From Defluviitaleaceae bacterium (GTDB lineage: Bacteria > Bacillota > Clostridia > Lachnospirales > WRAX01), in the NCBI GenBank assembly GCA_009785555.1, contig WQWB01000003.1, positions 2,280 to 66,279 of the forward strand: a DNA stretch of 64,000 bases, read 5' to 3'. Positions 1-64,000 of this stretch are shown in pieces. The notes under the pieces are model-generated. The model searched no databases. It was not told the origin of the DNA and saw only the letters and a program-made list of their open reading frames with translations. The translations under genes and the position numbers were made by a program. How positions within the stretch are numbered: position 1 is the first letter of the stretch; the number at the start of each line of letters is the position of its first letter.

Positions 1-186
1 AAGGCATTTAATGTGTACTTAATTATGTACAAATTAATTATAGTATAGTATTTTCTAAATGTCAATATAATCAATTCGATAAATTTCGACATGGAAGAGT
101 ACCGCTTGTTTATCTTGTCTTTTTGGTCTAAAAATGGTACAATCACCATATTCTATATGGACAGGTCTGATTGCATGGAGAAGAGG

Positions 187-1158
187 ATGTCAGAAATTTA
201 TGTATCGGCATCGCCGCATATACGTTCCAAGGAGACGTCCGGCGACATAATGCTGGATGTGCTCATCGCGCTTACGCCTGCAGCCATCATGGGTGCGTAT
301 TACTTCGGTGCGCGCGCGGTGTTTATCGTCGCCGTATCCGTTGCGTCGGCCATTTTGGCGGAGGTATTGTTCTGCGCTATAGTTAAAAGCCGGGGGGTTG
401 CCGCAAAGGATCTCAGCGCGGCGATTACTGGGTTGCTGCTTGGGCTTAGCCTTCCCGTTTCCGTTCCTCTATGGCTGCCTGCCGTTGGTTCTGTTTTTGC
501 CATAATCGTCGTAAAACAGCTCTTTGGCGGCATTGGGCATAATTTTATAAACCCCGCATTGGGCGCACGTGCATTTTTACTCGCCGCCTACCCTCATTTA
601 CTGACAAATTGGTCGGCAGGGCCGTACAGCCGCGTTTTTGACGCCTTCACCGGCGCGACGCCGCTGGCTCATCTATCACAATCAACAGAATCCATGATAT
701 CTGTGGCAAACATTTCAAATACTGACCTGCTCCGTGCATTCCATGGCAATACCTTAGGCTCAATAGGTGAAACTTGCGTTTGGGCGTTACTTCTCGGTTT
801 TACGTATTTGCTTGTAAGGCGCGTAATCTCGTGGCAAATTCCCGTTACGTACATAACGGTTTTTGCCGCTTTGATGTGGATTTTAGGGCGAAACGGAATG
901 TTTACGGGCAATATTCTGTATGAGATAATGATTGGATCGCTGCTTATCGGCGCAATCTTTATGGCAACGGACTATACGACATCACCCATCACAAAAAAAG
1001 GCAGGCTAATTTTTGCCGCCGGATGCGGTGTGCTGCACGCCATCTTCCGCCTATACGGCGGCCAGCCGGAAGGCACTACCTACGCAATCCTTCTAATGAA
1101 CATCGCCACGCCACTCATAAATAGGCTTACAATACCGCGCAAATCAGCAACCACATGA
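187..1158 (+). CDS. rnfD: Rnf electron-transport complex subunit D
   Basis: ORF 91..1158. Polytopic membrane protein with RnfD/NqrB-type region ...FMATDYTTSPITKKG. First of five contiguous or overlapping rnf genes. Start placed at ATG 187 (GGAGAAGAGGA just upstream); ATG 175 or 91 not excluded. Confidence 0.9.
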   Translation: MSEIYVSASPHIRSKETSGDIMLDVLIALTPAAIMGAYYFGARAVFIVAVSVASAILAEVLFCAIVKSRGVAAKDLSAAITGLLLGLSLPVSVPLWLPAVGSVFAIIVVKQLFGGIGHNFINPALGARAFLLAAYPHLLTNWSAGPYSRVFDAFTGATPLAHLSQSTESMISVANISNTDLLRAFHGNTLGSIGETCVWALLLGFTYLLVRRVISWQIPVTYITVFAALMWILGRNGMFTGNILYEIMIGSLLIGAIFMATDYTTSPITKKGRLIFAAGCGVLHAIFRLYGGQPEGTTYAILLMNIATPLINRLTIPRKSATT

Positions 1159-1736
1159 AAACCGCCCTACCCCTATTTATAATAACCGTACTAGTAACGG
1201 CAGCAATCGCCTTTATTCACGGCCTTACGGAAGAACGGATAAAAACAAACGAACATGCCGCGTACACGGCTGCCCTGTCGGCGCTTGTTATCGGTATACC
1301 GGATCCAGTTTTTTCGGAAACACACGAAACAGGCAATAGGACGGGCGTCGTTTCATATACATTAGTTACATCCGGTGGAGAGTTTGCCGCCGTTGTAATT
1401 AATGTTCGTTTTATGGGTGACCAAGGGCCTGCATCGGTAGCCGTAGCCGCTTCCACATGCGGTAGTGTGCTTGGAGTAAAGGTTACATCGCACGAAGAAA
1501 CACCCGGCCTTGGCGCAAACGCGGCAGGTACGGATTTTTTGTCGCAATTCACGGACAAGAGCGGTATTTTTAACGTAGTCCGAACCGCCAACGCCAGGAT
1601 ACATACAAACGATATCATAGCCGTAACGGCCGCCACAAACACATCACGCGCGGTGGCCGACGCGGTAAATGAGGCACTCCGCTTCGCTTCGCAATTAATT
1701 TTAAAATTTTATGCTGAAATTCTTGCCGAAGGGTAA
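1155..1736 (+). CDS. rnfG: Rnf complex subunit G (FMN-binding)
   Basis: ATGA overlap with rnfD stop. N-terminal membrane anchor. FMN-binding-domain signature ...VTAATNTSRAV... as in RnfG/NqrC. Confidence 0.85.
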   Translation: MKTALPLFIITVLVTAAIAFIHGLTEERIKTNEHAAYTAALSALVIGIPDPVFSETHETGNRTGVVSYTLVTSGGEFAAVVINVRFMGDQGPASVAVAASTCGSVLGVKVTSHEETPGLGANAAGTDFLSQFTDKSGIFNVVRTANARIHTNDIIAVTAATNTSRAVADAVNEALRFASQLILKFYAEILAEG

Positions 1737-1742
1737 CTTTGT

Positions 1743-2438
1743 ATGACTCATCCAGATTCCAACCGTTCACATCCATGCACCAAAATCATAAAAAACGGCA
1801 TATTTACGGAAAACCCAATTTTTGTACAAGTTCTAGGCATGTGCCCTGTACTGGCCATAACGACATCCACGCTTAACGGCATCAGCATGGGTGCAGCTAC
1901 GACCGCTGTTCTCACGTTCTCCAATATCTTTATCTCTATATTGCGAAAGGCAGTACCGACAGCCGTGCGAATACCCATTTTTGTTGTAATAATTGCGGGT
2001 TTCGTAACGATTGTGGAGTTCCTTTTGCGCGCATACGTACCCGGTGTATATAGCGCACTTGGAATTTACATTCCTCTTATCGTCGTAAACTGCATTATCC
2101 TTGGCCGCGCAGAAAACTTCGCGTCCAAACACAACCCATTAAGAGCCGCGGCAGACGGCGTGGGAATGGGGCTCGGTTTTGCCATGGCACTTATTATTGT
2201 TGGCGCATTTAGGGAAATTTTAGGAAGTGGTACGTTCCTTTCTGGTACTCCGTTTATGCTTACACTGCCTCCTGGTATCCCGCGTACAATCCTTATAGTT
2301 CTTCCTCCTGGCGGCTTTTTGACACTTGGTTTTGTAATGGCCATCCGTAAGCATATATTGGATAAGAAAAAAACGGTAAAGGTGGCGGAAAATAATGAGT
2401 TTACCCATTGTCTTTCTAAGTGCAGCTCTTGTAAATAA
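1743..2438 (+). CDS. rnfE: Rnf complex subunit E
   Basis: Polytopic membrane protein with ...NPIFVQVLGMCPVLAITTS... and ...IPLIVVNCIILGRAE... typical of RnfE/NqrD. Lies between rnfG and rnfA. Confidence 0.9.
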   Translation: MTHPDSNRSHPCTKIIKNGIFTENPIFVQVLGMCPVLAITTSTLNGISMGAATTAVLTFSNIFISILRKAVPTAVRIPIFVVIIAGFVTIVEFLLRAYVPGVYSALGIYIPLIVVNCIILGRAENFASKHNPLRAAADGVGMGLGFAMALIIVGAFREILGSGTFLSGTPFMLTLPPGIPRTILIVLPPGGFLTLGFVMAIRKHILDKKKTVKVAENNEFTHCLSKCSSCK

Positions 2439-2970
2439 TTTCGTTTTATCGCGCTTTATGGGGCTTTGCCCTTTCCTGGGAGTATCAAAAAACCTAAAAA
2501 CCGCGCTTGGTATGGGCGCGGCTGTTATTTTTGTTATGGGTACATCATCCATCATAACTTTCATTGTAAATGAACATATACTGCTGGCTTATAATTTAGA
2601 ATATCTATACATCATCGCATTTATACTAATAATCGCAAGTCTAGTACAACTTGTAGAAGCCATCATCAAGCGGATAAGCCGCACACTGTATACCGCCCTC
2701 GGCGTGTATCTGCCGCTGATAACGACGAACTGCGCAGTGCTGGGCGTTGCTGTAATTAACATAAGGGAAGAAGAGTTTAGCTTACTTCACGCCGCCGTAA
2801 ACGGCATTAGCGCAGGAGCCGGATTTACGCTTGCACTCCTGCTGTTTGCCTGCATTCGGGAAGAAATGGTAGCGAACGCAATACCGAAAGCATTCCGCGG
2901 CCTGCCTATCACGCTGATTGCAGCCGGGTTAATTAGCATGGCATTCCTAGGGTTTGGTGGCATTTTATGA
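2395..2970 (+). CDS. rnfA: Rnf complex subunit A
   Basis: ...NNFVLSRFMGLCPFLGVS... and ...LPLITTNCAVLGVA... typical of RnfA/NqrE. Overlaps the rnfE 3' end by 44 nt. Confidence 0.9.
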   Translation: MSLPIVFLSAALVNNFVLSRFMGLCPFLGVSKNLKTALGMGAAVIFVMGTSSIITFIVNEHILLAYNLEYLYIIAFILIIASLVQLVEAIIKRISRTLYTALGVYLPLITTNCAVLGVAVINIREEEFSLLHAAVNGISAGAGFTLALLLFACIREEMVANAIPKAFRGLPITLIAAGLISMAFLGFGGIL

Positions 2971-3728
2971 TTTCGTTCGCAAATATTTTGACCGCCGTTT
3001 TTGCGGTTGGTGGCATAGGATTACTGCTTGGGATTGGGTTGTCGTTTGCTGATCGTAAAATCATCCCAGCCACAGATTATACGGATTCTATCACGGATAG
3101 GCTACCCGGCATAAACTGCGGCGCGTGCGGGTACGCCGGATGTACCGGACTTGCTCAGGCGATATCCGGCGGCACCGCAAGCATATCCGATTGCCCCCTA
3201 CTTAAAGATGAGGAACCCAACAGCCAAACCACGGCATTTATAGCCTGTAACGGGCACCTTTCCGTATCTCCGCCAAAGTTTGAATACCAGGGCGAAAAAA
3301 GTTGCCATGCGGCGGCGCTTATAGGCGGCGGCCACAAACAATGCATCTACGGCTGTTTAGGTAACGGAAGTTGTACACTGGCTTGTCCGGAAGATGCAAT
3401 TAAGACAACGGACGGGATAGCTCGCATAAATTCCTCCCTATGCACATCCTGCGGTAAGTGCTTAAAGTCATGCCCAAGGAATTTGATAAAATTAATACAC
3501 ACCAAATCTACGGCCGTACGGTGCAGTGGCAATGACGATGCCAAAAAGACACGCACAATATGCAAATCAGGCTGCGTTGCGTGCAAGCTTTGCATTAAGG
3601 TTTGCAAGAATGGAGCCATAAATATCAAGAATAACCTTGCGGAAATTGACGAAAAATACTGCGAATCCTGCGGGCATTGCGAGGTAGCATGTCCATTTAA
3701 CACCATCACAACTCTACCTATAGTTTAG
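2967..3728 (+). CDS. rnfB: Rnf complex subunit B (polyferredoxin)
   Basis: N-terminal membrane anchor, CGACGYAGC cluster motif, then several CxxCxxCxxxCP ferredoxin motifs. ATGA overlap with rnfA. Confidence 0.85.
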   Translation: MISFANILTAVFAVGGIGLLLGIGLSFADRKIIPATDYTDSITDRLPGINCGACGYAGCTGLAQAISGGTASISDCPLLKDEEPNSQTTAFIACNGHLSVSPPKFEYQGEKSCHAAALIGGGHKQCIYGCLGNGSCTLACPEDAIKTTDGIARINSSLCTSCGKCLKSCPRNLIKLIHTKSTAVRCSGNDDAKKTRTICKSGCVACKLCIKVCKNGAINIKNNLAEIDEKYCESCGHCEVACPFNTITTLPIV

Positions 3729-3770
3729 TTATATTTCTACTTATGGTTTATTTTAACAACCAACGGTATC

Positions 3771-3799
3771 TTGAAACACTGTAAACTACGTGTTATACT
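3771..3799 (+). promoter_or_regulatory. sigma-A-like promoter (TTGAAA-17 nt-TATACT) for the XRE gene
   Basis: TTGAAA at 3771-3776 and TATACT at 3794-3799 with exactly 17-nt spacing, about 45 nt upstream of the AAGGAGA RBS and ATG 3845. Confidence 0.5.
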
Positions 3800-3844
3800 G
3801 TTGTCATTAACTCAATAAAACCACTAAACCAAAAGGAGAAAACC

Positions 3845-4357
3845 ATGACAAACTATTCAAGTAACAATGTAAGCATCGGTGTAAAAATCAACGCATTCCG
3901 AAAACAAAAAGGCATTACGCAGGAAGCATTAGCTGAGCATTTGGGTGTGTCTGCCCAAGCGGTATCTAAATGGGAAAATGACAACGCCTGCCCGGACATC
4001 GGTTTGCTTGTACCTATCGCAAAATTCTTCGGCGTACGCACAGATGACCTTTTAAACAATGATGTACAGGAGGTTATGCTTGTGCCGGAAGAAAGGCGCA
4101 AAAACATTGATGACATGGTATTGCGCGTTATAATAAACAGCCAGCAAGGCGACAAAGTTCGCCTAAACCTGCCGCTTGCGCTGATAAAAGCCGCCGGGCA
4201 AATGGGACTTGAAATGTCGCAGATAAGCGGCGGCAACGAGGCCATGAAAAGTATAGACTTTAACCAAATCATTACACTGATTGAAAAAGGCGTACTGGGG
4301 CGATTAGTGGATATAGAGTCCTCAGACGGCACAACTGTCGTCGTTATGGTGGAATAG
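3845..4357 (+). CDS. XRE-family HTH transcriptional regulator with C-terminal extension domain
   Basis: N-terminal ...KQKGITQEALAEHLGVSAQAVSKWENDNACPDIGLL... is a classic Cro/C1 HTH. About 100-aa C-terminal domain of unknown function. Confidence 0.75.
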   Translation: MTNYSSNNVSIGVKINAFRKQKGITQEALAEHLGVSAQAVSKWENDNACPDIGLLVPIAKFFGVRTDDLLNNDVQEVMLVPEERRKNIDDMVLRVIINSQQGDKVRLNLPLALIKAAGQMGLEMSQISGGNEAMKSIDFNQIITLIEKGVLGRLVDIESSDGTTVVVMVE

Positions 4358-4358
4358 G

Positions 4359-4607
4359 ATGTGGGTGATAATTAAGCGGCAGAATAAGCGAAACATACGC
4401 TTGCCCATACCCATCATGCTTGCAACTAGCCGCATCGGCGCACGGATAATACATAGGCAGATAGCGATAAACGGTGAAAACGCCATGTCGCTGGACGAAC
4501 TGCGCCGTGCGCTCCGGAATCTAAGGAAGACCCTGCGTCGGCACAAGGGCTTAGAAATCGTGAACGCCCAGTCGGCGGCAGGCGAAGGTATTGTCGTTCG
4601 GCTGTAA
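4359..4607 (+). CDS. hypothetical small protein resembling the C-terminal domain of the preceding XRE protein
   Basis: Starts 1 nt after the XRE stop. Shares pattern with the XRE C-terminus (IRLPIPIMLA vs VRLNLPLALI; EIVNAQSAAGEGIVVRL vs LVDIESSDGTTVVVMVE). Confidence 0.45.
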   Translation: MWVIIKRQNKRNIRLPIPIMLATSRIGARIIHRQIAINGENAMSLDELRRALRNLRKTLRRHKGLEIVNAQSAAGEGIVVRL

Positions 4608-4610
4608 AAA

Positions 4611-4637
4611 GGTAGACCCATAATTTTTGGGTCTACC
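4611..4637. terminator. bidirectional intrinsic terminator hairpin
   Basis: GGTAGACCC (4611-4619) pairs with GGGTCTACC (4629-4637). A-run before the stem and T-run in the loop. Lies between convergent genes. Confidence 0.6.
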
Positions 4638-4647
4638 TTATCCAATT

Positions 4648-4974
4648 TTAATGCTTACTCTTTTTCTTGACAGCAACCCAGACTTCTGAAACTTCATCGG
4701 GGTAATCGCCGTCCCCGCGAGGATAAACCTCCATCTGATATTCAGCCGGCTCGTATTCGGAGGCAGGAAAGTATTCCGAATAAATCTTTTTATAGATATC
4801 CTCATCAGCAGTGGATTTGCCATCACCAAAACTGAAACAGCGAAACTTAACCCATGTCCGGGCAGGTATATCCTTTACCAAAAACCCTTCCGGTACGGTT
4901 TCGCCTTCGTATGGGGTTGCAATATAATATATAAAGCTTTCACCGTCATACGACGACCCATCAGCAAATCCCAT
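4648..4974 (-). CDS. GyrI-like (AraC effector-binding fold) domain protein, possibly truncated
   Basis: Pattern ...IPARTWVKF...IYSEYFPASEYEP...EVYP... matches the second half of GyrI-like domains. Only 108 aa. Confidence 0.5.
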   Translation of the reverse strand: MGFADGSSYDGESFIYYIATPYEGETVPEGFLVKDIPARTWVKFRCFSFGDGKSTADEDIYKKIYSEYFPASEYEPAEYQMEVYPRGDGDYPDEVSEVWVAVKKKSKH

Positions 4975-4981
4975 AGTTGAA

Positions 4982-6016
4982 TCATAAAATCTCCCCTTGA
5001 TACCGTGTTATTTTATTATCTTTTATTCCCTTAGCAAGTACCGCTTGTAAAATATCCTCTTTGCTGTCGGCAACCTCATTTGCCGGGAGGTCAAGCATTA
5101 CATCCTCAACCTCTGCCGGGGTGTAGCGGAATTTTCCCGCAACCGCGCCATGAAACTCGCCGTCAATCAATAAATACCATAGAGTATCAGGATATGGGTG
5201 TGAATATCGCTCCTTCAACCAATGGTCGTTAGCTTTGACGAGCATATCATTTCGGTGCATGACAAATATAGACTTCGGCGGTTCGGCATTGTAGGTTTTG
5301 AGCAATGCAATATCATCAGGCAACACATAACCGTGGTCAGTTTCCGCAAGCAATTTTTCTTCGACAAGAGCGGCAATCGCCACCTTGATATCCTTGTCCG
5401 TCCATTTGTAGAAAGACTTCACCATCCTTTCATCAAAGCACACAAGCCGATATGCAAACCGCTTTATAATGATTTTTAAGGCTTCGTTCCGTGTATGCTT
5501 TTGCATATCCGCGTCGGGGAACATATCGGAAAATTTATGCCAACCCCTGTCCCATTCGCCGTCGTACTGGTCCTCATAAATTAAGAACGCTTCTTGTAAA
5601 CGGTGTAGAGCAGGCGTAATTTCCTTAACCAACATACCTGTTTCTTCCTTCATCTGTTGTATGGTCAACGGTTCACGCTCAATCAATTCCAAAAGAGTTG
5701 TATGGCGAAACGTGGGTTTGGTTAAGGGCTTGGTAAAAGCGGCGGCGAACAATTCCAAATCCTCCGGCACTATCCAGCCGAGATTTCCACCCGCAAATCG
5801 CCCTTTGATTAAGCCATGTCTTAATTGGCGTTTGCGGTTGTATCCAATATCATCAAAGTCCGCGCGGAACGACAAGGATGGCGGGTCGCCAAAGCCATGC
5901 CAATAAACATTCAACCCTGGTTGCGAATCAACGTACAGTGCATTGTATTCGTCCTCGTTTGCCTTACGGGTTAAGAATTGCCGCTCCATGCGGAGGGCGG
6001 TTATTTTATCGTTCAT
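4982..6016 (-). CDS. winged-helix DUF1006/YcaQ (AlkZ-like) family protein (tentative)
   Basis: Weak recognition: N-terminal ...LRMERQFL... and C-terminal ...WYLLIDGEFHGAVAGKF... resemble YcaQ-type proteins. Needs HMM confirmation. Confidence 0.45.
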   Translation of the reverse strand: MNDKITALRMERQFLTRKANEDEYNALYVDSQPGLNVYWHGFGDPPSLSFRADFDDIGYNRKRQLRHGLIKGRFAGGNLGWIVPEDLELFAAAFTKPLTKPTFRHTTLLELIEREPLTIQQMKEETGMLVKEITPALHRLQEAFLIYEDQYDGEWDRGWHKFSDMFPDADMQKHTRNEALKIIIKRFAYRLVCFDERMVKSFYKWTDKDIKVAIAALVEEKLLAETDHGYVLPDDIALLKTYNAEPPKSIFVMHRNDMLVKANDHWLKERYSHPYPDTLWYLLIDGEFHGAVAGKFRYTPAEVEDVMLDLPANEVADSKEDILQAVLAKGIKDNKITRYQGEIL

Positions 6017-6030
6017 GGCGTTGTCCTCCG

Positions 6031-6381
6031 TTATAAAATATAAACATTATTTCCGTCCGGGTCTTTTAATTCCATCTTTTCGCCACCCCACGGAGTGATA
6101 AACGGCGGCGGAATCTCATACCCTTTTTGCGTAATTTCGGTGTACGTTTTCTGATGGTCGTCACACTCAAAAACCAAACAAACCGCTCCATCTGTGTGCT
6201 TACCCCATTTGTTTTCATCCCAAATCCGAATGAGCGGAGCATCCTTGATGTAGCCCAAGAACACGCCGTCGTAATTCGGATCATCTTCTATTACGGGGAT
6301 TCCAAGAATATCACGGTAAAATTCAACCAACCGTTTCGGATTTTTAGATGTGATGTTCATGCCTTTGAAATTCTTAATCAT
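6031..6381 (-). CDS. VOC (glyoxalase/bleomycin-resistance fold) family protein
   Basis: Small beta-alpha-beta-beta-beta type sequence (...LVEFYRDILGIPV..., ...ELKDPDGNNVYI). Start moved to ATG 6381 behind GAGAGGAAAAAGCA; the ORF-track start 6435 lacks an RBS. Confidence 0.65.
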   Translation of the reverse strand: MIKNFKGMNITSKNPKRLVEFYRDILGIPVIEDDPNYDGVFLGYIKDAPLIRIWDENKWGKHTDGAVCLVFECDDHQKTYTEITQKGYEIPPPFITPWGGEKMELKDPDGNNVYIL

Positions 6382-6609
6382 TGCTTTTTCCTCTCGCAGG
6401 GCAATTATTGCCAAGTTGACCATTCCAACCACCATTTTTTATCTTTGGCGTTATAATATTCATCATCTATGCACTTGAATTTTTGTGCGGTTATGTGTCT
6501 TCTGTTAGATTTATGGTGAATATTGAATACCGCTTAAGCGTCGTATGTATTTATATGGCAATATAATTAAGTGTCACCCCACCCATAATAATACCTTACA
6601 ACACTCTCG

Positions 6610-7797
6610 TCATACCAATATAACCTCCGCATTATCCACCGCTCCCACAAGCATAACAGGCAGCTCCACCAAACGTTTCTCCATATTCTCTATGACGGAT
6701 TTTTTGGGCTTAAGCTCCGGGTGCTTCGGCACAAACACTGTACAACAGTCGGCGTGCGGGCGCACGGAAATATCGTATGTACCAATCTTCCTTGCCGTCT
6801 CCAAAATCTCTAACTTATCCATTGCCGCAAGCGGGCGCAGAACGGGCAAACCCGCCGCCGAATCCGTCGCGGCGAGAGCATGCATGGTTTGGCTGGCAAC
6901 CTGACCCACACTGTCTCCTGTTATAAGGGCTTGCGCGTTTTCTTTCTCTGCAACAATATTCGCCGCCGTAAGCATCGCCCTTTTTAGGAACAGCGTGAGT
7001 TTAACTTCCGGCACTTTGCCATTTAGATAAAGCATCGCCTCCGTAAGGTTTACCACATATAGCTTAATACCGCCGGTGTAGAAGGACAGGCGTTTCGCCA
7101 AGTCCACCGCCTTTTCCTTCGCAAGCTCCGAAGTATATGGCGGGCTATGGAAATACACGCACACAAGCTCCACGCCGCGCCGCGCCATATTGTACCCCGC
7201 AACGGGACTGTCAAACCCGCCAGAGAGCAGGAGCGCCGCTTTACCGCCGCTACCCGCGGGCAAGCCACCCGGCCCCTTTATCGCCTGGTTGATATAGATA
7301 TAAACCTTTTTGCGTATTTCCACTGTTATCTTAACGTCCGGGGCTATCATCTTAACGGCAAGCTCAGGCATATTCTCCAGCAAATGTGCTCCAACCTGCG
7401 CACTTATTTCCTGCGAATTCAACGGAAATTTCTTATCCGCGCGGGAAGCTTCAACTTTAAATGTACCCCCGGGTATAGCGGCATCTTTCATTAGCGCAAG
7501 CGACAGCTCTTTTATATGCTCAAAATCCGAATTATCCGTAATTACACAGGGGCAAACATATGTAATACCGAAAATATGCGAGATATCATCCGCAACTTTT
7601 TTGGTATCCTTAATCACGCCGCCATCTACAGCCTCCACATACACGCGGCCTTGATCCTTCCTCACCCGCGTAACGTCGGCCAACCCCATGTCTGCCAATC
7701 GGCTCATTATATTGTTTGCAAGTATTGTCTCATGCAGCCGCCGGTTGCCGCCGCGCAGTGCAATTTCGCCATATTTTATTAAAATGCCGTTATACAT
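6610..7797 (-). CDS. thiI: tRNA 4-thiouridine sulfurtransferase ThiI
   Basis: THUMP-type N-terminus and PP-loop ...ALLLSGGFDSPVAGY... Start abuts the stop of the cysteine desulfurase gene. Confidence 0.9.
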   Translation of the reverse strand: MYNGILIKYGEIALRGGNRRLHETILANNIMSRLADMGLADVTRVRKDQGRVYVEAVDGGVIKDTKKVADDISHIFGITYVCPCVITDNSDFEHIKELSLALMKDAAIPGGTFKVEASRADKKFPLNSQEISAQVGAHLLENMPELAVKMIAPDVKITVEIRKKVYIYINQAIKGPGGLPAGSGGKAALLLSGGFDSPVAGYNMARRGVELVCVYFHSPPYTSELAKEKAVDLAKRLSFYTGGIKLYVVNLTEAMLYLNGKVPEVKLTLFLKRAMLTAANIVAEKENAQALITGDSVGQVASQTMHALAATDSAAGLPVLRPLAAMDKLEILETARKIGTYDISVRPHADCCTVFVPKHPELKPKKSVIENMEKRLVELPVMLVGAVDNAEVILV

Positions 7798-8931
7798 CTA
7801 TCTCTGCACCTTTTTATAGATTTCTTCCAATACCATTATCACTTCCCGCGCCTCATGCTCCGTACTATACCTGCTGGCGCTGAATCTTACGGATGATTCC
7901 GCCCGCGCCACACCCAAACCATACGCATACACCACATTCTCTGCGGCGCGTTTTTTGCTGCCCGTACTGCACGCCGCGCCGGGTGACACGCACACGCCGC
8001 GTTCATCCAGGGCGTTTTGCATAACTTCGGCGTTTATGCCAGGAAAGCTGATGTTTACAACGTACGGTGACGTATTTTCACCGTTTATAACCGCGCATGG
8101 TATTATTGATGGTACCTCAACCAAAATATTACGTATTATTTGGACATGTCTCAGATTTTGTTCAAGCCCTTCCGAAGCCTCTCGCGCGGCCTCGCCAAAG
8201 GCACAGATACCCGCCAAATTCTCCGTTCCAGACCTCAGCCTGCCTTCCTGCCCTCCACCGTATAGCATTGGACGCAACCGCCCCTGCAGCTCACGGCGCA
8301 CGTACAGTGCGCCACAACCGCCGATACCGTGTATTTTATGGGATGAAACGGTAACCATGTCCACTTCGCCGGCTAGCTTATGCAAGTCATGCTTGCCAAA
8401 TCCCTGCACGGCGTCAACGTGGAAAACTATATCCTTCCGAACATTCTTTACGGCCTTAGAAAGAGCCTGAATGTCGGAAATAACGCCTGTTTCGTGGTTT
8501 ACGTGCATAAGGCTTACAAATGCCGTGTCGCCGGTTATGTTGCGGGCAAGGTCGTCTGGGCAGATATAACCGTTCTGGCGAGGCTTTATGTATGAAACAG
8601 CTACCCCCGCACCCTCCAAAGCCTTACAGCAAGACAAAACGGACGGATGCTCGGCGGTTGATGTTATAACATGCATCCCCGGACGCTTAACGATACCAAA
8701 AAAAGCCAGCGCATTGGCTTCCGTACCGCCGGACGTAAAAAATACCGTATCAGCGGATACACCCAACAACTCCGCCACGCCGCTCCGAGCTTCCACAAGC
8801 TTTTTAGCAGCCTTTCGCCCAGCTATATGCCCAGCTGACGGGTTGCCGTAACCACCGTTAATTATTTCCATAGCCGCCGCCTTGGCTCGTTCTGAAGGCA
8901 TTGTCGTCGCGGCATTGTCAAAATATATCAT
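7798..8931 (-). CDS. cysteine desulfurase (class V aminotransferase, NifS/NifZ-like)
   Basis: PLP-lysine region ...VTVSSHKIHG... and active-site Cys loop ...SPGAACSTGS... Operon partner of thiI, like the Bacillus NifZ-ThiI pair. Confidence 0.9.
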   Translation of the reverse strand: MIYFDNAATTMPSERAKAAAMEIINGGYGNPSAGHIAGRKAAKKLVEARSGVAELLGVSADTVFFTSGGTEANALAFFGIVKRPGMHVITSTAEHPSVLSCCKALEGAGVAVSYIKPRQNGYICPDDLARNITGDTAFVSLMHVNHETGVISDIQALSKAVKNVRKDIVFHVDAVQGFGKHDLHKLAGEVDMVTVSSHKIHGIGGCGALYVRRELQGRLRPMLYGGGQEGRLRSGTENLAGICAFGEAAREASEGLEQNLRHVQIIRNILVEVPSIIPCAVINGENTSPYVVNISFPGINAEVMQNALDERGVCVSPGAACSTGSKKRAAENVVYAYGLGVARAESSVRFSASRYSTEHEAREVIMVLEEIYKKVQR

Positions 8932-9175
8932 ATTTTTATTATACTGTATTTAACCGCCGCAGTCAAGCATTATACTAATCGGCAATTACTTATCACAGCA
9001 AGAAACCCGAAAAATTATTCGAGACCTTACCGTCATTCATATGTTATAATCATTGATACAGAGGAATTACCTTGAAATAATTATGAGTAGAGCATTTCCG
9101 CAAGTAAAATCAAGATATAACTTTTCAGATACCATATAATAATTTCAGAGTGGTCGAAACGAGGTGAACAGTCAA

Positions 9176-10150
9176 ATGTACAAGTGGCACAAACAGATAC
9201 AAATAATCGTTGACGAGATTGACGAGTGCATAAAACGCCATAACGGTGAGGTATTAACGCTACAATTTCTTTCTCGAAAATTGGGATATTCTGAATTTCA
9301 TACTACGAGAAAATTCAAGGAAATATCGGGTATGCAGTTTAGAGATTATTTACGTCTTAGGAAATTGGCTTTCGCGTTGAAGGAGGTGCGCGATAATAAA
9401 AAGAGCATTTTGGACATAGCTTTTGATTATGGTTTTTCATCACACGAAGCCTTTACACGGTCGTTCAAAGCAACATATGGTATTGCACCAAGAGAATACC
9501 GTAAAAAGCCTGTGCCTGTTGTACTTCGTACAAAACTCAACCCTTTTGACCGCTACTTTTTAGGAATTGGAGAGATTGGAATGGTAAAATCAACAGAGGA
9601 TGTTAAAGTTTATTTTGTAACTATTCCCGCTCACAAGTTTTTATACATCAAAAACAATGAAAGTAATGGGTATTGGGATTTTTGGAAAAAAGAGGAAACC
9701 ATTCATGGGCAAGATTACTGCAACAAAATATGCGGTCTGCTCGACAGCATCAGTAGCAAACTTGACGATGAAGGTACCGGTGAAATTAACAGCGGTGGCG
9801 GCCAGATAATGGCGTATATTAACGACCCAAACGGTAAAAAATTTGATTGCTACCCTGTTGCTCGCATTGAATGTTACGGCGTTCGTCTTGCATCTGATTA
9901 TATAGGCGAAACGCCGCCAAAGATGCTATTAGTGGATGTTCCCGAAGCTGAATATATTGTTTTTGAACATGAGCCGTTCGATTATGAGCAGGCGAATTGT
10001 AGTGTTGAAGAAAAAGTTAACACAGCAATAGCAAATTTTGATTTTACGGATACCGAATATTGCTTTGATGATACACTCGGTAGAATAACTTACTTTTACC
10101 ATGACCCTGTGCGATTTTGGAAATATATAAGACCTGTACGAAAGCAATAA
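9176..10150 (+). CDS. AraC-family regulator with C-terminal GyrI-like effector domain
   Basis: AraC double HTH (...LSRKLGYSEFHTTRKFKEISG...FDYGFSSHEAFTRSFKATYGIAPREYRK) followed by a GyrI-like domain. ATG 9176 preferred (GAGGTG RBS) over the GTG at 9164. Confidence 0.8.
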   Translation: MYKWHKQIQIIVDEIDECIKRHNGEVLTLQFLSRKLGYSEFHTTRKFKEISGMQFRDYLRLRKLAFALKEVRDNKKSILDIAFDYGFSSHEAFTRSFKATYGIAPREYRKKPVPVVLRTKLNPFDRYFLGIGEIGMVKSTEDVKVYFVTIPAHKFLYIKNNESNGYWDFWKKEETIHGQDYCNKICGLLDSISSKLDDEGTGEINSGGGQIMAYINDPNGKKFDCYPVARIECYGVRLASDYIGETPPKMLLVDVPEAEYIVFEHEPFDYEQANCSVEEKVNTAIANFDFTDTEYCFDDTLGRITYFYHDPVRFWKYIRPVRKQ

Positions 10151-10285
10151 TGGCAAGGTATAGTTGCCGGCAAACTGGGTTGCTCTCTCAAAAACAAAAG
10201 AGCAGCCCCGCGTTTTATTCAGCTGTTTATAATTTGAGGGCTTCTCTTCTGCAAAGTATTATTGTTCGGATAGCAATTTTGCTTA

Positions 10286-11479
10286 TTACGTTCCGCAAAA
10301 GGTTTTGTAATCTGTTTGATTTTTAAGAGGAAAGTTTAAAAATGACGAAGTTGCGTAAGGGTTACGCACCGCATCCAGCAGCGCATTGAACGGCGCAAAA
10401 TCGCCATGTTCGGCGGCGGCAAGTGCCTCCTCCACGTAATTATTGCGTGGTACGAACGCCGCGCCTTTTTCGCGGTAAAGCCGCGCCAGCGTATTTCCAA
10501 ACCTGTCCCAATACGCCTCAAAAACGCCGTCAACAACCTGTTTAGCGTTACCTATACTGGAAGGGATAAGCGGCCGCATGGATTCAGCAAGCCGCGCCAA
10601 GTTCCACGCACCTATCGCTGGCTGTTTGCCATACGCATACCTACCGGCAGTATCTATGGAACTGTACACGGTATCCAAGCCATATGAGTCCATAAACGCG
10701 CACGGGCCGTAATCTATCGTTTCGCCGCAGATGGACACGTTGTCGGTGTTCATCACCCCGTGGATAAAGCCGCGGTGGATCCAATTGGCGATAAGTTCCG
10801 CCTGCCTTTCGGCCACGGCGCGGAGAAATCCGATGTAATCACCCTCTAAATCAGGATAATGCCGCCTAATCGCATAATCCGCCAATGCACGCAGTTCGTC
10901 TTCATCGGCATAGGCCGCCGCGAAATTGAACGTACCTACACGGATATGGCTTGCAGCTATTCTAGTCAAAACTGCGCCTTTCATAGGTTTTTGGCGCATC
11001 ACCGTTTCACCCGTCATAACCACGGCAAGGGTACGCGTTGTTGGTATGCCGAGATAAAACATAACCTCGCTGAACAAAAACTCCCTAAGCATAGGAGCAA
11101 GAGCCGCCCGCCCATCGCCCCCGCGGGAGTATGGCGTAATGCCAGAACCTTTCAGCTGGATGTCGACGATTTTACCGTTTGGGCATATATGCTCGCCAAG
11201 AAGCACTGCGCGCCCGTCGCCAAGCATGGTAAAATGGCCAAACTGGTAGCCGGCGTACGCCTGCGCAATCGGGTCTGCACCCGGCGGGACTGTCGCACCG
11301 GCAAAGATGTCGGGGCGTTTAAACAGAGCATCCGCATCCAGGCCGAGTTCCTCTGCAAGTGTGTGGTTAAACACCGCAAATTTCGGCTTTGTTACGTTTA
11401 TGTTAGGTACTTGTTTAGTGTAAAAGATGTTGGATAGAGATGTGTACGTGTTTTGGAAGTTGATACCGAAGTTGTTCAT
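10286..11479 (-). CDS. selO: protein adenylyltransferase SelO/YdiU
   Basis: ...AQAYAGYQFGHFTMLGDGRAVLLGE..., ...HGVMNTDNVSICGETIDYGPCAF..., C-terminal ...TFCGT. Characteristic of SelO. Confidence 0.85.
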   Translation of the reverse strand: MNNFGINFQNTYTSLSNIFYTKQVPNINVTKPKFAVFNHTLAEELGLDADALFKRPDIFAGATVPPGADPIAQAYAGYQFGHFTMLGDGRAVLLGEHICPNGKIVDIQLKGSGITPYSRGGDGRAALAPMLREFLFSEVMFYLGIPTTRTLAVVMTGETVMRQKPMKGAVLTRIAASHIRVGTFNFAAAYADEDELRALADYAIRRHYPDLEGDYIGFLRAVAERQAELIANWIHRGFIHGVMNTDNVSICGETIDYGPCAFMDSYGLDTVYSSIDTAGRYAYGKQPAIGAWNLARLAESMRPLIPSSIGNAKQVVDGVFEAYWDRFGNTLARLYREKGAAFVPRNNYVEEALAAAEHGDFAPFNALLDAVRNPYATSSFLNFPLKNQTDYKTFCGT

Positions 11480-11525
11480 GTTATCCCCCTTAATTTATAT
11501 TTATTTTGCTTAAGGAGGATTGTTT

Positions 11526-12314
11526 TTATTCTAGTTTTATCGGATTTACGCAAACATTTATAAATAAGTGTCCAAACATTGTCGTTTGATATAAACCTTC
11601 GACAATTTCCATTTGTCTACCTCTAGCATTAAACGTTTTAATTAAATCTTTTATATAAGGATGCTGTTTCAGCGGCTCATATACAGATTTATGTACTGTA
11701 GCTACGCTTTTAGTAATAATCCCTAATCGTTTTATGTTTTCTATGTAATTATTAATAGCATGATAAGGATACTCACATTTAGCAATTTCACCTATATCGG
11801 AAAAATTACTATCAAATACTTTACTATTGATGTTTTTATTTACACGATAAATTTCAATTATAGGAAATATACTATCCATAACCTTTAAAATTTTAGCTTC
11901 ATCTGGACAAAGTTGCTTAATTATCTCAACATAACTCGGATGCACATCATTCCGTGTATCTTTGTACATTGATTTCGCTAAAAGTTTTGCAAACATACTC
12001 CTCAATTCGTCGCTGTCCATACAATAACTTGCCGCCAATAATGTAGGAGCCGCTACGTATGTTTCCGGCGGGCTGATTTTTTTGGGATTAACTTTTTCTA
12101 GTTCCTCTGCAAGCATGGCTTCTATTACGGCCAAATTATATTCTTTATCAATAATCCATTTTTCAACCGGCAACAAGGCTGCCTTTATTGCTCTGGGGAT
12201 TAACCCCAGCAAGTTCACCGTCGGCCTCGCAACTGGCTGCACGGCATCTTTATATAAATCATCCCCAACTTTGTCGATAACTTTTTCGATAATTTTGTTC
12301 TCCAGCTTTTCCAT
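11526..12314 (-). CDS. Abi-alpha/DUF4393-like protein (putative abortive-infection family)
   Basis: N-terminal ...DLYKDAVQPVARPTVNLLGLIPRAIKAALLPVEKWIIDKEYNL... matches my memory of the DUF4393 (Abi_alpha) consensus. AT-rich gene. Start moved to ATG 12314. Confidence 0.5.
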   Translation of the reverse strand: MEKLENKIIEKVIDKVGDDLYKDAVQPVARPTVNLLGLIPRAIKAALLPVEKWIIDKEYNLAVIEAMLAEELEKVNPKKISPPETYVAAPTLLAASYCMDSDELRSMFAKLLAKSMYKDTRNDVHPSYVEIIKQLCPDEAKILKVMDSIFPIIEIYRVNKNINSKVFDSNFSDIGEIAKCEYPYHAINNYIENIKRLGIITKSVATVHKSVYEPLKQHPYIKDLIKTFNARGRQMEIVEGLYQTTMFGHLFINVCVNPIKLE

Positions 12315-12383
12315 ACAAACAACACCTTTCGTTATCAATTTTTTAAGTTCTTGTTATAGCATCTAGTCTCTAATCTCTAATCC

Positions 12384-13718
12384 CTAACTCACAACCACCG
12401 GCGCGTTTGAGCTCTCCAGAAGCATCGTTACCTTCCTCGGCGCGATATCGAAGTTTGCGCTCTGCACCTCGGCGGTAGACGCACCGCGGCTTATGTACGA
12501 AACCCCCGTCAGCCCGATGCGCACGTCACTGAGCGCCGCCGTCGCGCTGATATGGTAGCCCACGTCCACCGACGATGGCAAAACAAGGTTCAGCTTGCCG
12601 TTGTTGGCCTCAACGCCCCAGGTGTAATTACGGTAATTGGAAAACTGCGCCATCTGCAGGTTTATGCCGAAGTTTATCGCCGTCATCTTCATCTGCGCCG
12701 CATCCACGTTCACTGCGTTTATCGCGCCGTTAAAATTGTCCACGGCGGCGCGGTCGGCGGATATGTTGCTGAGGCGCATCGTGCCGTTTATCGTTTCCGC
12801 AAGCAGGTTTTCAGTTTTTACGTCTGTAATCTCGACGTCGCCGCCTTGGCTCTCCACGCGCAGTTCACTTACCTCAAGCTGGGCCAGCACTATCGTCGCG
12901 CCATCATTTGATAGCCGCACGGACGAAAACATATACGCCGGGATATACGCATCCACTGAAACACTATCAATCTCGCTATCGTCATAGCTTAAATAATACT
13001 TGTTGCCAAGCACGGCAAGCTCCGGCACGCTGTTGCCGCGCCTCTGCGTGTATGATACCGTGGCCGTGATCTTGTCACCGTTATAACCTTTTATGTGCAT
13101 ATCACCGTGCAAACCGTCCAGAATAAGTTCGCTGCCCGGTACTGCCACGGTTTGGGTTATTTTTATCTCTGACCGCAGTTTTCGTGTAGTTGGCTTATCT
13201 GCAAGTATCCTTGGCGTTGCCGCTTTAGGTTGTTGTGCAGGCATTTTAGACAAAAACGGCATGTCTTTCTCTACAACCGGCTTAGCCGCCTTGCCGCTCG
13301 CACGCGTAATGGCATTACCCGTTTTTTCTACAACAGCCTCAGCGACGCGCTGTAATTTGCGTTCCATTTTTTCAAATAATGTTTCCATTTTATGGGAAAT
13401 ATCTTCCGATGTACTTCCGCCTTTTGCCTGCGTGACGGCAGGTTGGGCATCCGGCTTGCCCATGCGCCTAAGCGGTTTTGGCGGCTCCGGCCTCTCACCG
13501 TTATGCGCAAATGACGTAAACCCGGCAGAGGCGGGATACCCCAGGCTGGGTACAGGCCCAATATCAAGCGTTTCCATATCAGGCGGTTCAATGGTAAGCT
13601 CTATAACCGGCGTCACGGCGGCCTCCTTCCCAACCTCATTAAGCATTTTTTCCGCATCACCGGCCGAAATGCGGCCTTCTTCCAACATTTTAAGTATCTT
13701 CATTTTTTCGCTGATCAT
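12384..13718 (-). CDS. SHOCT-like + DUF4097 (YvlB-like) protein
   Basis: N-terminal KILKMLEEGRISAGDAEKML helix, low-complexity linker, C-terminal beta-rich repeats. Start moved to ATG 13718 behind AGGAGA; the ORF-track extension to 13835 has no support. Confidence 0.6.
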   Translation of the reverse strand: MISEKMKILKMLEEGRISAGDAEKMLNEVGKEAAVTPVIELTIEPPDMETLDIGPVPSLGYPASAGFTSFAHNGERPEPPKPLRRMGKPDAQPAVTQAKGGSTSEDISHKMETLFEKMERKLQRVAEAVVEKTGNAITRASGKAAKPVVEKDMPFLSKMPAQQPKAATPRILADKPTTRKLRSEIKITQTVAVPGSELILDGLHGDMHIKGYNGDKITATVSYTQRRGNSVPELAVLGNKYYLSYDDSEIDSVSVDAYIPAYMFSSVRLSNDGATIVLAQLEVSELRVESQGGDVEITDVKTENLLAETINGTMRLSNISADRAAVDNFNGAINAVNVDAAQMKMTAINFGINLQMAQFSNYRNYTWGVEANNGKLNLVLPSSVDVGYHISATAALSDVRIGLTGVSYISRGASTAEVQSANFDIAPRKVTMLLESSNAPVVVS

Positions 13719-13894
13719 ATTGTATCTCCTATAAAAGTTCAAACTTATGTAAATATTATCGTACCATAAAAAAATGATTTTGTCTAGGCATACTATCTTT
13801 GTAAATTTATTGCAAAATTTGTCTTGTACGTCCAAACATATTTATGCTATAATACTTAATAAATTTTACGACATAAAGCAAGAGGAGAAAACAA

Positions 13895-15943
13895 ATGAAA
13901 ACATCAAACCTTAACAATCTTACAAAGCGCGTAATTGCGGTATTTTTGACGATTGCGCTTGTTGCCGCTGTTTTACCGGCACGTCTGCACGCAAGCCCCG
14001 TGGATATTACCGACGATTTCACCTGCCTGGATTTCCGTGCGGCTGTAAGGGAACTGCTTGGAAAAGGATCGGCGGACGCTATTTATAATGTGGACGTTGC
14101 ATGGGTTGGTTTTTTAGATGTATCCGGAACTTGGTATGAGCCTGGCAACATTACAAGCCTTGCCGGGATAGAGCATTTTACGAATTTAATTGTTCTAACT
14201 GCTGCACATAATAACATTACATCACTTGATTTGTCTAATAATTCAGCTTTAGAGTGGCTTGGCGTAGGTAATAACAACATTACAACACTTAATTTGTCTA
14301 ACAATCCAGCATTACACTCTCTTAGTATATGGGATAACAACCTTACAACACTTGATCTGTCTAACAATCTCGTGTTACAATTTCTTGACGTAGGAAATAA
14401 CAACTTTATAACACTTGATTTGTCTAATACTCTCACATTACGATTTCTTAACGTACGGAATAATAATTTTACAACAATTAATCTGTCTAATAATCTCGCG
14501 TTACAATCTCTTGTTGTCGATAGTAATAACCTTACAACACTTGATTTGTCTAACAATCCCATATTACAATCTCTTTTCGTAGAGAATAACAGCCTTACAA
14601 CACTTGACTTGTCTAACAATCCCATGTTACAATCTCTTTTCGTAGATAATAACAACTTTACATCACTTGATTTGTTTAACAATTCAAAATTACAATCTCT
14701 TCATGTATGGAATAACAACCTTATAACAGTTGATCTGTCTAACAACCCTGCTTTAGAATGGCTTAGCTTAGGGGATAACAACCTTACATCTCTCGATTTG
14801 TCTAACAATCCCGCGTTACAATTTCTTTTCGCAGAGAATAACAACCTTACATCACTTGATATATCCAACAATCCGGCATTAGAGTGGCTTACTGTATGGG
14901 ATAACTACCTTCCAAACATTGACGCTGTTGTCGGCTGGCGAGATATCCCGGCATTAGTAGTAGACTATAACTTCCATTTCGAGTTTCAGCGCACCCCCGC
15001 AACCCACGCCACCGTAAGGTTCTTCACAAACTATGGCGAAACATTCCTCGACGGCACGCCGCATTTTATCCCTCGTGTTGTTGAGCTTGATACTGCCGTA
15101 GGTGCGGATATCCCCACACTTCTTCGCCAAGACTTTGTTTTTACAGGTTGGAACACAGAAGCTGACGGCACGGGATATGATTTTACTGACTTATCTGTGG
15201 TTAACGCAAACATAGATCTTTTTGCTAAGTGGATGCCTGTATGGGTGTTTTTCCCGGCAGAAGATTATTATGAGCATTACAGATTTATGCCGGCAGCCCC
15301 GGCACCAACACCGGAAACAACACCAGACCCGGTTACACCCGAACCGGAAGTTGGTGAAGAAGTTACATACACAACCTCATTTGTCTCAGAATTTGATGAT
15401 GTTAGCGAAGACGATTGGTTCTACCGTTACGTTAAAACAGTTGTGCAAAACGGCTTGTTTCATGGCGCGGATGAGCGTGTTTTTAGCCCGACAGAAGGCA
15501 TGACCCGTGCAATGTTTGTACAAGTATTAGCAAACCTGGCAAATGTTGATTTTTACGAAGATTTTGCATACGCAGGTTTTGCCGATGTTGACGCAGATGC
15601 GTGGTACGCTAACGTCGTAAACTGGGCGGCATACACCGGCATCGACACAGGCCGCCACGGCACAAACTTGTTTGAGCCAAGTGTTTACATCACATGGCAT
15701 GAGATCTCTGCGGTTTTGTTCAACTTTTTCAATATCCAGCGTATAGCCTTTGACACAACCAGCATTGAGCTGGACGAATATACAGACGATATGGCCGGCA
15801 CCGTTTTCCGCACACTATTCGCGATGCAGGCCGCAAACATCACGCGCGTATACCCAAACGGCACGGTCGACGCGGCCAATACGGCCACCCGCGCGCTGGT
15901 TGCGGAAGTATTTGCATTCATCCTTCAAGCAATCCAAAATTAA
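13895..15943 (+). CDS. secreted LRR protein with Listeria-Bacteroides repeat and C-terminal SLH domains
   Basis: Signal peptide. About 12 tandem 21-aa LRRs (LxxLDLSNNPxLQxLxVxNNN). ...FVFTGWNTEADGTGYDF... (Flg_new-type repeat). Thr/Pro linker. SLH-like ...DWFYRYVKTVVQNGLFHG... and ...AWYANVVNWAAYTGI... Confidence 0.8.
   Translation: MKTSNLNNLTKRVIAVFLTIALVAAVLPARLHASPVDITDDFTCLDFRAAVRELLGKGSADAIYNVDVAWVGFLDVSGTWYEPGNITSLAGIEHFTNLIVLTAAHNNITSLDLSNNSALEWLGVGNNNITTLNLSNNPALHSLSIWDNNLTTLDLSNNLVLQFLDVGNNNFITLDLSNTLTLRFLNVRNNNFTTINLSNNLALQSLVVDSNNLTTLDLSNNPILQSLFVENNSLTTLDLSNNPMLQSLFVDNNNFTSLDLFNNSKLQSLHVWNNNLITVDLSNNPALEWLSLGDNNLTSLDLSNNPALQFLFAENNNLTSLDISNNPALEWLTVWDNYLPNIDAVVGWRDIPALVVDYNFHFEFQRTPATHATVRFFTNYGETFLDGTPHFIPRVVELDTAVGADIPTLLRQDFVFTGWNTEADGTGYDFTDLSVVNANIDLFAKWMPVWVFFPAEDYYEHYRFMPAAPAPTPETTPDPVTPEPEVGEEVTYTTSFVSEFDDVSEDDWFYRYVKTVVQNGLFHGADERVFSPTEGMTRAMFVQVLANLANVDFYEDFAYAGFADVDADAWYANVVNWAAYTGIDTGRHGTNLFEPSVYITWHEISAVLFNFFNIQRIAFDTTSIELDEYTDDMAGTVFRTLFAMQAANITRVYPNGTVDAANTATRALVAEVFAFILQAIQN
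14180..14900 (+). repeat. in-frame 63-bp tandem repeats encoding the LRR array
   Basis: Recurring ...cttgatttgtctaacaatcc...ttacaatctctt... units with a 63-nt period inside CDS 13895..15943. Confidence 0.8.
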
Positions 15944-15963
15944 CACAGCATTTATTCACTTCC

Positions 15964-16001
15964 AAAAACCCGGTGGTTGATACTCCCAGCACCGGGTTTT
16001 T
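15964..16001 (+). terminator. intrinsic terminator after the LRR/SLH gene
   Basis: CCCGGTG (15969-15975) pairs with CACCGGG (15990-15996), followed by TTTTT. Confidence 0.6.
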
Positions 16002-16071
16002 CAATTCATTTGTTATATTTCCTTATATCCCGCCGTATAATTGTACAAACTACAATTTTTACGGAGGGTTC

Positions 16072-16725
16072 ATGCAACAAAGAATTTCTAAACTTGTACT
16101 AAAGCTGATGTTTTTAGCCGTAACCTTGGCGATCTTCGGTATATTTGCCGCGTGCCGCGGCGGCGCGGCAGCGGAGCGTGATGTGTTCGAACGCATCCAA
16201 AACGCCCTGCTGTCGATGACGAGCTACCAAGCGGACGCTACGGTTACATACATATCCAACAGATCCCAACATACGTACCATGTACGCCAGATGGCACGCT
16301 CCAGCGGCGAATACCGCATCGAGGTCACAGGACCGGAGCGCGTGGCCGGCAACATCACCATCAACGACAACCGCAACATCGTGCAGTTTAACACCCGCGC
16401 CGAAGGGCATTACGCCGTACTTAATCAGGAATCGCCGGAACGGCTAGAGCTTTTCGTAACCTCCTTTATCCGTAATTACCTACAGTCGCAGGAAGTAACG
16501 GTCAGCGTCGCGTCTATCGACAATAGCCTCGTTACCGTACTGGAAGCCAACATTCCCGGCGAACACCCATACATGCGTACCAGCCGCCTCTCCGTCTCCA
16601 ACGAATCGCTTAAACCCGTACGGCTTGAAATTTTCGACGCAGACGGGGCATTGCGCGTAAGCGTAGAGTTCTCTAATTTCGAGTACAACGTAAACTTCGA
16701 TGACAGGCTGTTCCGTGTCCAATAG
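16072..16725 (+). CDS. lipoprotein, LolA-like/YdcC-like (tentative)
   Basis: Start moved to ATG 16072 (GGAGGG RBS). Signal peptide with lipobox ...GIFAAC. Beta-rich body. Position upstream of mazF recalls B. subtilis ydcC. Confidence 0.5.
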   Translation: MQQRISKLVLKLMFLAVTLAIFGIFAACRGGAAAERDVFERIQNALLSMTSYQADATVTYISNRSQHTYHVRQMARSSGEYRIEVTGPERVAGNITINDNRNIVQFNTRAEGHYAVLNQESPERLELFVTSFIRNYLQSQEVTVSVASIDNSLVTVLEANIPGEHPYMRTSRLSVSNESLKPVRLEIFDADGALRVSVEFSNFEYNVNFDDRLFRVQ

Positions 16726-16900
16726 AAAAAATATTCCAAGTAAAGTATACAATACAAGAAAGAAGTGAATACTATGTAAAAGAACAGAAATGTGAGATCT
16801 TGTGATAAATAGCAAAAACGCAATAGTAAATACGCATTCGTTCAAGCCACCTTTGCGTTTTAATGAATTACCACAAGCTCCCGGTTAAAGAGGTGTTTTA

Positions 16901-17248
16901 ATGTTAATACGGCGAGGTGATATATTTTACGCCGACCTAAGCCCTGTTGTAGGCTCTGAGCAGGGTGGCGTTCGCCCGGTGCTTATCGTGCAGAACGACA
17001 CAGGCAACAGGTACAGCCCCACGATTATTTGCGCTGCCATTACATCACAGATAAACAAGGCAAAACTGCCGACACATATAGAGATAGACTCCAACGACTA
17101 CACCCTTGTGCGGGATTCCGTAGTGCTTTTGGAACAAGTTCGCACAGTAGACAAAAAACGCCTGAAGGAAAAAATCTGCCGACTGGACGAGGAAGTTATG
17201 GAGAAGGTAGATAGGGCGTTATTGGTTAGTTTTGGGTTGAATCAATAA
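16901..17248 (+). CDS. mazF: EndoA/MazF-type endoribonuclease toxin
   Basis: ...[58 protein letters not shown]...[13 protein letters not shown]... closely follows B. subtilis EndoA (NdoA). Confidence 0.9.
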
Positions 17249-17454
17249 TATATATTAATACATAAAACCGCATAGGTGTGCAGTTTACAGCCGGCGGTTT
17301 TATTGTTTCTAAAAATTATTCTCTGAGCTATAAAATATTTACTTAAAGCGAGGCAATCAATTCACGCCTTGCTTTTTATTTTGCATACTATGTATAAATT
17401 TTTCCTCCGCCGCCATACTAAGTCCGTACCTAACTATACGAGAGGAGCAGAAAA

Positions 17455-17640
17455 ATGTCCAATTTTAACCAAATGGAGCTTAGCTCTATCCGCGAGGTCG
17501 TTAGCTGCCATATAGCCACGTCGAACAAGCTGGCAAGCTACGCCAACCAGTGCAGCGACCCGCACATCAAGCAAATGTTCCAGCAAGCCGCCGGCGAAGC
17601 GCAAAAAAGCGCACAGAAATTAACGCAGATGCTGCAATAA
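17455..17640 (+). CDS. spore coat protein, CotF-like (small)
   Basis: Helical 61-aa protein (...LSSIREVVSCHIATSNKLASYANQCSDPHIKQMF...) resembling Coat F domain proteins. Strong RBS GAGAGGAG. Confidence 0.55.
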   Translation: MSNFNQMELSSIREVVSCHIATSNKLASYANQCSDPHIKQMFQQAAGEAQKSAQKLTQMLQ

Positions 17641-17655
17641 TAGGAGGATTAGGAA

Positions 17656-17916
17656 ATGCACGAAAAAGATATGGTATTTGACGTTTTAAGCGGAACGAAG
17701 GCAAGCCTTGCCTCCTACGCTAAGGTTATTACGGAATGCGACAACTCCCAGCTTCGCCAAACCTTTCAGCAAATGCGCGACGGCGATGAGAAATTTCAAT
17801 ACGATTTGTACAAAATAGCCGCATCTAAGGGGTATTACCACCCCGCGCCGCCGGCAAACGGTCAGGATATAAGCTGTCTAAAAAATACGCTCCAAGAAAG
17901 CGGACGTTGGAGCTAA
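17656..17916 (+). CDS. spore coat protein, CotF-like
   Basis: ...DMVFDVLSGTKASLASYAKVITECDNSQLRQTFQQM... Coat F-like pattern. In tandem with the previous gene. Confidence 0.6.
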   Translation: MHEKDMVFDVLSGTKASLASYAKVITECDNSQLRQTFQQMRDGDEKFQYDLYKIAASKGYYHPAPPANGQDISCLKNTLQESGRWS

Positions 17917-17931
17917 CCTTTCAAAATAATT

Positions 17932-17968
17932 AAAACCCCCTTTTTTACGAAATTTGGGGGTTTTGTTA
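17932..17968 (+). terminator. intrinsic terminator
   Basis: AAAACCCCC (17932-17940) pairs with GGGGGTTTT (17956-17964), then a T-rich tail. Confidence 0.7.
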
Positions 17969-18024
17969 TGTCTATAAAAAAATGATTGCAAAACTGTTAC
18001 GTTTATGTTACAATGTAACACGAG

Positions 18025-18798
18025 GTGATTGTTTTGATAAATAAGATAATATTATACACAGCAATACTATTGGCGGTTTTAATGGTTTCCGCCGCACTTC
18101 CAAGCAGCCTATACGCCAGCAGCGATGCACACACAAGCATACCCCAATATATGGACGTTATACTGCCAGACGGCACAATAATCATTATACCTTCGGAATA
18201 CCGTTTCATGCCGCACGCAATCTTGGTACAGCTGTTCGGGCATACGCGCCTCGTTACGCCGCCCACTTTGCTGCCGCACACAGCTGCCGCCTACATCCCC
18301 AACGACCCCGTTCCCCATTTTTCGCTTATAAACGCATACGGCAGCATCATCCCGGCGCATTATATATCTATGGAAACGTACTTCCCCTTTGGTTTTGACG
18401 ATAACTACATCTTCGTAGATGGAAAACCCTTTGCGTTCTCTTATACATTCCTTGCGTCCACCACAGGTTATTGCCCATGTGTCAGGTGTACAGGTATTTG
18501 GTCGGCGGAGCATCCATCCCGGATTGGCACAAACTTCGTACAGCGCACTTCGTCCGGCCTTCTCGCGCAACTTGGCGTTGTGGCGGTGGATAGAACTAGG
18601 ATCCCCCTTGGCACTCTTTTATTTATAGAAGGCTACGGCTTTGCGGTTGCGGGCGACATAGGCAGTGCCGTGCGCGGCAACGTGGTGGACCTCTTCTTCG
18701 AAACGCATGAAAGAGCTTTAGCGCATGGCCGCCGCAACCGCAATGTTTTTATCCTATATGACCAAACCATAGACCTCGGCATTGATTGGTCGAGGTAA
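18025..18798 (+). CDS. 3D-domain (RlpA/MltA-like barrel) cell-wall protein
   Basis: Signal anchor. C-terminal ...TGYCPCVRCTG...TSSG...GVVAVDRTRIPLGTLLFIEGYGFAVAGDIGSAVRGNVVDLFF... = 3D domain pattern. GTG start. Confidence 0.7.
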   Translation: MIVLINKIILYTAILLAVLMVSAALPSSLYASSDAHTSIPQYMDVILPDGTIIIIPSEYRFMPHAILVQLFGHTRLVTPPTLLPHTAAAYIPNDPVPHFSLINAYGSIIPAHYISMETYFPFGFDDNYIFVDGKPFAFSYTFLASTTGYCPCVRCTGIWSAEHPSRIGTNFVQRTSSGLLAQLGVVAVDRTRIPLGTLLFIEGYGFAVAGDIGSAVRGNVVDLFFETHERALAHGRRNRNVFILYDQTIDLGIDWSR

Positions 18799-18823
18799 TA
18801 ACACACCTTAAAAATACGCCAAT

Positions 18824-19795
18824 TTATTCTCCCCTCATTATCCTCTCAATAACCGGCACAATATCGTTAGACGGGATGCTGTACCCCACGCCCTCAACAG
18901 GGCGTTCCTCCGTACCGCGCGCTCCCCTCGCCGTATTCATGCCTATCACTTCGCCGGTAAGGGCAACTAACGGCCCCCCACTGTTGCCGTGGTTTATCGC
19001 ACTGTTCGTCTGTATAACGTTTACGCGCATATCGTCTATTACGATAAACCGGTTTACAGCGGAGATTATCCCGTTGGTAGACGACAGCCCGTCACCCAAC
19101 GCATTACCTATTGCGATCACAATATCACCGACCCTATAGTTATCCGAGTCGCCAAATGTTATAATATGCACTGGGCTGCCGGCCGCTTCGCCTACTGCAA
19201 GGTTAAACGTAGACTTTAAGACGCTTATAACCGCTATATCCCTGCTAGTATCGTATCCCATAATATGCGCAGTCACGTTCGCCCCGTTCCCCACAAGAAC
19301 GTTGACTATGTCCGCACCTTGAACAACATGTGCGTTCGTAACTATATAAACGCGCGTGGGTGACTCGTAAAATACCATACCACTGCCCTGCCCTGCGCTT
19401 ACGTACCGCCTGCCCGCGCCAGGTTCACCGCGCAAAGCCTGTATGCGCACCACCGCCGGTTGCACGGCCGCGATTATATCCGCGTATGAAAACATCATAT
19501 CCCTATACATCCCGCCGAGATTACCCACGGGTACGGAAAAGTCCGAACGGATCGACGAATCGAACGTCATCCGCGGGATGATCACGTCCACTGCGACCCT
19601 GTACCCGATACCGATGCCAAACCCGGCAAGCGGCGCTGCGATTAACGCAAGTATGAATAAAACCGTCGTCGCACGGCGAAACCTGTCTATCACCGGCCTA
19701 CCTGTATGCCCCATTTCTGTCAAATACGCCGAATAGTCATTTATCGCCCTTAAAGCCTCATCGGCGGTTTGTAGGTTGTTTTGATCTTCACTCAT
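18824..19795 (-). CDS. S1C (HtrA-like) serine protease, no PDZ domain evident
   Basis: Catalytic His (VTNAHVV), Asp (DIAVISV) and Ser (GNSGGPLV). N-terminal TM segment. Confidence 0.8.
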   Translation of the reverse strand: MSEDQNNLQTADEALRAINDYSAYLTEMGHTGRPVIDRFRRATTVLFILALIAAPLAGFGIGIGYRVAVDVIIPRMTFDSSIRSDFSVPVGNLGGMYRDMMFSYADIIAAVQPAVVRIQALRGEPGAGRRYVSAGQGSGMVFYESPTRVYIVTNAHVVQGADIVNVLVGNGANVTAHIMGYDTSRDIAVISVLKSTFNLAVGEAAGSPVHIITFGDSDNYRVGDIVIAIGNALGDGLSSTNGIISAVNRFIVIDDMRVNVIQTNSAINHGNSGGPLVALTGEVIGMNTARGARGTEERPVEGVGYSIPSNDIVPVIERIMRGE

Positions 19796-20259
19796 AATCT
19801 AAAAAGCCCTTTCTGCCTTACAATCTCATATAAAACAATACCAGCCGTTACAGACAAGTTAAGCGACCGCTTATTATTTATCATCGGAACGTAAACAGAC
19901 GATTCGCCGTACTTTTCCAAAATAAATTGCGGTATACCCGTCGTCTCCTTGCCCAGCATGATAAAATCGTCCACCCCATACGCGGCGTCCGTATAATTAT
20001 GTTCACCCGTAGTCTCAACTAACCATAACTTCGACTGCGGAAAGTTGTGCGCCATAAACCCTTCAAAATCGGCAAAGCAGTCATGCACGTATAACTCAAT
20101 ATCCGCCCAATAATCAAGCCCCGTGCGACGGATGTGCTTTTCGTCCATGGAAAACCCAAGCGGGCGGATAAGGTGCAGTGCCGTACCCGTGCAGACGCAT
20201 GTGCGCCCTATCGCGCCCGTGTTGTGCGGTATCTCCGGCTCATACAGTACAATGTGCAT
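19792..20259 (-). CDS. trmL: tRNA (cytidine/uridine-2'-O)-methyltransferase TrmL (SpoU family)
   Basis: ...LYEPEIPHNTGAIGRTC...LHLIRPLGF... 155 aa. 4-nt overlap with the protease gene. Confidence 0.85.
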   Translation of the reverse strand: MHIVLYEPEIPHNTGAIGRTCVCTGTALHLIRPLGFSMDEKHIRRTGLDYWADIELYVHDCFADFEGFMAHNFPQSKLWLVETTGEHNYTDAAYGVDDFIMLGKETTGIPQFILEKYGESSVYVPMINNKRSLNLSVTAGIVLYEIVRQKGLFRL

Positions 20260-20597
20260 TAACTAAATTACCTTTCTTCAAAACTCCATATAATTCAGTA
20301 TAACACACAAAATAACAAATGTAAATCTAACGGAAATTTTCTTTCGTGCATTTCGTGTATTTCGTAGTTATCATAATTAGACTACGAAACGCATGAAAAT
20401 ACAAACCTTGACAATACCGAAAAGCTAATATATATTAATTTCAAATATACTAATAGCATAAATTTGTGCCTGATAATTGTGAAGCTTCGGAATATGGTAT
20501 TTAAAATGTCATTAAAGTAATTATATAATATTTGCGATAATTTTTGTCGAGTATATTGCTAACAGGTTTTGTATAATGAGTTTCGAGGAGATGCACA

Positions 20598-21548
20598 ATG
20601 GCAAACAAAGACCCGATACGGGTGGTTTTGGAGTATATAGACGAAAACTTGGATGAGTATCTATCCGTTGGCAGGTTATCTGAAATAGCAAACTATTCCG
20701 TACCGCAATTATTTCGGCTGTTTATGGCAGATATGGATATTACGCCAATTAAATATGTTCTTAGGCGTAGGCTTTATTGCGCCGCCAAAGAGCTGGTCTG
20801 TAGCGATTTGAAAATCGTTGATATCGCATATTCGTTCAGGTTCGAGTCGCACGATTCGTTTTGCCGCGCATTTAAGCGGGTTTATGCCGTTTCGCCAAAA
20901 AAATTTCGGCTAGAAGCTAAAAGGTTGAATGGTTTTTACAGAAGTCTTTTTTGTGTGCCGGGATATAATGCGCCGAAATCCTTAATAAAACAAACAGAGG
21001 ATATCGAAAACATGAAAACAGAACATGGAGTTATCCACCACGTAGACATTGTAACCGTTCCCGAAACATTACTTATTGGCGTTGAACGGTTAGTCGGAGG
21101 AGGGTCGTTTGATGCATTCAGCGAGATATACGACAGGATTTTCCGCACCGCGCCCAACCGCAAGTACCCAAACTCAGAAAATGCCACGCATGGCATTCCT
21201 AGAGTGCATCCGGATGGAGATAAATTGCTTTACTTTGTTGGTGTAGAAGTCACAAGCCTGGATAATGTTCCGAATGGAGCGGTAAGCTTTGTGCTGCCAG
21301 AGCAGTTATGTGCGGTTATCGGTTACGAGGGAGGCGTCGATTACGACGAAATCAACGACTACTTCCGCGACAAATGGATTGCGCAAAGCGGGTATAAACT
21401 TGACCCTCATAAAATAGACCCTAATTTTCCCGTTGATTACGCATTTAAGACTTATGCGCCGTTATGGGAATATTATTCGCCAAATAAGGATTGTCCTGTT
21501 TACGAAGAGCGAATTTACTTACCCATAACGCATACTGTCGGAGGTTAA
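20598..21548 (+). CDS. AraC-family regulator with GyrI-like effector domain
   Basis: AraC HTH (...LSEIANYSVPQLFRLFMADMDITPIKYV...FRFESHDSFCRAFKRVYAVSPKKFR) followed by a GyrI-like C-terminus. Confidence 0.8.
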   Translation: MANKDPIRVVLEYIDENLDEYLSVGRLSEIANYSVPQLFRLFMADMDITPIKYVLRRRLYCAAKELVCSDLKIVDIAYSFRFESHDSFCRAFKRVYAVSPKKFRLEAKRLNGFYRSLFCVPGYNAPKSLIKQTEDIENMKTEHGVIHHVDIVTVPETLLIGVERLVGGGSFDAFSEIYDRIFRTAPNRKYPNSENATHGIPRVHPDGDKLLYFVGVEVTSLDNVPNGAVSFVLPEQLCAVIGYEGGVDYDEINDYFRDKWIAQSGYKLDPHKIDPNFPVDYAFKTYAPLWEYYSPNKDCPVYEERIYLPITHTVGG

Positions 21549-21549
21549 G

Positions 21550-22161
21550 ATGCTTGAAACGAAAAAGCCCCCGACGCTTGAGACGGAACGCCTTGTTCTG
21601 CTGCCATGGCGATTGGAATATGCGGACGATATGTTGCTGTTCGCTTCCAACGAAAATGTAATTACCGCGGCGGAATGGAAGTTAGTTGATAACATTAAGA
21701 AGGCACAAAAAAAGATACAGGGATATCTTGATAAAAAATCCAATGAATGGGCAATAGCGTTAAAGGAAAATGGCGAAAACAAAATCATTGGCACAATCGG
21801 GATGCATAGGAATATATTCAATAATTACAGGGCGATCGGCATACAAGCAATCTCATCAAACGAGGACAAATTGATGATTGACTTTGGTTATTTAATTGCC
21901 GAAGAATATTGGGGAAAAGGCATAGCTACGGAAGCATCAAAAAAAATTATAAATTATGCTTTCATTGAATCAAAATGCGATGTAATGACAGTTTGGCACA
22001 GAGTTTCTAATCATCGCTCCAAACGTGTTATAGAAAAATGCAATTTCAAACTCCGGGGCATTTTCCCCAAACATAGCCCTGATGCGCCAAATTCAAAGGC
22101 CTGTTATTTTTTAATGCGGGACGACTATTTAAATCTTTATAATATAGAGGAATTACTTTGA
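21550..22161 (+). CDS. GNAT N-acetyltransferase (RimJ/RimL-like)
   Basis: ...LETERLVLLPW... and ...YWGKGIATEASKKIINYAF... The last six codons and the stop lie inside repeat 22143..22289. Confidence 0.75.
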   Translation: MLETKKPPTLETERLVLLPWRLEYADDMLLFASNENVITAAEWKLVDNIKKAQKKIQGYLDKKSNEWAIALKENGENKIIGTIGMHRNIFNNYRAIGIQAISSNEDKLMIDFGYLIAEEYWGKGIATEASKKIINYAFIESKCDVMTVWHRVSNHRSKRVIEKCNFKLRGIFPKHSPDAPNSKACYFLMRDDYLNLYNIEELL

Positions 22162-22289
22162 AGTAGTATCAAAATTTAACTTGTTAAAATTTTGGTGCTA
22201 CTTCAAAGTAGAGCTGGGCATCGCGCAAGCGTCCCAGCTTGTTCGTAGAATAGTTACGTATGTAATTATTCTACGAACATTCCTCTATA
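22143..22289. repeat. TIR-bounded structured intergenic element (family 1, longest copy)
   Basis: TATAGAGGAAT (22143-22153) and ATTCCTCTATA (22279-22289) are perfect 11-bp inverted termini. They enclose three hairpins: TACTTTGAAGTAG/CTACTTCAAAGTA, AGCTGGG/CCCAGCT, TTCGTAGAAT/ATTCTACGAA. Confidence 0.75.
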
Positions 22290-22328
22290 TAGGAGAATGT
22301 TTCCAAATTTAATGAGTATACAGCCACC

Positions 22329-22362
22329 AAAAGCCGGAAAAATATTTTTTCGGCTTTTTTAA
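22329..22362 (+). terminator. intrinsic terminator
   Basis: AAGCCG (22331-22336) pairs with CGGCTT (22351-22356), followed by TTTTAATTTTT. Confidence 0.5.
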
Positions 22363-22370
22363 TTTTTCTC

Positions 22371-22424
22371 TTGACATTATCAGACTAATGTGATAGTCTA
22401 ATAGTGCAGACTATTGCAATAGTA
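22371..22424 (+). promoter_or_regulatory. promoter (TTGACA) overlapped by two dyad operators, probable BlaI-family autoregulation site
   Basis: TTGACA at 22371-22376. Dyads AGACTAatgtgaTAGTCT (22383-22400) and perfect palindrome ACTATTGCAATAGT (22411-22424), just upstream of the RBS and ATG 22446. Confidence 0.5.
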
Positions 22425-22445
22425 CAAATATGAAGGGAACCACGT

Positions 22446-22805
22446 ATGGACATAAAACTCTACGATTCCGAACTAAAGGTTATGGATGTGATATGGCGCG
22501 AAGGCGAAATATCCGCCAAAAATATTCGCGAGATTCTTGGTGGGGAAATTGGCTGGAACAAAAACACAACTTACACGGTGATAAAGAAATGCGTGGAAAA
22601 AGGCCTGGTTGAGCGAATCGAGCCGAACTTTGTTTGCCGTGCTTTGGTGAGCCGGGACGAGGTGCGCGCGTTTGAGCTGGATGAACTGATAAACCGCATG
22701 TACGACGGATCATCCGACATGCTTTTCGCCGCTCTCCTTGGCAGAAAAGATATCCCCGCGGAAACTATCGAGCGATTAAAGGAACTAATTGAAGGAGGCT
22801 TATAA
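22446..22805 (+). CDS. BlaI/MecI/CopY-family transcriptional repressor
   Basis: ...SELKVMDVIWREGEISAKNIREIL...WNKNTTYTVIKKCVEKGLVER... winged-helix penicillinase-repressor pattern. Followed by an M56 protein gene. Confidence 0.85.
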   Translation: MDIKLYDSELKVMDVIWREGEISAKNIREILGGEIGWNKNTTYTVIKKCVEKGLVERIEPNFVCRALVSRDEVRAFELDELINRMYDGSSDMLFAALLGRKDIPAETIERLKELIEGGL

Positions 22806-25012
22806 TGGCTTTTCTTCATGTAAGTATATCAAGTGGGATATTAATCGCCGTTATCTATCTCGTTCGGCACTTCAGTAGGCGGCGCATACCGCACACGGTT
22901 TTCACGCTTCTTTGGGGTGTTGTCTTGCTTAGGCTGCTTATGCCTTTTGAGATACCCGCGCCAACCAGCTTCTTCAACCTCTTCCAAAGCACGCTAGAAC
23001 CCGCAGTTAATACGAACATCCAGAATCATTACGCCCAAATGGATATTACACAATCACTTGTTCATATGCCGACTGACGAGGAAATAATACGCCCAAATGT
23101 AAACTTTATTACGGAAGGCGCCGAATTCACCTACTATACAACATCGGCAAGTGTATCCATGCCCTCTACCTCCATACCAGCCACAACCTATATAACCACG
23201 CAATCCCGGTTATCTGCACAAAATACCTTATTGGCAATTTGGCTTGCGGGCATTTCCCTCGGAGTTATCCTATTTACGCGTGAATACGTAAAGTGGCGTA
23301 AGGTTTTTGCTGATTCTTTACCTATCCCACCATGCAATGAAACGATTACCCGCTGGCTTACCCATAACCATCTATCGTTTCGCAAAATCCGTATACGCAC
23401 GTCCGATAAGGCAGCCACCCCGCTTACATACGGCGTATTGCGCCCCGTTATTTTACTGCCCAAAGCCACAGATCACACGGATTACACGGATCCTAAAACC
23501 CTTAGCCTAATTTTGACCCACGAGCTAGCCCATATAAAACGGTTTGACGCGCTAACGAAGATCGTCGCCGCCGCCGTACTGTGCCTGCATTGGTTCAATC
23601 CATTGGTGTGGCTGATGTACCTAACGCTTAACAAGGACATGGAGATGGCCGCGGACGAGGCCGTTATACAATTAAGCAACGATAGAATCGTGTATGCCCG
23701 CATGCTTATCCGCATGGCCGAAAGCAAGAACCGCCTTAGCTCAAACGCTGTATACAGCGGCTTTAGCAAATACCTTATCGAAGAAAGGATAAATTTGATT
23801 ATGAAAACTAAAAAGATTTCGCGTATGCTTGTTGCGATTGTGCTTATTTTAACCTTTGCCGCAACAGCCGTGTTTGCAACCAGCGCAGAAATAGAAATCA
23901 CGCCGGAACATACTCACGGAATACCCATAACCCGTATCAACCACGTTGCTTGGGAACCTGTGCCGGACGACGGGTTGATATCTTACGAAGATGCCGCATT
24001 GATAGGCTTAGATGCTGTCAACTCCGTTTGGGGCTACGATATGCTAAGTGATTATATATCCACCCGAGTTTATATGGCTCTCGAATACGAAGGTACGGCC
24101 ATTGTAAATATGCCAATGTGGCCATTTTGGTTTAACGGCCCATGGCCTACGTATTTACAGGAGTTTAACAGCGATTTAAACACATTTGTGCGGATTGAGA
24201 ATGATGATTTTTTTGCCCTGCACCGTTCTGTTAACGTAAATTCAAGGATTTCATTGGCTGCCCATCGTTCGTCTCCACCGTTATACTTACCAAACGAAAC
24301 ACAAGTTGAAAGAACACCTTTATCCCCGATAGAAATGCGGCTCCCCTACATTACCCGTGTTTGGCATGGCTTTATTTTTACAGAAAATGACGGCCAGATA
24401 ACAGCCTTTGCGTTTGCCGTAAATGCGGAAACGGGTGAACTATTAAATGTAAAACGAGGGATTACGACGCCTTTTATGCAATTAGCAGTTGAATTCGGAA
24501 GACTGCATAACCATTATGGTACGCAATTTAGAACGGAGCGCATAGCACAGGGGCGTGAGTTTAATGAAAATATGGTACATTCTTTTGTCCTCGATCAGAT
24601 TTGGGACTATGACATTACCGTAGAATACCGTAATTATGTGAATTCAATTACCAGCTATGTTGAAGATAATATTATTAGAAATCATAATACATTACCCGGC
24701 TATAATTTAAATATATTTGCGTTTAATAATCGGGCATGGCATAGAGCACTCGGCATAACCACATTTGGATCACTGCTTCTCAATTTGAGCGATGATTTTA
24801 ATATTAAGATAGACCAGGTAATGGAGGCATTTGTCGAAACAAATCTCATAGAGGGTAATTTTACGCATATTATGACGCCGTTGTCGGTAAATTATAATGT
24901 GCCATCCGTTACAATATTGCTTATGTGCAGAAGTAGCGGCGTGATGGTTGAGGTTTCGTTCCTTCTCTTTGACCCTGGCCAACTGCTGCGCGTGGATATC
25001 GTGCGACCATAA
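22805..25012 (+). CDS. BlaR1/M56-family membrane metalloprotease with non-canonical extracellular domain
   Basis: Multi-TM N-terminus, zinc motif ...LTHELAHIKRFD..., further TM, then about 370 aa of extracytoplasmic sequence with no obvious SxxK penicillin-binding motif. Confidence 0.8.
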   Translation: MAFLHVSISSGILIAVIYLVRHFSRRRIPHTVFTLLWGVVLLRLLMPFEIPAPTSFFNLFQSTLEPAVNTNIQNHYAQMDITQSLVHMPTDEEIIRPNVNFITEGAEFTYYTTSASVSMPSTSIPATTYITTQSRLSAQNTLLAIWLAGISLGVILFTREYVKWRKVFADSLPIPPCNETITRWLTHNHLSFRKIRIRTSDKAATPLTYGVLRPVILLPKATDHTDYTDPKTLSLILTHELAHIKRFDALTKIVAAAVLCLHWFNPLVWLMYLTLNKDMEMAADEAVIQLSNDRIVYARMLIRMAESKNRLSSNAVYSGFSKYLIEERINLIMKTKKISRMLVAIVLILTFAATAVFATSAEIEITPEHTHGIPITRINHVAWEPVPDDGLISYEDAALIGLDAVNSVWGYDMLSDYISTRVYMALEYEGTAIVNMPMWPFWFNGPWPTYLQEFNSDLNTFVRIENDDFFALHRSVNVNSRISLAAHRSSPPLYLPNETQVERTPLSPIEMRLPYITRVWHGFIFTENDGQITAFAFAVNAETGELLNVKRGITTPFMQLAVEFGRLHNHYGTQFRTERIAQGREFNENMVHSFVLDQIWDYDITVEYRNYVNSITSYVEDNIIRNHNTLPGYNLNIFAFNNRAWHRALGITTFGSLLLNLSDDFNIKIDQVMEAFVETNLIEGNFTHIMTPLSVNYNVPSVTILLMCRSSGVMVEVSFLLFDPGQLLRVDIVRP

Positions 25013-25073
25013 AGCAACCGGCCACTACCTTTATAGAGGCCGCCATAACCAGTCATGGCGGTAATCTTAACAT

Positions 25074-25113
25074 AAATATCACCCCGAACTTTACCTCCGG
25101 GGTGATATTTATT
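25074..25113 (+). terminator. intrinsic terminator after the M56 gene
   Basis: AAATATCACCCCG (25074-25086) pairs with CGGGGTGATATTT (25098-25110). Confidence 0.6.
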
Positions 25114-25114
25114 G

Positions 25115-25161
25115 TATAGAGGAATTACTTTAAAATTATTCTACGAACATTCCTCTGTATA
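25115..25161. repeat. family 1 element, short copy
   Basis: TATAGAGGAATTACTTT...ATTATTCTACGAACATTCCTCTGTATA. Shares both termini with 22143..22289 but lacks most of the interior. Confidence 0.7.
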
Positions 25162-25254
25162 GCTGTTCAACTTGAAAACGGTCTTTGTTTTCAAGTTGAA
25201 CCTTACAGTAATTGCATCTTATCGAACCATTTTATGGTTTAGTGAGTATATCAC
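25159..25254 (+). repeat. family 2 hairpin element
   Basis: ATAGCT + perfect 15-bp stem GTTCAACTTGAAAAC/GTTTTCAAGTTGAAC (7-nt loop) + conserved tail CCTTACAGTAATTGCA.CTTATCG...CATTTTATGGTTTA..GAGTATAT. Copies also at 38013..38162 and 57128..57223. Confidence 0.8.
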
Positions 25255-25265
25255 GCAAATTTAGC

Positions 25266-25294
25266 TTGAAAAAACTTGTCCTATATTGTATAAT
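25266..25294 (+). promoter_or_regulatory. sigma-A-like promoter for ppdK (TTGAAA-17 nt-TATAAT)
   Basis: TTGAAA at 25266-25271 and TATAAT at 25289-25294 with 17-nt spacing. AGGAGG RBS before ATG 25328. Confidence 0.55.
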
Positions 25295-25327
25295 AGCATT
25301 TGATAAATTTTAGGAGGTAACATTCAA

Positions 25328-27955
25328 ATGAAAAAGTATGTCTACACCTTCGCAGAAGGCAACCTCAGTATGCGTAACCTTCTTGGCGGCAAAGGCGTTA
25401 ACCTTTGCGATATGATCAACCTCGGCGTACCCGTCCCCCCCGGCTTTATCGTTTCTACGGAAACATGCGCCGACTATAACGCCGGCGGCAAAGCCTTAAG
25501 CGCCGACATGAAAGCGCAGATCGACAAATGCATGACCGTAGTTGAAGGGCAAATCGGCAAAAAGTTCGGCGACGAAGCAAACCCGCTTCTGGTCAGCGTT
25601 CGCTCCGGCGCGCGCGTATCCCTACCTGGCATGATGGACACGGTGCTTAACCTCGGGCTTAATGATGTTTCGGTTGAAGCCTTAGCCAAACTTACGAACA
25701 ACCCACGCTTCGCCTACGATTCGTACCGCCGCTTTATCATGATGTTCGCCGACGTCGTTACCGGCGTGGACAAGCATTCCTTTGAGCATACACTTGAAGA
25801 GTTCAAAGTTAGCAAGGGTTATGTAAACGATACGGATCTTACTGCGGACGATTGGAAAGCTGTTTGCGAAATCTTCAAAGATATCTACAAAAAAGACCAA
25901 GGCGCGAGCTTCCCGCAAGACGCTAAGGAACAGCTATACGCAGCCGTAGGTGCGGTATTCAGATCCTGGGAAAACGAGAGAGCCATCTACTACCGCAAAA
26001 TGAACGATATCCCGCATGAATGGGGTACGGCCGTTATCGTGCAATCCATGGTTTTCGGCAATATGGACGAAAACTCCGGTTCGGGCGTTATTTTCTCACG
26101 CAATGCCTCTACAGGCGAAAACAAAATCAACGGCGACTTTTTGATGAACGCGCAAGGCGAAGATGTTGTGGCCGGCATTCGCACACCGGAGCAGCTTGAC
26201 AAACTTGCAACATTAAAACCGGAAATATATACCAAACTTGTGGATATCAACAATATGCTTGAAAAGCATTACAGAGATATGCAGGATATGGAAATTACAA
26301 TTGAGCAGGACAAGCTGTATTTCCTTCAAACAAGATCCGGTAAACGCACGGCGCAATCCGCAGTTAAAATTGCCGTAGACATGGTAAACGAAGGCATGTG
26401 GTCTAAAGAGGACGCACTTGTAAATGTACCCGCGGCCGATATTGTACAATTGCTTCTTCCAACCTTTGACCCGGATGAATTAAAAACAGTAAAGCAAATC
26501 GGCAAAGGGCTTAACGCTTCGCCCGGCGCAGCATGTGGTAAAGTCGTTTTTAATACAGCAGAAGCAAAGGAAGCCGTCGCAAAAGGCGACAAAGTCATCC
26601 TCGTACGCCAAATGACAACAGCTGATGACCTTGAAGGTATGCACCTCTCTCAAGGTATCCTTACGGCAAAGGGTGGTATGCTTAGCCACGCCGCCGTTGT
26701 GGCCAAAGGTATGGGGCGCTGCTGTGTTTGCGGTTGTGAACAAATCAAGTTCAATGAAGAAGCCGGTTATTTCGAGCTTGGCGGCGTAAAAATCAAACGC
26801 GGCGACGTTATCTCTCTTGACGGTACAACAGGTATGATCTACGACAAGGAAATCAAAACTGTTGCTCCAAATCCATTTGAAAATAAAGACTTCGCAACGC
26901 TTATGACCTGGGCGGACGAAGTACGCACATTGACAGTTCGCACAAACGCAGACGCACCTAAGGACGCGCTTAAAGCCCTCGAGTTCGGCGCACAGGGCAT
27001 CGGTCTCACACGTACGGAGCATATGTTCTTCGAGCCGGACAGAATCCCCAAAATGCGTAGCATGATCCTCGCTGACAGCGAAGAGGAGCGCCGCGCCGCG
27101 TTAAACGAGCTTCTCCCATTCCAAAGAGCCGACTTCAAAGGCATTTTTGAAGCTATGAAGGAACTTCCGGTTACCATCCGCCTCCTTGATCCACCGCTCC
27201 ATGAGTTTATGCCGGAAAATGAAAATGATTTTAATGCAGTTGCCAAACTTACAGGCAAACCTGTAGATGAAATTAAGAAAAAAGCGGCCGCTTTACATGA
27301 AGAAAACCCAATGATGGGCCACCGCGGCTGCCGTCTCGCCGTCTCCTACCCAGAAATAGCGGAAATGCAGACACGCGCTATCATCGAAGCCGCTATCGCT
27401 GTTAAAAAAGAAAAGGGCTATAACATCATACCGGAAATTATGATTCCGCTGATTGTTGAAATCAAGGAGCTTCGTTTCGTAAAAGATATTATCGACAAAA
27501 CCGCAAAGGCTTTAATTGCGGAATCCGGTATTTCTCTTGACTACATGGTCGGCACAATGATAGAGATCCCACGCGCCTGCCTCACGTCCGACGATATCGC
27601 AAAGGACGCAGAGTTCTTCTCATTCGGCACGAACGACCTTACACAGATGACATACGGTCTCTCACGCGATGATGCTGGTAAAATCCTTGAGGACTACCAA
27701 GAACGCGGCATATTCGCGAACGACCCAACCGCAAAGCTTGACAGAACCGGCGTTGGCCAGCTTATGAAGATGTCTGTAGACAAAGGCCGTACAACGCGCC
27801 CCACAATCAAACTCGGCATCTGCGGTGAGCACGGCGGCGAACCGTCGTCTGTGGAATTCTGCCATATGATTGGGTTGGACTATGTCTCATGCTCACCCTA
27901 CCGCGTACCGATCGCCAGATTAGCAGCTGCTCAAGCGGCGATAAGAAATAAATAG
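25328..27955 (+). CDS. ppdK: pyruvate, phosphate dikinase
   Basis: 875 aa. ATP-grasp N-terminus, phosphohistidine region ...GGMLSHAAVVAKGMG..., PEP/pyruvate TIM-barrel ...FFSFGTNDLTQMT... Confidence 0.95.
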   Translation: MKKYVYTFAEGNLSMRNLLGGKGVNLCDMINLGVPVPPGFIVSTETCADYNAGGKALSADMKAQIDKCMTVVEGQIGKKFGDEANPLLVSVRSGARVSLPGMMDTVLNLGLNDVSVEALAKLTNNPRFAYDSYRRFIMMFADVVTGVDKHSFEHTLEEFKVSKGYVNDTDLTADDWKAVCEIFKDIYKKDQGASFPQDAKEQLYAAVGAVFRSWENERAIYYRKMNDIPHEWGTAVIVQSMVFGNMDENSGSGVIFSRNASTGENKINGDFLMNAQGEDVVAGIRTPEQLDKLATLKPEIYTKLVDINNMLEKHYRDMQDMEITIEQDKLYFLQTRSGKRTAQSAVKIAVDMVNEGMWSKEDALVNVPAADIVQLLLPTFDPDELKTVKQIGKGLNASPGAACGKVVFNTAEAKEAVAKGDKVILVRQMTTADDLEGMHLSQGILTAKGGMLSHAAVVAKGMGRCCVCGCEQIKFNEEAGYFELGGVKIKRGDVISLDGTTGMIYDKEIKTVAPNPFENKDFATLMTWADEVRTLTVRTNADAPKDALKALEFGAQGIGLTRTEHMFFEPDRIPKMRSMILADSEEERRAALNELLPFQRADFKGIFEAMKELPVTIRLLDPPLHEFMPENENDFNAVAKLTGKPVDEIKKKAAALHEENPMMGHRGCRLAVSYPEIAEMQTRAIIEAAIAVKKEKGYNIIPEIMIPLIVEIKELRFVKDIIDKTAKALIAESGISLDYMVGTMIEIPRACLTSDDIAKDAEFFSFGTNDLTQMTYGLSRDDAGKILEDYQERGIFANDPTAKLDRTGVGQLMKMSVDKGRTTRPTIKLGICGEHGGEPSSVEFCHMIGLDYVSCSPYRVPIARLAAAQAAIRNK

Positions 27956-27956
27956 A

Positions 27957-28052
27957 GCGCACCGCTCGAGCGTCATTGCGGACTAGTGGGAGTTAGTCAC
28001 TGCGTACGCTTCACCACGCAGTGGTTTACTTCCACTTGATCCGCAATCTCTT
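27957..28052. repeat. family 3 long imperfect hairpin element
   Basis: GCGCACCGCTC.A.CGTCATTGCGGACTAGTGGGAGTTA...TACTTCCACTTGATCCGCAATCTCTT. ATTGCGGA (27975-27982) pairs with TCCGCAAT (28040-28047), with nested inner stems. Termini shared with 61837..62066. Confidence 0.7.
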
Positions 28053-28063
28053 ATATTGAGGTT

Positions 28064-28654
28064 ATGATGTCACAAAAACCCTATATTATAGGTATATCAG
28101 GCGGCAGCGCAAGCGGCAAAACCACCTTCGCGGGTAAAGTTGCCAACGCACTAGCCGCCGGCTGCGGTGAAGAAAAAGTCGCTATTTTCCATATGGATAG
28201 CTATTTTAAGCCAAGGGAAGAGCGTCCTTTCGTTTCCGCGCCCGTTACGGGCAAAATGTATGTAGATGATAACCACCCGCTTACGGCGGATTTACCCAAA
28301 CTTATACGGGATTTACACGTATCTATAAGTAGCGCGGAATACCTTTATATTATCGTTGAGGGCTTACTCGTACTGTATGATAAAGAAATCTACGATATGC
28401 TCGACTTAAAGCTCTTTGTTGACTGCCAGGCGGATGAACGCATCGTACGCCGCCTGCGCCGCAACATGGCGGAACGCGGCCTCAACTTTGACGAAATCGC
28501 CGAGGTTTACCTTGACATGGTACGTTATAGACACGATGAATATGTTGAAAATACCAAGTGGAAAGCGGATTTAATTATTAACGGCTCCAACTTTTCCAGT
28601 ACGGGGTTTGATGCTGTACTTAGGCTTATTTCTTCTAATTTGTCGGAAGGCTAA
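28064..28654 (+). CDS. uridine kinase/phosphoribulokinase-family kinase
   Basis: P-loop ...IIGISGGSASGKTT... Size and layout of Udk-like kinases. Confidence 0.7.
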   Translation: MMSQKPYIIGISGGSASGKTTFAGKVANALAAGCGEEKVAIFHMDSYFKPREERPFVSAPVTGKMYVDDNHPLTADLPKLIRDLHVSISSAEYLYIIVEGLLVLYDKEIYDMLDLKLFVDCQADERIVRRLRRNMAERGLNFDEIAEVYLDMVRYRHDEYVENTKWKADLIINGSNFSSTGFDAVLRLISSNLSEG

Positions 28655-28884
28655 TTAATATGCATTATAAATTATTTTGTTTTGTCCAAAGGCTTTCAAA
28701 GCCGCACATTTCCACAAGATGCAGTTAATCGTCTACACGAAGAACATTTCCGTCGCGATAAGCATAACTTTGCATCCCATTAATACGAAAAAGTTTCAAC
28801 ATCCCGTGCGAAAGACTTGGATTAACCATGGCACTAGCCGCCCGTTGCGGCAGGGTAATATATTAAATATTTGGACGATGATGA

Positions 28885-30105
28885 ATGATTGATTGGTTTA
28901 TAATGCCCGTTGCGGGCGCACTTATTGGTTATGGCACAAATTGGATAGCCATAAAAATGCTTTTTCGCCCCCTGCGGGAGAAAAGGCTTTTTGGCAGGCG
29001 CGTTCCATTTACGCCTGGCCTTATTTCGAAAGAAAAGCCCCGCCTAGCGCGCAGTATCGGCAATTCCTTTGCCTCAAACGTCCTAACGGAAGGCGAGCTT
29101 ACGAAGGCCGTCACATCCCCAGCCGTAATGGATAAATTTACGGCTCTTTTGGATAGGACTTTAACTGACCTTAAGCTAGGAAAGTTTGACGGTAAGATAG
29201 AAGAATTTTGCGAAGAAGCCGCCCGCCGGCTGATAGCCGCACTTAACGACGCATCAAGCCCCATTAATTCTGCGCTTTCTTCGCTTGGAGAAAGAATAAA
29301 AGATGCCGGGCTTTTAAACCGTTTACTTGAATCATTACGGGAAAATAACAACCTACTTTCAGACTACGCGCCGGATTTTTTTGCCGAACGCGCGATGGCC
29401 TGGTTTGCCGCAAAAATCCCTGTTTTTGCAGGTTCATTAAAAGATTTACCGGAAAAATACCCAGATATAGACGAAGCCATAAATAAACTTGTAAAAAAAA
29501 TTGCTGAGGATAATCTTGGCCCGTTCCTAGGTATGTTCGTTAAAACTGACCAAATTTACGAAAAATTTAAAACCAGCGCGTTTAATTGGCTTTTGGATCC
29601 AGCAAACACGCAATTTTTGGCATACAAAATTTCCGCCTTTGCGGACACACAATTACGCAAAGAAGTTGGAGAAATTATTAACCAAATACCGGAAGATACA
29701 TTGGACGGTATTATAAATAAAATTAACGAAAAAGCCGGCGAATTCAGTCTTTCTGGGTTACTTCACCGTATCGTCCCCAATCCGGAAAAGACATTTAAAA
29801 GCATTCTATCAAACATCCTCCACGCCCTTACCGATGGGCTTAATGACGAAAATTCAGGCAAGTTCCGCAACTTCTTATTAAACGCACTACAAGCGTTGGC
29901 GGCAAAGGGTGGCTCATTCATCGTTTCCGCCATTAAATTTGATGAACTTATTGAAAACAAGATAAACGCTTCCACACCTGAGGATACTGAAAAAATGGTA
30001 ACAAGCGTCGTCAGCCGTGAGTTGCGTATGATAACGGCACTAGGTGGCATTTTGGGCTTTTTTATCGGCTTTACGCCCCTCATTATACAATCTATAACGG
30101 GATAA
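28885..30105 (+). CDS. DUF445-family membrane-associated protein
   Basis: N-terminal ...GALIGYGTNWIAIKMLFRPLREKRLFG...PFTPGLISKEKPRLA... and C-terminal TM. Typical DUF445/YheB pattern. Confidence 0.6.
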   Translation: MIDWFIMPVAGALIGYGTNWIAIKMLFRPLREKRLFGRRVPFTPGLISKEKPRLARSIGNSFASNVLTEGELTKAVTSPAVMDKFTALLDRTLTDLKLGKFDGKIEEFCEEAARRLIAALNDASSPINSALSSLGERIKDAGLLNRLLESLRENNNLLSDYAPDFFAERAMAWFAAKIPVFAGSLKDLPEKYPDIDEAINKLVKKIAEDNLGPFLGMFVKTDQIYEKFKTSAFNWLLDPANTQFLAYKISAFADTQLRKEVGEIINQIPEDTLDGIINKINEKAGEFSLSGLLHRIVPNPEKTFKSILSNILHALTDGLNDENSGKFRNFLLNALQALAAKGGSFIVSAIKFDELIENKINASTPEDTEKMVTSVVSRELRMITALGGILGFFIGFTPLIIQSITG

Positions 30106-30524
30106 TGAAGACATTTATATCACATAACGAAAAAGATACGGAAAAAATTGGTGAAGAGCTGGGCAGAATTTGTAACCCCGGTGATGTTTTTTGTTTGGAT
30201 GGAAACTTAGGTGCGGGCAAAACCGTATTCGCACGAGGCTTTGCGCGTGGCCTTAACTATGACGGGCGCGTAACCAGCCCTACTTTTTGCATCGTGAACA
30301 CCTATGAATCTACGGAAATGCGCCTACCCCTCCACCACTTTGACGCATACCGCCTCGATGCCCGAGAAATGCAGGACATCGGTTTTGACGAATACCTCTA
30401 CGCCGGCGGTGTCTGCTTAATTGAATGGGGAGAAAAAATTTCCGAACTTTTGATAGATATACCCGTAACATTCGTTAAAATAATAATAGAGGGAGATACG
30501 CGAATTGTACGTATTATCAATTGA
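30105..30524 (+). CDS. tsaE: tRNA t6A biosynthesis ATPase TsaE
   Basis: ...LDGNLGAGKTVFARGF...SPTF...HFDAYRL... hallmark TsaE motifs. Confidence 0.85.
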   Translation: MKTFISHNEKDTEKIGEELGRICNPGDVFCLDGNLGAGKTVFARGFARGLNYDGRVTSPTFCIVNTYESTEMRLPLHHFDAYRLDAREMQDIGFDEYLYAGGVCLIEWGEKISELLIDIPVTFVKIIIEGDTRIVRIIN

Positions 30525-31221
30525 TTCATCAGGGCTTACGGCCTCCGCGGCAATTATCTTCTTTGACGCCAACGGCGAAAAGGTTATTGCAGAAACAACC
30601 CTTAACGCGGGCTATACACATTCAACCACACTTATGCCGCTTATTGACGGCATTTTGCGTATTTCCGGCACTTCTCTCAGCAATATTGATTATATAGCCT
30701 GCGCATCCGGCCCCGGCTCTTTTACCGGCCTACGTATCGGCGCGGCCACAGCAATGGGCCTTGCCTCATCAATTAATATAAAAATGGTAAATGTTTCGGC
30801 ATTAGATGCTTTGGCATACAATGTAATAAATCATAGCAACAATGAAGCTACGCAAATAGTCGTGCCCATCATGGATGCGCGACGCGGCGAGGTTTACTCC
30901 GCCATATACAAAAACACACTTAAATTAACACGCGTTACGGATTATCTTGCGGATAAAATTGAAAATATTATTAATATTGCAACAAGTATAAGACAAAAAT
31001 TAGATGAAAACATTATTTTTACAGGCGACGGCGTTACCGTTCACCGCGAGCTGTTAGAGGCGCACGGCTTGGGTATCGCCACCCAGGTTTCGCTTCTGCA
31101 GCGCGCCGCAAGTGTTGGCATACTTGCGGTTGAAAAAATTAGGAATGACGAAACAATATCACCTGGAGAATTTAAGATAGAATACATCCGAGTTCCGCAA
31201 GCGGAACGGGAATTAAAATAA
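30505..31221 (+). CDS. tsaB: tRNA t6A biosynthesis protein TsaB
   Basis: ...LSIDSSG... and ...ASGPGSFTGLRIGAATAMGL... TTG start overlapping the tsaE 3' end. Confidence 0.85.
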   Translation: MYVLSIDSSGLTASAAIIFFDANGEKVIAETTLNAGYTHSTTLMPLIDGILRISGTSLSNIDYIACASGPGSFTGLRIGAATAMGLASSINIKMVNVSALDALAYNVINHSNNEATQIVVPIMDARRGEVYSAIYKNTLKLTRVTDYLADKIENIINIATSIRQKLDENIIFTGDGVTVHRELLEAHGLGIATQVSLLQRAASVGILAVEKIRNDETISPGEFKIEYIRVPQAERELK

Positions 31222-31286
31222 GCACTCGGCTTCTAATAGTAATCATTAACCAAACATAGCCGGCAGTTTGCTCGAAAGGACGAAAT

Positions 31287-31733
31287 ATGCTTGAAATAAT
31301 CCCCATGTCACACGCTCACTTGGATGCCGTCTGTTCTATCGAAAACGAATGCTTTACAATCCCGTGGTCACGCCAATCGTTTGTGGATGATTTAGCTAAG
31401 GATAATTCTTCATATTTTGTTGCTGTTATAAACGGTGAAGTTGCAGGTTATGCGGGTATGTGGCATATCGTAAACGAAGGGCATATCACAAACGTCGCTG
31501 TGCGCCCCATCTATCAAAACATGGGTATCGGCAACGCTTTATTGTGCAAAATTATAGATACTGCAAAAACTCTAGAAATGGTTGGAATATTGTTAGAAGT
31601 ACGCACCGGCAACTACGCCGCACAGAAGTTATACGCAAAAAACGGATTTATCCTGGAACGCATACGCAAAAACTACTACGCCGAAACAGGCGAGGACGCA
31701 TTGATAATGTGGAAGGAATTAAATAATGGTTGA
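31287..31733 (+). CDS. rimI: ribosomal-protein-alanine N-acetyltransferase RimI
   Basis: GNAT core ...VAGYAGMWHIVNEGHITNVAVRPIYQNMGIGNALL... In the canonical tsaE-tsaB-rimI position. Confidence 0.8.
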   Translation: MLEIIPMSHAHLDAVCSIENECFTIPWSRQSFVDDLAKDNSSYFVAVINGEVAGYAGMWHIVNEGHITNVAVRPIYQNMGIGNALLCKIIDTAKTLEMVGILLEVRTGNYAAQKLYAKNGFILERIRKNYYAETGEDALIMWKELNNG

Positions 31734-34158
31734 ACTTAAATATACTGAACTAAAGAAAAAATGCAGCAAAAAACACTTGCCAATATCAAAGGTTACGGCC
31801 AAAACCACGGAAACAGATGCCGTTAAGAACCGGCTTATAGGCCAAGAGGTTGCAGCTGACGCATTAAAGCTTGGCCTCTCGATAAAAAGCAAAGGGTTTA
31901 ACGTTTATATCTCCGGCCAGCACGGGTCCGGGCGCACGTCCCACGCCACCGCGTTTGCACAGGATATGGCAAAATCTATGCCCGCGCCGCCGGATTTATG
32001 CTATGTGCACAATTTTAAAAGTTCGCGCCATCCACGTCTTTTGACGCTTCCAAGCGGCACAGGATTAAGGCTTCAAGAAGATATGAACAGATTCATTGGC
32101 GAATGGATAGACGGTTTGCAAAAAGAATTTTCGTCCAAGGAGTTTGAAGCTGCCAAACATGAAATCGTCAAAATCTATATAGATAAACGCGAAGAGATCG
32201 TTAAAGAAATTAGCGATGAAGCAAAGGAACAAGGCTATGGCATGAAACTAAACGGCGCAAGCCTTTATTTTATGCCAATTATCGACGGCGAGATGCTGTC
32301 AGAGGAGCAGTACGACGCGTTGTCTTTAGAAGAACGCGACGAAATAAGCAAAAAGACCGAACTTATCCGTGAAAAGGCACGCGATGTAATGGGTACTATC
32401 CGTGACTACGGACGCTCTACCCAAACAGATGTTGAAGAGCTTGAAAAAAATCGCGCCGAAGTTATAATAAACGGGCTATTAACACCACTATACGATAAAT
32501 ATGCTAAAGAACCCGCCATTAAAGCCTTTCTAGATGATGTAAAAGAGGACGCGCTGGGCAATGTGTCCGACCATACGCAGAACGACAACGAGGACGACGA
32601 ATATATGCGCGCGTACATGCCCATTATGGCAATGCTTGGTATGCGCGAAAAGACGGAGAATTACAACAAATACCGTGTAAACTGCCTTACGGAGCAACAC
32701 GGAGGGTACGCACCTGTTATCGTTGAGTACAACCCGTCCTACGCAAGCCTCGTTGGCGAAATTGAATACGACAGTGAAAACGGAAGCCTAACAACTGATT
32801 TTATGATGATAAAGCCAGGCTTTTTACACAAAGCCAATGGCGGTTTCCTCATCCTCCAAGTTGGAGATTTATTAAAATCCGCCTCATCATGGGATGCGTT
32901 GACGAAATGCCTTCTCACCGGCAAGCACATGATAGAGCCAAACCGCGAATACCAAAGCGGTGTGGCGATGAGCGGCCTGCGCCCAGAAGCATGCGATATC
33001 GACGTAAAAGTTATCCTCGTCGGTTCATCTTACTATTTCCATTTGTTGAATGAATATGACGACGATTTTAGCAAGCTGTTTAAAATACACTCCGTCTTTG
33101 ATTACGAAATGCCATATTCTGCAGAAAATATACGCGCTACGGCTACGTTTATCCAATCAGCCTGCAGTAAGCGCGATGTAGACATTGAGTCGGACGCTGT
33201 TCAAATCCTTATAGAGCACCTAAGCCGCGACGCGGAACGGCAGGATAAGTTAAGCACACGCCTTAGCCTGCTTACAGCCATCATTACGGAATCCGTCGTA
33301 TACGCAAAAGAAGTCAAAATAATCACCGCCGATAGCGTACGGCTCGCCATTCATAACAAAGAGAAACGCGCATCGCTGTATGAGGAAAAGATCAGCGAAA
33401 TGATATCAAATGACCTTATAATGATAGATACCGACGGCGAAAAGACCGCGCAAATCAACGGCCTGGCCGTATACGACATGAGCGAGCACGCCTTCGCAAA
33501 ACCGTCGCGCATCACTGCCACAACGTACGTCGGCAAGTCCGGCATCGTAAATATCGAAAAGGAAGCGGAAATGAGCGGCTCCATCCACTCTAAGGGTGTG
33601 CAAGTTATCATCGGCTACCTGGGGCAGAAGTACGCACAAAACTTCCCGCTTTCGCTTTCCTGCCGCGTATGCTTTGAGCAGAGTTACGCCTCCATTGACG
33701 GTGATTCGGCTTCGGCTGCGGAGCTTTTAACGATCTTATCAAGCCTCGCCGACGCACCCATCCGCCAAGACTTAGCCATAACAGGCAGCATGAACCAACG
33801 TGGTGAGATCCAAGCCATCGGCGGCGTTACGTACAAAATCGAAGGATTCTTCGCCTTGTGCAACCAACGCGGGCTCACGGGTAGGCAGGGAGTTATTATA
33901 CCTTATGTGAACAAGAACGACCTAACCCTTAAAAACGAAGTCATTGAGGCGGTAAAGGCCGGCAAATTCCACATCTACGCGGTAAAGCATATAGACGAGG
34001 CCATAGAGCTTGTTACGGGCATACCAGCCGGTACGCGCATCGGGCGCGACGGCGAGGCGGCAAGCACAAAGGACGAGGGTAAATACCCTGCAAACACTAT
34101 ACACGGCATGGTATACCGCAAGCTTAAGAAATTTTACCGCCGCGCAATTGGCGAATGA
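31726..34158 (+). CDS. Lon-like protease (AAA-like N-terminal domain + S16 protease domain)
   Basis: P-loop-like ...ISGQHGSGRTSHA... (Arg where canonical Walker A has Lys). C-terminal ...IDGDSASAAELLTILSSL... and ...GGVTYKIEGFF... (Ser-Lys dyad region of Lon proteases). Confidence 0.8.
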   Translation: MVELKYTELKKKCSKKHLPISKVTAKTTETDAVKNRLIGQEVAADALKLGLSIKSKGFNVYISGQHGSGRTSHATAFAQDMAKSMPAPPDLCYVHNFKSSRHPRLLTLPSGTGLRLQEDMNRFIGEWIDGLQKEFSSKEFEAAKHEIVKIYIDKREEIVKEISDEAKEQGYGMKLNGASLYFMPIIDGEMLSEEQYDALSLEERDEISKKTELIREKARDVMGTIRDYGRSTQTDVEELEKNRAEVIINGLLTPLYDKYAKEPAIKAFLDDVKEDALGNVSDHTQNDNEDDEYMRAYMPIMAMLGMREKTENYNKYRVNCLTEQHGGYAPVIVEYNPSYASLVGEIEYDSENGSLTTDFMMIKPGFLHKANGGFLILQVGDLLKSASSWDALTKCLLTGKHMIEPNREYQSGVAMSGLRPEACDIDVKVILVGSSYYFHLLNEYDDDFSKLFKIHSVFDYEMPYSAENIRATATFIQSACSKRDVDIESDAVQILIEHLSRDAERQDKLSTRLSLLTAIITESVVYAKEVKIITADSVRLAIHNKEKRASLYEEKISEMISNDLIMIDTDGEKTAQINGLAVYDMSEHAFAKPSRITATTYVGKSGIVNIEKEAEMSGSIHSKGVQVIIGYLGQKYAQNFPLSLSCRVCFEQSYASIDGDSASAAELLTILSSLADAPIRQDLAITGSMNQRGEIQAIGGVTYKIEGFFALCNQRGLTGRQGVIIPYVNKNDLTLKNEVIEAVKAGKFHIYAVKHIDEAIELVTGIPAGTRIGRDGEAASTKDEGKYPANTIHGMVYRKLKKFYRRAIGE

Positions 34159-34165
34159 TTACAAA

Positions 34166-34207
34166 ACAAAAACACCTTGCAGATGAATTATTGCAAGGTG
34201 TTTTTGT
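34166..34207. terminator. bidirectional intrinsic terminator
   Basis: AACACCTTGCA (34171-34181) pairs with TGCAAGGTGTT (34192-34202). Flanked by an A-run and a T-run, between convergent genes. Confidence 0.7.
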
Positions 34208-34224
34208 AAACTTATAATATCAAA

Positions 34225-35055
34225 CTATTGCCGCGTCTGCGCGAAAGCGGTAAACGCCTCAATAAATGCATCAAAATTCAAACCGAGGATAAAATCCACG
34301 ATAGTATCAGCCGTAAACGGTTGTGAGTTGGCTCCATACAATCCGATACGGGACAGGCCAAATACTGCCCTCTCTATCATAAAGTACAGTTCGATATCAT
34401 CGTTTACGAAAAGGATTTCACGCACTACATCGTCGCCGAGAATACCGGAACTTGCCTGGCGGTGATGAACCGTGTAGAATCCTTCAAGCCCTTCAATCGG
34501 TACGGTTCTGTGCATACGCCTGTGCATAGCCGTATTGTCCGCCCAAAGCGAAAACACCAAATCAAACGGCACGTTATCAGTTGCAAAAACAAATCTATCC
34601 GTTGGGACTTCCGGTAAATTATTATTCCAATAGAAAACAGGTATCATACTAACAAGACGTTCATTCATTTGGCATGGGGTACGAAGTTGCACAACCCGTA
34701 AAGTATAATCCCCAATTACCCGGATAATTTCCAGTTCAGGCATGTAATCGATAACTTCACCAACACCGAAATAAGAGCGGAACGGTATTAATGCCGGAAA
34801 AAACGAAAAAAACTCCTCATGCGGATTAACGTCCTCACCGGCCATCAAGCGATACATCATCGGCCTGAAATGAAAATGCATCAACGCCGTAATCAAAGAA
34901 CTATTGTTTTCAATATCATACATTGCCATGTATTCAATAGGATGATAGTGTTCAATGCCAAATGGCCGCATTCCGGATGTGTGCGCATTTATGCTCATTG
35001 GTACTGAAATAATGAAAATAACTGCCATAAGGCAAGCTATTATCTTCTTAATCAT
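34225..35055 (-). CDS. hypothetical secreted protein (276 aa)
   Basis: AAGGAG RBS. Signal peptide ...IISVPMSINA. No family recognised. Immediately downstream of the Cys-rich small protein gene. Confidence 0.5.
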   Translation of the reverse strand: MIKKIIACLMAVIFIISVPMSINAHTSGMRPFGIEHYHPIEYMAMYDIENNSSLITALMHFHFRPMMYRLMAGEDVNPHEEFFSFFPALIPFRSYFGVGEVIDYMPELEIIRVIGDYTLRVVQLRTPCQMNERLVSMIPVFYWNNNLPEVPTDRFVFATDNVPFDLVFSLWADNTAMHRRMHRTVPIEGLEGFYTVHHRQASSGILGDDVVREILFVNDDIELYFMIERAVFGLSRIGLYGANSQPFTADTIVDFILGLNFDAFIEAFTAFAQTRQ

Positions 35056-35108
35056 AATTTACACTCCTTTAAAATTATTAAATCACATAAACATTATTAT
35101 GTATTAAA

Positions 35109-35447
35109 CTAATATTCTTCAGAAATATCTCTAGGCCAAACATTACAATCTATATTTGTACATCCGCATCTTGGGCAAATACCACTTCTACATCTAGGAC
35201 ATGCGAAATTTATCGGTTGGTTACACCTAACAAAACCACCGATTCCACTATAAATCCAATTACTGCACCAACCGCTAAAAGGAACTATACCATGTACACC
35301 ATCTGTGCAACAAAAATAATGTTCACATTCGTAAATTGCTTCCTGTACATTCCCCTCTCCACTTTCCGCCGATAAATACACGGCTACAGGCAACGCCATC
35401 AGCAGTACAATAATAAACGTCGCAATTTGCTTGTTCAACTTCTTCAT
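35109..35447 (-). CDS. small Cys-rich secreted protein (112 aa)
   Basis: Start moved to ATG 35447 (AGGAGA 9 nt upstream). Signal peptide ...ALPVAVYLSA. Mature part has 11 Cys, including CPRCRSGICPRCGC. Confidence 0.5.
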   Translation of the reverse strand: MKKLNKQIATFIIVLLMALPVAVYLSAESGEGNVQEAIYECEHYFCCTDGVHGIVPFSGWCSNWIYSGIGGFVRCNQPINFACPRCRSGICPRCGCTNIDCNVWPRDISEEY

Positions 35448-35647
35448 AATCATTTCTCCTTTCCCGATTTTGGGTGTTAAACAGTTATACAACTCATATC
35501 CATGCAAGCACAGTATTATGAGTTTCCAATGTAACCATACAATTATACATCATTTTATGATTTATGTCAAGAATATTATGCAATTAATATACACCAAAAT
35601 TTTACGTATGTTTTGCAAACTCTATCGTACATTTACTATAATAATTG

Positions 35648-35806
35648 TTACCCCACATCCTTTTCCGTATTTTTGTAAAGTATCAACCCCAATAATCCGA
35701 CGACAAAGAAAATTCCGCTCGTAAACGCTCCCTGCATGTTGTAAATACAAAGCGATAATAAGATAACCCCCAACATCAACGCTAATTTTAATATTATACA
35801 TTTCAT
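35648..35806 (-). CDS. possible 52-aa two-TM small membrane protein (below ORF-track cutoff)
   Basis: My own translation: MKCIILKLALMLGVILLSLCIYNMQGAFTSGIFFVVGLLGLILYKNTEKDVG. Two hydrophobic spans, weak RBS. Lies between recQ and the Cys-rich gene. Confidence 0.3.
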   Translation of the reverse strand: MKCIILKLALMLGVILLSLCIYNMQGAFTSGIFFVVGLLGLILYKNTEKDVG

Positions 35807-35870
35807 AAAATTACCCCGCTCGCATTTTATATAACATAATACGTAGGCGGGGTTTTATATGTGAATTGCG

Positions 35871-38012
35871 CTAATCCATATACTCCCAAAACATCTCCAC
35901 GCACATACGCTGCGCGTCAGCGTTGTAAAGGCATTGTATAAACTCACCGCTTCCGCTCGTTCGCCTGACCGTCGATAGCCCGTTCTCACGCCCGATGCTC
36001 GTGGGTATTTTATCATTGCCGGAATGTTCCAAAAGCCCGGCTTCAAGCATTATATTATTAAGTTTTAACGGACTTGTTTTATTTTTGCCGTATTTTATAA
36101 GCACAATATTGATATTGTCGGATATACGTGAAACTGGTATTTCCCCATCATAAATTTCCACTTCCCTAAAAAAAGTTTCCTCATCAAGCACCGAGCGGGC
36201 GATATAACCGCCGCCATCACTACGTTCCTCGCCGCACAGAAGCTCTAAAAACCGCATACCATATTTACTAAACTTTACCTGCCCGACCCCGCTTACCTGT
36301 AACATTTCATCCGCAGTTTGCGGATGCTTTATGCACATATCCACTAAAGTCGCATCGGAGAAAACAACAAATGCCGGTACATTTTCTTCATTCGCCATAT
36401 CAAGGCGCAACGCCTTAAGCCTATCAAACAAATCATCGGAAAACGAAAAATAATCCCTGGCCAATCGTTGCGCTTTATTAATGCGGCCATTGTCGCTCCC
36501 GTTTGCATCGTTAGTCCGAAGGCTAACCGTTTGCCCATCTAAAAGCACCTCTCTAGCTTTTGGAGTAATGCTTAAAAACCCATCGTCATTTATATAGCCA
36601 AGCGCAGTAAGCCTACCCGTAATCCTCCTAATATACTTACGCGCAAAACCACTCATTAAACCGAATGTAGGCAAATCGCGGTAATCGCTTGACTTACCTA
36701 AAAGGATATCGGCCGTGTGCGTAAACATAAACCGCTTACCCATCTTATTAATCCGCCCGATGTGCGACAAAACCTTTTGCGCGTCCAGCGTAATATCCGT
36801 TTCCGTAAAACTACCTAGGCAATTGGCACAGGTATCACAATTTCCGCTCCGCCATTCACCAAAATAAGCGAGGATAAACCACCGCAGGCAGCCGTCGCTC
36901 TCACAATACCTTTCCATATGATTCAACAGCTTTTTATTCCGTGCGATTTCATCCTTGTTCTCGCTTTGTGATATAAGGAAGATCGCAGTAGAAATATCTT
37001 TGCGTGCGTAGTAAAGTATGCAGTCCGCAGGTAAACCGTCCCGCCCGGCGCGCCCCGCCTCTTGGTAATAACTCTCCACGCTCTGCGGCATGTTATAATG
37101 TATCACAAAACGTACGTTGGATTTATCAATCCCCATGCCAAATGCATTTGTAGCGACTATCAACTTTACGCGGTCATGCAGGAAATCGTCCTGTGCGAGG
37201 TTACGCTCGTTTACGTCCAGCCCTGCGTGGTATGGCGCGGCAGGATAGCCATTGTCCGTCAGCTTCTCCGCAAGGTTTTCAACCTCTTTGCGCGTAGAGC
37301 AGTAAATGATGCCGCTCTCGGCTTTGCCGCTTTTCGTTTCAAGATAAGACAGCAACTCAGCGTATTTACTGACGGGTTGTTTTACTTCAAAATATAGGTT
37401 TGGCCGGTCAAAGCCAGTAACCTGAACCAAAGGGTTTATAAAATCAAGAATTGCAGTTACATCATCCCGCACATGCGTTGTAGCAGTTGCCGTAAATGCC
37501 GCCAAAATAGGGCGCGTTGGCAACTGTCTAATAAATTTGGGGATATCCAGATAATGCGGGCGGAAATCCTGCCCCCACCTTGATATGCAATGCGCCTCAT
37601 CCACCGCCACGAGTGATATCCTTTGGTTTTGCGCAAGCTCAAGCATGGACGGCGAGAGCAACCTTTCCGGCGCTACGTAAATAATTTTATATACGCCTTT
37701 TACCGCATTTGCCATCGCTTTCCTAAGCTGTGCATCCGTAAGGGATGAATTTATAAACGCCGCAGATACGCCGTTTGCAACCAGCGCGAGCACTTGATCA
37801 CGCATTAGCGATATCAGCGGGGATATAACAAGCGTAATACCGGGCAAAACCAAGGCAGGCACTTGGTAGCAAAGCGATTTGCCTGCACCAGTCGGCATTA
37901 TGCCCAAAACATCCTGCCCGCTTAAAACAGCATCCACAAGCTCGGCCTGCCCGCCACGGAAGGTATCATACCCGAAATATTGTTTAAGTATCTGCTCTTT
38001 TGTGTTTGTCAT
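35871..38012 (-). CDS. recQ: ATP-dependent DNA helicase RecQ
   Basis: ...GIMPTGAGKSLCYQ..., ...VAVDEAHCISRWGQDFRP..., Zn-binding Cys cluster, HRDC-like region plus about 100-aa C-terminal extension. ATG 38012 preferred; the track's TTG 38024 lies inside a repeat. Confidence 0.9.
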   Translation of the reverse strand: MTNTKEQILKQYFGYDTFRGGQAELVDAVLSGQDVLGIMPTGAGKSLCYQVPALVLPGITLVISPLISLMRDQVLALVANGVSAAFINSSLTDAQLRKAMANAVKGVYKIIYVAPERLLSPSMLELAQNQRISLVAVDEAHCISRWGQDFRPHYLDIPKFIRQLPTRPILAAFTATATTHVRDDVTAILDFINPLVQVTGFDRPNLYFEVKQPVSKYAELLSYLETKSGKAESGIIYCSTRKEVENLAEKLTDNGYPAAPYHAGLDVNERNLAQDDFLHDRVKLIVATNAFGMGIDKSNVRFVIHYNMPQSVESYYQEAGRAGRDGLPADCILYYARKDISTAIFLISQSENKDEIARNKKLLNHMERYCESDGCLRWFILAYFGEWRSGNCDTCANCLGSFTETDITLDAQKVLSHIGRINKMGKRFMFTHTADILLGKSSDYRDLPTFGLMSGFARKYIRRITGRLTALGYINDDGFLSITPKAREVLLDGQTVSLRTNDANGSDNGRINKAQRLARDYFSFSDDLFDRLKALRLDMANEENVPAFVVFSDATLVDMCIKHPQTADEMLQVSGVGQVKFSKYGMRFLELLCGEERSDGGGYIARSVLDEETFFREVEIYDGEIPVSRISDNINIVLIKYGKNKTSPLKLNNIMLEAGLLEHSGNDKIPTSIGRENGLSTVRRTSGSGEFIQCLYNADAQRMCVEMFWEYMD

Positions 38013-38162
38013 ATAGCTGTTCAACTTAAAAACATTTTGTTTTCAAGCTAAACCCTCCAACATTTGTTATAGCTGTTCAACTTGAAAACGGTCTTTGTTT
38101 TCAAGTTGAACCTTACAGTAATTGCACCTTATCGGATCATTTTATGGTTTAACGAGTATATT
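38013..38162 (+). repeat. family 2 hairpin element: one degenerate half-copy plus one full copy
   Basis: 38013-38056 is a degenerate hairpin (GTTCAACTTAAAAAC...GTTTTCAAGCTAAAC). 38069-38162 is a full copy nearly identical to 25159..25254. Confidence 0.8.
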
Positions 38163-38335
38163 ATAGTGTAATGAAGTTAAAACTGCCACTTAGTGAGCGG
38201 ACGGGCCCTCTTGTTTGCTTCGCAAACGGCCGGGTGGCACTCCGCGTTGCTGCGCAATTGGCAAACGAACTTGAGCGGCAGCGTACTTTGTCCGCGAGTT
38301 TAGTAGCAGTTTAATCTTCATTCAGCTATAAAAAG
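38163..38335. repeat. ~170-bp long imperfect palindrome
   Basis: AATGAAGTTAAAACTGCCACTTAGTGAGCGGAC ... GTCCGCGAGTTTAGTAGCAGTTTAATCTTCATT. The outer arms pair. Shares the CTTAGTGAGCG motif with the insert inside 61837..62066. Confidence 0.6.
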
Positions 38336-38373
38336 ATTTTCCTAAAATCCAAAAATGGAATTAAATAAAAAAC

Positions 38374-38406
38374 TGGGCGGCAAACCTTTTAAAGATTTCC
38401 CGCCCA
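38374..38406 (-). terminator. intrinsic terminator after aqpZ
   Basis: TGGGCGG (38374-38380) pairs with CCGCCCA (38400-38406). On the minus strand it is followed by a T-run. Confidence 0.6.
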
Positions 38407-38428
38407 CAATTATTTTGCATCTTATGAT

Positions 38429-39106
38429 TTATTTAGCAACGTCTTTTCCTTTGATTAATTTATACGCGGAAACCGCCAATATCGCACCAACAAGCGGGGC
38501 AACTACAAACACCCACAAGTCCGCAAGTGCCGTACCGCCGGCAAAAATCGCAGGGCCAATACTACGCGCCGGATTCACAGATGTGCCTGTGAGCGGGATA
38601 CCCACAATATGGACAAACACAAGCGTAAGGCCGATCACAAGGCCGGCAACGTTTGACTTGGCCTTATCCGCCGTAACGGCTAATATAACAAGCACGAAGA
38701 TGAAAGTAAGGATTACTTCAATGTACATCGCCCCCCAAATGCCGCCTGCGCCTCCAACAAGGTTTGAGCCCAGATAGTTTGTATAATCCACTTCTATGGC
38801 ACTTGATAAAACCCTTAACAAACCGGCACCGGCTATAGCACCGGCAACCTGCGAAACCACGTACCCGCAAAGATCAACAACTTTAATGCGCCCATCCAAA
38901 AATGCGGCGAGCGAAACCGCCGGATTGATGTGGCAACCGGACACATTACCGATAACATGTGCCATAGCTACGATAGACAGGCCAAAGGCGAACGCAACAG
39001 CCAAATGGCCGCCGCCCGTCGCTACACCTAAAAACACGGCCGCACCGCAACCCATAAAAACCAAAACCAAAGTCCCGATAAATTCGGAAAAATACTTTTT
39101 GTGCAT
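38429..39106 (-). CDS. aqpZ: aquaporin (MIP family, AqpZ-like)
   Basis: Two NPA boxes (...GCHINPAVS... and ...GTSVNPARS...), six TM segments, 225 aa. Confidence 0.85.
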   Translation of the reverse strand: MHKKYFSEFIGTLVLVFMGCGAAVFLGVATGGGHLAVAFAFGLSIVAMAHVIGNVSGCHINPAVSLAAFLDGRIKVVDLCGYVVSQVAGAIAGAGLLRVLSSAIEVDYTNYLGSNLVGGAGGIWGAMYIEVILTFIFVLVILAVTADKAKSNVAGLVIGLTLVFVHIVGIPLTGTSVNPARSIGPAIFAGGTALADLWVFVVAPLVGAILAVSAYKLIKGKDVAK

Positions 39107-39133
39107 AAATACACGCTCCTTATTTGTTTTTTA

Positions 39134-39219
39134 CGGAGACGGTGGGATTCGAACCCACGTGGGGTTGCCCCCAACCTGATTTCGAGTCAGGCTCGTTATG
39201 GCCACTTCGATACGTCTCC
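39134..39219 (-). tRNA. tRNA-Ser (anticodon CGA)
   Basis: Minus-strand cloverleaf: acceptor GGAGACG/CGTCTCC, anticodon stem CCTGA/TCAGG with loop CTCGAAA, long variable arm, T-arm GGGTTCGAATCCC. CCA not encoded. Confidence 0.85.
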
Positions 39220-39297
39220 CAAAATAACCGTGGAGAGTATACACGATTTCCCAATATTTTGCAAGTAAAATTTTTGTGTGGTTATTTTTAATGCGCG

Positions 39298-40842
39298 TTA
39301 CTCGTGGTGGCGCGCTTTAATATACTCAAGCACCGCGTCATGACCGACCAACAAATCGCGGATGTAAATGGGTATGCGGATGTCTGGCATTAGTGTTTCG
39401 TATGGATAGTCCGGCCAGAACATAGCGAATGTCTGCGACGCCGCAAAACGCATGTTCGGCGCATACACGAACCCTCGTCTATGCGATGTAGCCGGAAGAC
39501 TGATACCGTAAAAAAAGTTAGGTGACTGCGCCGCCGGTTCGCCTATTATATACACGCCGTCAACGCGCGTTCTAAGGTACGCCGCAGTCATAACCGCGGC
39601 CGACGCAGTACCCCTATCCGTAATAACGTAAATTCCGTGAAACAAATCATTATTCTCTCGTAAAAATATACCAAGCTCCGGTACTGCCGGTAAAAACGCT
39701 CCACCGCCATTGCCGCGTAAATCTAGAACGAAAATTTGTTTTTCACCACATTCTATCACCGATGTAACCATGGCATTTATGGTCTCACGGAACTCATTAT
39801 TTAAATCCATCGGGTCGGATAATTCAGAAAAACGCACATAATGAAACGATCTTGCTCTTACATACAACATATTATTTTCATATAAGTTTTCAAAAAAGAA
39901 CGGTGCTTGTTGATGTTTATTATATAACATACCAACGCCAATATCAAGGCGAACGGTTTCAATTTCCTCAAACTCGCTTATTGGTATGTTTTGGATTGAT
40001 ACGATAACTTCTTCACCATTTTCATCCAGCAAATAATATTTAACAATATTATCACTATCTACAACACCAAAAAACCTCAACGCTTCCGGCCATGCAAGCA
40101 TTCTCATAGCTGACCTTGGCATTTCATATCTGCTTTCATACATAATTATTGCCGACAACACATCTATAACTTCTAAAATCGGTATGCCATTTATTTTTTC
40201 AAGACGGTTGCCCAACAACCACTCATATTTCAGCGGTGCGCCAACAACAAATACCCCATCGGCAAAATACGCAAAGTCCAACGGAAACCGCTCCGTAAAA
40301 AACGGGTGCGGATCCGGGCGAAAACTGTACCCAGAATGAATATCATTTAAAAGTGAAAATATTTTCCGCATATTAAAATATAGCTCATAATCTTCAAGAT
40401 ATGGTATATTTTCAATTAAGTTATTTACTAAGTATATAAATTCTTCAAGAAATTCATAATTAGTAAAGCTATCGTTTTCATTTGCTGTCATTCGTAAAGT
40501 AACCCAAAAACTTGTAAACATTAAGTTTGGATTTTGGTGGTTAATAAAGTATTCAATCTGCTCTAACCTATCATCTACTGTACTATATAGCATCGGTGAA
40601 TTATTTAACACCGGGTGTTCTGACGTAAAGTAACCTAAAAATATCCTTAACAAACTTTCCCATTCTTCGTCCCTATTAAGCTCAATTATATTATTCAAAG
40701 TCCATGGATTGTCGTGTCTATCACGCATGGCTGCGTTTACAGTTAAACTCATCGATGCGATTATACCTACAATGATAGATAATGAAAATATTGTTATTAT
40801 TTTTTTACAGACATTCCACATATTTTTCCTCCTCATATCCAA
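39298..40842 (-). CDS. S41-family (tail-specific/C-terminal processing type) peptidase-like secreted protein
   Basis: Signal anchor. ...FVLDLRGNGGG... and ...TDRGTASAAVMTAAYL... resemble the S41 catalytic core. AT-rich gene. Confidence 0.6.
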   Translation of the reverse strand: MDMRRKNMWNVCKKIITIFSLSIIVGIIASMSLTVNAAMRDRHDNPWTLNNIIELNRDEEWESLLRIFLGYFTSEHPVLNNSPMLYSTVDDRLEQIEYFINHQNPNLMFTSFWVTLRMTANENDSFTNYEFLEEFIYLVNNLIENIPYLEDYELYFNMRKIFSLLNDIHSGYSFRPDPHPFFTERFPLDFAYFADGVFVVGAPLKYEWLLGNRLEKINGIPILEVIDVLSAIIMYESRYEMPRSAMRMLAWPEALRFFGVVDSDNIVKYYLLDENGEEVIVSIQNIPISEFEEIETVRLDIGVGMLYNKHQQAPFFFENLYENNMLYVRARSFHYVRFSELSDPMDLNNEFRETINAMVTSVIECGEKQIFVLDLRGNGGGAFLPAVPELGIFLRENNDLFHGIYVITDRGTASAAVMTAAYLRTRVDGVYIIGEPAAQSPNFFYGISLPATSHRRGFVYAPNMRFAASQTFAMFWPDYPYETLMPDIRIPIYIRDLLVGHDAVLEYIKARHHE

Positions 40843-40908
40843 ATCAAATAAAATATGAGGCTATTATTTTTTATAACAGCCTCATATTATTAATTATATC
40901 ATTGTTTA

Positions 40909-41241
40909 TTAACAACTTTCCGCGCATATACGCGTTACGTTCCAACCGTAATCCCAACCCAAATATTCACCTGTTACACTGCAATATACACGTATAATAC
41001 CCCACCACCACACTTGTGTCATATTTGCATTGCAAATACTGCATCTACTAGTCCCTGTACCGCCATTACCGCAATCGAAATTAGGTGGCCCCCAAGATGT
41101 AACTTCGACTACTTCAAATTGTTCAAGCACTAAATTTACTTGATTATGTACGCCGCCTGTTGCGGCCGCTGTTGCTCCGAACATAAACACCAGAGCCATT
41201 ACCGTTGCAAAAACAATCTTACTAATCGAGGTTTTCTTCAT
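40909..41241 (-). CDS. small Cys/Trp-rich secreted protein (110 aa)
   Basis: AGGAGG RBS. Signal peptide ...FMFGATAAA. Mature region has 6 Cys and WWWG / GWDYGW motifs. Confidence 0.5.
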   Translation of the reverse strand: MKKTSISKIVFATVMALVFMFGATAAATGGVHNQVNLVLEQFEVVEVTSWGPPNFDCGNGGTGTSRCSICNANMTQVWWWGIIRVYCSVTGEYLGWDYGWNVTRICAESC

Positions 41242-41291
41242 AAAAAACCTCCTGTGAATTTAATTTCGGAATCGCGATATCCTTAAAATTC

Positions 41292-41320
41292 ATTATATTC
41301 AGTTTTTTATTATTTGTCAA
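41292..41320 (-). promoter_or_regulatory. perfect-consensus sigma-A promoter (TTGACA-17 nt-TATAAT)
   Basis: On the minus strand, TTGACA = 41320-41315 and TATAAT = 41297-41292, with exactly 17-nt spacing. About 50 nt upstream of ATG 41241. Confidence 0.6.
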
Positions 41321-41364
41321 GTATTATGCAAAAATCTTTTGCATTTTTGATACTGTACGTCGTT

Positions 41365-42702
41365 TTATATAAATTTTTGCCGAAAAATACTCTGTGCCAA
41401 ATGCCGTTTTGACGGGCAAACATACGTACACGAACCGCAATTTACGCATGCCTTACCGTTGTATTTTTCAAAATATTCCACAGTTTTTGGATCCCCAGCG
41501 TCTGCGTGTTTGTTTAACAGCATAGGTAATAACCCGGAGGTGCAGGCGGCGGCGCATTTGCCGCATTTTATGCAGTTACGCTCTTTCGTTATCTGTGCGT
41601 CCTTCTTATTAAGGCATAAAAGCCCGGCTGACGTTTTTGTAACGGGTATATCGGTATCCGCAAGGGAAACACCCATCATGGGCCCACCGAATATAAATTT
41701 ATGCGGCTCACACGCATAGCCGCCTGCCGCGTCTATAAGCGACGCAAAGCTAAGCCCGATCGGCACGGCATAGTTACCCGGATTGCTTACCGCACTGCCC
41801 GCCAGCGTTACTACGCGCCGCATAAGCGGCCGTCCGCGGCGGATGGCGCGCTCAATCGCGATAAGCGTATCTACGTTAAATACGAGGCAACCACTATCCG
41901 TCGCATAGCCGCCTGGCGGCACTGTTCTGCCCGTGTATGACTGTACGATGTTCTTCTCGTATCCAGCCGGGTATTTTACCTTTAGCTGTACCGGTGATAT
42001 ACCAGGCACGGCGGCGCACTTTTCTTCCAATAAATCAAACAACTCCTGCTTATCCGCCTCAATCGCGATTATGCCCTTACTGTTTGGAAAAAGGCGCATT
42101 AGCGTTTTAAGCCCGGTTATCACCCGTTCATACTCCTCGTACAACAACCTGGTGTCGCATGTTAGGTATGGCTCACATTCCGCTCCGTTGGCAATTATAT
42201 AATCAATACCACCTTCATTCTGCAACGCCGATTGCAGCTTATAGAACGTAGGGAACCCGCCGCCCCCCATACCAACTATACCCGCATCGCGTACGCGGCC
42301 AATTATTTCGCCGCTACCTAATTCAAAAAACCCTTCCGCAGTCGTACCGCGTGGAAGTATATCGGGTGATTCGGTAAACAAACCGTCGTTTTCTATAACG
42401 AAAACTACGTCCTCCACTCCATCCGGCAGTACTGTATCAGAAAACCCCAGAACCACTCCGGAGACGCTTGCATGTATAGGTACCGCAAAGGCATCGTCGC
42501 TATCCGCTATCTTTTGGCCAACATGCACAATATCCCCTGTGTTTACAAGCGGCGTAAGGGCTGCTCGTGTACGGCTATGTAGCGGGTATCGCATTTGCTC
42601 GCTAATGTCAGGTATAACCTCAATTATCGGCTTGTTTACGGTTTTTTCCTTAAATCCCGGCAGCCTAACGCCACCACGCTTAAACGAAAGATATTTACGC
42701 AT
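41365..42702 (-). CDS. rnfC: RnfC-like NADH-binding iron-sulfur subunit
   Basis: ...GIVGMGGGGFPTFYKL... nucleotide-binding loop, SLBB-like region, two ferredoxin motifs (CIKCGKCAAAC..., CVNCGSCTYVCP). RnfC/PduS architecture. Not adjacent to rnfDGEAB. Confidence 0.7.
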   Translation of the reverse strand: MRKYLSFKRGGVRLPGFKEKTVNKPIIEVIPDISEQMRYPLHSRTRAALTPLVNTGDIVHVGQKIADSDDAFAVPIHASVSGVVLGFSDTVLPDGVEDVVFVIENDGLFTESPDILPRGTTAEGFFELGSGEIIGRVRDAGIVGMGGGGFPTFYKLQSALQNEGGIDYIIANGAECEPYLTCDTRLLYEEYERVITGLKTLMRLFPNSKGIIAIEADKQELFDLLEEKCAAVPGISPVQLKVKYPAGYEKNIVQSYTGRTVPPGGYATDSGCLVFNVDTLIAIERAIRRGRPLMRRVVTLAGSAVSNPGNYAVPIGLSFASLIDAAGGYACEPHKFIFGGPMMGVSLADTDIPVTKTSAGLLCLNKKDAQITKERNCIKCGKCAAACTSGLLPMLLNKHADAGDPKTVEYFEKYNGKACVNCGSCTYVCPSKRHLAQSIFRQKFI

Positions 42703-42775
42703 ATAACCCCTTTAAAACGTGACATGTTGTATTGATATGAGCTGCCTGGTTAAATTATGACAAGCCCACTTAGCA

Positions 42776-43687
42776 TTATCGCCACCGTTCATCAAACAGC
42801 TCACCCGTAACATCCGTATTTGTTGCCGCGTCTATAAACTTACTCACCGTGAGGTTTACTGGCTCACCGCCAACATCTTTTGTAATTACCATAAAAAACC
42901 TATGAGCCGGCCATGCCGTGGTAATCCTATTGTTATTCTGTATGTAGTAATACACCATATCATGCCTTGTAATTATTATAGACTGCACATCGTCATAACG
43001 AATAGGGCACAGCAAAACCTGCATAACCGTAAGCAAAGCCTCGTCCGCCGCACGGATATTTTGCGTACCGTCCGACAGCTCGATGGTGCTTGCAAGAAAA
43101 ATCCGTTTATGTTCTATTCCATAATAACCGACAGTAAATACCGCTACATTCGTAACAACGGGCATATCGTTGAAAAAACTCACAAAACGGAGAACATAGT
43201 TAATTTCACCATATTCATTATATACAGTCGATGTGCTTTCGATCCGAAAATTTAAGGTTATTCCGCTACGCGCCTCCATCTCGTGCAAAAAAATGAAAGC
43301 CACGGCTTCTGCCTCCGCCAACGATGTGATAGAAGCCGTCGAATTGGCTCGCAGGCTGTCTCTGTCAGCCTCAAATATAACTGAATTATTTTCCGTTTCT
43401 GATATACCAGGAAAACCTAGGTTTGACATCTCCAAAAACATTTCGTGCATTACATTAAAATCAAACGGCTCCATCCTGATTGTGTGCATCGGAAGGACGG
43501 CTGAATCCTCAATATTCCAGTTAAGCGTGATTCCATGGCTGTTTAGGAGGTTTGTAATAGCCGTATAACGCTCCCGCGTTACGGCCCGTATGTTGGCGCG
43601 GCTTTCCTGCCATATAAAGAAAAACATAACCGCGTTAAGCAGAAGCAGTATCATGATAAATGTGTTTTTTAATCGGTTCGTGTCCAT
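42776..43687 (-). CDS. membrane-anchored protein, YycI/YycH-like (tentative)
   Basis: N-terminus MDTNRLKNTFIMILLLLNAVMFFFIW resembles the YycI-type anchor. The rest is not recognised. Confidence 0.35.
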   Translation of the reverse strand: MDTNRLKNTFIMILLLLNAVMFFFIWQESRANIRAVTRERYTAITNLLNSHGITLNWNIEDSAVLPMHTIRMEPFDFNVMHEMFLEMSNLGFPGISETENNSVIFEADRDSLRANSTASITSLAEAEAVAFIFLHEMEARSGITLNFRIESTSTVYNEYGEINYVLRFVSFFNDMPVVTNVAVFTVGYYGIEHKRIFLASTIELSDGTQNIRAADEALLTVMQVLLCPIRYDDVQSIIITRHDMVYYYIQNNNRITTAWPAHRFFMVITKDVGGEPVNLTVSKFIDAATNTDVTGELFDERWR

Positions 43688-43733
43688 TATTGCGTCCCTT
43701 AAAAAGATACTCTATAGATTTTTGCCGTCGTTC

Positions 43734-44825
43734 TCATTTAAATAGCTTCCCCAATTCTTCCATTTTTTCATACGCGTGTCCAAAAAAATCTTTAAGCGCG
43801 TCACAGTGAATGTTTTTAGACATCGCACCACCTTCCGAAGGTTCGCGGTAACGTCGGCAACCACCCTTACATAAATTTACCCAAGCACATGCTAAGCAAT
43901 CGCGGTGCGGTTGGTTAGACATATCAATAAATTTTTTGGCCACATCGGACTTCAGCATTTTTGACAGATTGTCTGTTTGGATATTACCAAGCCTCCATTC
44001 GTCCAATACATAAAAGTCGCATGGATAGCAGCTTCCGTCCGCCTCTATAAGATAATAGCATGTACATACGCCTGCGTAGGCGCACATCGTCGGCCCTCGG
44101 CCTTGCATGATTCTGATATAGTTCTCAAAATTTTGTACACTTACGTAATTTCCACCCTTTGCGTCTTTGTAATACTCATCAAACACGCTTTTTAGAAAAT
44201 TTCCGTAACCTGACTTAAGGTTTGACGGCAAGGTTCCAAAATCATCAATACATGGGATAAATTGTAAATACTTATATTTTTTGAGGTTGCTATAGACTTC
44301 GCCTGGCGATGCGGCGACATCGTTGTTAATAACGCAAAGCACGTTAAATTCCGCGCCGGCGGCTTGCAAAAGTTCCGCCGCGTGCAGCGCGCGGTCGTAC
44401 GTACCCTGCCCGTTTGCGTCACACCTATATTTGTCGTGTATCTCCTTTGTTCCGTCTATGGAAAGCCCAACTAAAAAATTATTATGCGAAAAGAAATCTG
44501 CCCACACTCCGTCCATCGCGTAACCATTAGTTTGGATGGCGTTATGTATGCGGACATTATTGACATTGTAACGTTTTTGGAGGCGCAAAAGCTCCTCAAA
44601 AAAGCCCAGCCCGGCAAGTGTAGGTTCGCCGCCTTGGAACCCGAATGAGCAGGATCCCGCCGCGTAGGCAAGTGCTTTGCGTACAAGCGTTTCCAAAATA
44701 TCAGACGCCATAACACCATAGGACGCCTGCTCGCGCCGCCCTGCCACATCAGAATAAAAACAATAGCTGCACCGCATGTTGCAAAGGCCGGAAACCGGCT
44801 TAATTAAAAGGGAAATAGGCCGCAT
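43734..44825 (-). CDS. radical SAM/SPASM-domain maturase (anaerobic sulfatase-maturase-like)
   Basis: CNMRCSYC radical-SAM motif near the N-terminus. C-terminal Cys-rich SPASM-like region (...CAYAGVCTCYY...CYPCDFY...CLACAWVNLCKGGC...). Confidence 0.8.
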   Translation of the reverse strand: MRPISLLIKPVSGLCNMRCSYCFYSDVAGRREQASYGVMASDILETLVRKALAYAAGSCSFGFQGGEPTLAGLGFFEELLRLQKRYNVNNVRIHNAIQTNGYAMDGVWADFFSHNNFLVGLSIDGTKEIHDKYRCDANGQGTYDRALHAAELLQAAGAEFNVLCVINNDVAASPGEVYSNLKKYKYLQFIPCIDDFGTLPSNLKSGYGNFLKSVFDEYYKDAKGGNYVSVQNFENYIRIMQGRGPTMCAYAGVCTCYYLIEADGSCYPCDFYVLDEWRLGNIQTDNLSKMLKSDVAKKFIDMSNQPHRDCLACAWVNLCKGGCRRYREPSEGGAMSKNIHCDALKDFFGHAYEKMEELGKLFK

Positions 44826-44853
44826 AGTTTCACCTGTATTTTTATATTAAACT

Positions 44854-46221
44854 CTACCTGTACTTGTTCAAATATCCGTGCTTGCTCTGCCTCTTACGGC
44901 GTATTACCTTAGTAATCACATACACCGCAATAACTGAAACCAACGCAAAGATTATCCAATAAGGCACAGCGGAGCGGGTAAAGAAAATGCCGACGAAAAT
45001 GTCAAAATGGTAATCTATATCCGAAATAATCGTACGTTCCCGCACGCTGTGCGCCGCAATAAGCGACCCATGGTAAATTATCCTATCACCCACGGAGTAG
45101 GTAATAGTCGCCACAACCTGCCCTTCCGTTATTGGTGCCCGAAGCAGGTTTACCCCATTTTCCCCAAGATAAATAAGCCCTTCCACAAAAACAATATCGC
45201 GCTTCAAATTTCCAAGCATATCCGTGCTCATAAAATACCTAACGCCTTCGGTTATAGACAGGTACATAATGTACGGGTCCTGCCTGCGCGGATTGTACAT
45301 GCCAATCTGATATACATAATCGCCAGCATAGGCGAAAGTGAACGTATCAAAAAAGTTAAAGCCATATTCAAACAACGCAGTGGCGTCGTGCCACCTGCCC
45401 GGATCCGGCGAATTGCCGATTATGGCGATCAGCTCCCTGTCGCCTTGCCGCGCTGTTGCCGCTAAGGTATCACCCGCCGCAGCGGTAACGCCCGTACGCA
45501 TACCAGTGGCGTATGGGTAGAAAAACTCGCTCGCGCTTCTAATCAATTCATTTCTGGTGTGGCGGGTATGGCCACGCATCCAAGTCGTTTCGCCAGAGAC
45601 TTGGCGCAAAAACGGGTTTTGCATCGCGCCGCGCACGATAAGTGCCATATCGTACGCCGTGGTAACGTGGTTTATGTTATGCGCGCCCTGTGCGTTTACG
45701 AAACTGGAGTTAAACGCCCCAAGCTCCCGCGCCTTCGTATTCATAAGCGTTGCAAACCGCCGCTCCGCGCGAACCCAGGTTACGTCGCTCTCTCCATAAT
45801 AACTCCGCGCCACGTTTATGGCAAGAATGTTAGCCGAATCCGCGCCCGACAGGAAAAAAGTGGCGCGGATAAGCTCTGCAACCGTAACCTCCTCGCCTAC
45901 CGTATGGTGCGTGCGCGCCGCGCCCTGCGGCGTTTGGTTAATCTCGTTGCCTGCAATAAGCACATCGCTTGGCTCAAAAAAATCAAGCACTACAAGGGCG
46001 GTTATAATCGCCGTCAACCCAGCAGGGTACATACGCGCGTGTTCGTTATACCCAAAGGCGACGATACCCGTCTCCGCATCCATCAAAACGGCGCGTTGCG
46101 CGGCAATTTCCGGCACGGCATAGCCATCCGCCGCATCGGCGTAAACATTTGCCGATGCTTGCAATGCATAAATTATAATTAAAATCGCAATCAATTTTCT
46201 ACGAAACAATCTAATCACCAA
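44854..46221 (-). CDS. PBP5/DacB-like (S11) protein with substituted catalytic motifs; C-terminal TM anchor
   Basis: Aligns by eye to DD-carboxypeptidases, but SxxK reads GLTA (...MYPAGLTAIITAL...), SGN reads SGA (...FLSGADSAN...) and KTG reads RTG (...GMRTGVTAAAG...). Confidence 0.7.
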   Translation of the reverse strand: MVIRLFRRKLIAILIIIYALQASANVYADAADGYAVPEIAAQRAVLMDAETGIVAFGYNEHARMYPAGLTAIITALVVLDFFEPSDVLIAGNEINQTPQGAARTHHTVGEEVTVAELIRATFFLSGADSANILAINVARSYYGESDVTWVRAERRFATLMNTKARELGAFNSSFVNAQGAHNINHVTTAYDMALIVRGAMQNPFLRQVSGETTWMRGHTRHTRNELIRSASEFFYPYATGMRTGVTAAAGDTLAATARQGDRELIAIIGNSPDPGRWHDATALFEYGFNFFDTFTFAYAGDYVYQIGMYNPRRQDPYIMYLSITEGVRYFMSTDMLGNLKRDIVFVEGLIYLGENGVNLLRAPITEGQVVATITYSVGDRIIYHGSLIAAHSVRERTIISDIDYHFDIFVGIFFTRSAVPYWIIFALVSVIAVYVITKVIRRKRQSKHGYLNKYR

Positions 46222-46399
46222 CTAAGATTTTATAGGATATTCTTTAACAAAGAATGTAATTAACGCACAAAACTCACCATGCAAATCATTATTTATACTT
46301 ATAAACCAAAAAACACATTCAAATAGCATGACAAAGTATAGTAAGTACTTTCATTCTTCAAAAGTAATGCTTATTTTCTAGTATTTGTTCTTTAAAGCA

Positions 46400-47374
46400 T
46401 TATAATAAGCCTTTGTACTGAAAACACATATCCAAAACGATATCTGTCTCATTATTACTATTAAACATCTCGATAACATATTTTAATGCATCAATACATA
46501 TTTCAATATCAGTCCTATTCGCATTTACACTTTCATGAACAATTTTATTTCGTCTTTTTCTGAACTTATCAACTCTTTTGAATTCGAAACTGTTCATTTC
46601 TCCACTAATCTCCAGTATATTAAGCTTTTCACTTACAGCATAATCTAATATTATTTTCCTTCTTTCTTTGTTGACTCCTTTAATCTCAAGAAATCTATTA
46701 AGTCGTTCGTTAACATAGAACTCAATAATAAACCAAGATAGTAACAACGAAACCGATAAATGAGCTTTATGATATTCACATAGACTTTTCATAATTAACG
46801 ACAAAATCTTTATTTTTTCATATGAATTAATAATTTTCAATAAATTATCTTCCATTAAACCTATAACACTTTTATCCAAAACATCATAACTCTCTCCAAG
46901 AACAAGAGTTTGCTTAGATATAAATCTTTGAGGGAAATGCTCCTTTCCGAATCCTCCCGGAACATTCGAATGAATAAATTTACTATTTTCAAAAGTAACA
47001 TTAGCGCAATCTGAGTTTGTTATTTCATGAATATCAAAATAGTAAAAGTTTTTTTGTTTGTAATAAGATGAAGTAAACACTAAGTATATTGCGTTCAAAT
47101 AATTTAAATACTCATTCCAAAGCTCTAAGTCATCATTTACATATTGAGAATTATTTTGACGCTTTGTGTTTTTATGTTCTATATCTGCATTATAGAACAT
47201 AATCATACCATCTTTTGCAATTTTTAACTTGCATTGTCCCATATTTATAGAATATTCTATTGCACTCATTATTTTCATATAAGAATCATCATCGATATTT
47301 TTAAAATTTGGAATATCTCCTGCCCAATATTTTTTCGAAGGATAAAAAGCAATAAACATTTCTTTTTGTTTCAT
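46400..47374 (-). CDS. hypothetical protein with C-terminal HEPN-like RNxxxH motif
   Basis: Very AT-rich 324-aa ORF. ...FRKRRNKIVHES... (codons at 46552-46535) inside a predicted helical C-terminal region. No family recognised for the N-terminal 230 aa. Confidence 0.4.
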   Translation of the reverse strand: MKQKEMFIAFYPSKKYWAGDIPNFKNIDDDSYMKIMSAIEYSINMGQCKLKIAKDGMIMFYNADIEHKNTKRQNNSQYVNDDLELWNEYLNYLNAIYLVFTSSYYKQKNFYYFDIHEITNSDCANVTFENSKFIHSNVPGGFGKEHFPQRFISKQTLVLGESYDVLDKSVIGLMEDNLLKIINSYEKIKILSLIMKSLCEYHKAHLSVSLLLSWFIIEFYVNERLNRFLEIKGVNKERRKIILDYAVSEKLNILEISGEMNSFEFKRVDKFRKRRNKIVHESVNANRTDIEICIDALKYVIEMFNSNNETDIVLDMCFQYKGLL

Positions 47375-47527
47375 ATTCGTTCCTCTGTCAACATATTTTT
47401 ACTTGCATCATTTTCATTGATACATATATAACAATTCGCATTCACGATTTGAATGATATTTATCTACTTCCACGTCTCATTGTTATTAATGCAATAATTG
47501 TATTAAAGCGCTGCGTGTATGTCACTT

Positions 47528-48178
47528 TCACTCTCGACGAATTGTGTTATATAATTCATTCATATTTTTTACAACGGCATCAGCCCCCGCACCCAAAAGT
47601 TCTTCATTGGAACCAAATCCCCACAGCACACCAATGCACGGTATACCATGTGCCTTCGCGCCGATTATATCGTACTTTCTGTCACCAACCATAACAATCT
47701 TCATTTTGCGTTCTTTGTCAAGGGTATCAAGCACGTGGGCAATAACCTCCGCCTTGTCCGACCTCGCCCCGTCAGCCTCCGCACCGGCAATAAAATCAAA
47801 ATACGCCAACAGTCCAAAATGTTCAAGCACCTCAACAGCGAATTTCAGCATCTTTGATGTCGCAACTGCCAATATCTTGCCATCCCGCTTTAATTTATAC
47901 AGTAAATCCGCTATTCCCGGATATATATAGTTTTGAAAGAGGCCTTGTTCAGCTTGATGTTTACGGTATATCGTGATGGCCTCCTCGATTTCGGCACTAT
48001 CATCGCCTAAAATAATTCTCATGGTATCGCGAAGCGGCGGGCCGATGTATTCGTCAAAATTAAAGCCTTCCGGGATGGATGCGCCCACGGTTTTCATCAT
48101 GTAGAGAAACGAGTTTATTATACCATCCTTAGGGTTTGTAAGCGTACCGTCCAAGTCAAATAGAATAAGGTCGAACAT
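47528..48178 (-). CDS. HAD-IA family hydrolase (phosphoglycolate phosphatase-like)
   Basis: Motif I ...ILFDLDGTLT... Motif III/IV ...VMVGDRKYDIIGA... Confidence 0.8.
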   Translation of the reverse strand: MFDLILFDLDGTLTNPKDGIINSFLYMMKTVGASIPEGFNFDEYIGPPLRDTMRIILGDDSAEIEEAITIYRKHQAEQGLFQNYIYPGIADLLYKLKRDGKILAVATSKMLKFAVEVLEHFGLLAYFDFIAGAEADGARSDKAEVIAHVLDTLDKERKMKIVMVGDRKYDIIGAKAHGIPCIGVLWGFGSNEELLGAGADAVVKNMNELYNTIRRE

Positions 48179-48187
48179 GCCAGCCCC

Positions 48188-48763
48188 CTAATGGATTAAA
48201 TGCGGGCCGCGAACGAGAACCCACACTTCGCCCTGCGCAACGATACCGCGCCCGTCTGACCGCGGTATAATGATCATATGGTTTACGGGGATCTGCCCGC
48301 TCATGATGTCAACACCGGCGGTAACGTCGCTAAGGCCGTTTGCGCCCGGTACAATGGCGTTGGCCACACCGCTGCGCACGATAATCTCCGCCCCTTCGCC
48401 GCCTATAAGGCGTTGACCCCAAAACAGCTGCACAGGCTGCCATGTTTGTGCCATTTGTGGTTGCGGCGGCTGTTGCTGCAATTGCTGCTGGATTATCTGC
48501 ACTACATCCGACACGATCTGTGCGCGCTGGGTATCCGTAAGGTTAAATTGCTGCTGCCCGCCTTGGCCAAGGTTTGTAGAAACCAGCATAACCAACTCGC
48601 TGCGAAGTGCGGCAAGCTGCTCTAACACGAACGACTGCGTAACGATTGGATCGCCGGATGAACCTGGCACCGCACCCGTTGCCTGCAAGGCATTGCTTCC
48701 AGTTAAAAATAAAAGCGCGATTATGGCAATGCACAAAATATTTCTATAAGGTCTTTTCATCAT
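48188..48763 (-). CDS. hypothetical secreted Gln-rich protein
   Basis: Signal peptide. QQQLQQQPPQPQ tract. Beta-rich C-terminus. 4-nt overlap with the fucosidase gene. Confidence 0.4.
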   Translation of the reverse strand: MMKRPYRNILCIAIIALLFLTGSNALQATGAVPGSSGDPIVTQSFVLEQLAALRSELVMLVSTNLGQGGQQQFNLTDTQRAQIVSDVVQIIQQQLQQQPPQPQMAQTWQPVQLFWGQRLIGGEGAEIIVRSGVANAIVPGANGLSDVTAGVDIMSGQIPVNHMIIIPRSDGRGIVAQGEVWVLVRGPHLIH

Positions 48764-49776
48764 AACCGCACTCCACCTTCCGCTACTTTTAATAAAATAT
48801 CCTGTGAGATTGATGGAATACGCCCCAAAGCATCCGGGCCGACGTTAAGCAAATAATTTATACCCATTGCGTTTAACCGGTTCTTTATATCCAAGATTTC
48901 CTCTGGAGTTTTCCAATTATGATCAAAATACTTGTATCCCCACGTGTCGTTTAATGTGGCCGGCGTCTCGTAAAGGTCAGTTGGTGAATACCTAAACCCG
49001 GTGTGCCGCAACACGTCCGACGGGTCAAAGCTTTCGGGCCTGCTATCCGGTATTTCGTTGTCGTCAAGCGAGACATAGTCATATACCCCATTACCTATAC
49101 GGGAGTTTATTAAGCAATTTGGCTGGTGTTTTTTTACAAGCTCGCGCAGTTCGATACTTTGCTTCTTAGATATCGTCCAAGGTGTATCAAACCATATGAG
49201 GCACAGATCGCCGTAATTGGTAAGTATTTCCTCAACCTGCGGTTTGATCTTACGTTCAAAGCATTTAGCGTAATCCTTTGCGGCAATGTCCGGGAAATCC
49301 CAGCCGTTGGAACAGCCCGGATCCAGCTTTGCCTTATCGTAACCGCCGCCGCCGTCCGGCTCGTGCCAGTCTATATCCTGGGAATAGTATAACCCCAGCT
49401 TAATACCATGCTTATAGCAAGCCTCCGCAAGCTCCGCAATGATATCCCGCTTAAATGGCGTTGCGTCCACTACATTGTATTTATCCACTTTCGAGGCAAA
49501 AAGCGCAAAGCCGTCATGGTGCTTAGACGTTATGACTATGTACTCCATTCCGCATTTTTTGGCAAATAGCACCCATTCCTCGGCATTAAAATAAATCGGG
49601 TTAAAGGCCTTGGCAAGCTGGGAATATTCCGCCATGGGTATACGTAAATGCTGCTGTATCCATTCGCCGATATTATTGGTGCGCCGGCCTTTCCACTCAC
49701 CGCCCAATATGGAATACAACCCCCAGTGAACCATCATGCCGTATTTTGCCTGCTTAAACCACTCTTGATTGTTCAT
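48760..49776 (-). CDS. alpha-L-fucosidase (GH29 catalytic domain)
   Basis: ...WFKQAKYGMMVHWGLYS...SKHHDGFALF... GH29 pattern. ATG 49776 behind GGAGGG preferred over the GTG at 49791. Confidence 0.75.
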   Translation of the reverse strand: MNNQEWFKQAKYGMMVHWGLYSILGGEWKGRRTNNIGEWIQQHLRIPMAEYSQLAKAFNPIYFNAEEWVLFAKKCGMEYIVITSKHHDGFALFASKVDKYNVVDATPFKRDIIAELAEACYKHGIKLGLYYSQDIDWHEPDGGGGYDKAKLDPGCSNGWDFPDIAAKDYAKCFERKIKPQVEEILTNYGDLCLIWFDTPWTISKKQSIELRELVKKHQPNCLINSRIGNGVYDYVSLDDNEIPDSRPESFDPSDVLRHTGFRYSPTDLYETPATLNDTWGYKYFDHNWKTPEEILDIKNRLNAMGINYLLNVGPDALGRIPSISQDILLKVAEGGVRL

Positions 49777-49901
49777 ACCTATACCCTCCACCGATTTTTC
49801 TCCAGTTTATCATAAAATAAAGCCAATTTCAATATATAAATAAAAAAGCAAACACTGGCATAGTATCTGCTTCTTTACGTCTAACGATAAAATTCTAATG
49901 C

Positions 49902-50654
49902 TTATCTCGCAAACTCAAATGTTATGCTTACGTTTGCCGTTACGCCAACTTGACCAACCTGCACGCCGATTGTGCTATCAAGCGACATTTCGGCAACCAT
50001 TCCTGCACGGGCAAACAAACCGCCTGTACCGCCCCAAAACGGATCAAACCAACCTACGGATTCGGTGAAAGCAATCGGTGCTCCGAGTTCCACGCCAAGC
50101 GCAGCTGCGGCAACCTCTGCGCGGGCAATAGCGTCTTTGATAGCAAGCTGCATTGCTTCATGGTAAAGAGCAGAATTATCGCGCACAAGGAAGTTTATCC
50201 CGCTGTTTTGATTGCTACCAGCTTCCGCCGCTGCGGTCAATACATAGCCGATAAGGTCGATATCGTTGATCGTGATGGTAAGCGTATGTGTTACGGAGAA
50301 ACCGACGTGTACCGGACCTGTAAGCTGCGTGCGGGCGTCAATAACGCGCCATTCCGTTTCCGGCCACATGCTGTATGACGATGTCTGTATGGACTCCTCT
50401 TCAATGCCGAGGGCTAAAAGAGCTTCAATGATAGCGTCGATGATAACCACGTTTTCACCGATAGCTTCGGCGGCTGTCGTGCCGAACGTTCTCGCGCCAA
50501 GCTGCACCATTGCCATGTCCGGGTCGGCGGCTATGCTGCCCGTGCCGTTTACGTTAATCGTGCCGATCGCGGGTGCGGGTGCGGCATGCGCGGTTACCGT
50601 AAGCCCAAGCACCATGGTTAAGGCCAGCGCAATTGCAAAAATTCTTTTTTTCAT
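49902..50654 (-). CDS. SIMPL/DUF541-domain secreted protein
   Basis: Signal peptide. ...TINVNGTGSIAADPDMAMVQLG... start typical of SIMPL-domain proteins. Confidence 0.55.
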   Translation of the reverse strand: MKKRIFAIALALTMVLGLTVTAHAAPAPAIGTINVNGTGSIAADPDMAMVQLGARTFGTTAAEAIGENVVIIDAIIEALLALGIEEESIQTSSYSMWPETEWRVIDARTQLTGPVHVGFSVTHTLTITINDIDLIGYVLTAAAEAGSNQNSGINFLVRDNSALYHEAMQLAIKDAIARAEVAAAALGVELGAPIAFTESVGWFDPFWGGTGGLFARAGMVAEMSLDSTIGVQVGQVGVTANVSITFEFAR

Positions 50655-50808
50655 TAATGTTTCCTCCGGTTTATTTTATTTTGAGAATCGATTCGTTACT
50701 TATACGAAACAGATAAATCTTTTGTTCCAAAAATATTTTATGTTTATAAGTAGTAAATATTCCCGCCAATAAATTCCCGGAAAAATTAAAGCATACCGCA
50801 ATTTTAAA

Positions 50809-50895
50809 GCAGAGCTTGATTGGGTAAAGCGTAAGCGTCCCAGCCTGTTCGTAGAATAACTACGCATGTAGTTATTCTACGAACATTCCTCTATA
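50809..50895. repeat. family 1 element, right-half copy
   Basis: ...GCGTCCCAGCCTGTTCGTAGAATAACTACGCATGTAGTTATTCTACGAACATTCCTCTATA. Matches the right part of 22143..22289. No left terminus. Ends 7 nt from the araC-family gene stop. Confidence 0.7.
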
Positions 50896-50901
50896 ACTTA
50901 A

Positions 50902-51816
50902 TCACTTATTCAATATTGGCAGCCAAACTTCCCAAACATAATCCGGGTGCTGTCCATTCTTGTCTATAGGGTACACATCAAGGTTAGGAGCCAATTCATC
51001 GCGCCTGTATTGGCTTGTGGGTAGCCATTCGGTCAATATTCTCGTATAGGCCTCGTTATGCTGATTTCTACCCGTTATTGACCGTATGGTAAACACGGCC
51101 CACGTCGCGGCGGGTATCGTTTCAATGGTTAAATCCGCTCCTTCAGGTATTTTGCCTTTGTATTCCGCCCCGAGTATCGCTTTAACCGACCCGTTCGGCG
51201 CATTGAAATATCTTAAGCTCTGATCTGAATCAAGGAAGAATGCGGCAACCTCCCAAAACGGCGCACTGTAATGGTTTTTACAAAGAAGATAATTCTTCTC
51301 ATAATATTCTTTCCATAAATTTGGCATTGAGACCTTTGAACCGTCCCCCTGCGTTACCTCAATGAACTCATCAGTTACTTGCCCCGACAAACCCATAATT
51401 TGAAAGCTTTCCTTCTTTTCGATTCTAAAATCCATTTCGTTCACTCCTTTTATTGTGAGTACGAAGGCGATTGACGGATAGGTTTTCAAAGATATGCCTG
51501 TTCTACGGGCGGACGAAGGCGTTGTGCCGTGCAGTTCCTTAAACGCCCGCGCGAACGTCGTCGGAGATTCATAGCAGTATCTCAAAGCAATGTCTATAAT
51601 TTTGTCAATGCCGTTTTGAATGTCGAAAACGGCTTGCGACAACCTCCTGCGGCGTATATACTCCGAAACGGAAATTCCCGCCATGAATGAAAATATTCGA
51701 GAAAACTCATAAACGGAGCAGCCGACAATTCTTGACAACGATTCATACTTAATCGGCCGCGTAAGATTTTCCTCGATATACTCAATAACGTCGTTCATAC
51801 CCTTAAGCCAATCCAT
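50902..51816 (-). CDS. AraC-family regulator with GyrI-like effector domain
   Basis: AraC HTH (...LSRIVGCSVYEFSRIFSFMAGISVSEYIRRRR...CYESPTTFARAFKELHGTTPS) followed by a GyrI-like domain. Start moved to ATG 51816 behind GAGAGGAGGG. Confidence 0.8.
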   Translation of the reverse strand: MDWLKGMNDVIEYIEENLTRPIKYESLSRIVGCSVYEFSRIFSFMAGISVSEYIRRRRLSQAVFDIQNGIDKIIDIALRYCYESPTTFARAFKELHGTTPSSARRTGISLKTYPSIAFVLTIKGVNEMDFRIEKKESFQIMGLSGQVTDEFIEVTQGDGSKVSMPNLWKEYYEKNYLLCKNHYSAPFWEVAAFFLDSDQSLRYFNAPNGSVKAILGAEYKGKIPEGADLTIETIPAATWAVFTIRSITGRNQHNEAYTRILTEWLPTSQYRRDELAPNLDVYPIDKNGQHPDYVWEVWLPILNK

Positions 51817-51943
51817 GCAATCCCTCCTCTCACCTATAATCATAAACGAAAGGCAATTAATTTTCCCTACATCTTTTGCTAATATCGGATAGCTTTACAA
51901 AAACAGTATTATAAGTACTTCTACCTATAACTCCATGTACACC

Positions 51944-51966
51944 GTAGGGGCGGAACTGTGTTCGCC
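51944..51966 (+). repeat. REP unit (GTAG + hairpin), copy A, 3' of the RayT gene
   Basis: GTAGGGGCGGAACTGTGTTCGCC. Confidence 0.7.
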
Positions 51967-51980
51967 TATGCACCAATATA

Positions 51981-52475
51981 TCAGACATAGTAACAATCTT
52001 CCTCCCATTTAACTATGTTCATATCTATATATAACCAAATGCGCTGATAATCGGCTTCGTTACGAATAATATGATCATGGAAAGATCTCTGCCAAATCGA
52101 AGAGCCTATCTTTTTTGTGATTGAACCTTTAAACTGCTTAATTATCCGCGACACCGTAGGGGCGAACTGTGTTCGCCTTGATACTTCCTGCCCGTTCACA
52201 TTAATAATTATTATCATATGAATATGGTTTGGCATTATAACATATTTATCAACATTTACGGAATCATAAGTTTCGGACAGAATACCTATCTCTTTTTCTA
52301 TTATTTTCCCTTGCGCGGATAGGTTTTGGTGGATGCCCTGGCGAACGCAGTTCGCTCCTACGTTGCCTAAAAGTTTTTGTCTGCCTTTTACACAAATTGT
52401 AACAAAATAACACCCATTTCTCGAATAATCATAATCTTTTAGCCTGTTAGGCTTTCTTCTAAGTAATTCATCCAT
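51981..52475 (-). CDS. REP-associated tyrosine transposase (RayT / IS200-like Y1 HUH family)
   Basis: ...YDYSRNGCYFVTICVK..., HUH motif ...MPNHIHMII..., C-terminal Tyr region ...FHDHIIRNEADYQRIWLYIDMN... 164 aa. Flanked by REP hairpins. Confidence 0.8.
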   Translation of the reverse strand: MDELLRRKPNRLKDYDYSRNGCYFVTICVKGRQKLLGNVGANCVRQGIHQNLSAQGKIIEKEIGILSETYDSVNVDKYVIMPNHIHMIIIINVNGQEVSRRTQFAPTVSRIIKQFKGSITKKIGSSIWQRSFHDHIIRNEADYQRIWLYIDMNIVKWEEDCYYV

Positions 52476-52496
52476 AAGTAAACCCCCTCAGTTACT

Positions 52497-52567
52497 GTAG
52501 GGGCGAACTTCGTTCGCCTAGCCGCTCAAGTATTCAGCATGCACTGGCGAACACAGTTCGCCCCTAC
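52497..52567. repeat. convergent REP pair (copies D and E) 5' of the RayT gene
   Basis: GTAGGGGCGAACTTCGTTCGCC (52497-52518, + orientation) and GGCGAACACAGTTCGCCCCTAC (52546-52567, - orientation). Confidence 0.75.
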
Positions 52568-52575
52568 GAAAATAC

Positions 52576-54219
52576 TTACGAATAATAAATACTTCCGCCG
52601 ATAAACTCCCTAAGGATCGACCCCTTCGGCACCTCGTCAGGCGGTAAGGAAACAAATGAGTCTAAATAACCTAAGAGGCGTACCGCGTCTGGCTTGCTTG
52701 GGTCGTCGTCCGCTATATTAAAGAGGAGTGGCTCGACGTACTGCTTCATCACGCACATTTCATAAACAAGCGCGGAGTTGAACATCACGTCAGCGTTCTC
52801 CTGCCAAGGGAAGATGTTTTTCTCCTCACCGCGCGCCACGTTCTCCCACATGGCCATCGTACGCACCGCGTCCGTCGCTCTCGTACGCATGTCCCTCACG
52901 ATGCGTCGCAATAACCGCGTATCAGACGTGGGTATGCGGTTATGTCTATCCAAGTTTATCTGCGTCATCGCACTTATGAATACTTTAAACATTTCAACTG
53001 ACGGCACTTGGTATACAAGCGCTTCATTAAGGGCGTGTATACCCTCCAAAATAAGTACACCTTTCGACCCAAGCTTAAGCGTATCGCCGCGGTACTCACG
53101 TATACCTCGTTGGAAATTGTACGTCGGCAGCTCCACCGTTTCGCCTTTAAGCAGCCGTACAAGGTCTATATTAAGCTGTTCGCAATTTACGTGTTTAAAA
53201 TTTTCAAAATCCGGTTTGCCTAGCTCATCTAACGGGACGTCTTTAGCGTCGTTAAAATAATTGTCGAGCGATATGACGTGCGGCTCCAAACCCAATACGC
53301 GGATCTGCACGGCAAGCCTATGGGCAAAAGTGGTTTTACCCGACGAGGAAGGACCCGCGATAAGCACGATATGCTTACCCTGCGCGTGTATTGTGTCCGC
53401 GATTGCGGCGATGCGTTTTTCGTGCAGTGCTTCGTTTACGCGGATGATATTACCGCCTTGACGGTTGCAAATGGCATTGTTCAACGCGCCGACATATTCC
53501 ACGCCCATGACCTTAGACCAGGCAGACGACTCCTCATATACGCCGCGTATCTTTATAAGCGATGTAACGTCCGACAGCGGCTTTGCACTTACGGGGTTTG
53601 GCAACCTGAGGATAAACCCGTTCCTCTCCGGAATCAGCTTAAAATCACGCAAATACCCAGCGGATGGGACGACAGGTCCGTACAGACACGCCCAATCATC
53701 GCCCATCTTATACATGGAGACGAACCCCGCGCGGCGGTAACGCAATGTATTTAGCGTCACCTCATCACCGCTTACGGAAAGAATCGCCCTTGCGCGGCGT
53801 ATTGACATAACTTCGCGCACTATCGGCAAATCGTCCTCCACGGCGCGGAGCATGGCGGACTCGATTTTCTCCGTAATGGTTTGCATATCGGTACCAGCAT
53901 CAAGCCCTGAAATGGCGCAGGAAAGGTTTTTATTGACGGAATGCCTTACGTCCACATCCGCTTTTGCGCCGAAAACGTTTTTAGCTGCATACATCATCAA
54001 AAGGGCGGCTGAGCGTTGGTAGATCATATGCCCCTGCCTACCGTTTATATCAATCGGCTTGATTTCGCAGTCTTCATATACCGCATCCGTCAGCTCTGTC
54101 AGGGCGTTGTTGCATACGCAGCCAAGTACGCCACGCTCCATCGCGTCAGGCATAAGGTCTAGTATCTTTGTACCCGGTTGCGCTTGAATTTGGTTGTTGC
54201 CTAATTTGATCGTTATCAT
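52576..54219 (-). CDS. uridine-kinase-family protein with ThrRS-like N-terminal (TGS-type) extension
   Basis: P-loop ...LIAGPSSSGKTTFAHRL... in the C-terminal half. N-terminal ~270 aa begin like a TGS/ubiquitin-like domain (MITIKLGNNQIQAQPGTKILDL). Confidence 0.65.
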   Translation of the reverse strand: MITIKLGNNQIQAQPGTKILDLMPDAMERGVLGCVCNNALTELTDAVYEDCEIKPIDINGRQGHMIYQRSAALLMMYAAKNVFGAKADVDVRHSVNKNLSCAISGLDAGTDMQTITEKIESAMLRAVEDDLPIVREVMSIRRARAILSVSGDEVTLNTLRYRRAGFVSMYKMGDDWACLYGPVVPSAGYLRDFKLIPERNGFILRLPNPVSAKPLSDVTSLIKIRGVYEESSAWSKVMGVEYVGALNNAICNRQGGNIIRVNEALHEKRIAAIADTIHAQGKHIVLIAGPSSSGKTTFAHRLAVQIRVLGLEPHVISLDNYFNDAKDVPLDELGKPDFENFKHVNCEQLNIDLVRLLKGETVELPTYNFQRGIREYRGDTLKLGSKGVLILEGIHALNEALVYQVPSVEMFKVFISAMTQINLDRHNRIPTSDTRLLRRIVRDMRTRATDAVRTMAMWENVARGEEKNIFPWQENADVMFNSALVYEMCVMKQYVEPLLFNIADDDPSKPDAVRLLGYLDSFVSLPPDEVPKGSILREFIGGSIYYS

Positions 54220-54241
54220 AAATGAACCCTCTTAATCTATA

Positions 54242-54300
54242 TATAGAGGAATGTTCTCAGAGTAACTTCATGTGTAGTTATTTCAAAGTAATTCCTCTAT
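54242..54300. repeat. family 1 element, short variant
   Basis: TATAGAGGAAT (54242-54252) ... ATTCCTCTAT (54291-54300), with a different 38-nt interior. Confidence 0.65.
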
Positions 54301-54378
54301 TTTACTTATATATTTACCCACGCGTAATCAATATCCATATCACTCGGTTAAATTTTTATAATTCTGAAACAATTATCC

Positions 54379-55371
54379 TTACTCAGCTCCAATCAGCTCC
54401 ACATTATACCCGGCTCGCTCCAGCAAATATATAATACTCCCCTCGCCGATAAAATGCGCCGCACCGACGACGAAGAACACGCTACGTGCTTCGGTCATGT
54501 ACGTACGTGCCACTTCGGCCATACGCATATCTCGGTCGCGCAAAATGGTTTCATAATATTCCGTCATCAATTCTTCATCGAGGCCTTCCACTTCATACAG
54601 TAGCATACTTAAAAGCGTGCCGTAATCTCCCGCGGCCCATGCATCAAAAAGCGCGGCGATGCCTATCGCCATCTCTTCCGTATCCAACGCGCTTAAAAGC
54701 AAAGCGCGTTGAAGCTCCGGCGAAAAGTTTGCAAGCACCTCCATTTGTTCCCTCATTGATTCCACTTCTAAAACCGGCATACCTAAAGCCGATGCCTGCC
54801 GTATAAAAAATTCATCCAGCCCGTATTCAGCATGAAATCCAGCACGATACGCCGCAAGTACATTAAGCGCTGAAAACCACACAGGAAAGCGCGAGATCGG
54901 CAAAACCGCTGCAAGCGGAAGCCCCGCCGCGGCTAAAGCCGCTTCGTTTGCCTGCAAATGCGCCTGCATTCCGTTGAAAACATCCTGCCCGACAGTGCCG
55001 GCAATCGTTGTGCCTATTGGGTACATCATTAGTGATGTCATCGCCATAATGTCGCGCATACTAAGCTCGGCATGGGCGTTGACCTCCACGGCCAAATAAT
55101 CGCTTGATAGGAACGCGGCCATTACATAATCCGGCAATGGATAAATATACGGCGCACCGACGTGGATTGATCCGAAAAGGTATATCATATTACCTTCAGG
55201 TGATGTAACGCGCCACATAAGCGGGGTAATACCGGATGGCTCTGCCTCATCAGCATAGACCCCGCCTATATAAGTTACCGTCTCTTCGGGGCGCGCGGCA
55301 CACGCGCCGATGAAAGCAAAAAGCATCATTATGACTAACAAAGCCGCGGTTAATTTCATTTTCCTACTCAT
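54379..55371 (-). CDS. TraB/GumN-family protein (lipoprotein-like signal)
   Basis: ...LMWRVTSPEGNMIYLFGSIHVG... GumN/TraB signature. Start moved to ATG 55371 behind GGAGGA. ...FIGAC lipobox-like. Confidence 0.7.
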   Translation of the reverse strand: MSRKMKLTAALLVIMMLFAFIGACAARPEETVTYIGGVYADEAEPSGITPLMWRVTSPEGNMIYLFGSIHVGAPYIYPLPDYVMAAFLSSDYLAVEVNAHAELSMRDIMAMTSLMMYPIGTTIAGTVGQDVFNGMQAHLQANEAALAAAGLPLAAVLPISRFPVWFSALNVLAAYRAGFHAEYGLDEFFIRQASALGMPVLEVESMREQMEVLANFSPELQRALLLSALDTEEMAIGIAALFDAWAAGDYGTLLSMLLYEVEGLDEELMTEYYETILRDRDMRMAEVARTYMTEARSVFFVVGAAHFIGEGSIIYLLERAGYNVELIGAE

Positions 55372-55372
55372 T

Positions 55373-55984
55373 TTAATCCTCCAGATATCCATTTTTATCG
55401 TTAAGTTCAGTTTCCCCAATTAGGCCGTTATAAAAATCCACAGCGGTTTTTTGCCGCTCTTTGGCCAGCTTTTTACCGCGTGCGGTGTAAAACCTATCGT
55501 AGATATGCTTGAGCTTAAAGTTATACTCATAGATAAAACCGTCAATACCGCCGCCTGTCTGCCCATCATACAATATTGTACGGGCTATACCCACCGCACC
55601 CGCGACTTCCAATTTATCCGCGTCAAAAAGAATTTTTGCCTCAATACTCGCCGGCTTATTATTTTTACGGTACCTATGTGTCGTTATACACGACCTTACG
55701 TGATTTGCCCGTTCCTCGCTCCAATTATGGTTTACGAGAAATTCATATGCCATCTCTGCCCCCACCTGCGCGTGGCATAGGCTACTGTCGGCGTACTGGC
55801 GCGGACGGCCTATATCATGCAGTAGGCAGGCGGCGATAAGGATATCCATATCAACACCGCCTTCGTGCCGCGCTATGTCCACCGCGTTGCCCAACACTCG
55901 GTACACGTGGTTGCAATCATGCGCGACATCGACCGGACATTCCAGCATAAACGCTTCTATAATGGCAAATTCGCTTTTTTTCAT
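55373..55984 (-). CDS. HD-domain phosphohydrolase
   Basis: ...HVYRV...LLHDIGRP... HD motif. 4-nt overlap with alr. Confidence 0.7.
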   Translation of the reverse strand: MKKSEFAIIEAFMLECPVDVAHDCNHVYRVLGNAVDIARHEGGVDMDILIAACLLHDIGRPRQYADSSLCHAQVGAEMAYEFLVNHNWSEERANHVRSCITTHRYRKNNKPASIEAKILFDADKLEVAGAVGIARTILYDGQTGGGIDGFIYEYNFKLKHIYDRFYTARGKKLAKERQKTAVDFYNGLIGETELNDKNGYLED

Positions 55985-57111
55985 ACAACGTTCCCTACAT
56001 ATATACGCGGCACCCTACGCCCTATCAAGCACAACACCTCATAGTTTATAGTACCCATAAGAGCGGCAATTTCCTCCACCGTTATCTCATCCGCACCTTG
56101 TTTCCCTATGATAACAACCTCATCGCCGACACATACGCCGCCGTTTACATCTGTAATGTCCACCATCATCTGATCCATACAAATACGGCCGATGACAGGG
56201 GCGCGATATCCGTTTACAAGAACATGCAGTTTGCCGCTTAATCCACGCGACACGCCGTCGGCGTAACCGATTGGCAAAGTCGCTATCTTCGTTTCCCTTT
56301 GAGTTATAAAAATTCCGCCGTAGCTCACCTTCGTGCCGACGGGTACGGTATTTACCCTATATATACGAGTTTTAAGCGATAATGCCTTTTTAAAATTCGC
56401 GCGTGTTTTTTCTACCGCTTCCGACGGGTAACATCCATATAAGGAAATACCGAGCCGTACCATATCGCAATACGCCGAAGGATACATAAGAGACGCCGCG
56501 GAGTTTGCCGCATGGAAGATAATGGGCCTGTCCAAAATAACCTTTGCTTCCGCTGCAACAGCTTTAAACCGCATTATCTGCATCTCCGTATATGTTCTAT
56601 CCGCCTCGTCCGCGCATGCAAAATGCGTATAAATACCTACAATATTTACATTAGGCATTTCATCGATCCGCCTAACGGCATTATCCGCGTCGCCAAGGTT
56701 AAACCCGACGCGTGTCATACCCGTGTCGATTTTTATGTGTATATCGGCGGTTTTTCCGAGCTTACTTGCAACCGTTGAAACTTTTTCCGCATATACCAAG
56801 TCATAAACCGTTAATGTAACGCTGTTTAAGATGGCAAACCCTATATTTCCATCACCAACATGATTAAACACGAGAATAGGAGAGTTCACGTGTTTACGCA
56901 GTTCAATTGCCTCATCAAATGTAGCAACACCGAAATTGGCGCACCCCTCGGCGGCAAGGCGTTTAGCAAGTGCCGCCTCACCATGGCCATATGCCCACGC
57001 CTTAAGCACGCACATAACGGGTACACCCGTCAAATTTAGAATTTCGCGGTAATTATGGGCGATGGCATCTAGGTTTACCTCCGCCCACGTCCTATCTGTT
57101 GCCGTCATCAT
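55981..57111 (-). CDS. alr: alanine racemase
   Basis: PLP-lysine region ...MCVLKAWAYGHG... Full-length Alr-like sequence. Start moved to ATG 57111; the track's extension to 57210 reads through repeat 57128..57223. Confidence 0.9.
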   Translation of the reverse strand: MMTATDRTWAEVNLDAIAHNYREILNLTGVPVMCVLKAWAYGHGEAALAKRLAAEGCANFGVATFDEAIELRKHVNSPILVFNHVGDGNIGFAILNSVTLTVYDLVYAEKVSTVASKLGKTADIHIKIDTGMTRVGFNLGDADNAVRRIDEMPNVNIVGIYTHFACADEADRTYTEMQIMRFKAVAAEAKVILDRPIIFHAANSAASLMYPSAYCDMVRLGISLYGCYPSEAVEKTRANFKKALSLKTRIYRVNTVPVGTKVSYGGIFITQRETKIATLPIGYADGVSRGLSGKLHVLVNGYRAPVIGRICMDQMMVDITDVNGGVCVGDEVVIIGKQGADEITVEEIAALMGTINYEVLCLIGRRVPRIYVGNVV

Positions 57112-57127
57112 AAAACCTTCTTCTTTT

Positions 57128-57223
57128 GTGATATACTCGCTAAACCATAAAATGGTACGATAAGGTGCAATTACTGTAAGATTCAACTTGAAAACAAAGA
57201 CCGTTTTCAAGTTAAGCAGCTAT
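57128..57223 (-). repeat. family 2 hairpin element (reverse orientation)
   Basis: Reverse complement matches 25159..25254 (hairpin GTTAAGCAGCTAT.. end at 57223; GAGTATATCAC end at 57128). Ends 17 nt upstream of the alr start. Confidence 0.8.
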
Positions 57224-57277
57224 ACTAACCTTATTATAGGTTTTTCGGGCTATTTTGTCAATAGTTACAAGGGTTTG

Positions 57278-57544
57278 CTACATACGCTTACCAGCCATTT
57301 TAAGAAGCATATCAAACCGCGCCTTATCCATTGGCGAAAGCGTTTCTGTGTATGCCTTTATCATCAGCTCACGTTCCTGCGGACTCGGTTCTTCATCCGC
57401 ATTCTTGAAGTGTTCCGAAATTATCGAAATCGCTTCCATTATGGTCTTATTGGCGATCTTCTTTGCAAGATCAACAAGCATTGATTTTCTTTCGTTGGAT
57501 AAACCCTCAAACTCCGGCTTGCTTAATAACGTTACGATATCCAT
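57278..57544 (-). CDS. hypothetical small helical protein
   Basis: ATG 57544 behind GGAGGG. No family recognised. In an operon with the next gene. Confidence 0.4.
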   Translation of the reverse strand: MDIVTLLSKPEFEGLSNERKSMLVDLAKKIANKTIMEAISIISEHFKNADEEPSPQERELMIKAYTETLSPMDKARFDMLLKMAGKRM

Positions 57545-57556
57545 AAAACCCTCCAA

Positions 57557-57850
57557 TTATTTAAATGCGCTGAACATCTCCATCATCGTCATCATTGTTT
57601 TCATATTTTCCCCCATATGTGGCATAATGAGTTCCATAAGCGCTGCGCGCCGCCTTCCGTGATCCTTTTCACTGTTTACGCGGCTTACCGCCTCAGACAT
57701 ATCCTTTACGTATTCCATCAGCCTATAGATTTCCACAAGTTTTACGGCAACCAAAATAAATTTGCGCAAATCGGGCGCAAGACCTGCGGCGGCCGACTTT
57801 ATCGTCGCCAACTCCGGTGTAGAAACAGTTCTTATTGCTTCGTTAAACAT
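57557..57850 (-). CDS. hypothetical small helical Met-rich protein
   Basis: 97-aa ORF ending ...MKTMMTMMEMFSAFK. No family recognised. Confidence 0.4.
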   Translation of the reverse strand: MFNEAIRTVSTPELATIKSAAAGLAPDLRKFILVAVKLVEIYRLMEYVKDMSEAVSRVNSEKDHGRRRAALMELIMPHMGENMKTMMTMMEMFSAFK

Positions 57851-57914
57851 ACAAAAACCCCTTTGTTAAGGCTATGTAGGACATGGTTCCAATTATTCGT
57901 TGACCCTACATTAA

Positions 57915-58220
57915 TGTATACCATATTTCACTCAAAGCCACATAATACCTCCGTATCAGTGCAGCCAAACCGCAATCATACTATTACATCATAAGAAAAG
58001 TATTTCAGGGTCAAGTAAAAACGGTGATGTCAGAAATGCTTTACAGTATAAAAAACATGGGCTGGTCATAAATAAATCTGACACAGCCCATATTATAACG
58101 GGTAAAATTAGTGTAAATGAAGATATTACGGAGCTGCTACGGTTGTACCTCAAAGCGCACTACAGCGGTGATGTTGTTGCGCTGGCGGAGATTCGGCAAT
58201 ATCAGTTTAAAACTATTTGA
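57915..58220 (+). pseudogene. start-less open frame (possible 3' remnant of a disrupted gene)
   Basis: My own translation: 101 sense codons ending ...GDVRNALQYKKHGLVINKSDTAHIITGKISVNEDITELLRLYLKAHYSGDVVALAEIRQYQFKTI*. No ATG/GTG start and no RBS. Confidence 0.3.
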
Positions 58221-58246
58221 AGATTTTAACAAAAAGTTATAAAACA

Positions 58247-58804
58247 TCATCCGAACAAATTTTTCAACCCTGCAATTAATGAATTAAAGCTATTTGACGT
58301 ATTGTTTTCTATGGATAGATATTTGCCTATTGCGCGAGATCCCAAACTTTTCTGATATGTACCGCTGGTTATTTTCAATAACTCGTCCGATACATTTTCT
58401 ATATTATCTGGTATACGGTATCTTGCTTTTTTAGCGAATTTAGCAAGGCTATTATTTGAAAAGCCTAAGCCTATTTCAACAGCTGCCAAGTCTCCGAAAT
58501 AATAACTCTCAAGCTCTCTACATGCAATTCTTACTAAAACCCCTTTTTTGCCTGTTTTATCACATAAATTGGTTAAATTATTTTTTATCGACACACAGTC
58601 TCCCGAATCTTGATCGCGAAGCACTAAGAACAAAGAATCCAGCTTCTGCCAATACATAATCTTTTTCACAAGTTGCTTTTCAAGGTCTTGCTTTCCTTCA
58701 AATACAATAAAATGAGTGTTAATGTTAGGTAATAACCGTGGCAAAACCCCCTCTAACATGTAACGAGCAGAAGGTTCTTCAACTAGACAAACAAGTGTTT
58801 TCAT
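58247..58804 (-). CDS. DUF4276-type, TOPRIM-like protein
   Basis: MKTLVCLVEEPSARYMLEGVLPRLL..., ...LVLRDQDSGDC..., ...RIACRELESYYFGD... match my memory of the DUF4276 consensus (acidic strand + DxD patch). ATGA overlap with the ATPase gene. Confidence 0.55.
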   Translation of the reverse strand: MKTLVCLVEEPSARYMLEGVLPRLLPNINTHFIVFEGKQDLEKQLVKKIMYWQKLDSLFLVLRDQDSGDCVSIKNNLTNLCDKTGKKGVLVRIACRELESYYFGDLAAVEIGLGFSNNSLAKFAKKARYRIPDNIENVSDELLKITSGTYQKSLGSRAIGKYLSIENNTSNSFNSLIAGLKNLFG

Positions 58805-59997
58805 TTCGGATCAACACCTCCAAAAAACCCTTGTTTCCAAAGATAACCCATTTTATCCCCGACTTCCATGTATGCTTTGATTTGTTTATCATTTTTTGCA
58901 GGTTTTATATCCGTATATCCATTTCTTTTCTCAAGCCAAAACACTTCTTCTAATTTTATAGCGTTTAAGAAATCAGGGCTGTGTGTTGAAACAAAAACCT
59001 GCCCACCCCGATTAGCATAAGCACGAAATTCTTCTGCCAATTCATAAAGCACTGATTGATACAGCTGATTTTCCGGTTCTTCAACACATAAAAGCGGGAA
59101 AGGATTAGGATCATACAACAAAACTAAATATGCTAACATTTTCATTGTTCCGTCAGAAACGAAGCGAGATAAAAAATAATCACCAAATTCTTCATCTTTA
59201 AATCTAAGTACAACTCTACCTTCATCATTTGTATCTGCTTTTACATCAACAACACCCGGCACACGCGCTTTCATTATGGATACTATTTTATCAAAAACAT
59301 CTTTGTGGTTCTGATATAAATATTGAACAACATTGCTCAGATTTTCGCCGTGTTGCGACAAATGCTCGGCGTATCCAGCATCTCGTTCTTGACGTGCACG
59401 GTTTATATGAAAATCGGATATATGCCAATTCTCTATAAGTTCACCTAAAGCTACTGCGGCGGGAAATCTATTGTTAATAGCCAATCCCCTAACTGCAAGT
59501 ATATCTGGAGCTTTCAAAGTTTGCTCTTCCCGCTTTAAATCTTTTTCTTCCATTACTTTATCTAATTCATTTATAACCGCTTTTCCTGTCCCATTAGAAA
59601 AATCTAAAAAATGCCATGCATTGCCAGCTGTACCGCGTCTATAGCGAAGAACTTCTCTTTCAACGGTAATACGCCCTACATTATTTTTATTTATATGCAA
59701 TAAATATGTGATAAGTGGAGACCCCTTCTTAGCCTCGCGTCGAAACTTCAATTCAATCTCAATAGGACCTGAAGAACCTCTGCTTAGCACTTCATCAATA
59801 CCTCGTGACCCTCCAAATTTTGCCAATGCAGAAGTAACATTGCCATTCAATGCTTCTTTTAAAAAACCAAAGACACTAAAAAGCGTACTCTTTCCCGTCC
59901 CATTAGCACCAACCAATACGCAAAAATTAGGAATATCACGCATTTCAACATCTCTGAATGTTTTGAAGTTCTTTAATCTGATTGATTCGATTTTCAT
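58801..59997 (-). CDS. soluble ABC-type (SMC/RecF/OLD-like, AAA_21-type) ATPase
   Basis: Walker A ...LVGANGTGKSTLF..., long insert, Walker B ...PLLCVEEPENQLY..., H-loop ...VFVSTHSPDFL. No transmembrane domain. Confidence 0.75.
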   Translation of the reverse strand: MKIESIRLKNFKTFRDVEMRDIPNFCVLVGANGTGKSTLFSVFGFLKEALNGNVTSALAKFGGSRGIDEVLSRGSSGPIEIELKFRREAKKGSPLITYLLHINKNNVGRITVEREVLRYRRGTAGNAWHFLDFSNGTGKAVINELDKVMEEKDLKREEQTLKAPDILAVRGLAINNRFPAAVALGELIENWHISDFHINRARQERDAGYAEHLSQHGENLSNVVQYLYQNHKDVFDKIVSIMKARVPGVVDVKADTNDEGRVVLRFKDEEFGDYFLSRFVSDGTMKMLAYLVLLYDPNPFPLLCVEEPENQLYQSVLYELAEEFRAYANRGGQVFVSTHSPDFLNAIKLEEVFWLEKRNGYTDIKPAKNDKQIKAYMEVGDKMGYLWKQGFFGGVDPK

Positions 59998-60040
59998 TAA
60001 TATTCACCTCAAAATTTATTGTTGACAATTAACTTAAATC

Positions 60041-61780
60041 CTAAATCCTAGCCCCCTGCTCTTGCACTTTGCACAACTCCTGGTACACGCCAGGCACGGC
60101 CACAAGTTTTTCATGCGTTCCGCGTTGTACGATGCGGCCTTCTTCCAGTACAAGGATTAGGTCGGCGTTTCTTATCGTAGACAGGCGGTGCGCTATGGCT
60201 AGGACAGTGCGCGAACCGCTTAGACTATGTATGGCTCGTTGTATTTGCGCTTCTGTCTGCATATCTACGGATGCCGTAGCCTCGTCTAAAATAAGTATCG
60301 GCGCGTCACGGAGGACGGCGCGCGCAATGGCTACACGCTGTTTCTGCCCGCCAGACAGGCGCAGTCCGCGTTCCCCAACCTCTGTGTTATATTTATCGGG
60401 CATTTCCATTATGTCATCGTAGATACCCGCAACCTTTGATGCTTCAACAATATCACTCTCCGTCGCACCGGGCTTAGCGTATGCAATATTTGCGGCGATA
60501 GTGCCATTAAAAAGGAATGTGTCTTGCAAGACCATAGAAATACGGCTACGCAGGCTGTTTTGCTTTATTCCGCGCAAGTCATGCCCGTCCACAAAAACCG
60601 CGCCCTCCGTCGGGTCATAGAAACGTGCTGCCAACTGTATCATCGTCGTCTTGCCTACACCCGTCGGCCCAACAAGGGCTATCATCTGCCCAGGTTTTGC
60701 CTCAAACGATACATCATTAAGCACCGGCACACCGTCTATATAGTTAAAGCTCACGTTCCTAAATTCAATATGACCTTTGATTTCCGGCAAATCCTCGGCA
60801 TCCGGCGCGTCTTTTATCTCGCTTTCATAATCCATAACTTCCAATACACGCTCCGTACCTGCAAATGCGTTCTGCGCTCCCTCCACAAGATTTGCAAGCC
60901 CTGTAAGCGGACCGTAGAACATACCGAGATAGAGCAGGAAGAAAACCATATCTTCCAATCCCAACCCGCGCGTATACGCCATCCAGCCGCCAAATCCGAC
61001 GACGATGACCGTACCCAGCGACGTAAGAAACTCGACGGACGGGTGGAACACGGCGGAGTATTTTAATGCGCGAAGCATATATACCGTTACATCGTTTGCC
61101 TTGCCGAACACATTTTTGCTTTCCTTCTCCTGCTGGCAGAAGGCTTGAATCTCCTGCACACCGCTGAAATTATCCTGCAGCTGCGAATTAAGCGCTCCCA
61201 AGGATTTCTGCATCTTGCGGAACATCGGGCGCACCTTCTTCATCAGTATCCACGCAGAGATTAGGATAAACGGTATGGGTATCGCCGTCATCAGCGCAAG
61301 CTGCGCGTCTCTCATAACAAGTATGATCGTAACGGCAATCAACATCAGCGAGTTTGTAATGGTTTCGGGGATGATATGAGCATAAAGCAGCTCAAATGTA
61401 CCCGTATCGTTGACTACGCGCGACATAAGGTCACCAGTTTGCTTATCGTGGAAAAAGCGCATGGAATAGCTTTGGATGCGGTCGTATACCCTAACTCGCA
61501 TATCCTCCACCAGCCGCCAGGCGGCCACGTGCGGTATGTAGCTAGCCATAAAGCGCAGAATAATGCGCCCGACGTACAGGGCGAGCAAGATGAGGGCGAG
61601 CCGCATAGCCTCGCTGACGCCATAACTGTCGATACCGCCTTCAACGATGCCGGTAATTTGCGATAAATAGCGAGGTGCCATTAAGTTGACAGCAAGCAGC
61701 GCAAGCGTTGCTAACCCGCCAAGGATGAGCAAGCCTTTGTAACGCTTGGCCTCACCCGCAATTCTCCATAAAAGTTTCAT
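60041..61780 (-). CDS. ABC exporter, fused permease/ATPase (MsbA-like type I)
   Basis: Six-TM domain followed by an NBD with GPTGVGKTT, LSGGQKQR and ILILDEATS. Start moved to ATG 61780 behind AAGGAG. Confidence 0.85.
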   Translation of the reverse strand: MKLLWRIAGEAKRYKGLLILGGLATLALLAVNLMAPRYLSQITGIVEGGIDSYGVSEAMRLALILLALYVGRIILRFMASYIPHVAAWRLVEDMRVRVYDRIQSYSMRFFHDKQTGDLMSRVVNDTGTFELLYAHIIPETITNSLMLIAVTIILVMRDAQLALMTAIPIPFILISAWILMKKVRPMFRKMQKSLGALNSQLQDNFSGVQEIQAFCQQEKESKNVFGKANDVTVYMLRALKYSAVFHPSVEFLTSLGTVIVVGFGGWMAYTRGLGLEDMVFFLLYLGMFYGPLTGLANLVEGAQNAFAGTERVLEVMDYESEIKDAPDAEDLPEIKGHIEFRNVSFNYIDGVPVLNDVSFEAKPGQMIALVGPTGVGKTTMIQLAARFYDPTEGAVFVDGHDLRGIKQNSLRSRISMVLQDTFLFNGTIAANIAYAKPGATESDIVEASKVAGIYDDIMEMPDKYNTEVGERGLRLSGGQKQRVAIARAVLRDAPILILDEATASVDMQTEAQIQRAIHSLSGSRTVLAIAHRLSTIRNADLILVLEEGRIVQRGTHEKLVAVPGVYQELCKVQEQGARI

Positions 61781-61836
61781 GTTACACTCCTTGGTTTTGT
61801 TTTTAATCGTTAAATTCTTTATTATACTTTGCCAGC

Positions 61837-62066
61837 ACGCACCGCTCAAACGTCATTGCGGGCTAGTGGGAGTTATACTAGTCCGCAATTAAATCCACTC
61901 TAAGTTCGCGCAAACGACGTACATTTCATTCAAGCTGTTTGCGCTCACTAAGAGGGATTTTAATTGCGGATACGTATTAGGGTGCAATGCTTAGCGCGTC
62001 GCAGACATCTTAGCGCGTCGCAGACATCTTTCCGCGCCCTTATTCCCATTTGACCCGCAATCTCTT
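61837..62066. repeat. family 3 element, composite copy with nested hairpin insert and a 19-bp tandem duplication
   Basis: Left end CGCACCGCTCAAACGTCATTGCGGGCTAGTGGGAGTTA and right end CCCATTTGACCCGCAATCTCTT match 27957..28052. The interior holds the ~87-nt hairpin CCGCAATTAAATCC.../...GGATTTTAATTGCGG and CTTAGCGCGTCGCAGACAT x2 (61990-62027). Confidence 0.7.
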
Positions 62067-62081
62067 GGTAGCGGCATCGTA

Positions 62082-62906
62082 TTACAACCGCAGCTCCATA
62101 AAAACGTCATGTTCGTCCAACATTTCGTATTTAAACCCGGCAAAACACGGCACATTTTCATTTAATACGCAGAAATTTAGGTATTTATATCCAAGATTGT
62201 CACCAACGGCCAGTATCTCGCTAATCAACCCCTGCGTAAGTTCACCCCAGCAGGCAACGGACGCGGCTTCCGCAGGCATATATGCGCCGATATTTACATA
62301 CGCGTTACCTATTTTATACGACGCAACCGTCCTACCATCAAATTCGTGCCTCGCGTTAAAAACCTTCCACATATGCGCCGATGAATGCTGCCATAAACCA
62401 GAAACAAGCGGCAGGTTCTTTACGACGCTAGATGGCACTTTATCAATACAAACATTATTATTACTTATTACCGTTGTTGCGATTTTTAATGTCGAATTAC
62501 TGTCTTTAGTCTGAATAAAACCATTTTTCCGGTAAAAATCAATAGAGCCGCTCTCTAAATTTGGCATCGTACGTATGAATGCACAGTTATTATCTTTAGC
62601 GTACGCTATACCCGCATCCACCAGTTTCCGGCCAATACCCATCTTTTGGTAATCCTCATGCACCTGCATCATGCCGAGGTAAAGAAAGCGTTGCGCTGTG
62701 TCATCCGTAATAACCCATTCAGTATGGCCGACAATTTTACCATCCAATTCAGCCACTTGGATAAAAAATCCATTATAAAGACTTGTTACCGTGGAAGCTA
62801 AACATGCTTCGTTTGACCCCCAGTGGTCATCACTGCCGTGCGTTTCGCGTATGCCTTGTATATCCACATTAACATCAACTTCACGTATAGTTACATCCAT
62901 AATCAT
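62082..62906 (-). CDS. GNAT-family acetyltransferase with extra C-terminal domain
   Basis: ...QKMGIGRKLVDAGIAYAKDNNCAFIRT... acetyl-CoA-binding-type core in the N-terminal half. Confidence 0.6.
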   Translation of the reverse strand: MIMDVTIREVDVNVDIQGIRETHGSDDHWGSNEACLASTVTSLYNGFFIQVAELDGKIVGHTEWVITDDTAQRFLYLGMMQVHEDYQKMGIGRKLVDAGIAYAKDNNCAFIRTMPNLESGSIDFYRKNGFIQTKDSNSTLKIATTVISNNNVCIDKVPSSVVKNLPLVSGLWQHSSAHMWKVFNARHEFDGRTVASYKIGNAYVNIGAYMPAEAASVACWGELTQGLISEILAVGDNLGYKYLNFCVLNENVPCFAGFKYEMLDEHDVFMELRL

Positions 62907-63022
62907 ATCTCCAATATCGGCAGTTCAAAAATATCTTTTATAAATAGTTGATATTTATGTGCAAAATGTAGTATCATTATATCACAATATATATAATTAT
63001 CAAGTATAAGTGAGGATATCAC

Positions 63023-64000
63023 ATGAAAAAAATAATATTAACTGGCGGCGGCACGGCTGGGCATGTTATGCCAAACCTTGCGCTTTTGCCTTATTTAAAA
63101 GAACGGGGTTTTGAGGTTTTCTACATCGGCGCGGAAAAAAGCATAGAACAGGAACTTGCGGAAAAACACGGTATACCGTTTCACTCAATACGAACGGGTA
63201 AAATGCGGCGTGATAAAATACTGTCGGTAAAGAACTTTAAGGATGCATTCGGTTTTGTCGGCGGCATTAGAGACGCTAAAGATATCATAAAAAAAATCCG
63301 CCCAGACGTTATCTTCTCTAAAGGCGGTTTCGTCGGGTTACCCGTGGCCATGGCTGCGCGCAGGTGCCGCGTACCTCTTATCCTGCACGAGTCCGACCTT
63401 ACGTCCGGCTTAGCAAACCGTCTGTCTATACGGTACGCAAAAAGGATTTGCGTATCCTTCCCTGAAACGCTAAAAGAACTGCCCGCAGAAAAAGCCGTGT
63501 TTACGGGAAACCCCATAAGGCAGGAACTTTATAAAGGCGATACATCCAAAGCACGCAAACTATGCGGCTTTGCAGACAACAAACCGATTGCTCTTATTAT
63601 GGGCGGAAGCTCCGGTTCGGAACTCCTAAACAACGTTGTTTTGGAGGCTCTGCCATTGCTTCTGCCTAAGTTCAACATTATCCACCTTGCAGGAAAGGGT
63701 AAGCTTGGCGGCGCGCAGCTTAAATATGGCTACAAGGCCTTTGAGTTTTTAACGGACGAAATGCCAGATATGCTGGCGGCGGCCGATATCATCGTATCAC
63801 GCGCGGGAGCAAACGCCATAAACGAGTTCCTTGCCCTTCGCAAGCCCGCTCTTCTCATTCCCCTTGCCCGCGCCACACGGGGCGACCAGATAGACAACGC
63901 CAAATCCTTCGCCGCACGCGGTTTTGCGAAAATCCTCAGTGAAGCAGACTTAAATGTCGATACCCTCACCAATGAAATAGAAATTTTGTTTGCCGAAAAA
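63023..64000 (+). CDS. murG: UDP-GlcNAc:lipid I N-acetylglucosaminyltransferase MurG (3' end beyond window)
   Basis: My own translation from ATG 63023: MKKIILTGGGTAGHVMPNLALLPYL...SKGGFVGLPV...HESD...GGSSGS...RAGANAINEF... Open to the window end (326 codons). Absent from the ORF track because no stop codon is reached. Confidence 0.9.
   Translation, partial: MKKIILTGGGTAGHVMPNLALLPYLKERGFEVFYIGAEKSIEQELAEKHGIPFHSIRTGKMRRDKILSVKNFKDAFGFVGGIRDAKDIIKKIRPDVIFSKGGFVGLPVAMAARRCRVPLILHESDLTSGLANRLSIRYAKRICVSFPETLKELPAEKAVFTGNPIRQELYKGDTSKARKLCGFADNKPIALIMGGSSGSELLNNVVLEALPLLLPKFNIIHLAGKGKLGGAQLKYGYKAFEFLTDEMPDMLAAADIIVSRAGANAINEFLALRKPALLIPLARATRGDQIDNAKSFAARGFAKILSEADLNVDTLTNEIEILFAEK

Follow-up and report, generated by a model that had tools for sequence, protein, structure and literature searches.

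A predicted stand-alone copy of the ABC ATPase–TOPRIM gene pair HEC-01 in an AT-rich islet of a Clostridia genome

HEC-01, the Hma-embedded candidate 01, was described in 2024 as an ABC ATPase paired with a TOPRIM protein that carries an OLD-like metal site (bioRxiv 10.1101/2024.01.29.577857). Embedding in Hma loci is how the family was discovered and is not needed for its detection by PADLOC; the shortlist of Payne et al. was partly based on candidates also being common outside hma loci (bioRxiv 10.1101/2024.01.29.577857). In E. coli MG1655 deltaRM, HEC-01 gave no protection against any phage of the panel (bioRxiv 10.1101/2024.01.29.577857), whereas HEC-01 cloned alone made E. coli B resistant to one or more of the phages T7, T5 and T4 in a 2026 study (PMC12881386), so that the published phenotypes, one negative and one positive, conflict. 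The positive result came without a mechanism or mutants, and the tested copy may or may not be a close relative of the present subfamily; the same study counts HEC-01 with the commoner candidate defence types, at more than 1% of systems in cold-seep genomes (PMC12881386). An ABC-type ATPase is likewise paired with a DUF4276 protein in Mad3/Mad4 of the eight-gene, methylation-based MADS of Pseudomonas aeruginosa; MADS defence depends on both mad3 and mad4, and deletion of mad5 is lethal except in combination with deletion of mad2 or mad3 (bioRxiv 10.1101/2023.03.30.534895). DUF4276 is already in print as a TOPRIM family and as a Mad4 homologue (PMC12065111), and is among the Pfam domains that annotate the AAA15/21 ATPase tree of the PARIS paper (PMC11464382). 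PARIS itself has a split two-gene layout of ABC ATPase (AriA) and TOPRIM (AriB) (PMC11464382). In the OLD family, which comprises P2 Old, the class 2 proteins of Burkholderia pseudomallei and Xanthomonas (6NK8, 6NJV), GajA and the retron Eco8 effector, ABC ATPase and TOPRIM nuclease form a single polypeptide. AbiL (AbiLi/AbiLii) and RloA/RloB-type systems again use two genes, for an AAA_21-like ATPase and a small divergent TOPRIM (RloB), and in Septu the ATPase PtuA is partnered by PtuB, an HNH nuclease.

In the 64-kb window, that is, the whole stretch of DNA analysed here, a gene pair of this general type lies in a short islet of foreign composition, with the following features.

57851..60040, no strand assigned: AT-rich islet of about 2.2 kb, with the pair and a remnant-like open frame (200-nt GC profile, GC3)
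57915..58220, plus strand: start-less open frame of about 101 codons, convergent with the pair (six-frame translation)
58247..58804, minus strand: 185-aa DUF4276 protein with predicted TOPRIM fold, predicted metal-dependent nuclease effector (Pfam, PADLOC, AF2, Foldseek, conservation)
58801..58804, minus strand: ATGA stop/start overlap, translational coupling (sequence; 4-nt overlap conserved in related loci)
58801..59997, minus strand: HEC-01 ATPase component, 398-aa soluble ABC-type ATPase (Pfam, PADLOC, motifs, AF2, Foldseek)
59998..60040, minus strand: 43-nt spacer from exporter stop to ATPase start (sequence)

A preliminary description of this DNA had reported both open reading frames with their motifs, the ATGA overlap and the 43-nt gap to the exporter, and all of these were found again in the sequence. 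The 398-aa protein carries the motifs GANGTGKST, LLCVEEPENQL and VSTHSPDFL; Walker A is G30-x4-G35-K36-S37, the signature S281-D-G-T284, Walker B L302-L-C-V-E306-E307-P-E, and the H-loop residue H339. These motifs were invariant in an alignment of 39 homologues, and because the invariance, shared by the motifs of both proteins, extends across homologues from many phyla, they are far from chance occurrences. The Pfam families proposed in advance, AAA_21 (1.6e-28) and AAA_15 (1.6e-20), were both recovered, and the AF2 model (pLDDT 82, pTM 0.84) had its best Foldseek matches in PtuA, Rad50 and SMC heads (E ~1e-13). An OLD-like Walker B (EPE) and H-loop are present as well: hhalign aligned the Walker B to H-loop region with P2 Old residues 291-353 (probability 86.7%, E 4.4e-6). 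By phmmer, the N-terminal part resembles the retron Eco8 OLD nuclease (E 5e-4). The placement of this protein among the soluble SMC/Rad50/OLD-type ABC ATPases, initially worded as SMC/RecF/OLD-type, is thus supported.

The small open reading frame, with LVCLVEEPS, LRDQDSGD and IACRELESYYFGD, had been assigned to DUF4276 with a TOPRIM-type metal site, and Pfam agrees on the family (4.5e-12, 47 bits against a cutoff of 30.2). The AF2 model of the protein (pLDDT 95, pTM 0.90) places strands at 3-8, 29-34, 57-65 and 89-95, and below 1e-3 its only Foldseek matches in the PDB were 6NK8 and 6NJV, the TOPRIM-containing C-terminal region of OLD class 2 proteins (E 1.8e-4, TM 0.55/0.51). The model has the three-layer alpha/beta fold of a TOPRIM domain, with E9 after beta1 and D64-Q-D66 ending beta3; its conserved acidic residues directly follow beta1 and beta4 or close beta3. 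The candidate catalytic residues are E9 (E10), D64-x-D66 and E97/E99. Among 100 DUF4276 representatives clustered at 50% identity, E9, D64 and E99 were invariant, and D66, E97, R92, C70 and C95 were conserved in at least 90%. Sequence comparison did not reach as far: searches of PDB sequences gave no significant link to a solved structure, and hhalign of the DUF4276 profiles against P2 Old returned non-significant probabilities of 0.6% and 2.2%. In the best of these non-significant alignments, E9 falls on the glutamate region of the Old TOPRIM (residues 391-436). In the viral structure library, the highest TM-score belonged to an RloB-like phage protein (TM 0.55), with a non-significant E-value of 0.038. 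Predicted structure, moderate TM-scores (~0.5) and motif positions together support a TOPRIM fold with conserved acidic residues.

The preliminary description had regarded the pair as an uncharacterised and potentially novel system. This does not hold: PADLOC returned a named system, HEC-01, which has been tested twice. Model PDLC04144 matched the ATPase at 1.1e-191 (635 bits; residues 1-398 aligned to the whole 395-position model), and PDLC04143 matched the DUF4276 protein at 5.8e-73 (residues 1-183 aligned to positions 1-183 of a 190-position model); further HEC-01 models were matched by the ATPase (PDLC04182 at 7e-121 and at least nine others) and by its partner (PDLC04202 at 8.6e-30 and eight more TOPRIM models). 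Both elements that define HEC-01, a match to an ATPase model and an adjacent match to a TOPRIM model, are therefore found here, on the same strand and with a 4-nt overlap. With the same two protein families, full-length HMM matches, the same order and orientation and the OLD-like metal site, the pair is, judged by its sequence, an intact copy of the catalogued HEC-01 and not a new kind of system; the present copy differs in lying outside Hma, in a housekeeping neighbourhood and in a Clostridia host.

The description of the pair as a split, OLD-like combination of ATPase and TOPRIM, also proposed beforehand, is fair as an account of architecture, since the ABC ATPase type, the TOPRIM fold of DUF4276 and the obligate pairing are each supported; strict membership in OLD or PARIS did not stand. 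Toprim_Old had no sequence match in the small protein, for which Pfam gives DUF4276 only, and no DUF4435 match appeared in Pfam at E <= 0.1. The insert regions of the ATPase differ from those of the OLD family, and neither a UvrD/GajB-type helicase, as in Gabija, nor a reverse transcriptase partner, as in the retron, is present. The PARIS partner AriB is a DUF4435 TOPRIM where DUF4276 is found here, and no AriB model was among the 10 PADLOC families matched by the small protein. PADLOC AriA models did match the ATPase, at 3e-28 and 1e-23, far below the HEC-01 model scores, and in model length and aligned range they resemble the generic Pfam matches to AAA_21/AAA_15; AriA structures were absent from the top 50 Foldseek matches of the ATPase, whose best matches did not include OLD either, and AriB was not a top structural match of its partner. 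AbiL and RloB are more distant still: AbiLi matched the ATPase weakly in PADLOC (6e-22), the small protein matched neither AbiLii nor RloB, and the AbiL/RloB partner belongs to another Pfam family than DUF4276. Among solved structures, the ATPase comes closest to Septu and retron-associated PtuA (Foldseek E ~4e-13, TM only ~0.45), but the HNH partner PtuB is unlike the TOPRIM protein found here. By analogy, PARIS, in which the ATPase scaffold would free a TOPRIM nuclease upon a trigger, is the most plausible working model.

The likeness to MADS raises the question of whether the pair might be an orphaned accessory of a methylation-based Hma or MADS system, a restriction arm that would need the Hma helicase, methylase and ATPase and would be inert or decaying on its own. 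HEC-01 was, after all, first found inside Hma; HmaB methylase was present among 12 of 117 upstream neighbours of related loci, and HmaA helicase among 7 of 132 downstream ones, while type I methyltransferases were seen in 3. Loci with HmaB upstream or HmaA downstream make up about 10-16% of the related set. In MADS, mad3 is part of a toxic arm that the methylase counteracts, and the negative test of Payne et al. was made with stand-alone HEC-01. No Hma gene, methylase or defence island was found near the pair in the 64-kb window, and a PADLOC scan of its other 57 ORFs returned no Hma model among 25 matched families. One further mad3 match (6e-33) most likely reflects the nucleotide-binding domain of the exporter, the only other ABC-type P-loop protein; a second HEC-like ATPase was not found in the window. 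The orphan explanation is nevertheless unlikely. Roughly 85% of related loci are without Hma neighbours, the Payne shortlist favoured candidates that are also common elsewhere, and the copy cloned alone was reported to be protective in E. coli B. Both ORFs are intact with every family-invariant residue. Kinship to Mad3 is only distant, as the ATPase scored 120 bits against the 420-bit cutoff of the NCBIfam MAD3 equivalog NF047739, and 4e-25 with PADLOC mad3 against 1e-191 with HEC-01; the locus is also without any other mad gene.

Across related loci in many phyla, an ATPase homologue lies directly upstream of the DUF4276 gene in 80 of 80 cases, which bears out the expected co-occurrence of the two genes; a 4-nt overlap was found in 69 of 76 loci (65 ATGA, 4 GTGA) and a 1-nt overlap in 6 more. 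The pairwise distances among ATPases are correlated with those among their DUF4276 partners (r = 0.47, Mantel 0/999), and on this sequence evidence the two proteins co-evolve. Clustering of neighbouring genes did not yield a conserved third gene. The family is patchily spread, with at least 562 matches in unrelated phyla among 185,579 species genomes, and the genes around it vary greatly from locus to locus, RM, Hma and TA genes recurring among them; the copy on Synechocystis pSYSM sits amid toxin-antitoxin, HEPN/MNT and dnd-associated genes. Taken together, an obligately paired, horizontally mobile module with relatives in defence contexts is supported. Phage carriage is nearly absent: there was no match among 50,697 phage genomes and one match among 2.9 million IMG/VR contigs. 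This sets the family apart from PARIS, which is typically phage- or satellite-carried, and a phage-borne lifestyle of the PARIS or Old kind is ruled out by this near-absence.

The ATPase sequences are 55-77% identical across Bacillota, Desulfobacterota, Chlorobiota, Verrucomicrobiota and Pseudomonadota, and the ATPase alignment has a mean column identity of 78%. Such high conservation across phyla is atypical for fast-evolving defence genes. It would suit a function other than phage defence, either a selfish addiction or mobile-element maintenance module or a DNA repair or processing complex of the SbcCD/RecF/RecN kind; the ATPase fold is common to Rad50, SMC and RecF, the Pfam text for AAA_21 reads 'putative AbiEii toxin, Type IV TA system', and the present copy stands amid housekeeping genes and may share a transcript with the exporter. 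These functions appear distinctly improbable in view of the patchy, transfer-driven spread, the foreign composition of the pair, the variable neighbourhoods with their RM, Hma and TA genes, the absence of repair-gene partners, the published Mad3/Mad4 genetics and the one published case of phage protection.

The AT-richness noted in the preliminary description is real: the GC content of the pair is 0.365, where the window as a whole averages 0.449, and is undercut by only 7 of 249 windows of equal size, while GC3 is 0.26 and 0.31 in the two genes against 0.47-0.59 in flanking genes. The islet is bordered by host genes of normal composition, a housekeeping neighbourhood of ABC exporter, GNAT, alanine racemase, HD and TraB/GumN genes; two small ORFs downstream of the pair (97 and 92 aa) could not be assigned to a family, and their normal GC3 suggests that they are probably host genes. 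On the strength of its GC3 (0.26/0.31 vs ~0.5 in neighbours), the pair is a horizontal acquisition by compositional standards, and the strongly foreign values argue for a recent one with little amelioration. No convincing direct or inverted repeats marked the islet edges as insertion scars. An empty insertion site was not found either, as the nearest relatives of the exporter (~75% identity, Defluviitaleaceae MAGs) have not kept the synteny, and a metagenome scan with the alanine racemase gave no match above 49% identity. Two other contigs with the pair (L001 and L002) are 100% identical to the window in DNA sequence and thus represent the same strain, not independent evidence.

The DUF4276 gene has a ribosome-binding site, GGAGG, at about 58817-58821 within the 3' end of the ATPase gene, and that of the ATPase gene, GAGGTG, lies in the 43-nt spacer (CACCTC on the plus strand, 60005-60010). 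The search for a promoter of its own gave only a 9-of-12 match, from which a transcript would have no 5' UTR, with a site total not above shuffle expectation, and no terminator of its own exceeded shuffle expectation. The frame at 57915-58220 is start-less, as had been noted, and may be a decayed passenger gene; its reading as a gene remnant is plausible but unproven, since no homologue was found in PHROGs, Pfam or the 80 related loci. A non-functional relic, brought in by an old insertion and intact in appearance but not expressed, would be consistent with the undetected promoter and terminator, with a decaying islet as hinted at by this adjoining frame, and with the lack of a close host relative in which the locus was found to be retained. 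This is very improbable, however: neither ORF is truncated, each has a good ribosome-binding site, no family-invariant residue is missing, the foreign GC3 points away from an old insertion, and the gap of only 43 nt to the upstream exporter gene would permit read-through transcription.

We consider it likely, with a probability of roughly 70%, that the pair is a stand-alone HEC-01, horizontally acquired by a Defluviitaleaceae-like Clostridium, between an ABC exporter gene and an alanine racemase operon, in which the ATPase gates a TOPRIM nuclease. Through translational coupling, the two proteins would be made together and probably form a complex. ABC ATPase heads of this type would dimerise on ATP, and the catalytic motifs are all intact; by analogy with PARIS AriA/AriB, Septu PtuA/PtuB and OLD/Gabija, the ATPase may act as a sensor or scaffold that holds its TOPRIM partner inactive. 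An infection cue, such as a phage protein or abnormal nucleic acid, could then alter the ATPase state and release or activate the DUF4276 TOPRIM, whose E9, D64/D66 and E97/E99 would bind divalent metal and cut phosphodiester bonds in a candidate substrate, either DNA or RNA/tRNA. Growth arrest or abortive infection would be the presumable outcome. With no methylase or Hma gene nearby, self/non-self discrimination by methylation is not available to the present copy, in contrast to its embedded relatives Mad3/Mad4. There is a small chance that stand-alone HEC-01 of this highly conserved subfamily uses a mechanism that is new for ABC-ATPase/TOPRIM systems; it might, for instance, be a chromosomal sensor, not carried by phages and independent of methylation, with a DUF4276 TOPRIM that cuts a universally conserved RNA such as a tRNA or rRNA. 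This would account for both the cross-phylum conservation and the one negative heterologous test.

The locus adds a clean stand-alone example of HEC-01 in a Clostridia host. The family traits found here, namely obligate coupling, a location mostly not embedded in Hma, almost no carriage by phages and unusual conservation across phyla, help to pick representatives and mutants for mechanistic study. A segment of the ATPase at about residues 190-220 (NWHISDFHI...GENLS) is invariant, yet poor in the structural model; it could serve as a trigger- or effector-binding switch.

The two overlapping minus-strand genes, encoding an ABC-type ATPase and a DUF4276 protein, belong to the already catalogued candidate system HEC-01 (Hma-embedded candidate 01, after the helicase-methylase-ATPase system, Hma), given their full-length matches to PADLOC HEC-01 models (1.1e-191 and 5.8e-73, respectively); many other HEC-01 sub-models match each protein, and the novelty claimed in the preliminary description is thereby lost. 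The architecture proposed there, an ABC-type ATPase with a TOPRIM-like DUF4276 partner, is supported by Pfam, PADLOC and AlphaFold2 models; both ORFs lie where they had been placed, and every quoted motif was found. What the analysis chiefly contributes is at the family level: the two genes are obligately coupled, their loci mostly stand alone, phages hardly ever carry them, and their conservation is unusually high. The locus comprises the following features:

58801-59997, minus strand: ATPase gene, 398 aa, position confirmed
58247-58804, minus strand: DUF4276 gene, 185 aa, position confirmed
57915-58220, plus strand: start-less open frame of ~101 codons, convergent with the pair, within the islet
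~57,851 to 60,040: AT-rich islet holding the pair and the start-less frame

The ATPase stop shares ATGA with the next start, as had been noted, and a GGAGG ribosome-binding site for the downstream gene lies within the ATPase 3' end; the ATPase itself starts 43 nt past the stop codon of the gene for an ABC exporter, its start preceded by GAGGTG. The description of an AT-rich insert also holds, and its composition is foreign: GC content is 0.365 for the pair where the window averages 0.449, just 7 of 249 windows of equal size falling lower, and GC3 is 0.26 and 0.31 where the flanking genes have 0.47-0.59. The frame at 57915-58220, which has no ATG, GTG or TTG start yielding at least 50 aa and ends in ...ITELLRLYLKAHYSGDVVALAEIRQYQFKTI before its stop, found no homologue in Pfam, PHROGs or the 80 related loci, and could represent a passenger of the insertion that has since decayed. 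No empty insertion site was found via relatives of the exporter and the alanine racemase, and two further contigs with the pair are identical in DNA to the window. The exporter's nearest relatives point to a Defluviitaleaceae-like Clostridium as the host. The flanks are housekeeping (ABC exporter, GNAT, alanine racemase, HD, TraB/GumN and a uridine-kinase-like gene), and PADLOC returned for the other 57 window ORFs generic matches only, probably reflecting RecQ, a cysteine desulfurase, a radical SAM protein and the exporter nucleotide-binding domain, and no Hma, RM or MADS system; the pair is therefore an isolated two-gene islet, and a defence-island setting was rejected for it.

The Pfam families expected for both proteins were returned: AAA_21 (1.6e-28) and AAA_15 (1.6e-20) in the large protein, and DUF4276 (4.5e-12, over the gathering score) in the small one. 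Mad3, the ATPase of the methylation-based MADS system of Pseudomonas aeruginosa, matched the large protein below threshold (NCBIfam, 120 bits vs. a cutoff of 420). The ATPase model (pLDDT 82) found PtuA, Rad50 and SMC heads as structural matches (E ~1e-13), and the Walker B to H-loop region aligned with P2 Old at a probability of 86.7%. Among 39 ATPase homologues there is no variation in Walker A, the SDGT signature, the EEPE Walker B or the H-loop. An unexpressed relic is a less likely reading of an islet with two intact genes. The segment NWHISDFHI...AEHLS..GENLS (residues ~190-220; window ~59338-59430, minus strand) is invariant or nearly so across phyla, and residues 196-218 are the sole part of the model with pLDDT below 50; the combination makes the segment a candidate interface, and a candidate partner- or trigger-binding switch.

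The DUF4276 model, made from 38 homologues, is confident (pLDDT 95, pTM 0.90), and its sole PDB matches at E <1e-3 are 6NK8 and 6NJV (TM 0.55 and 0.51), in both cases the C-terminal region, TOPRIM included, of a class 2 OLD nuclease; in a viral library the top TM-score (0.55) went to an RloB-like protein and was not significant (E 0.038). Its acidic residues are arranged as E9/E10 after strand 1, D64-Q-D66 at the end of strand 3 and E97/E99 after strand 4; among 100 representatives of clusters at 50% identity, E9, G37, D64, E99 and S172 are invariant, and conservation reaches 90% or more at D66, E97, R92, C70 and C95. Sequence-only comparison gave no significant link to P2 Old or any solved structure, so that the TOPRIM assignment rests on predicted fold and motif geometry; a TOPRIM fold is supported on these grounds and agrees with published analyses.

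The DUF4276 subfamily is large, with matches in more than 4,500 clusters at 90% identity and 1,041 at 50% identity (E <= 1e-3), and relatives in at least 562 of 185,579 species genomes from many phyla. All 150 matches listed of the 1,041 clusters measure 121-314 aa, which leaves no room for an ATPase fusion. The anticipated co-occurrence proved complete, with an ATPase homologue (55-74% identity) directly upstream in 80 of 80 fetched loci; of 76 complete cases, 69 show a 4-nt overlap of the genes and six more a 1-nt overlap. The partners have co-evolved, their pairwise distances being correlated (r = 0.47; Mantel 0/999). Between Bacillota, Desulfobacterota, Chlorobiota, Verrucomicrobiota and Pseudomonadota the ATPases share 55-77% and the DUF4276 proteins 50-71% identity, and the columns of the ATPase alignment average 78% identity; a putative defence system would not usually be so conserved, and recent wide horizontal transfer or strong constraint may be behind it. 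The distribution is of the defence type, and the family is essentially absent from phages: no match occurred in 50,697 phage genomes, and the sole viral-contig relative in 2.9 million IMG/VR contigs was L169 (IMGVR_UViG_3300025711_000083, match 6001-6543, 50% identity). Plasmid carriage is rare; an example is pSYSM of Synechocystis PCC 6803 (locus L167, record 25994-27735), where an AAA family ATPase (WP_011153560) and a DUF4276 protein (WP_011153561, ~40% identical to the window's) offer a homologous pair in a genetically tractable model organism. Their surroundings include genes for RelE/HigA, nucleotidyltransferase/DUF86, HNH and a phosphorothioation-associated methyltransferase. That the pair is an addiction or repair module, for which the fold shared with Rad50 would speak, is a less likely reading of a family so distributed.

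No conserved third gene was found among neighbours of the related loci, whose surroundings are highly variable. A minority of these surroundings bear an Hma signature: DUF1156/HmaB methylases make up 12 of 117 upstream neighbours, SNF2/HmaA helicases 7 of 132 downstream neighbours (DUF499 in two), and type I methyltransferases three neighbours. [quoted passage not shown] The study that gave this definition (Payne et al., bioRxiv 10.1101/2024.01.29.577857) remarked on an OLD-like metal-binding site, and saw no protection of E. coli against its phage panel. For one HEC-01 from a cold seep, protection of E. coli B is reported against one or more of T7, T5 and T4 (2026, Nature Communications, PMC12881386). 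DUF4276 was recognized as a new TOPRIM member and Mad4 homologue in the Menshen study (PMC12065111), and is among the Pfam domains annotating the AAA15/21 ATPase tree of the PARIS paper (PMC11464382). No study of mechanism, whether for HEC-01 or for DUF4276 pairs, emerged from full-text literature searches. In MADS, deletion of mad3 or of mad4 reduced defence, and loss of mad5 was lethal except where mad2 or mad3 had been deleted too, a result that assigns the ATPase to the toxic arm. The A/B labels of PADLOC PDLC04143/PDLC04144 appear swapped: the best match of the ATPase bears the name 'HEC-01B' and that of the TOPRIM protein 'HEC-01A', whereas in every other HEC-01 model A stands for the ATPase and B for the TOPRIM protein.

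The best-supported reading is a sensor-effector pair in the style of PARIS, Septu and OLD. The co-translated proteins would form a complex in which the ABC ATPase, its catalytic motifs all intact, restrains the TOPRIM nuclease; an infection cue would cause the ATPase to activate or release the nuclease, which may cleave nucleic acid with a metal site of E9, D64/D66 and E97/E99, and growth arrest would follow. Methylation-based self/non-self discrimination is plausible for embedded Mad3/Mad4-type copies; the window pair, in contrast, has no linked methylase, and such discrimination therefore cannot apply to it.

Two other low-GC islets (GC 0.32-0.38) occur in the window. The islet at 45500-47400 holds a 324-aa ORF (46400-47374) without a Pfam family and adjoins a D-Ala-D-Ala carboxypeptidase gene; in that at 39251-40850, a 514-aa ORF matches Peptidase_S41 weakly and lies immediately beside tRNA-Ser(CGA) at 39134-39219. 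An intergenic element of ~95 nt is present in three copies of ~94% identity, one directly upstream of the alanine racemase gene:

57128-57225, minus strand: repeat copy
25157-25254, plus strand: repeat copy
38068-38161, plus strand: repeat copy

The element had no Rfam match at the gathering threshold; it holds a long perfect hairpin (CAACTTGAAAAC...GTTTTCAAGTTG), with a predicted RNA fold of -22.4 kcal/mol (z = -2.6), and may represent either a repeat of the REP/MITE type or a shared element with a regulatory or terminator role.
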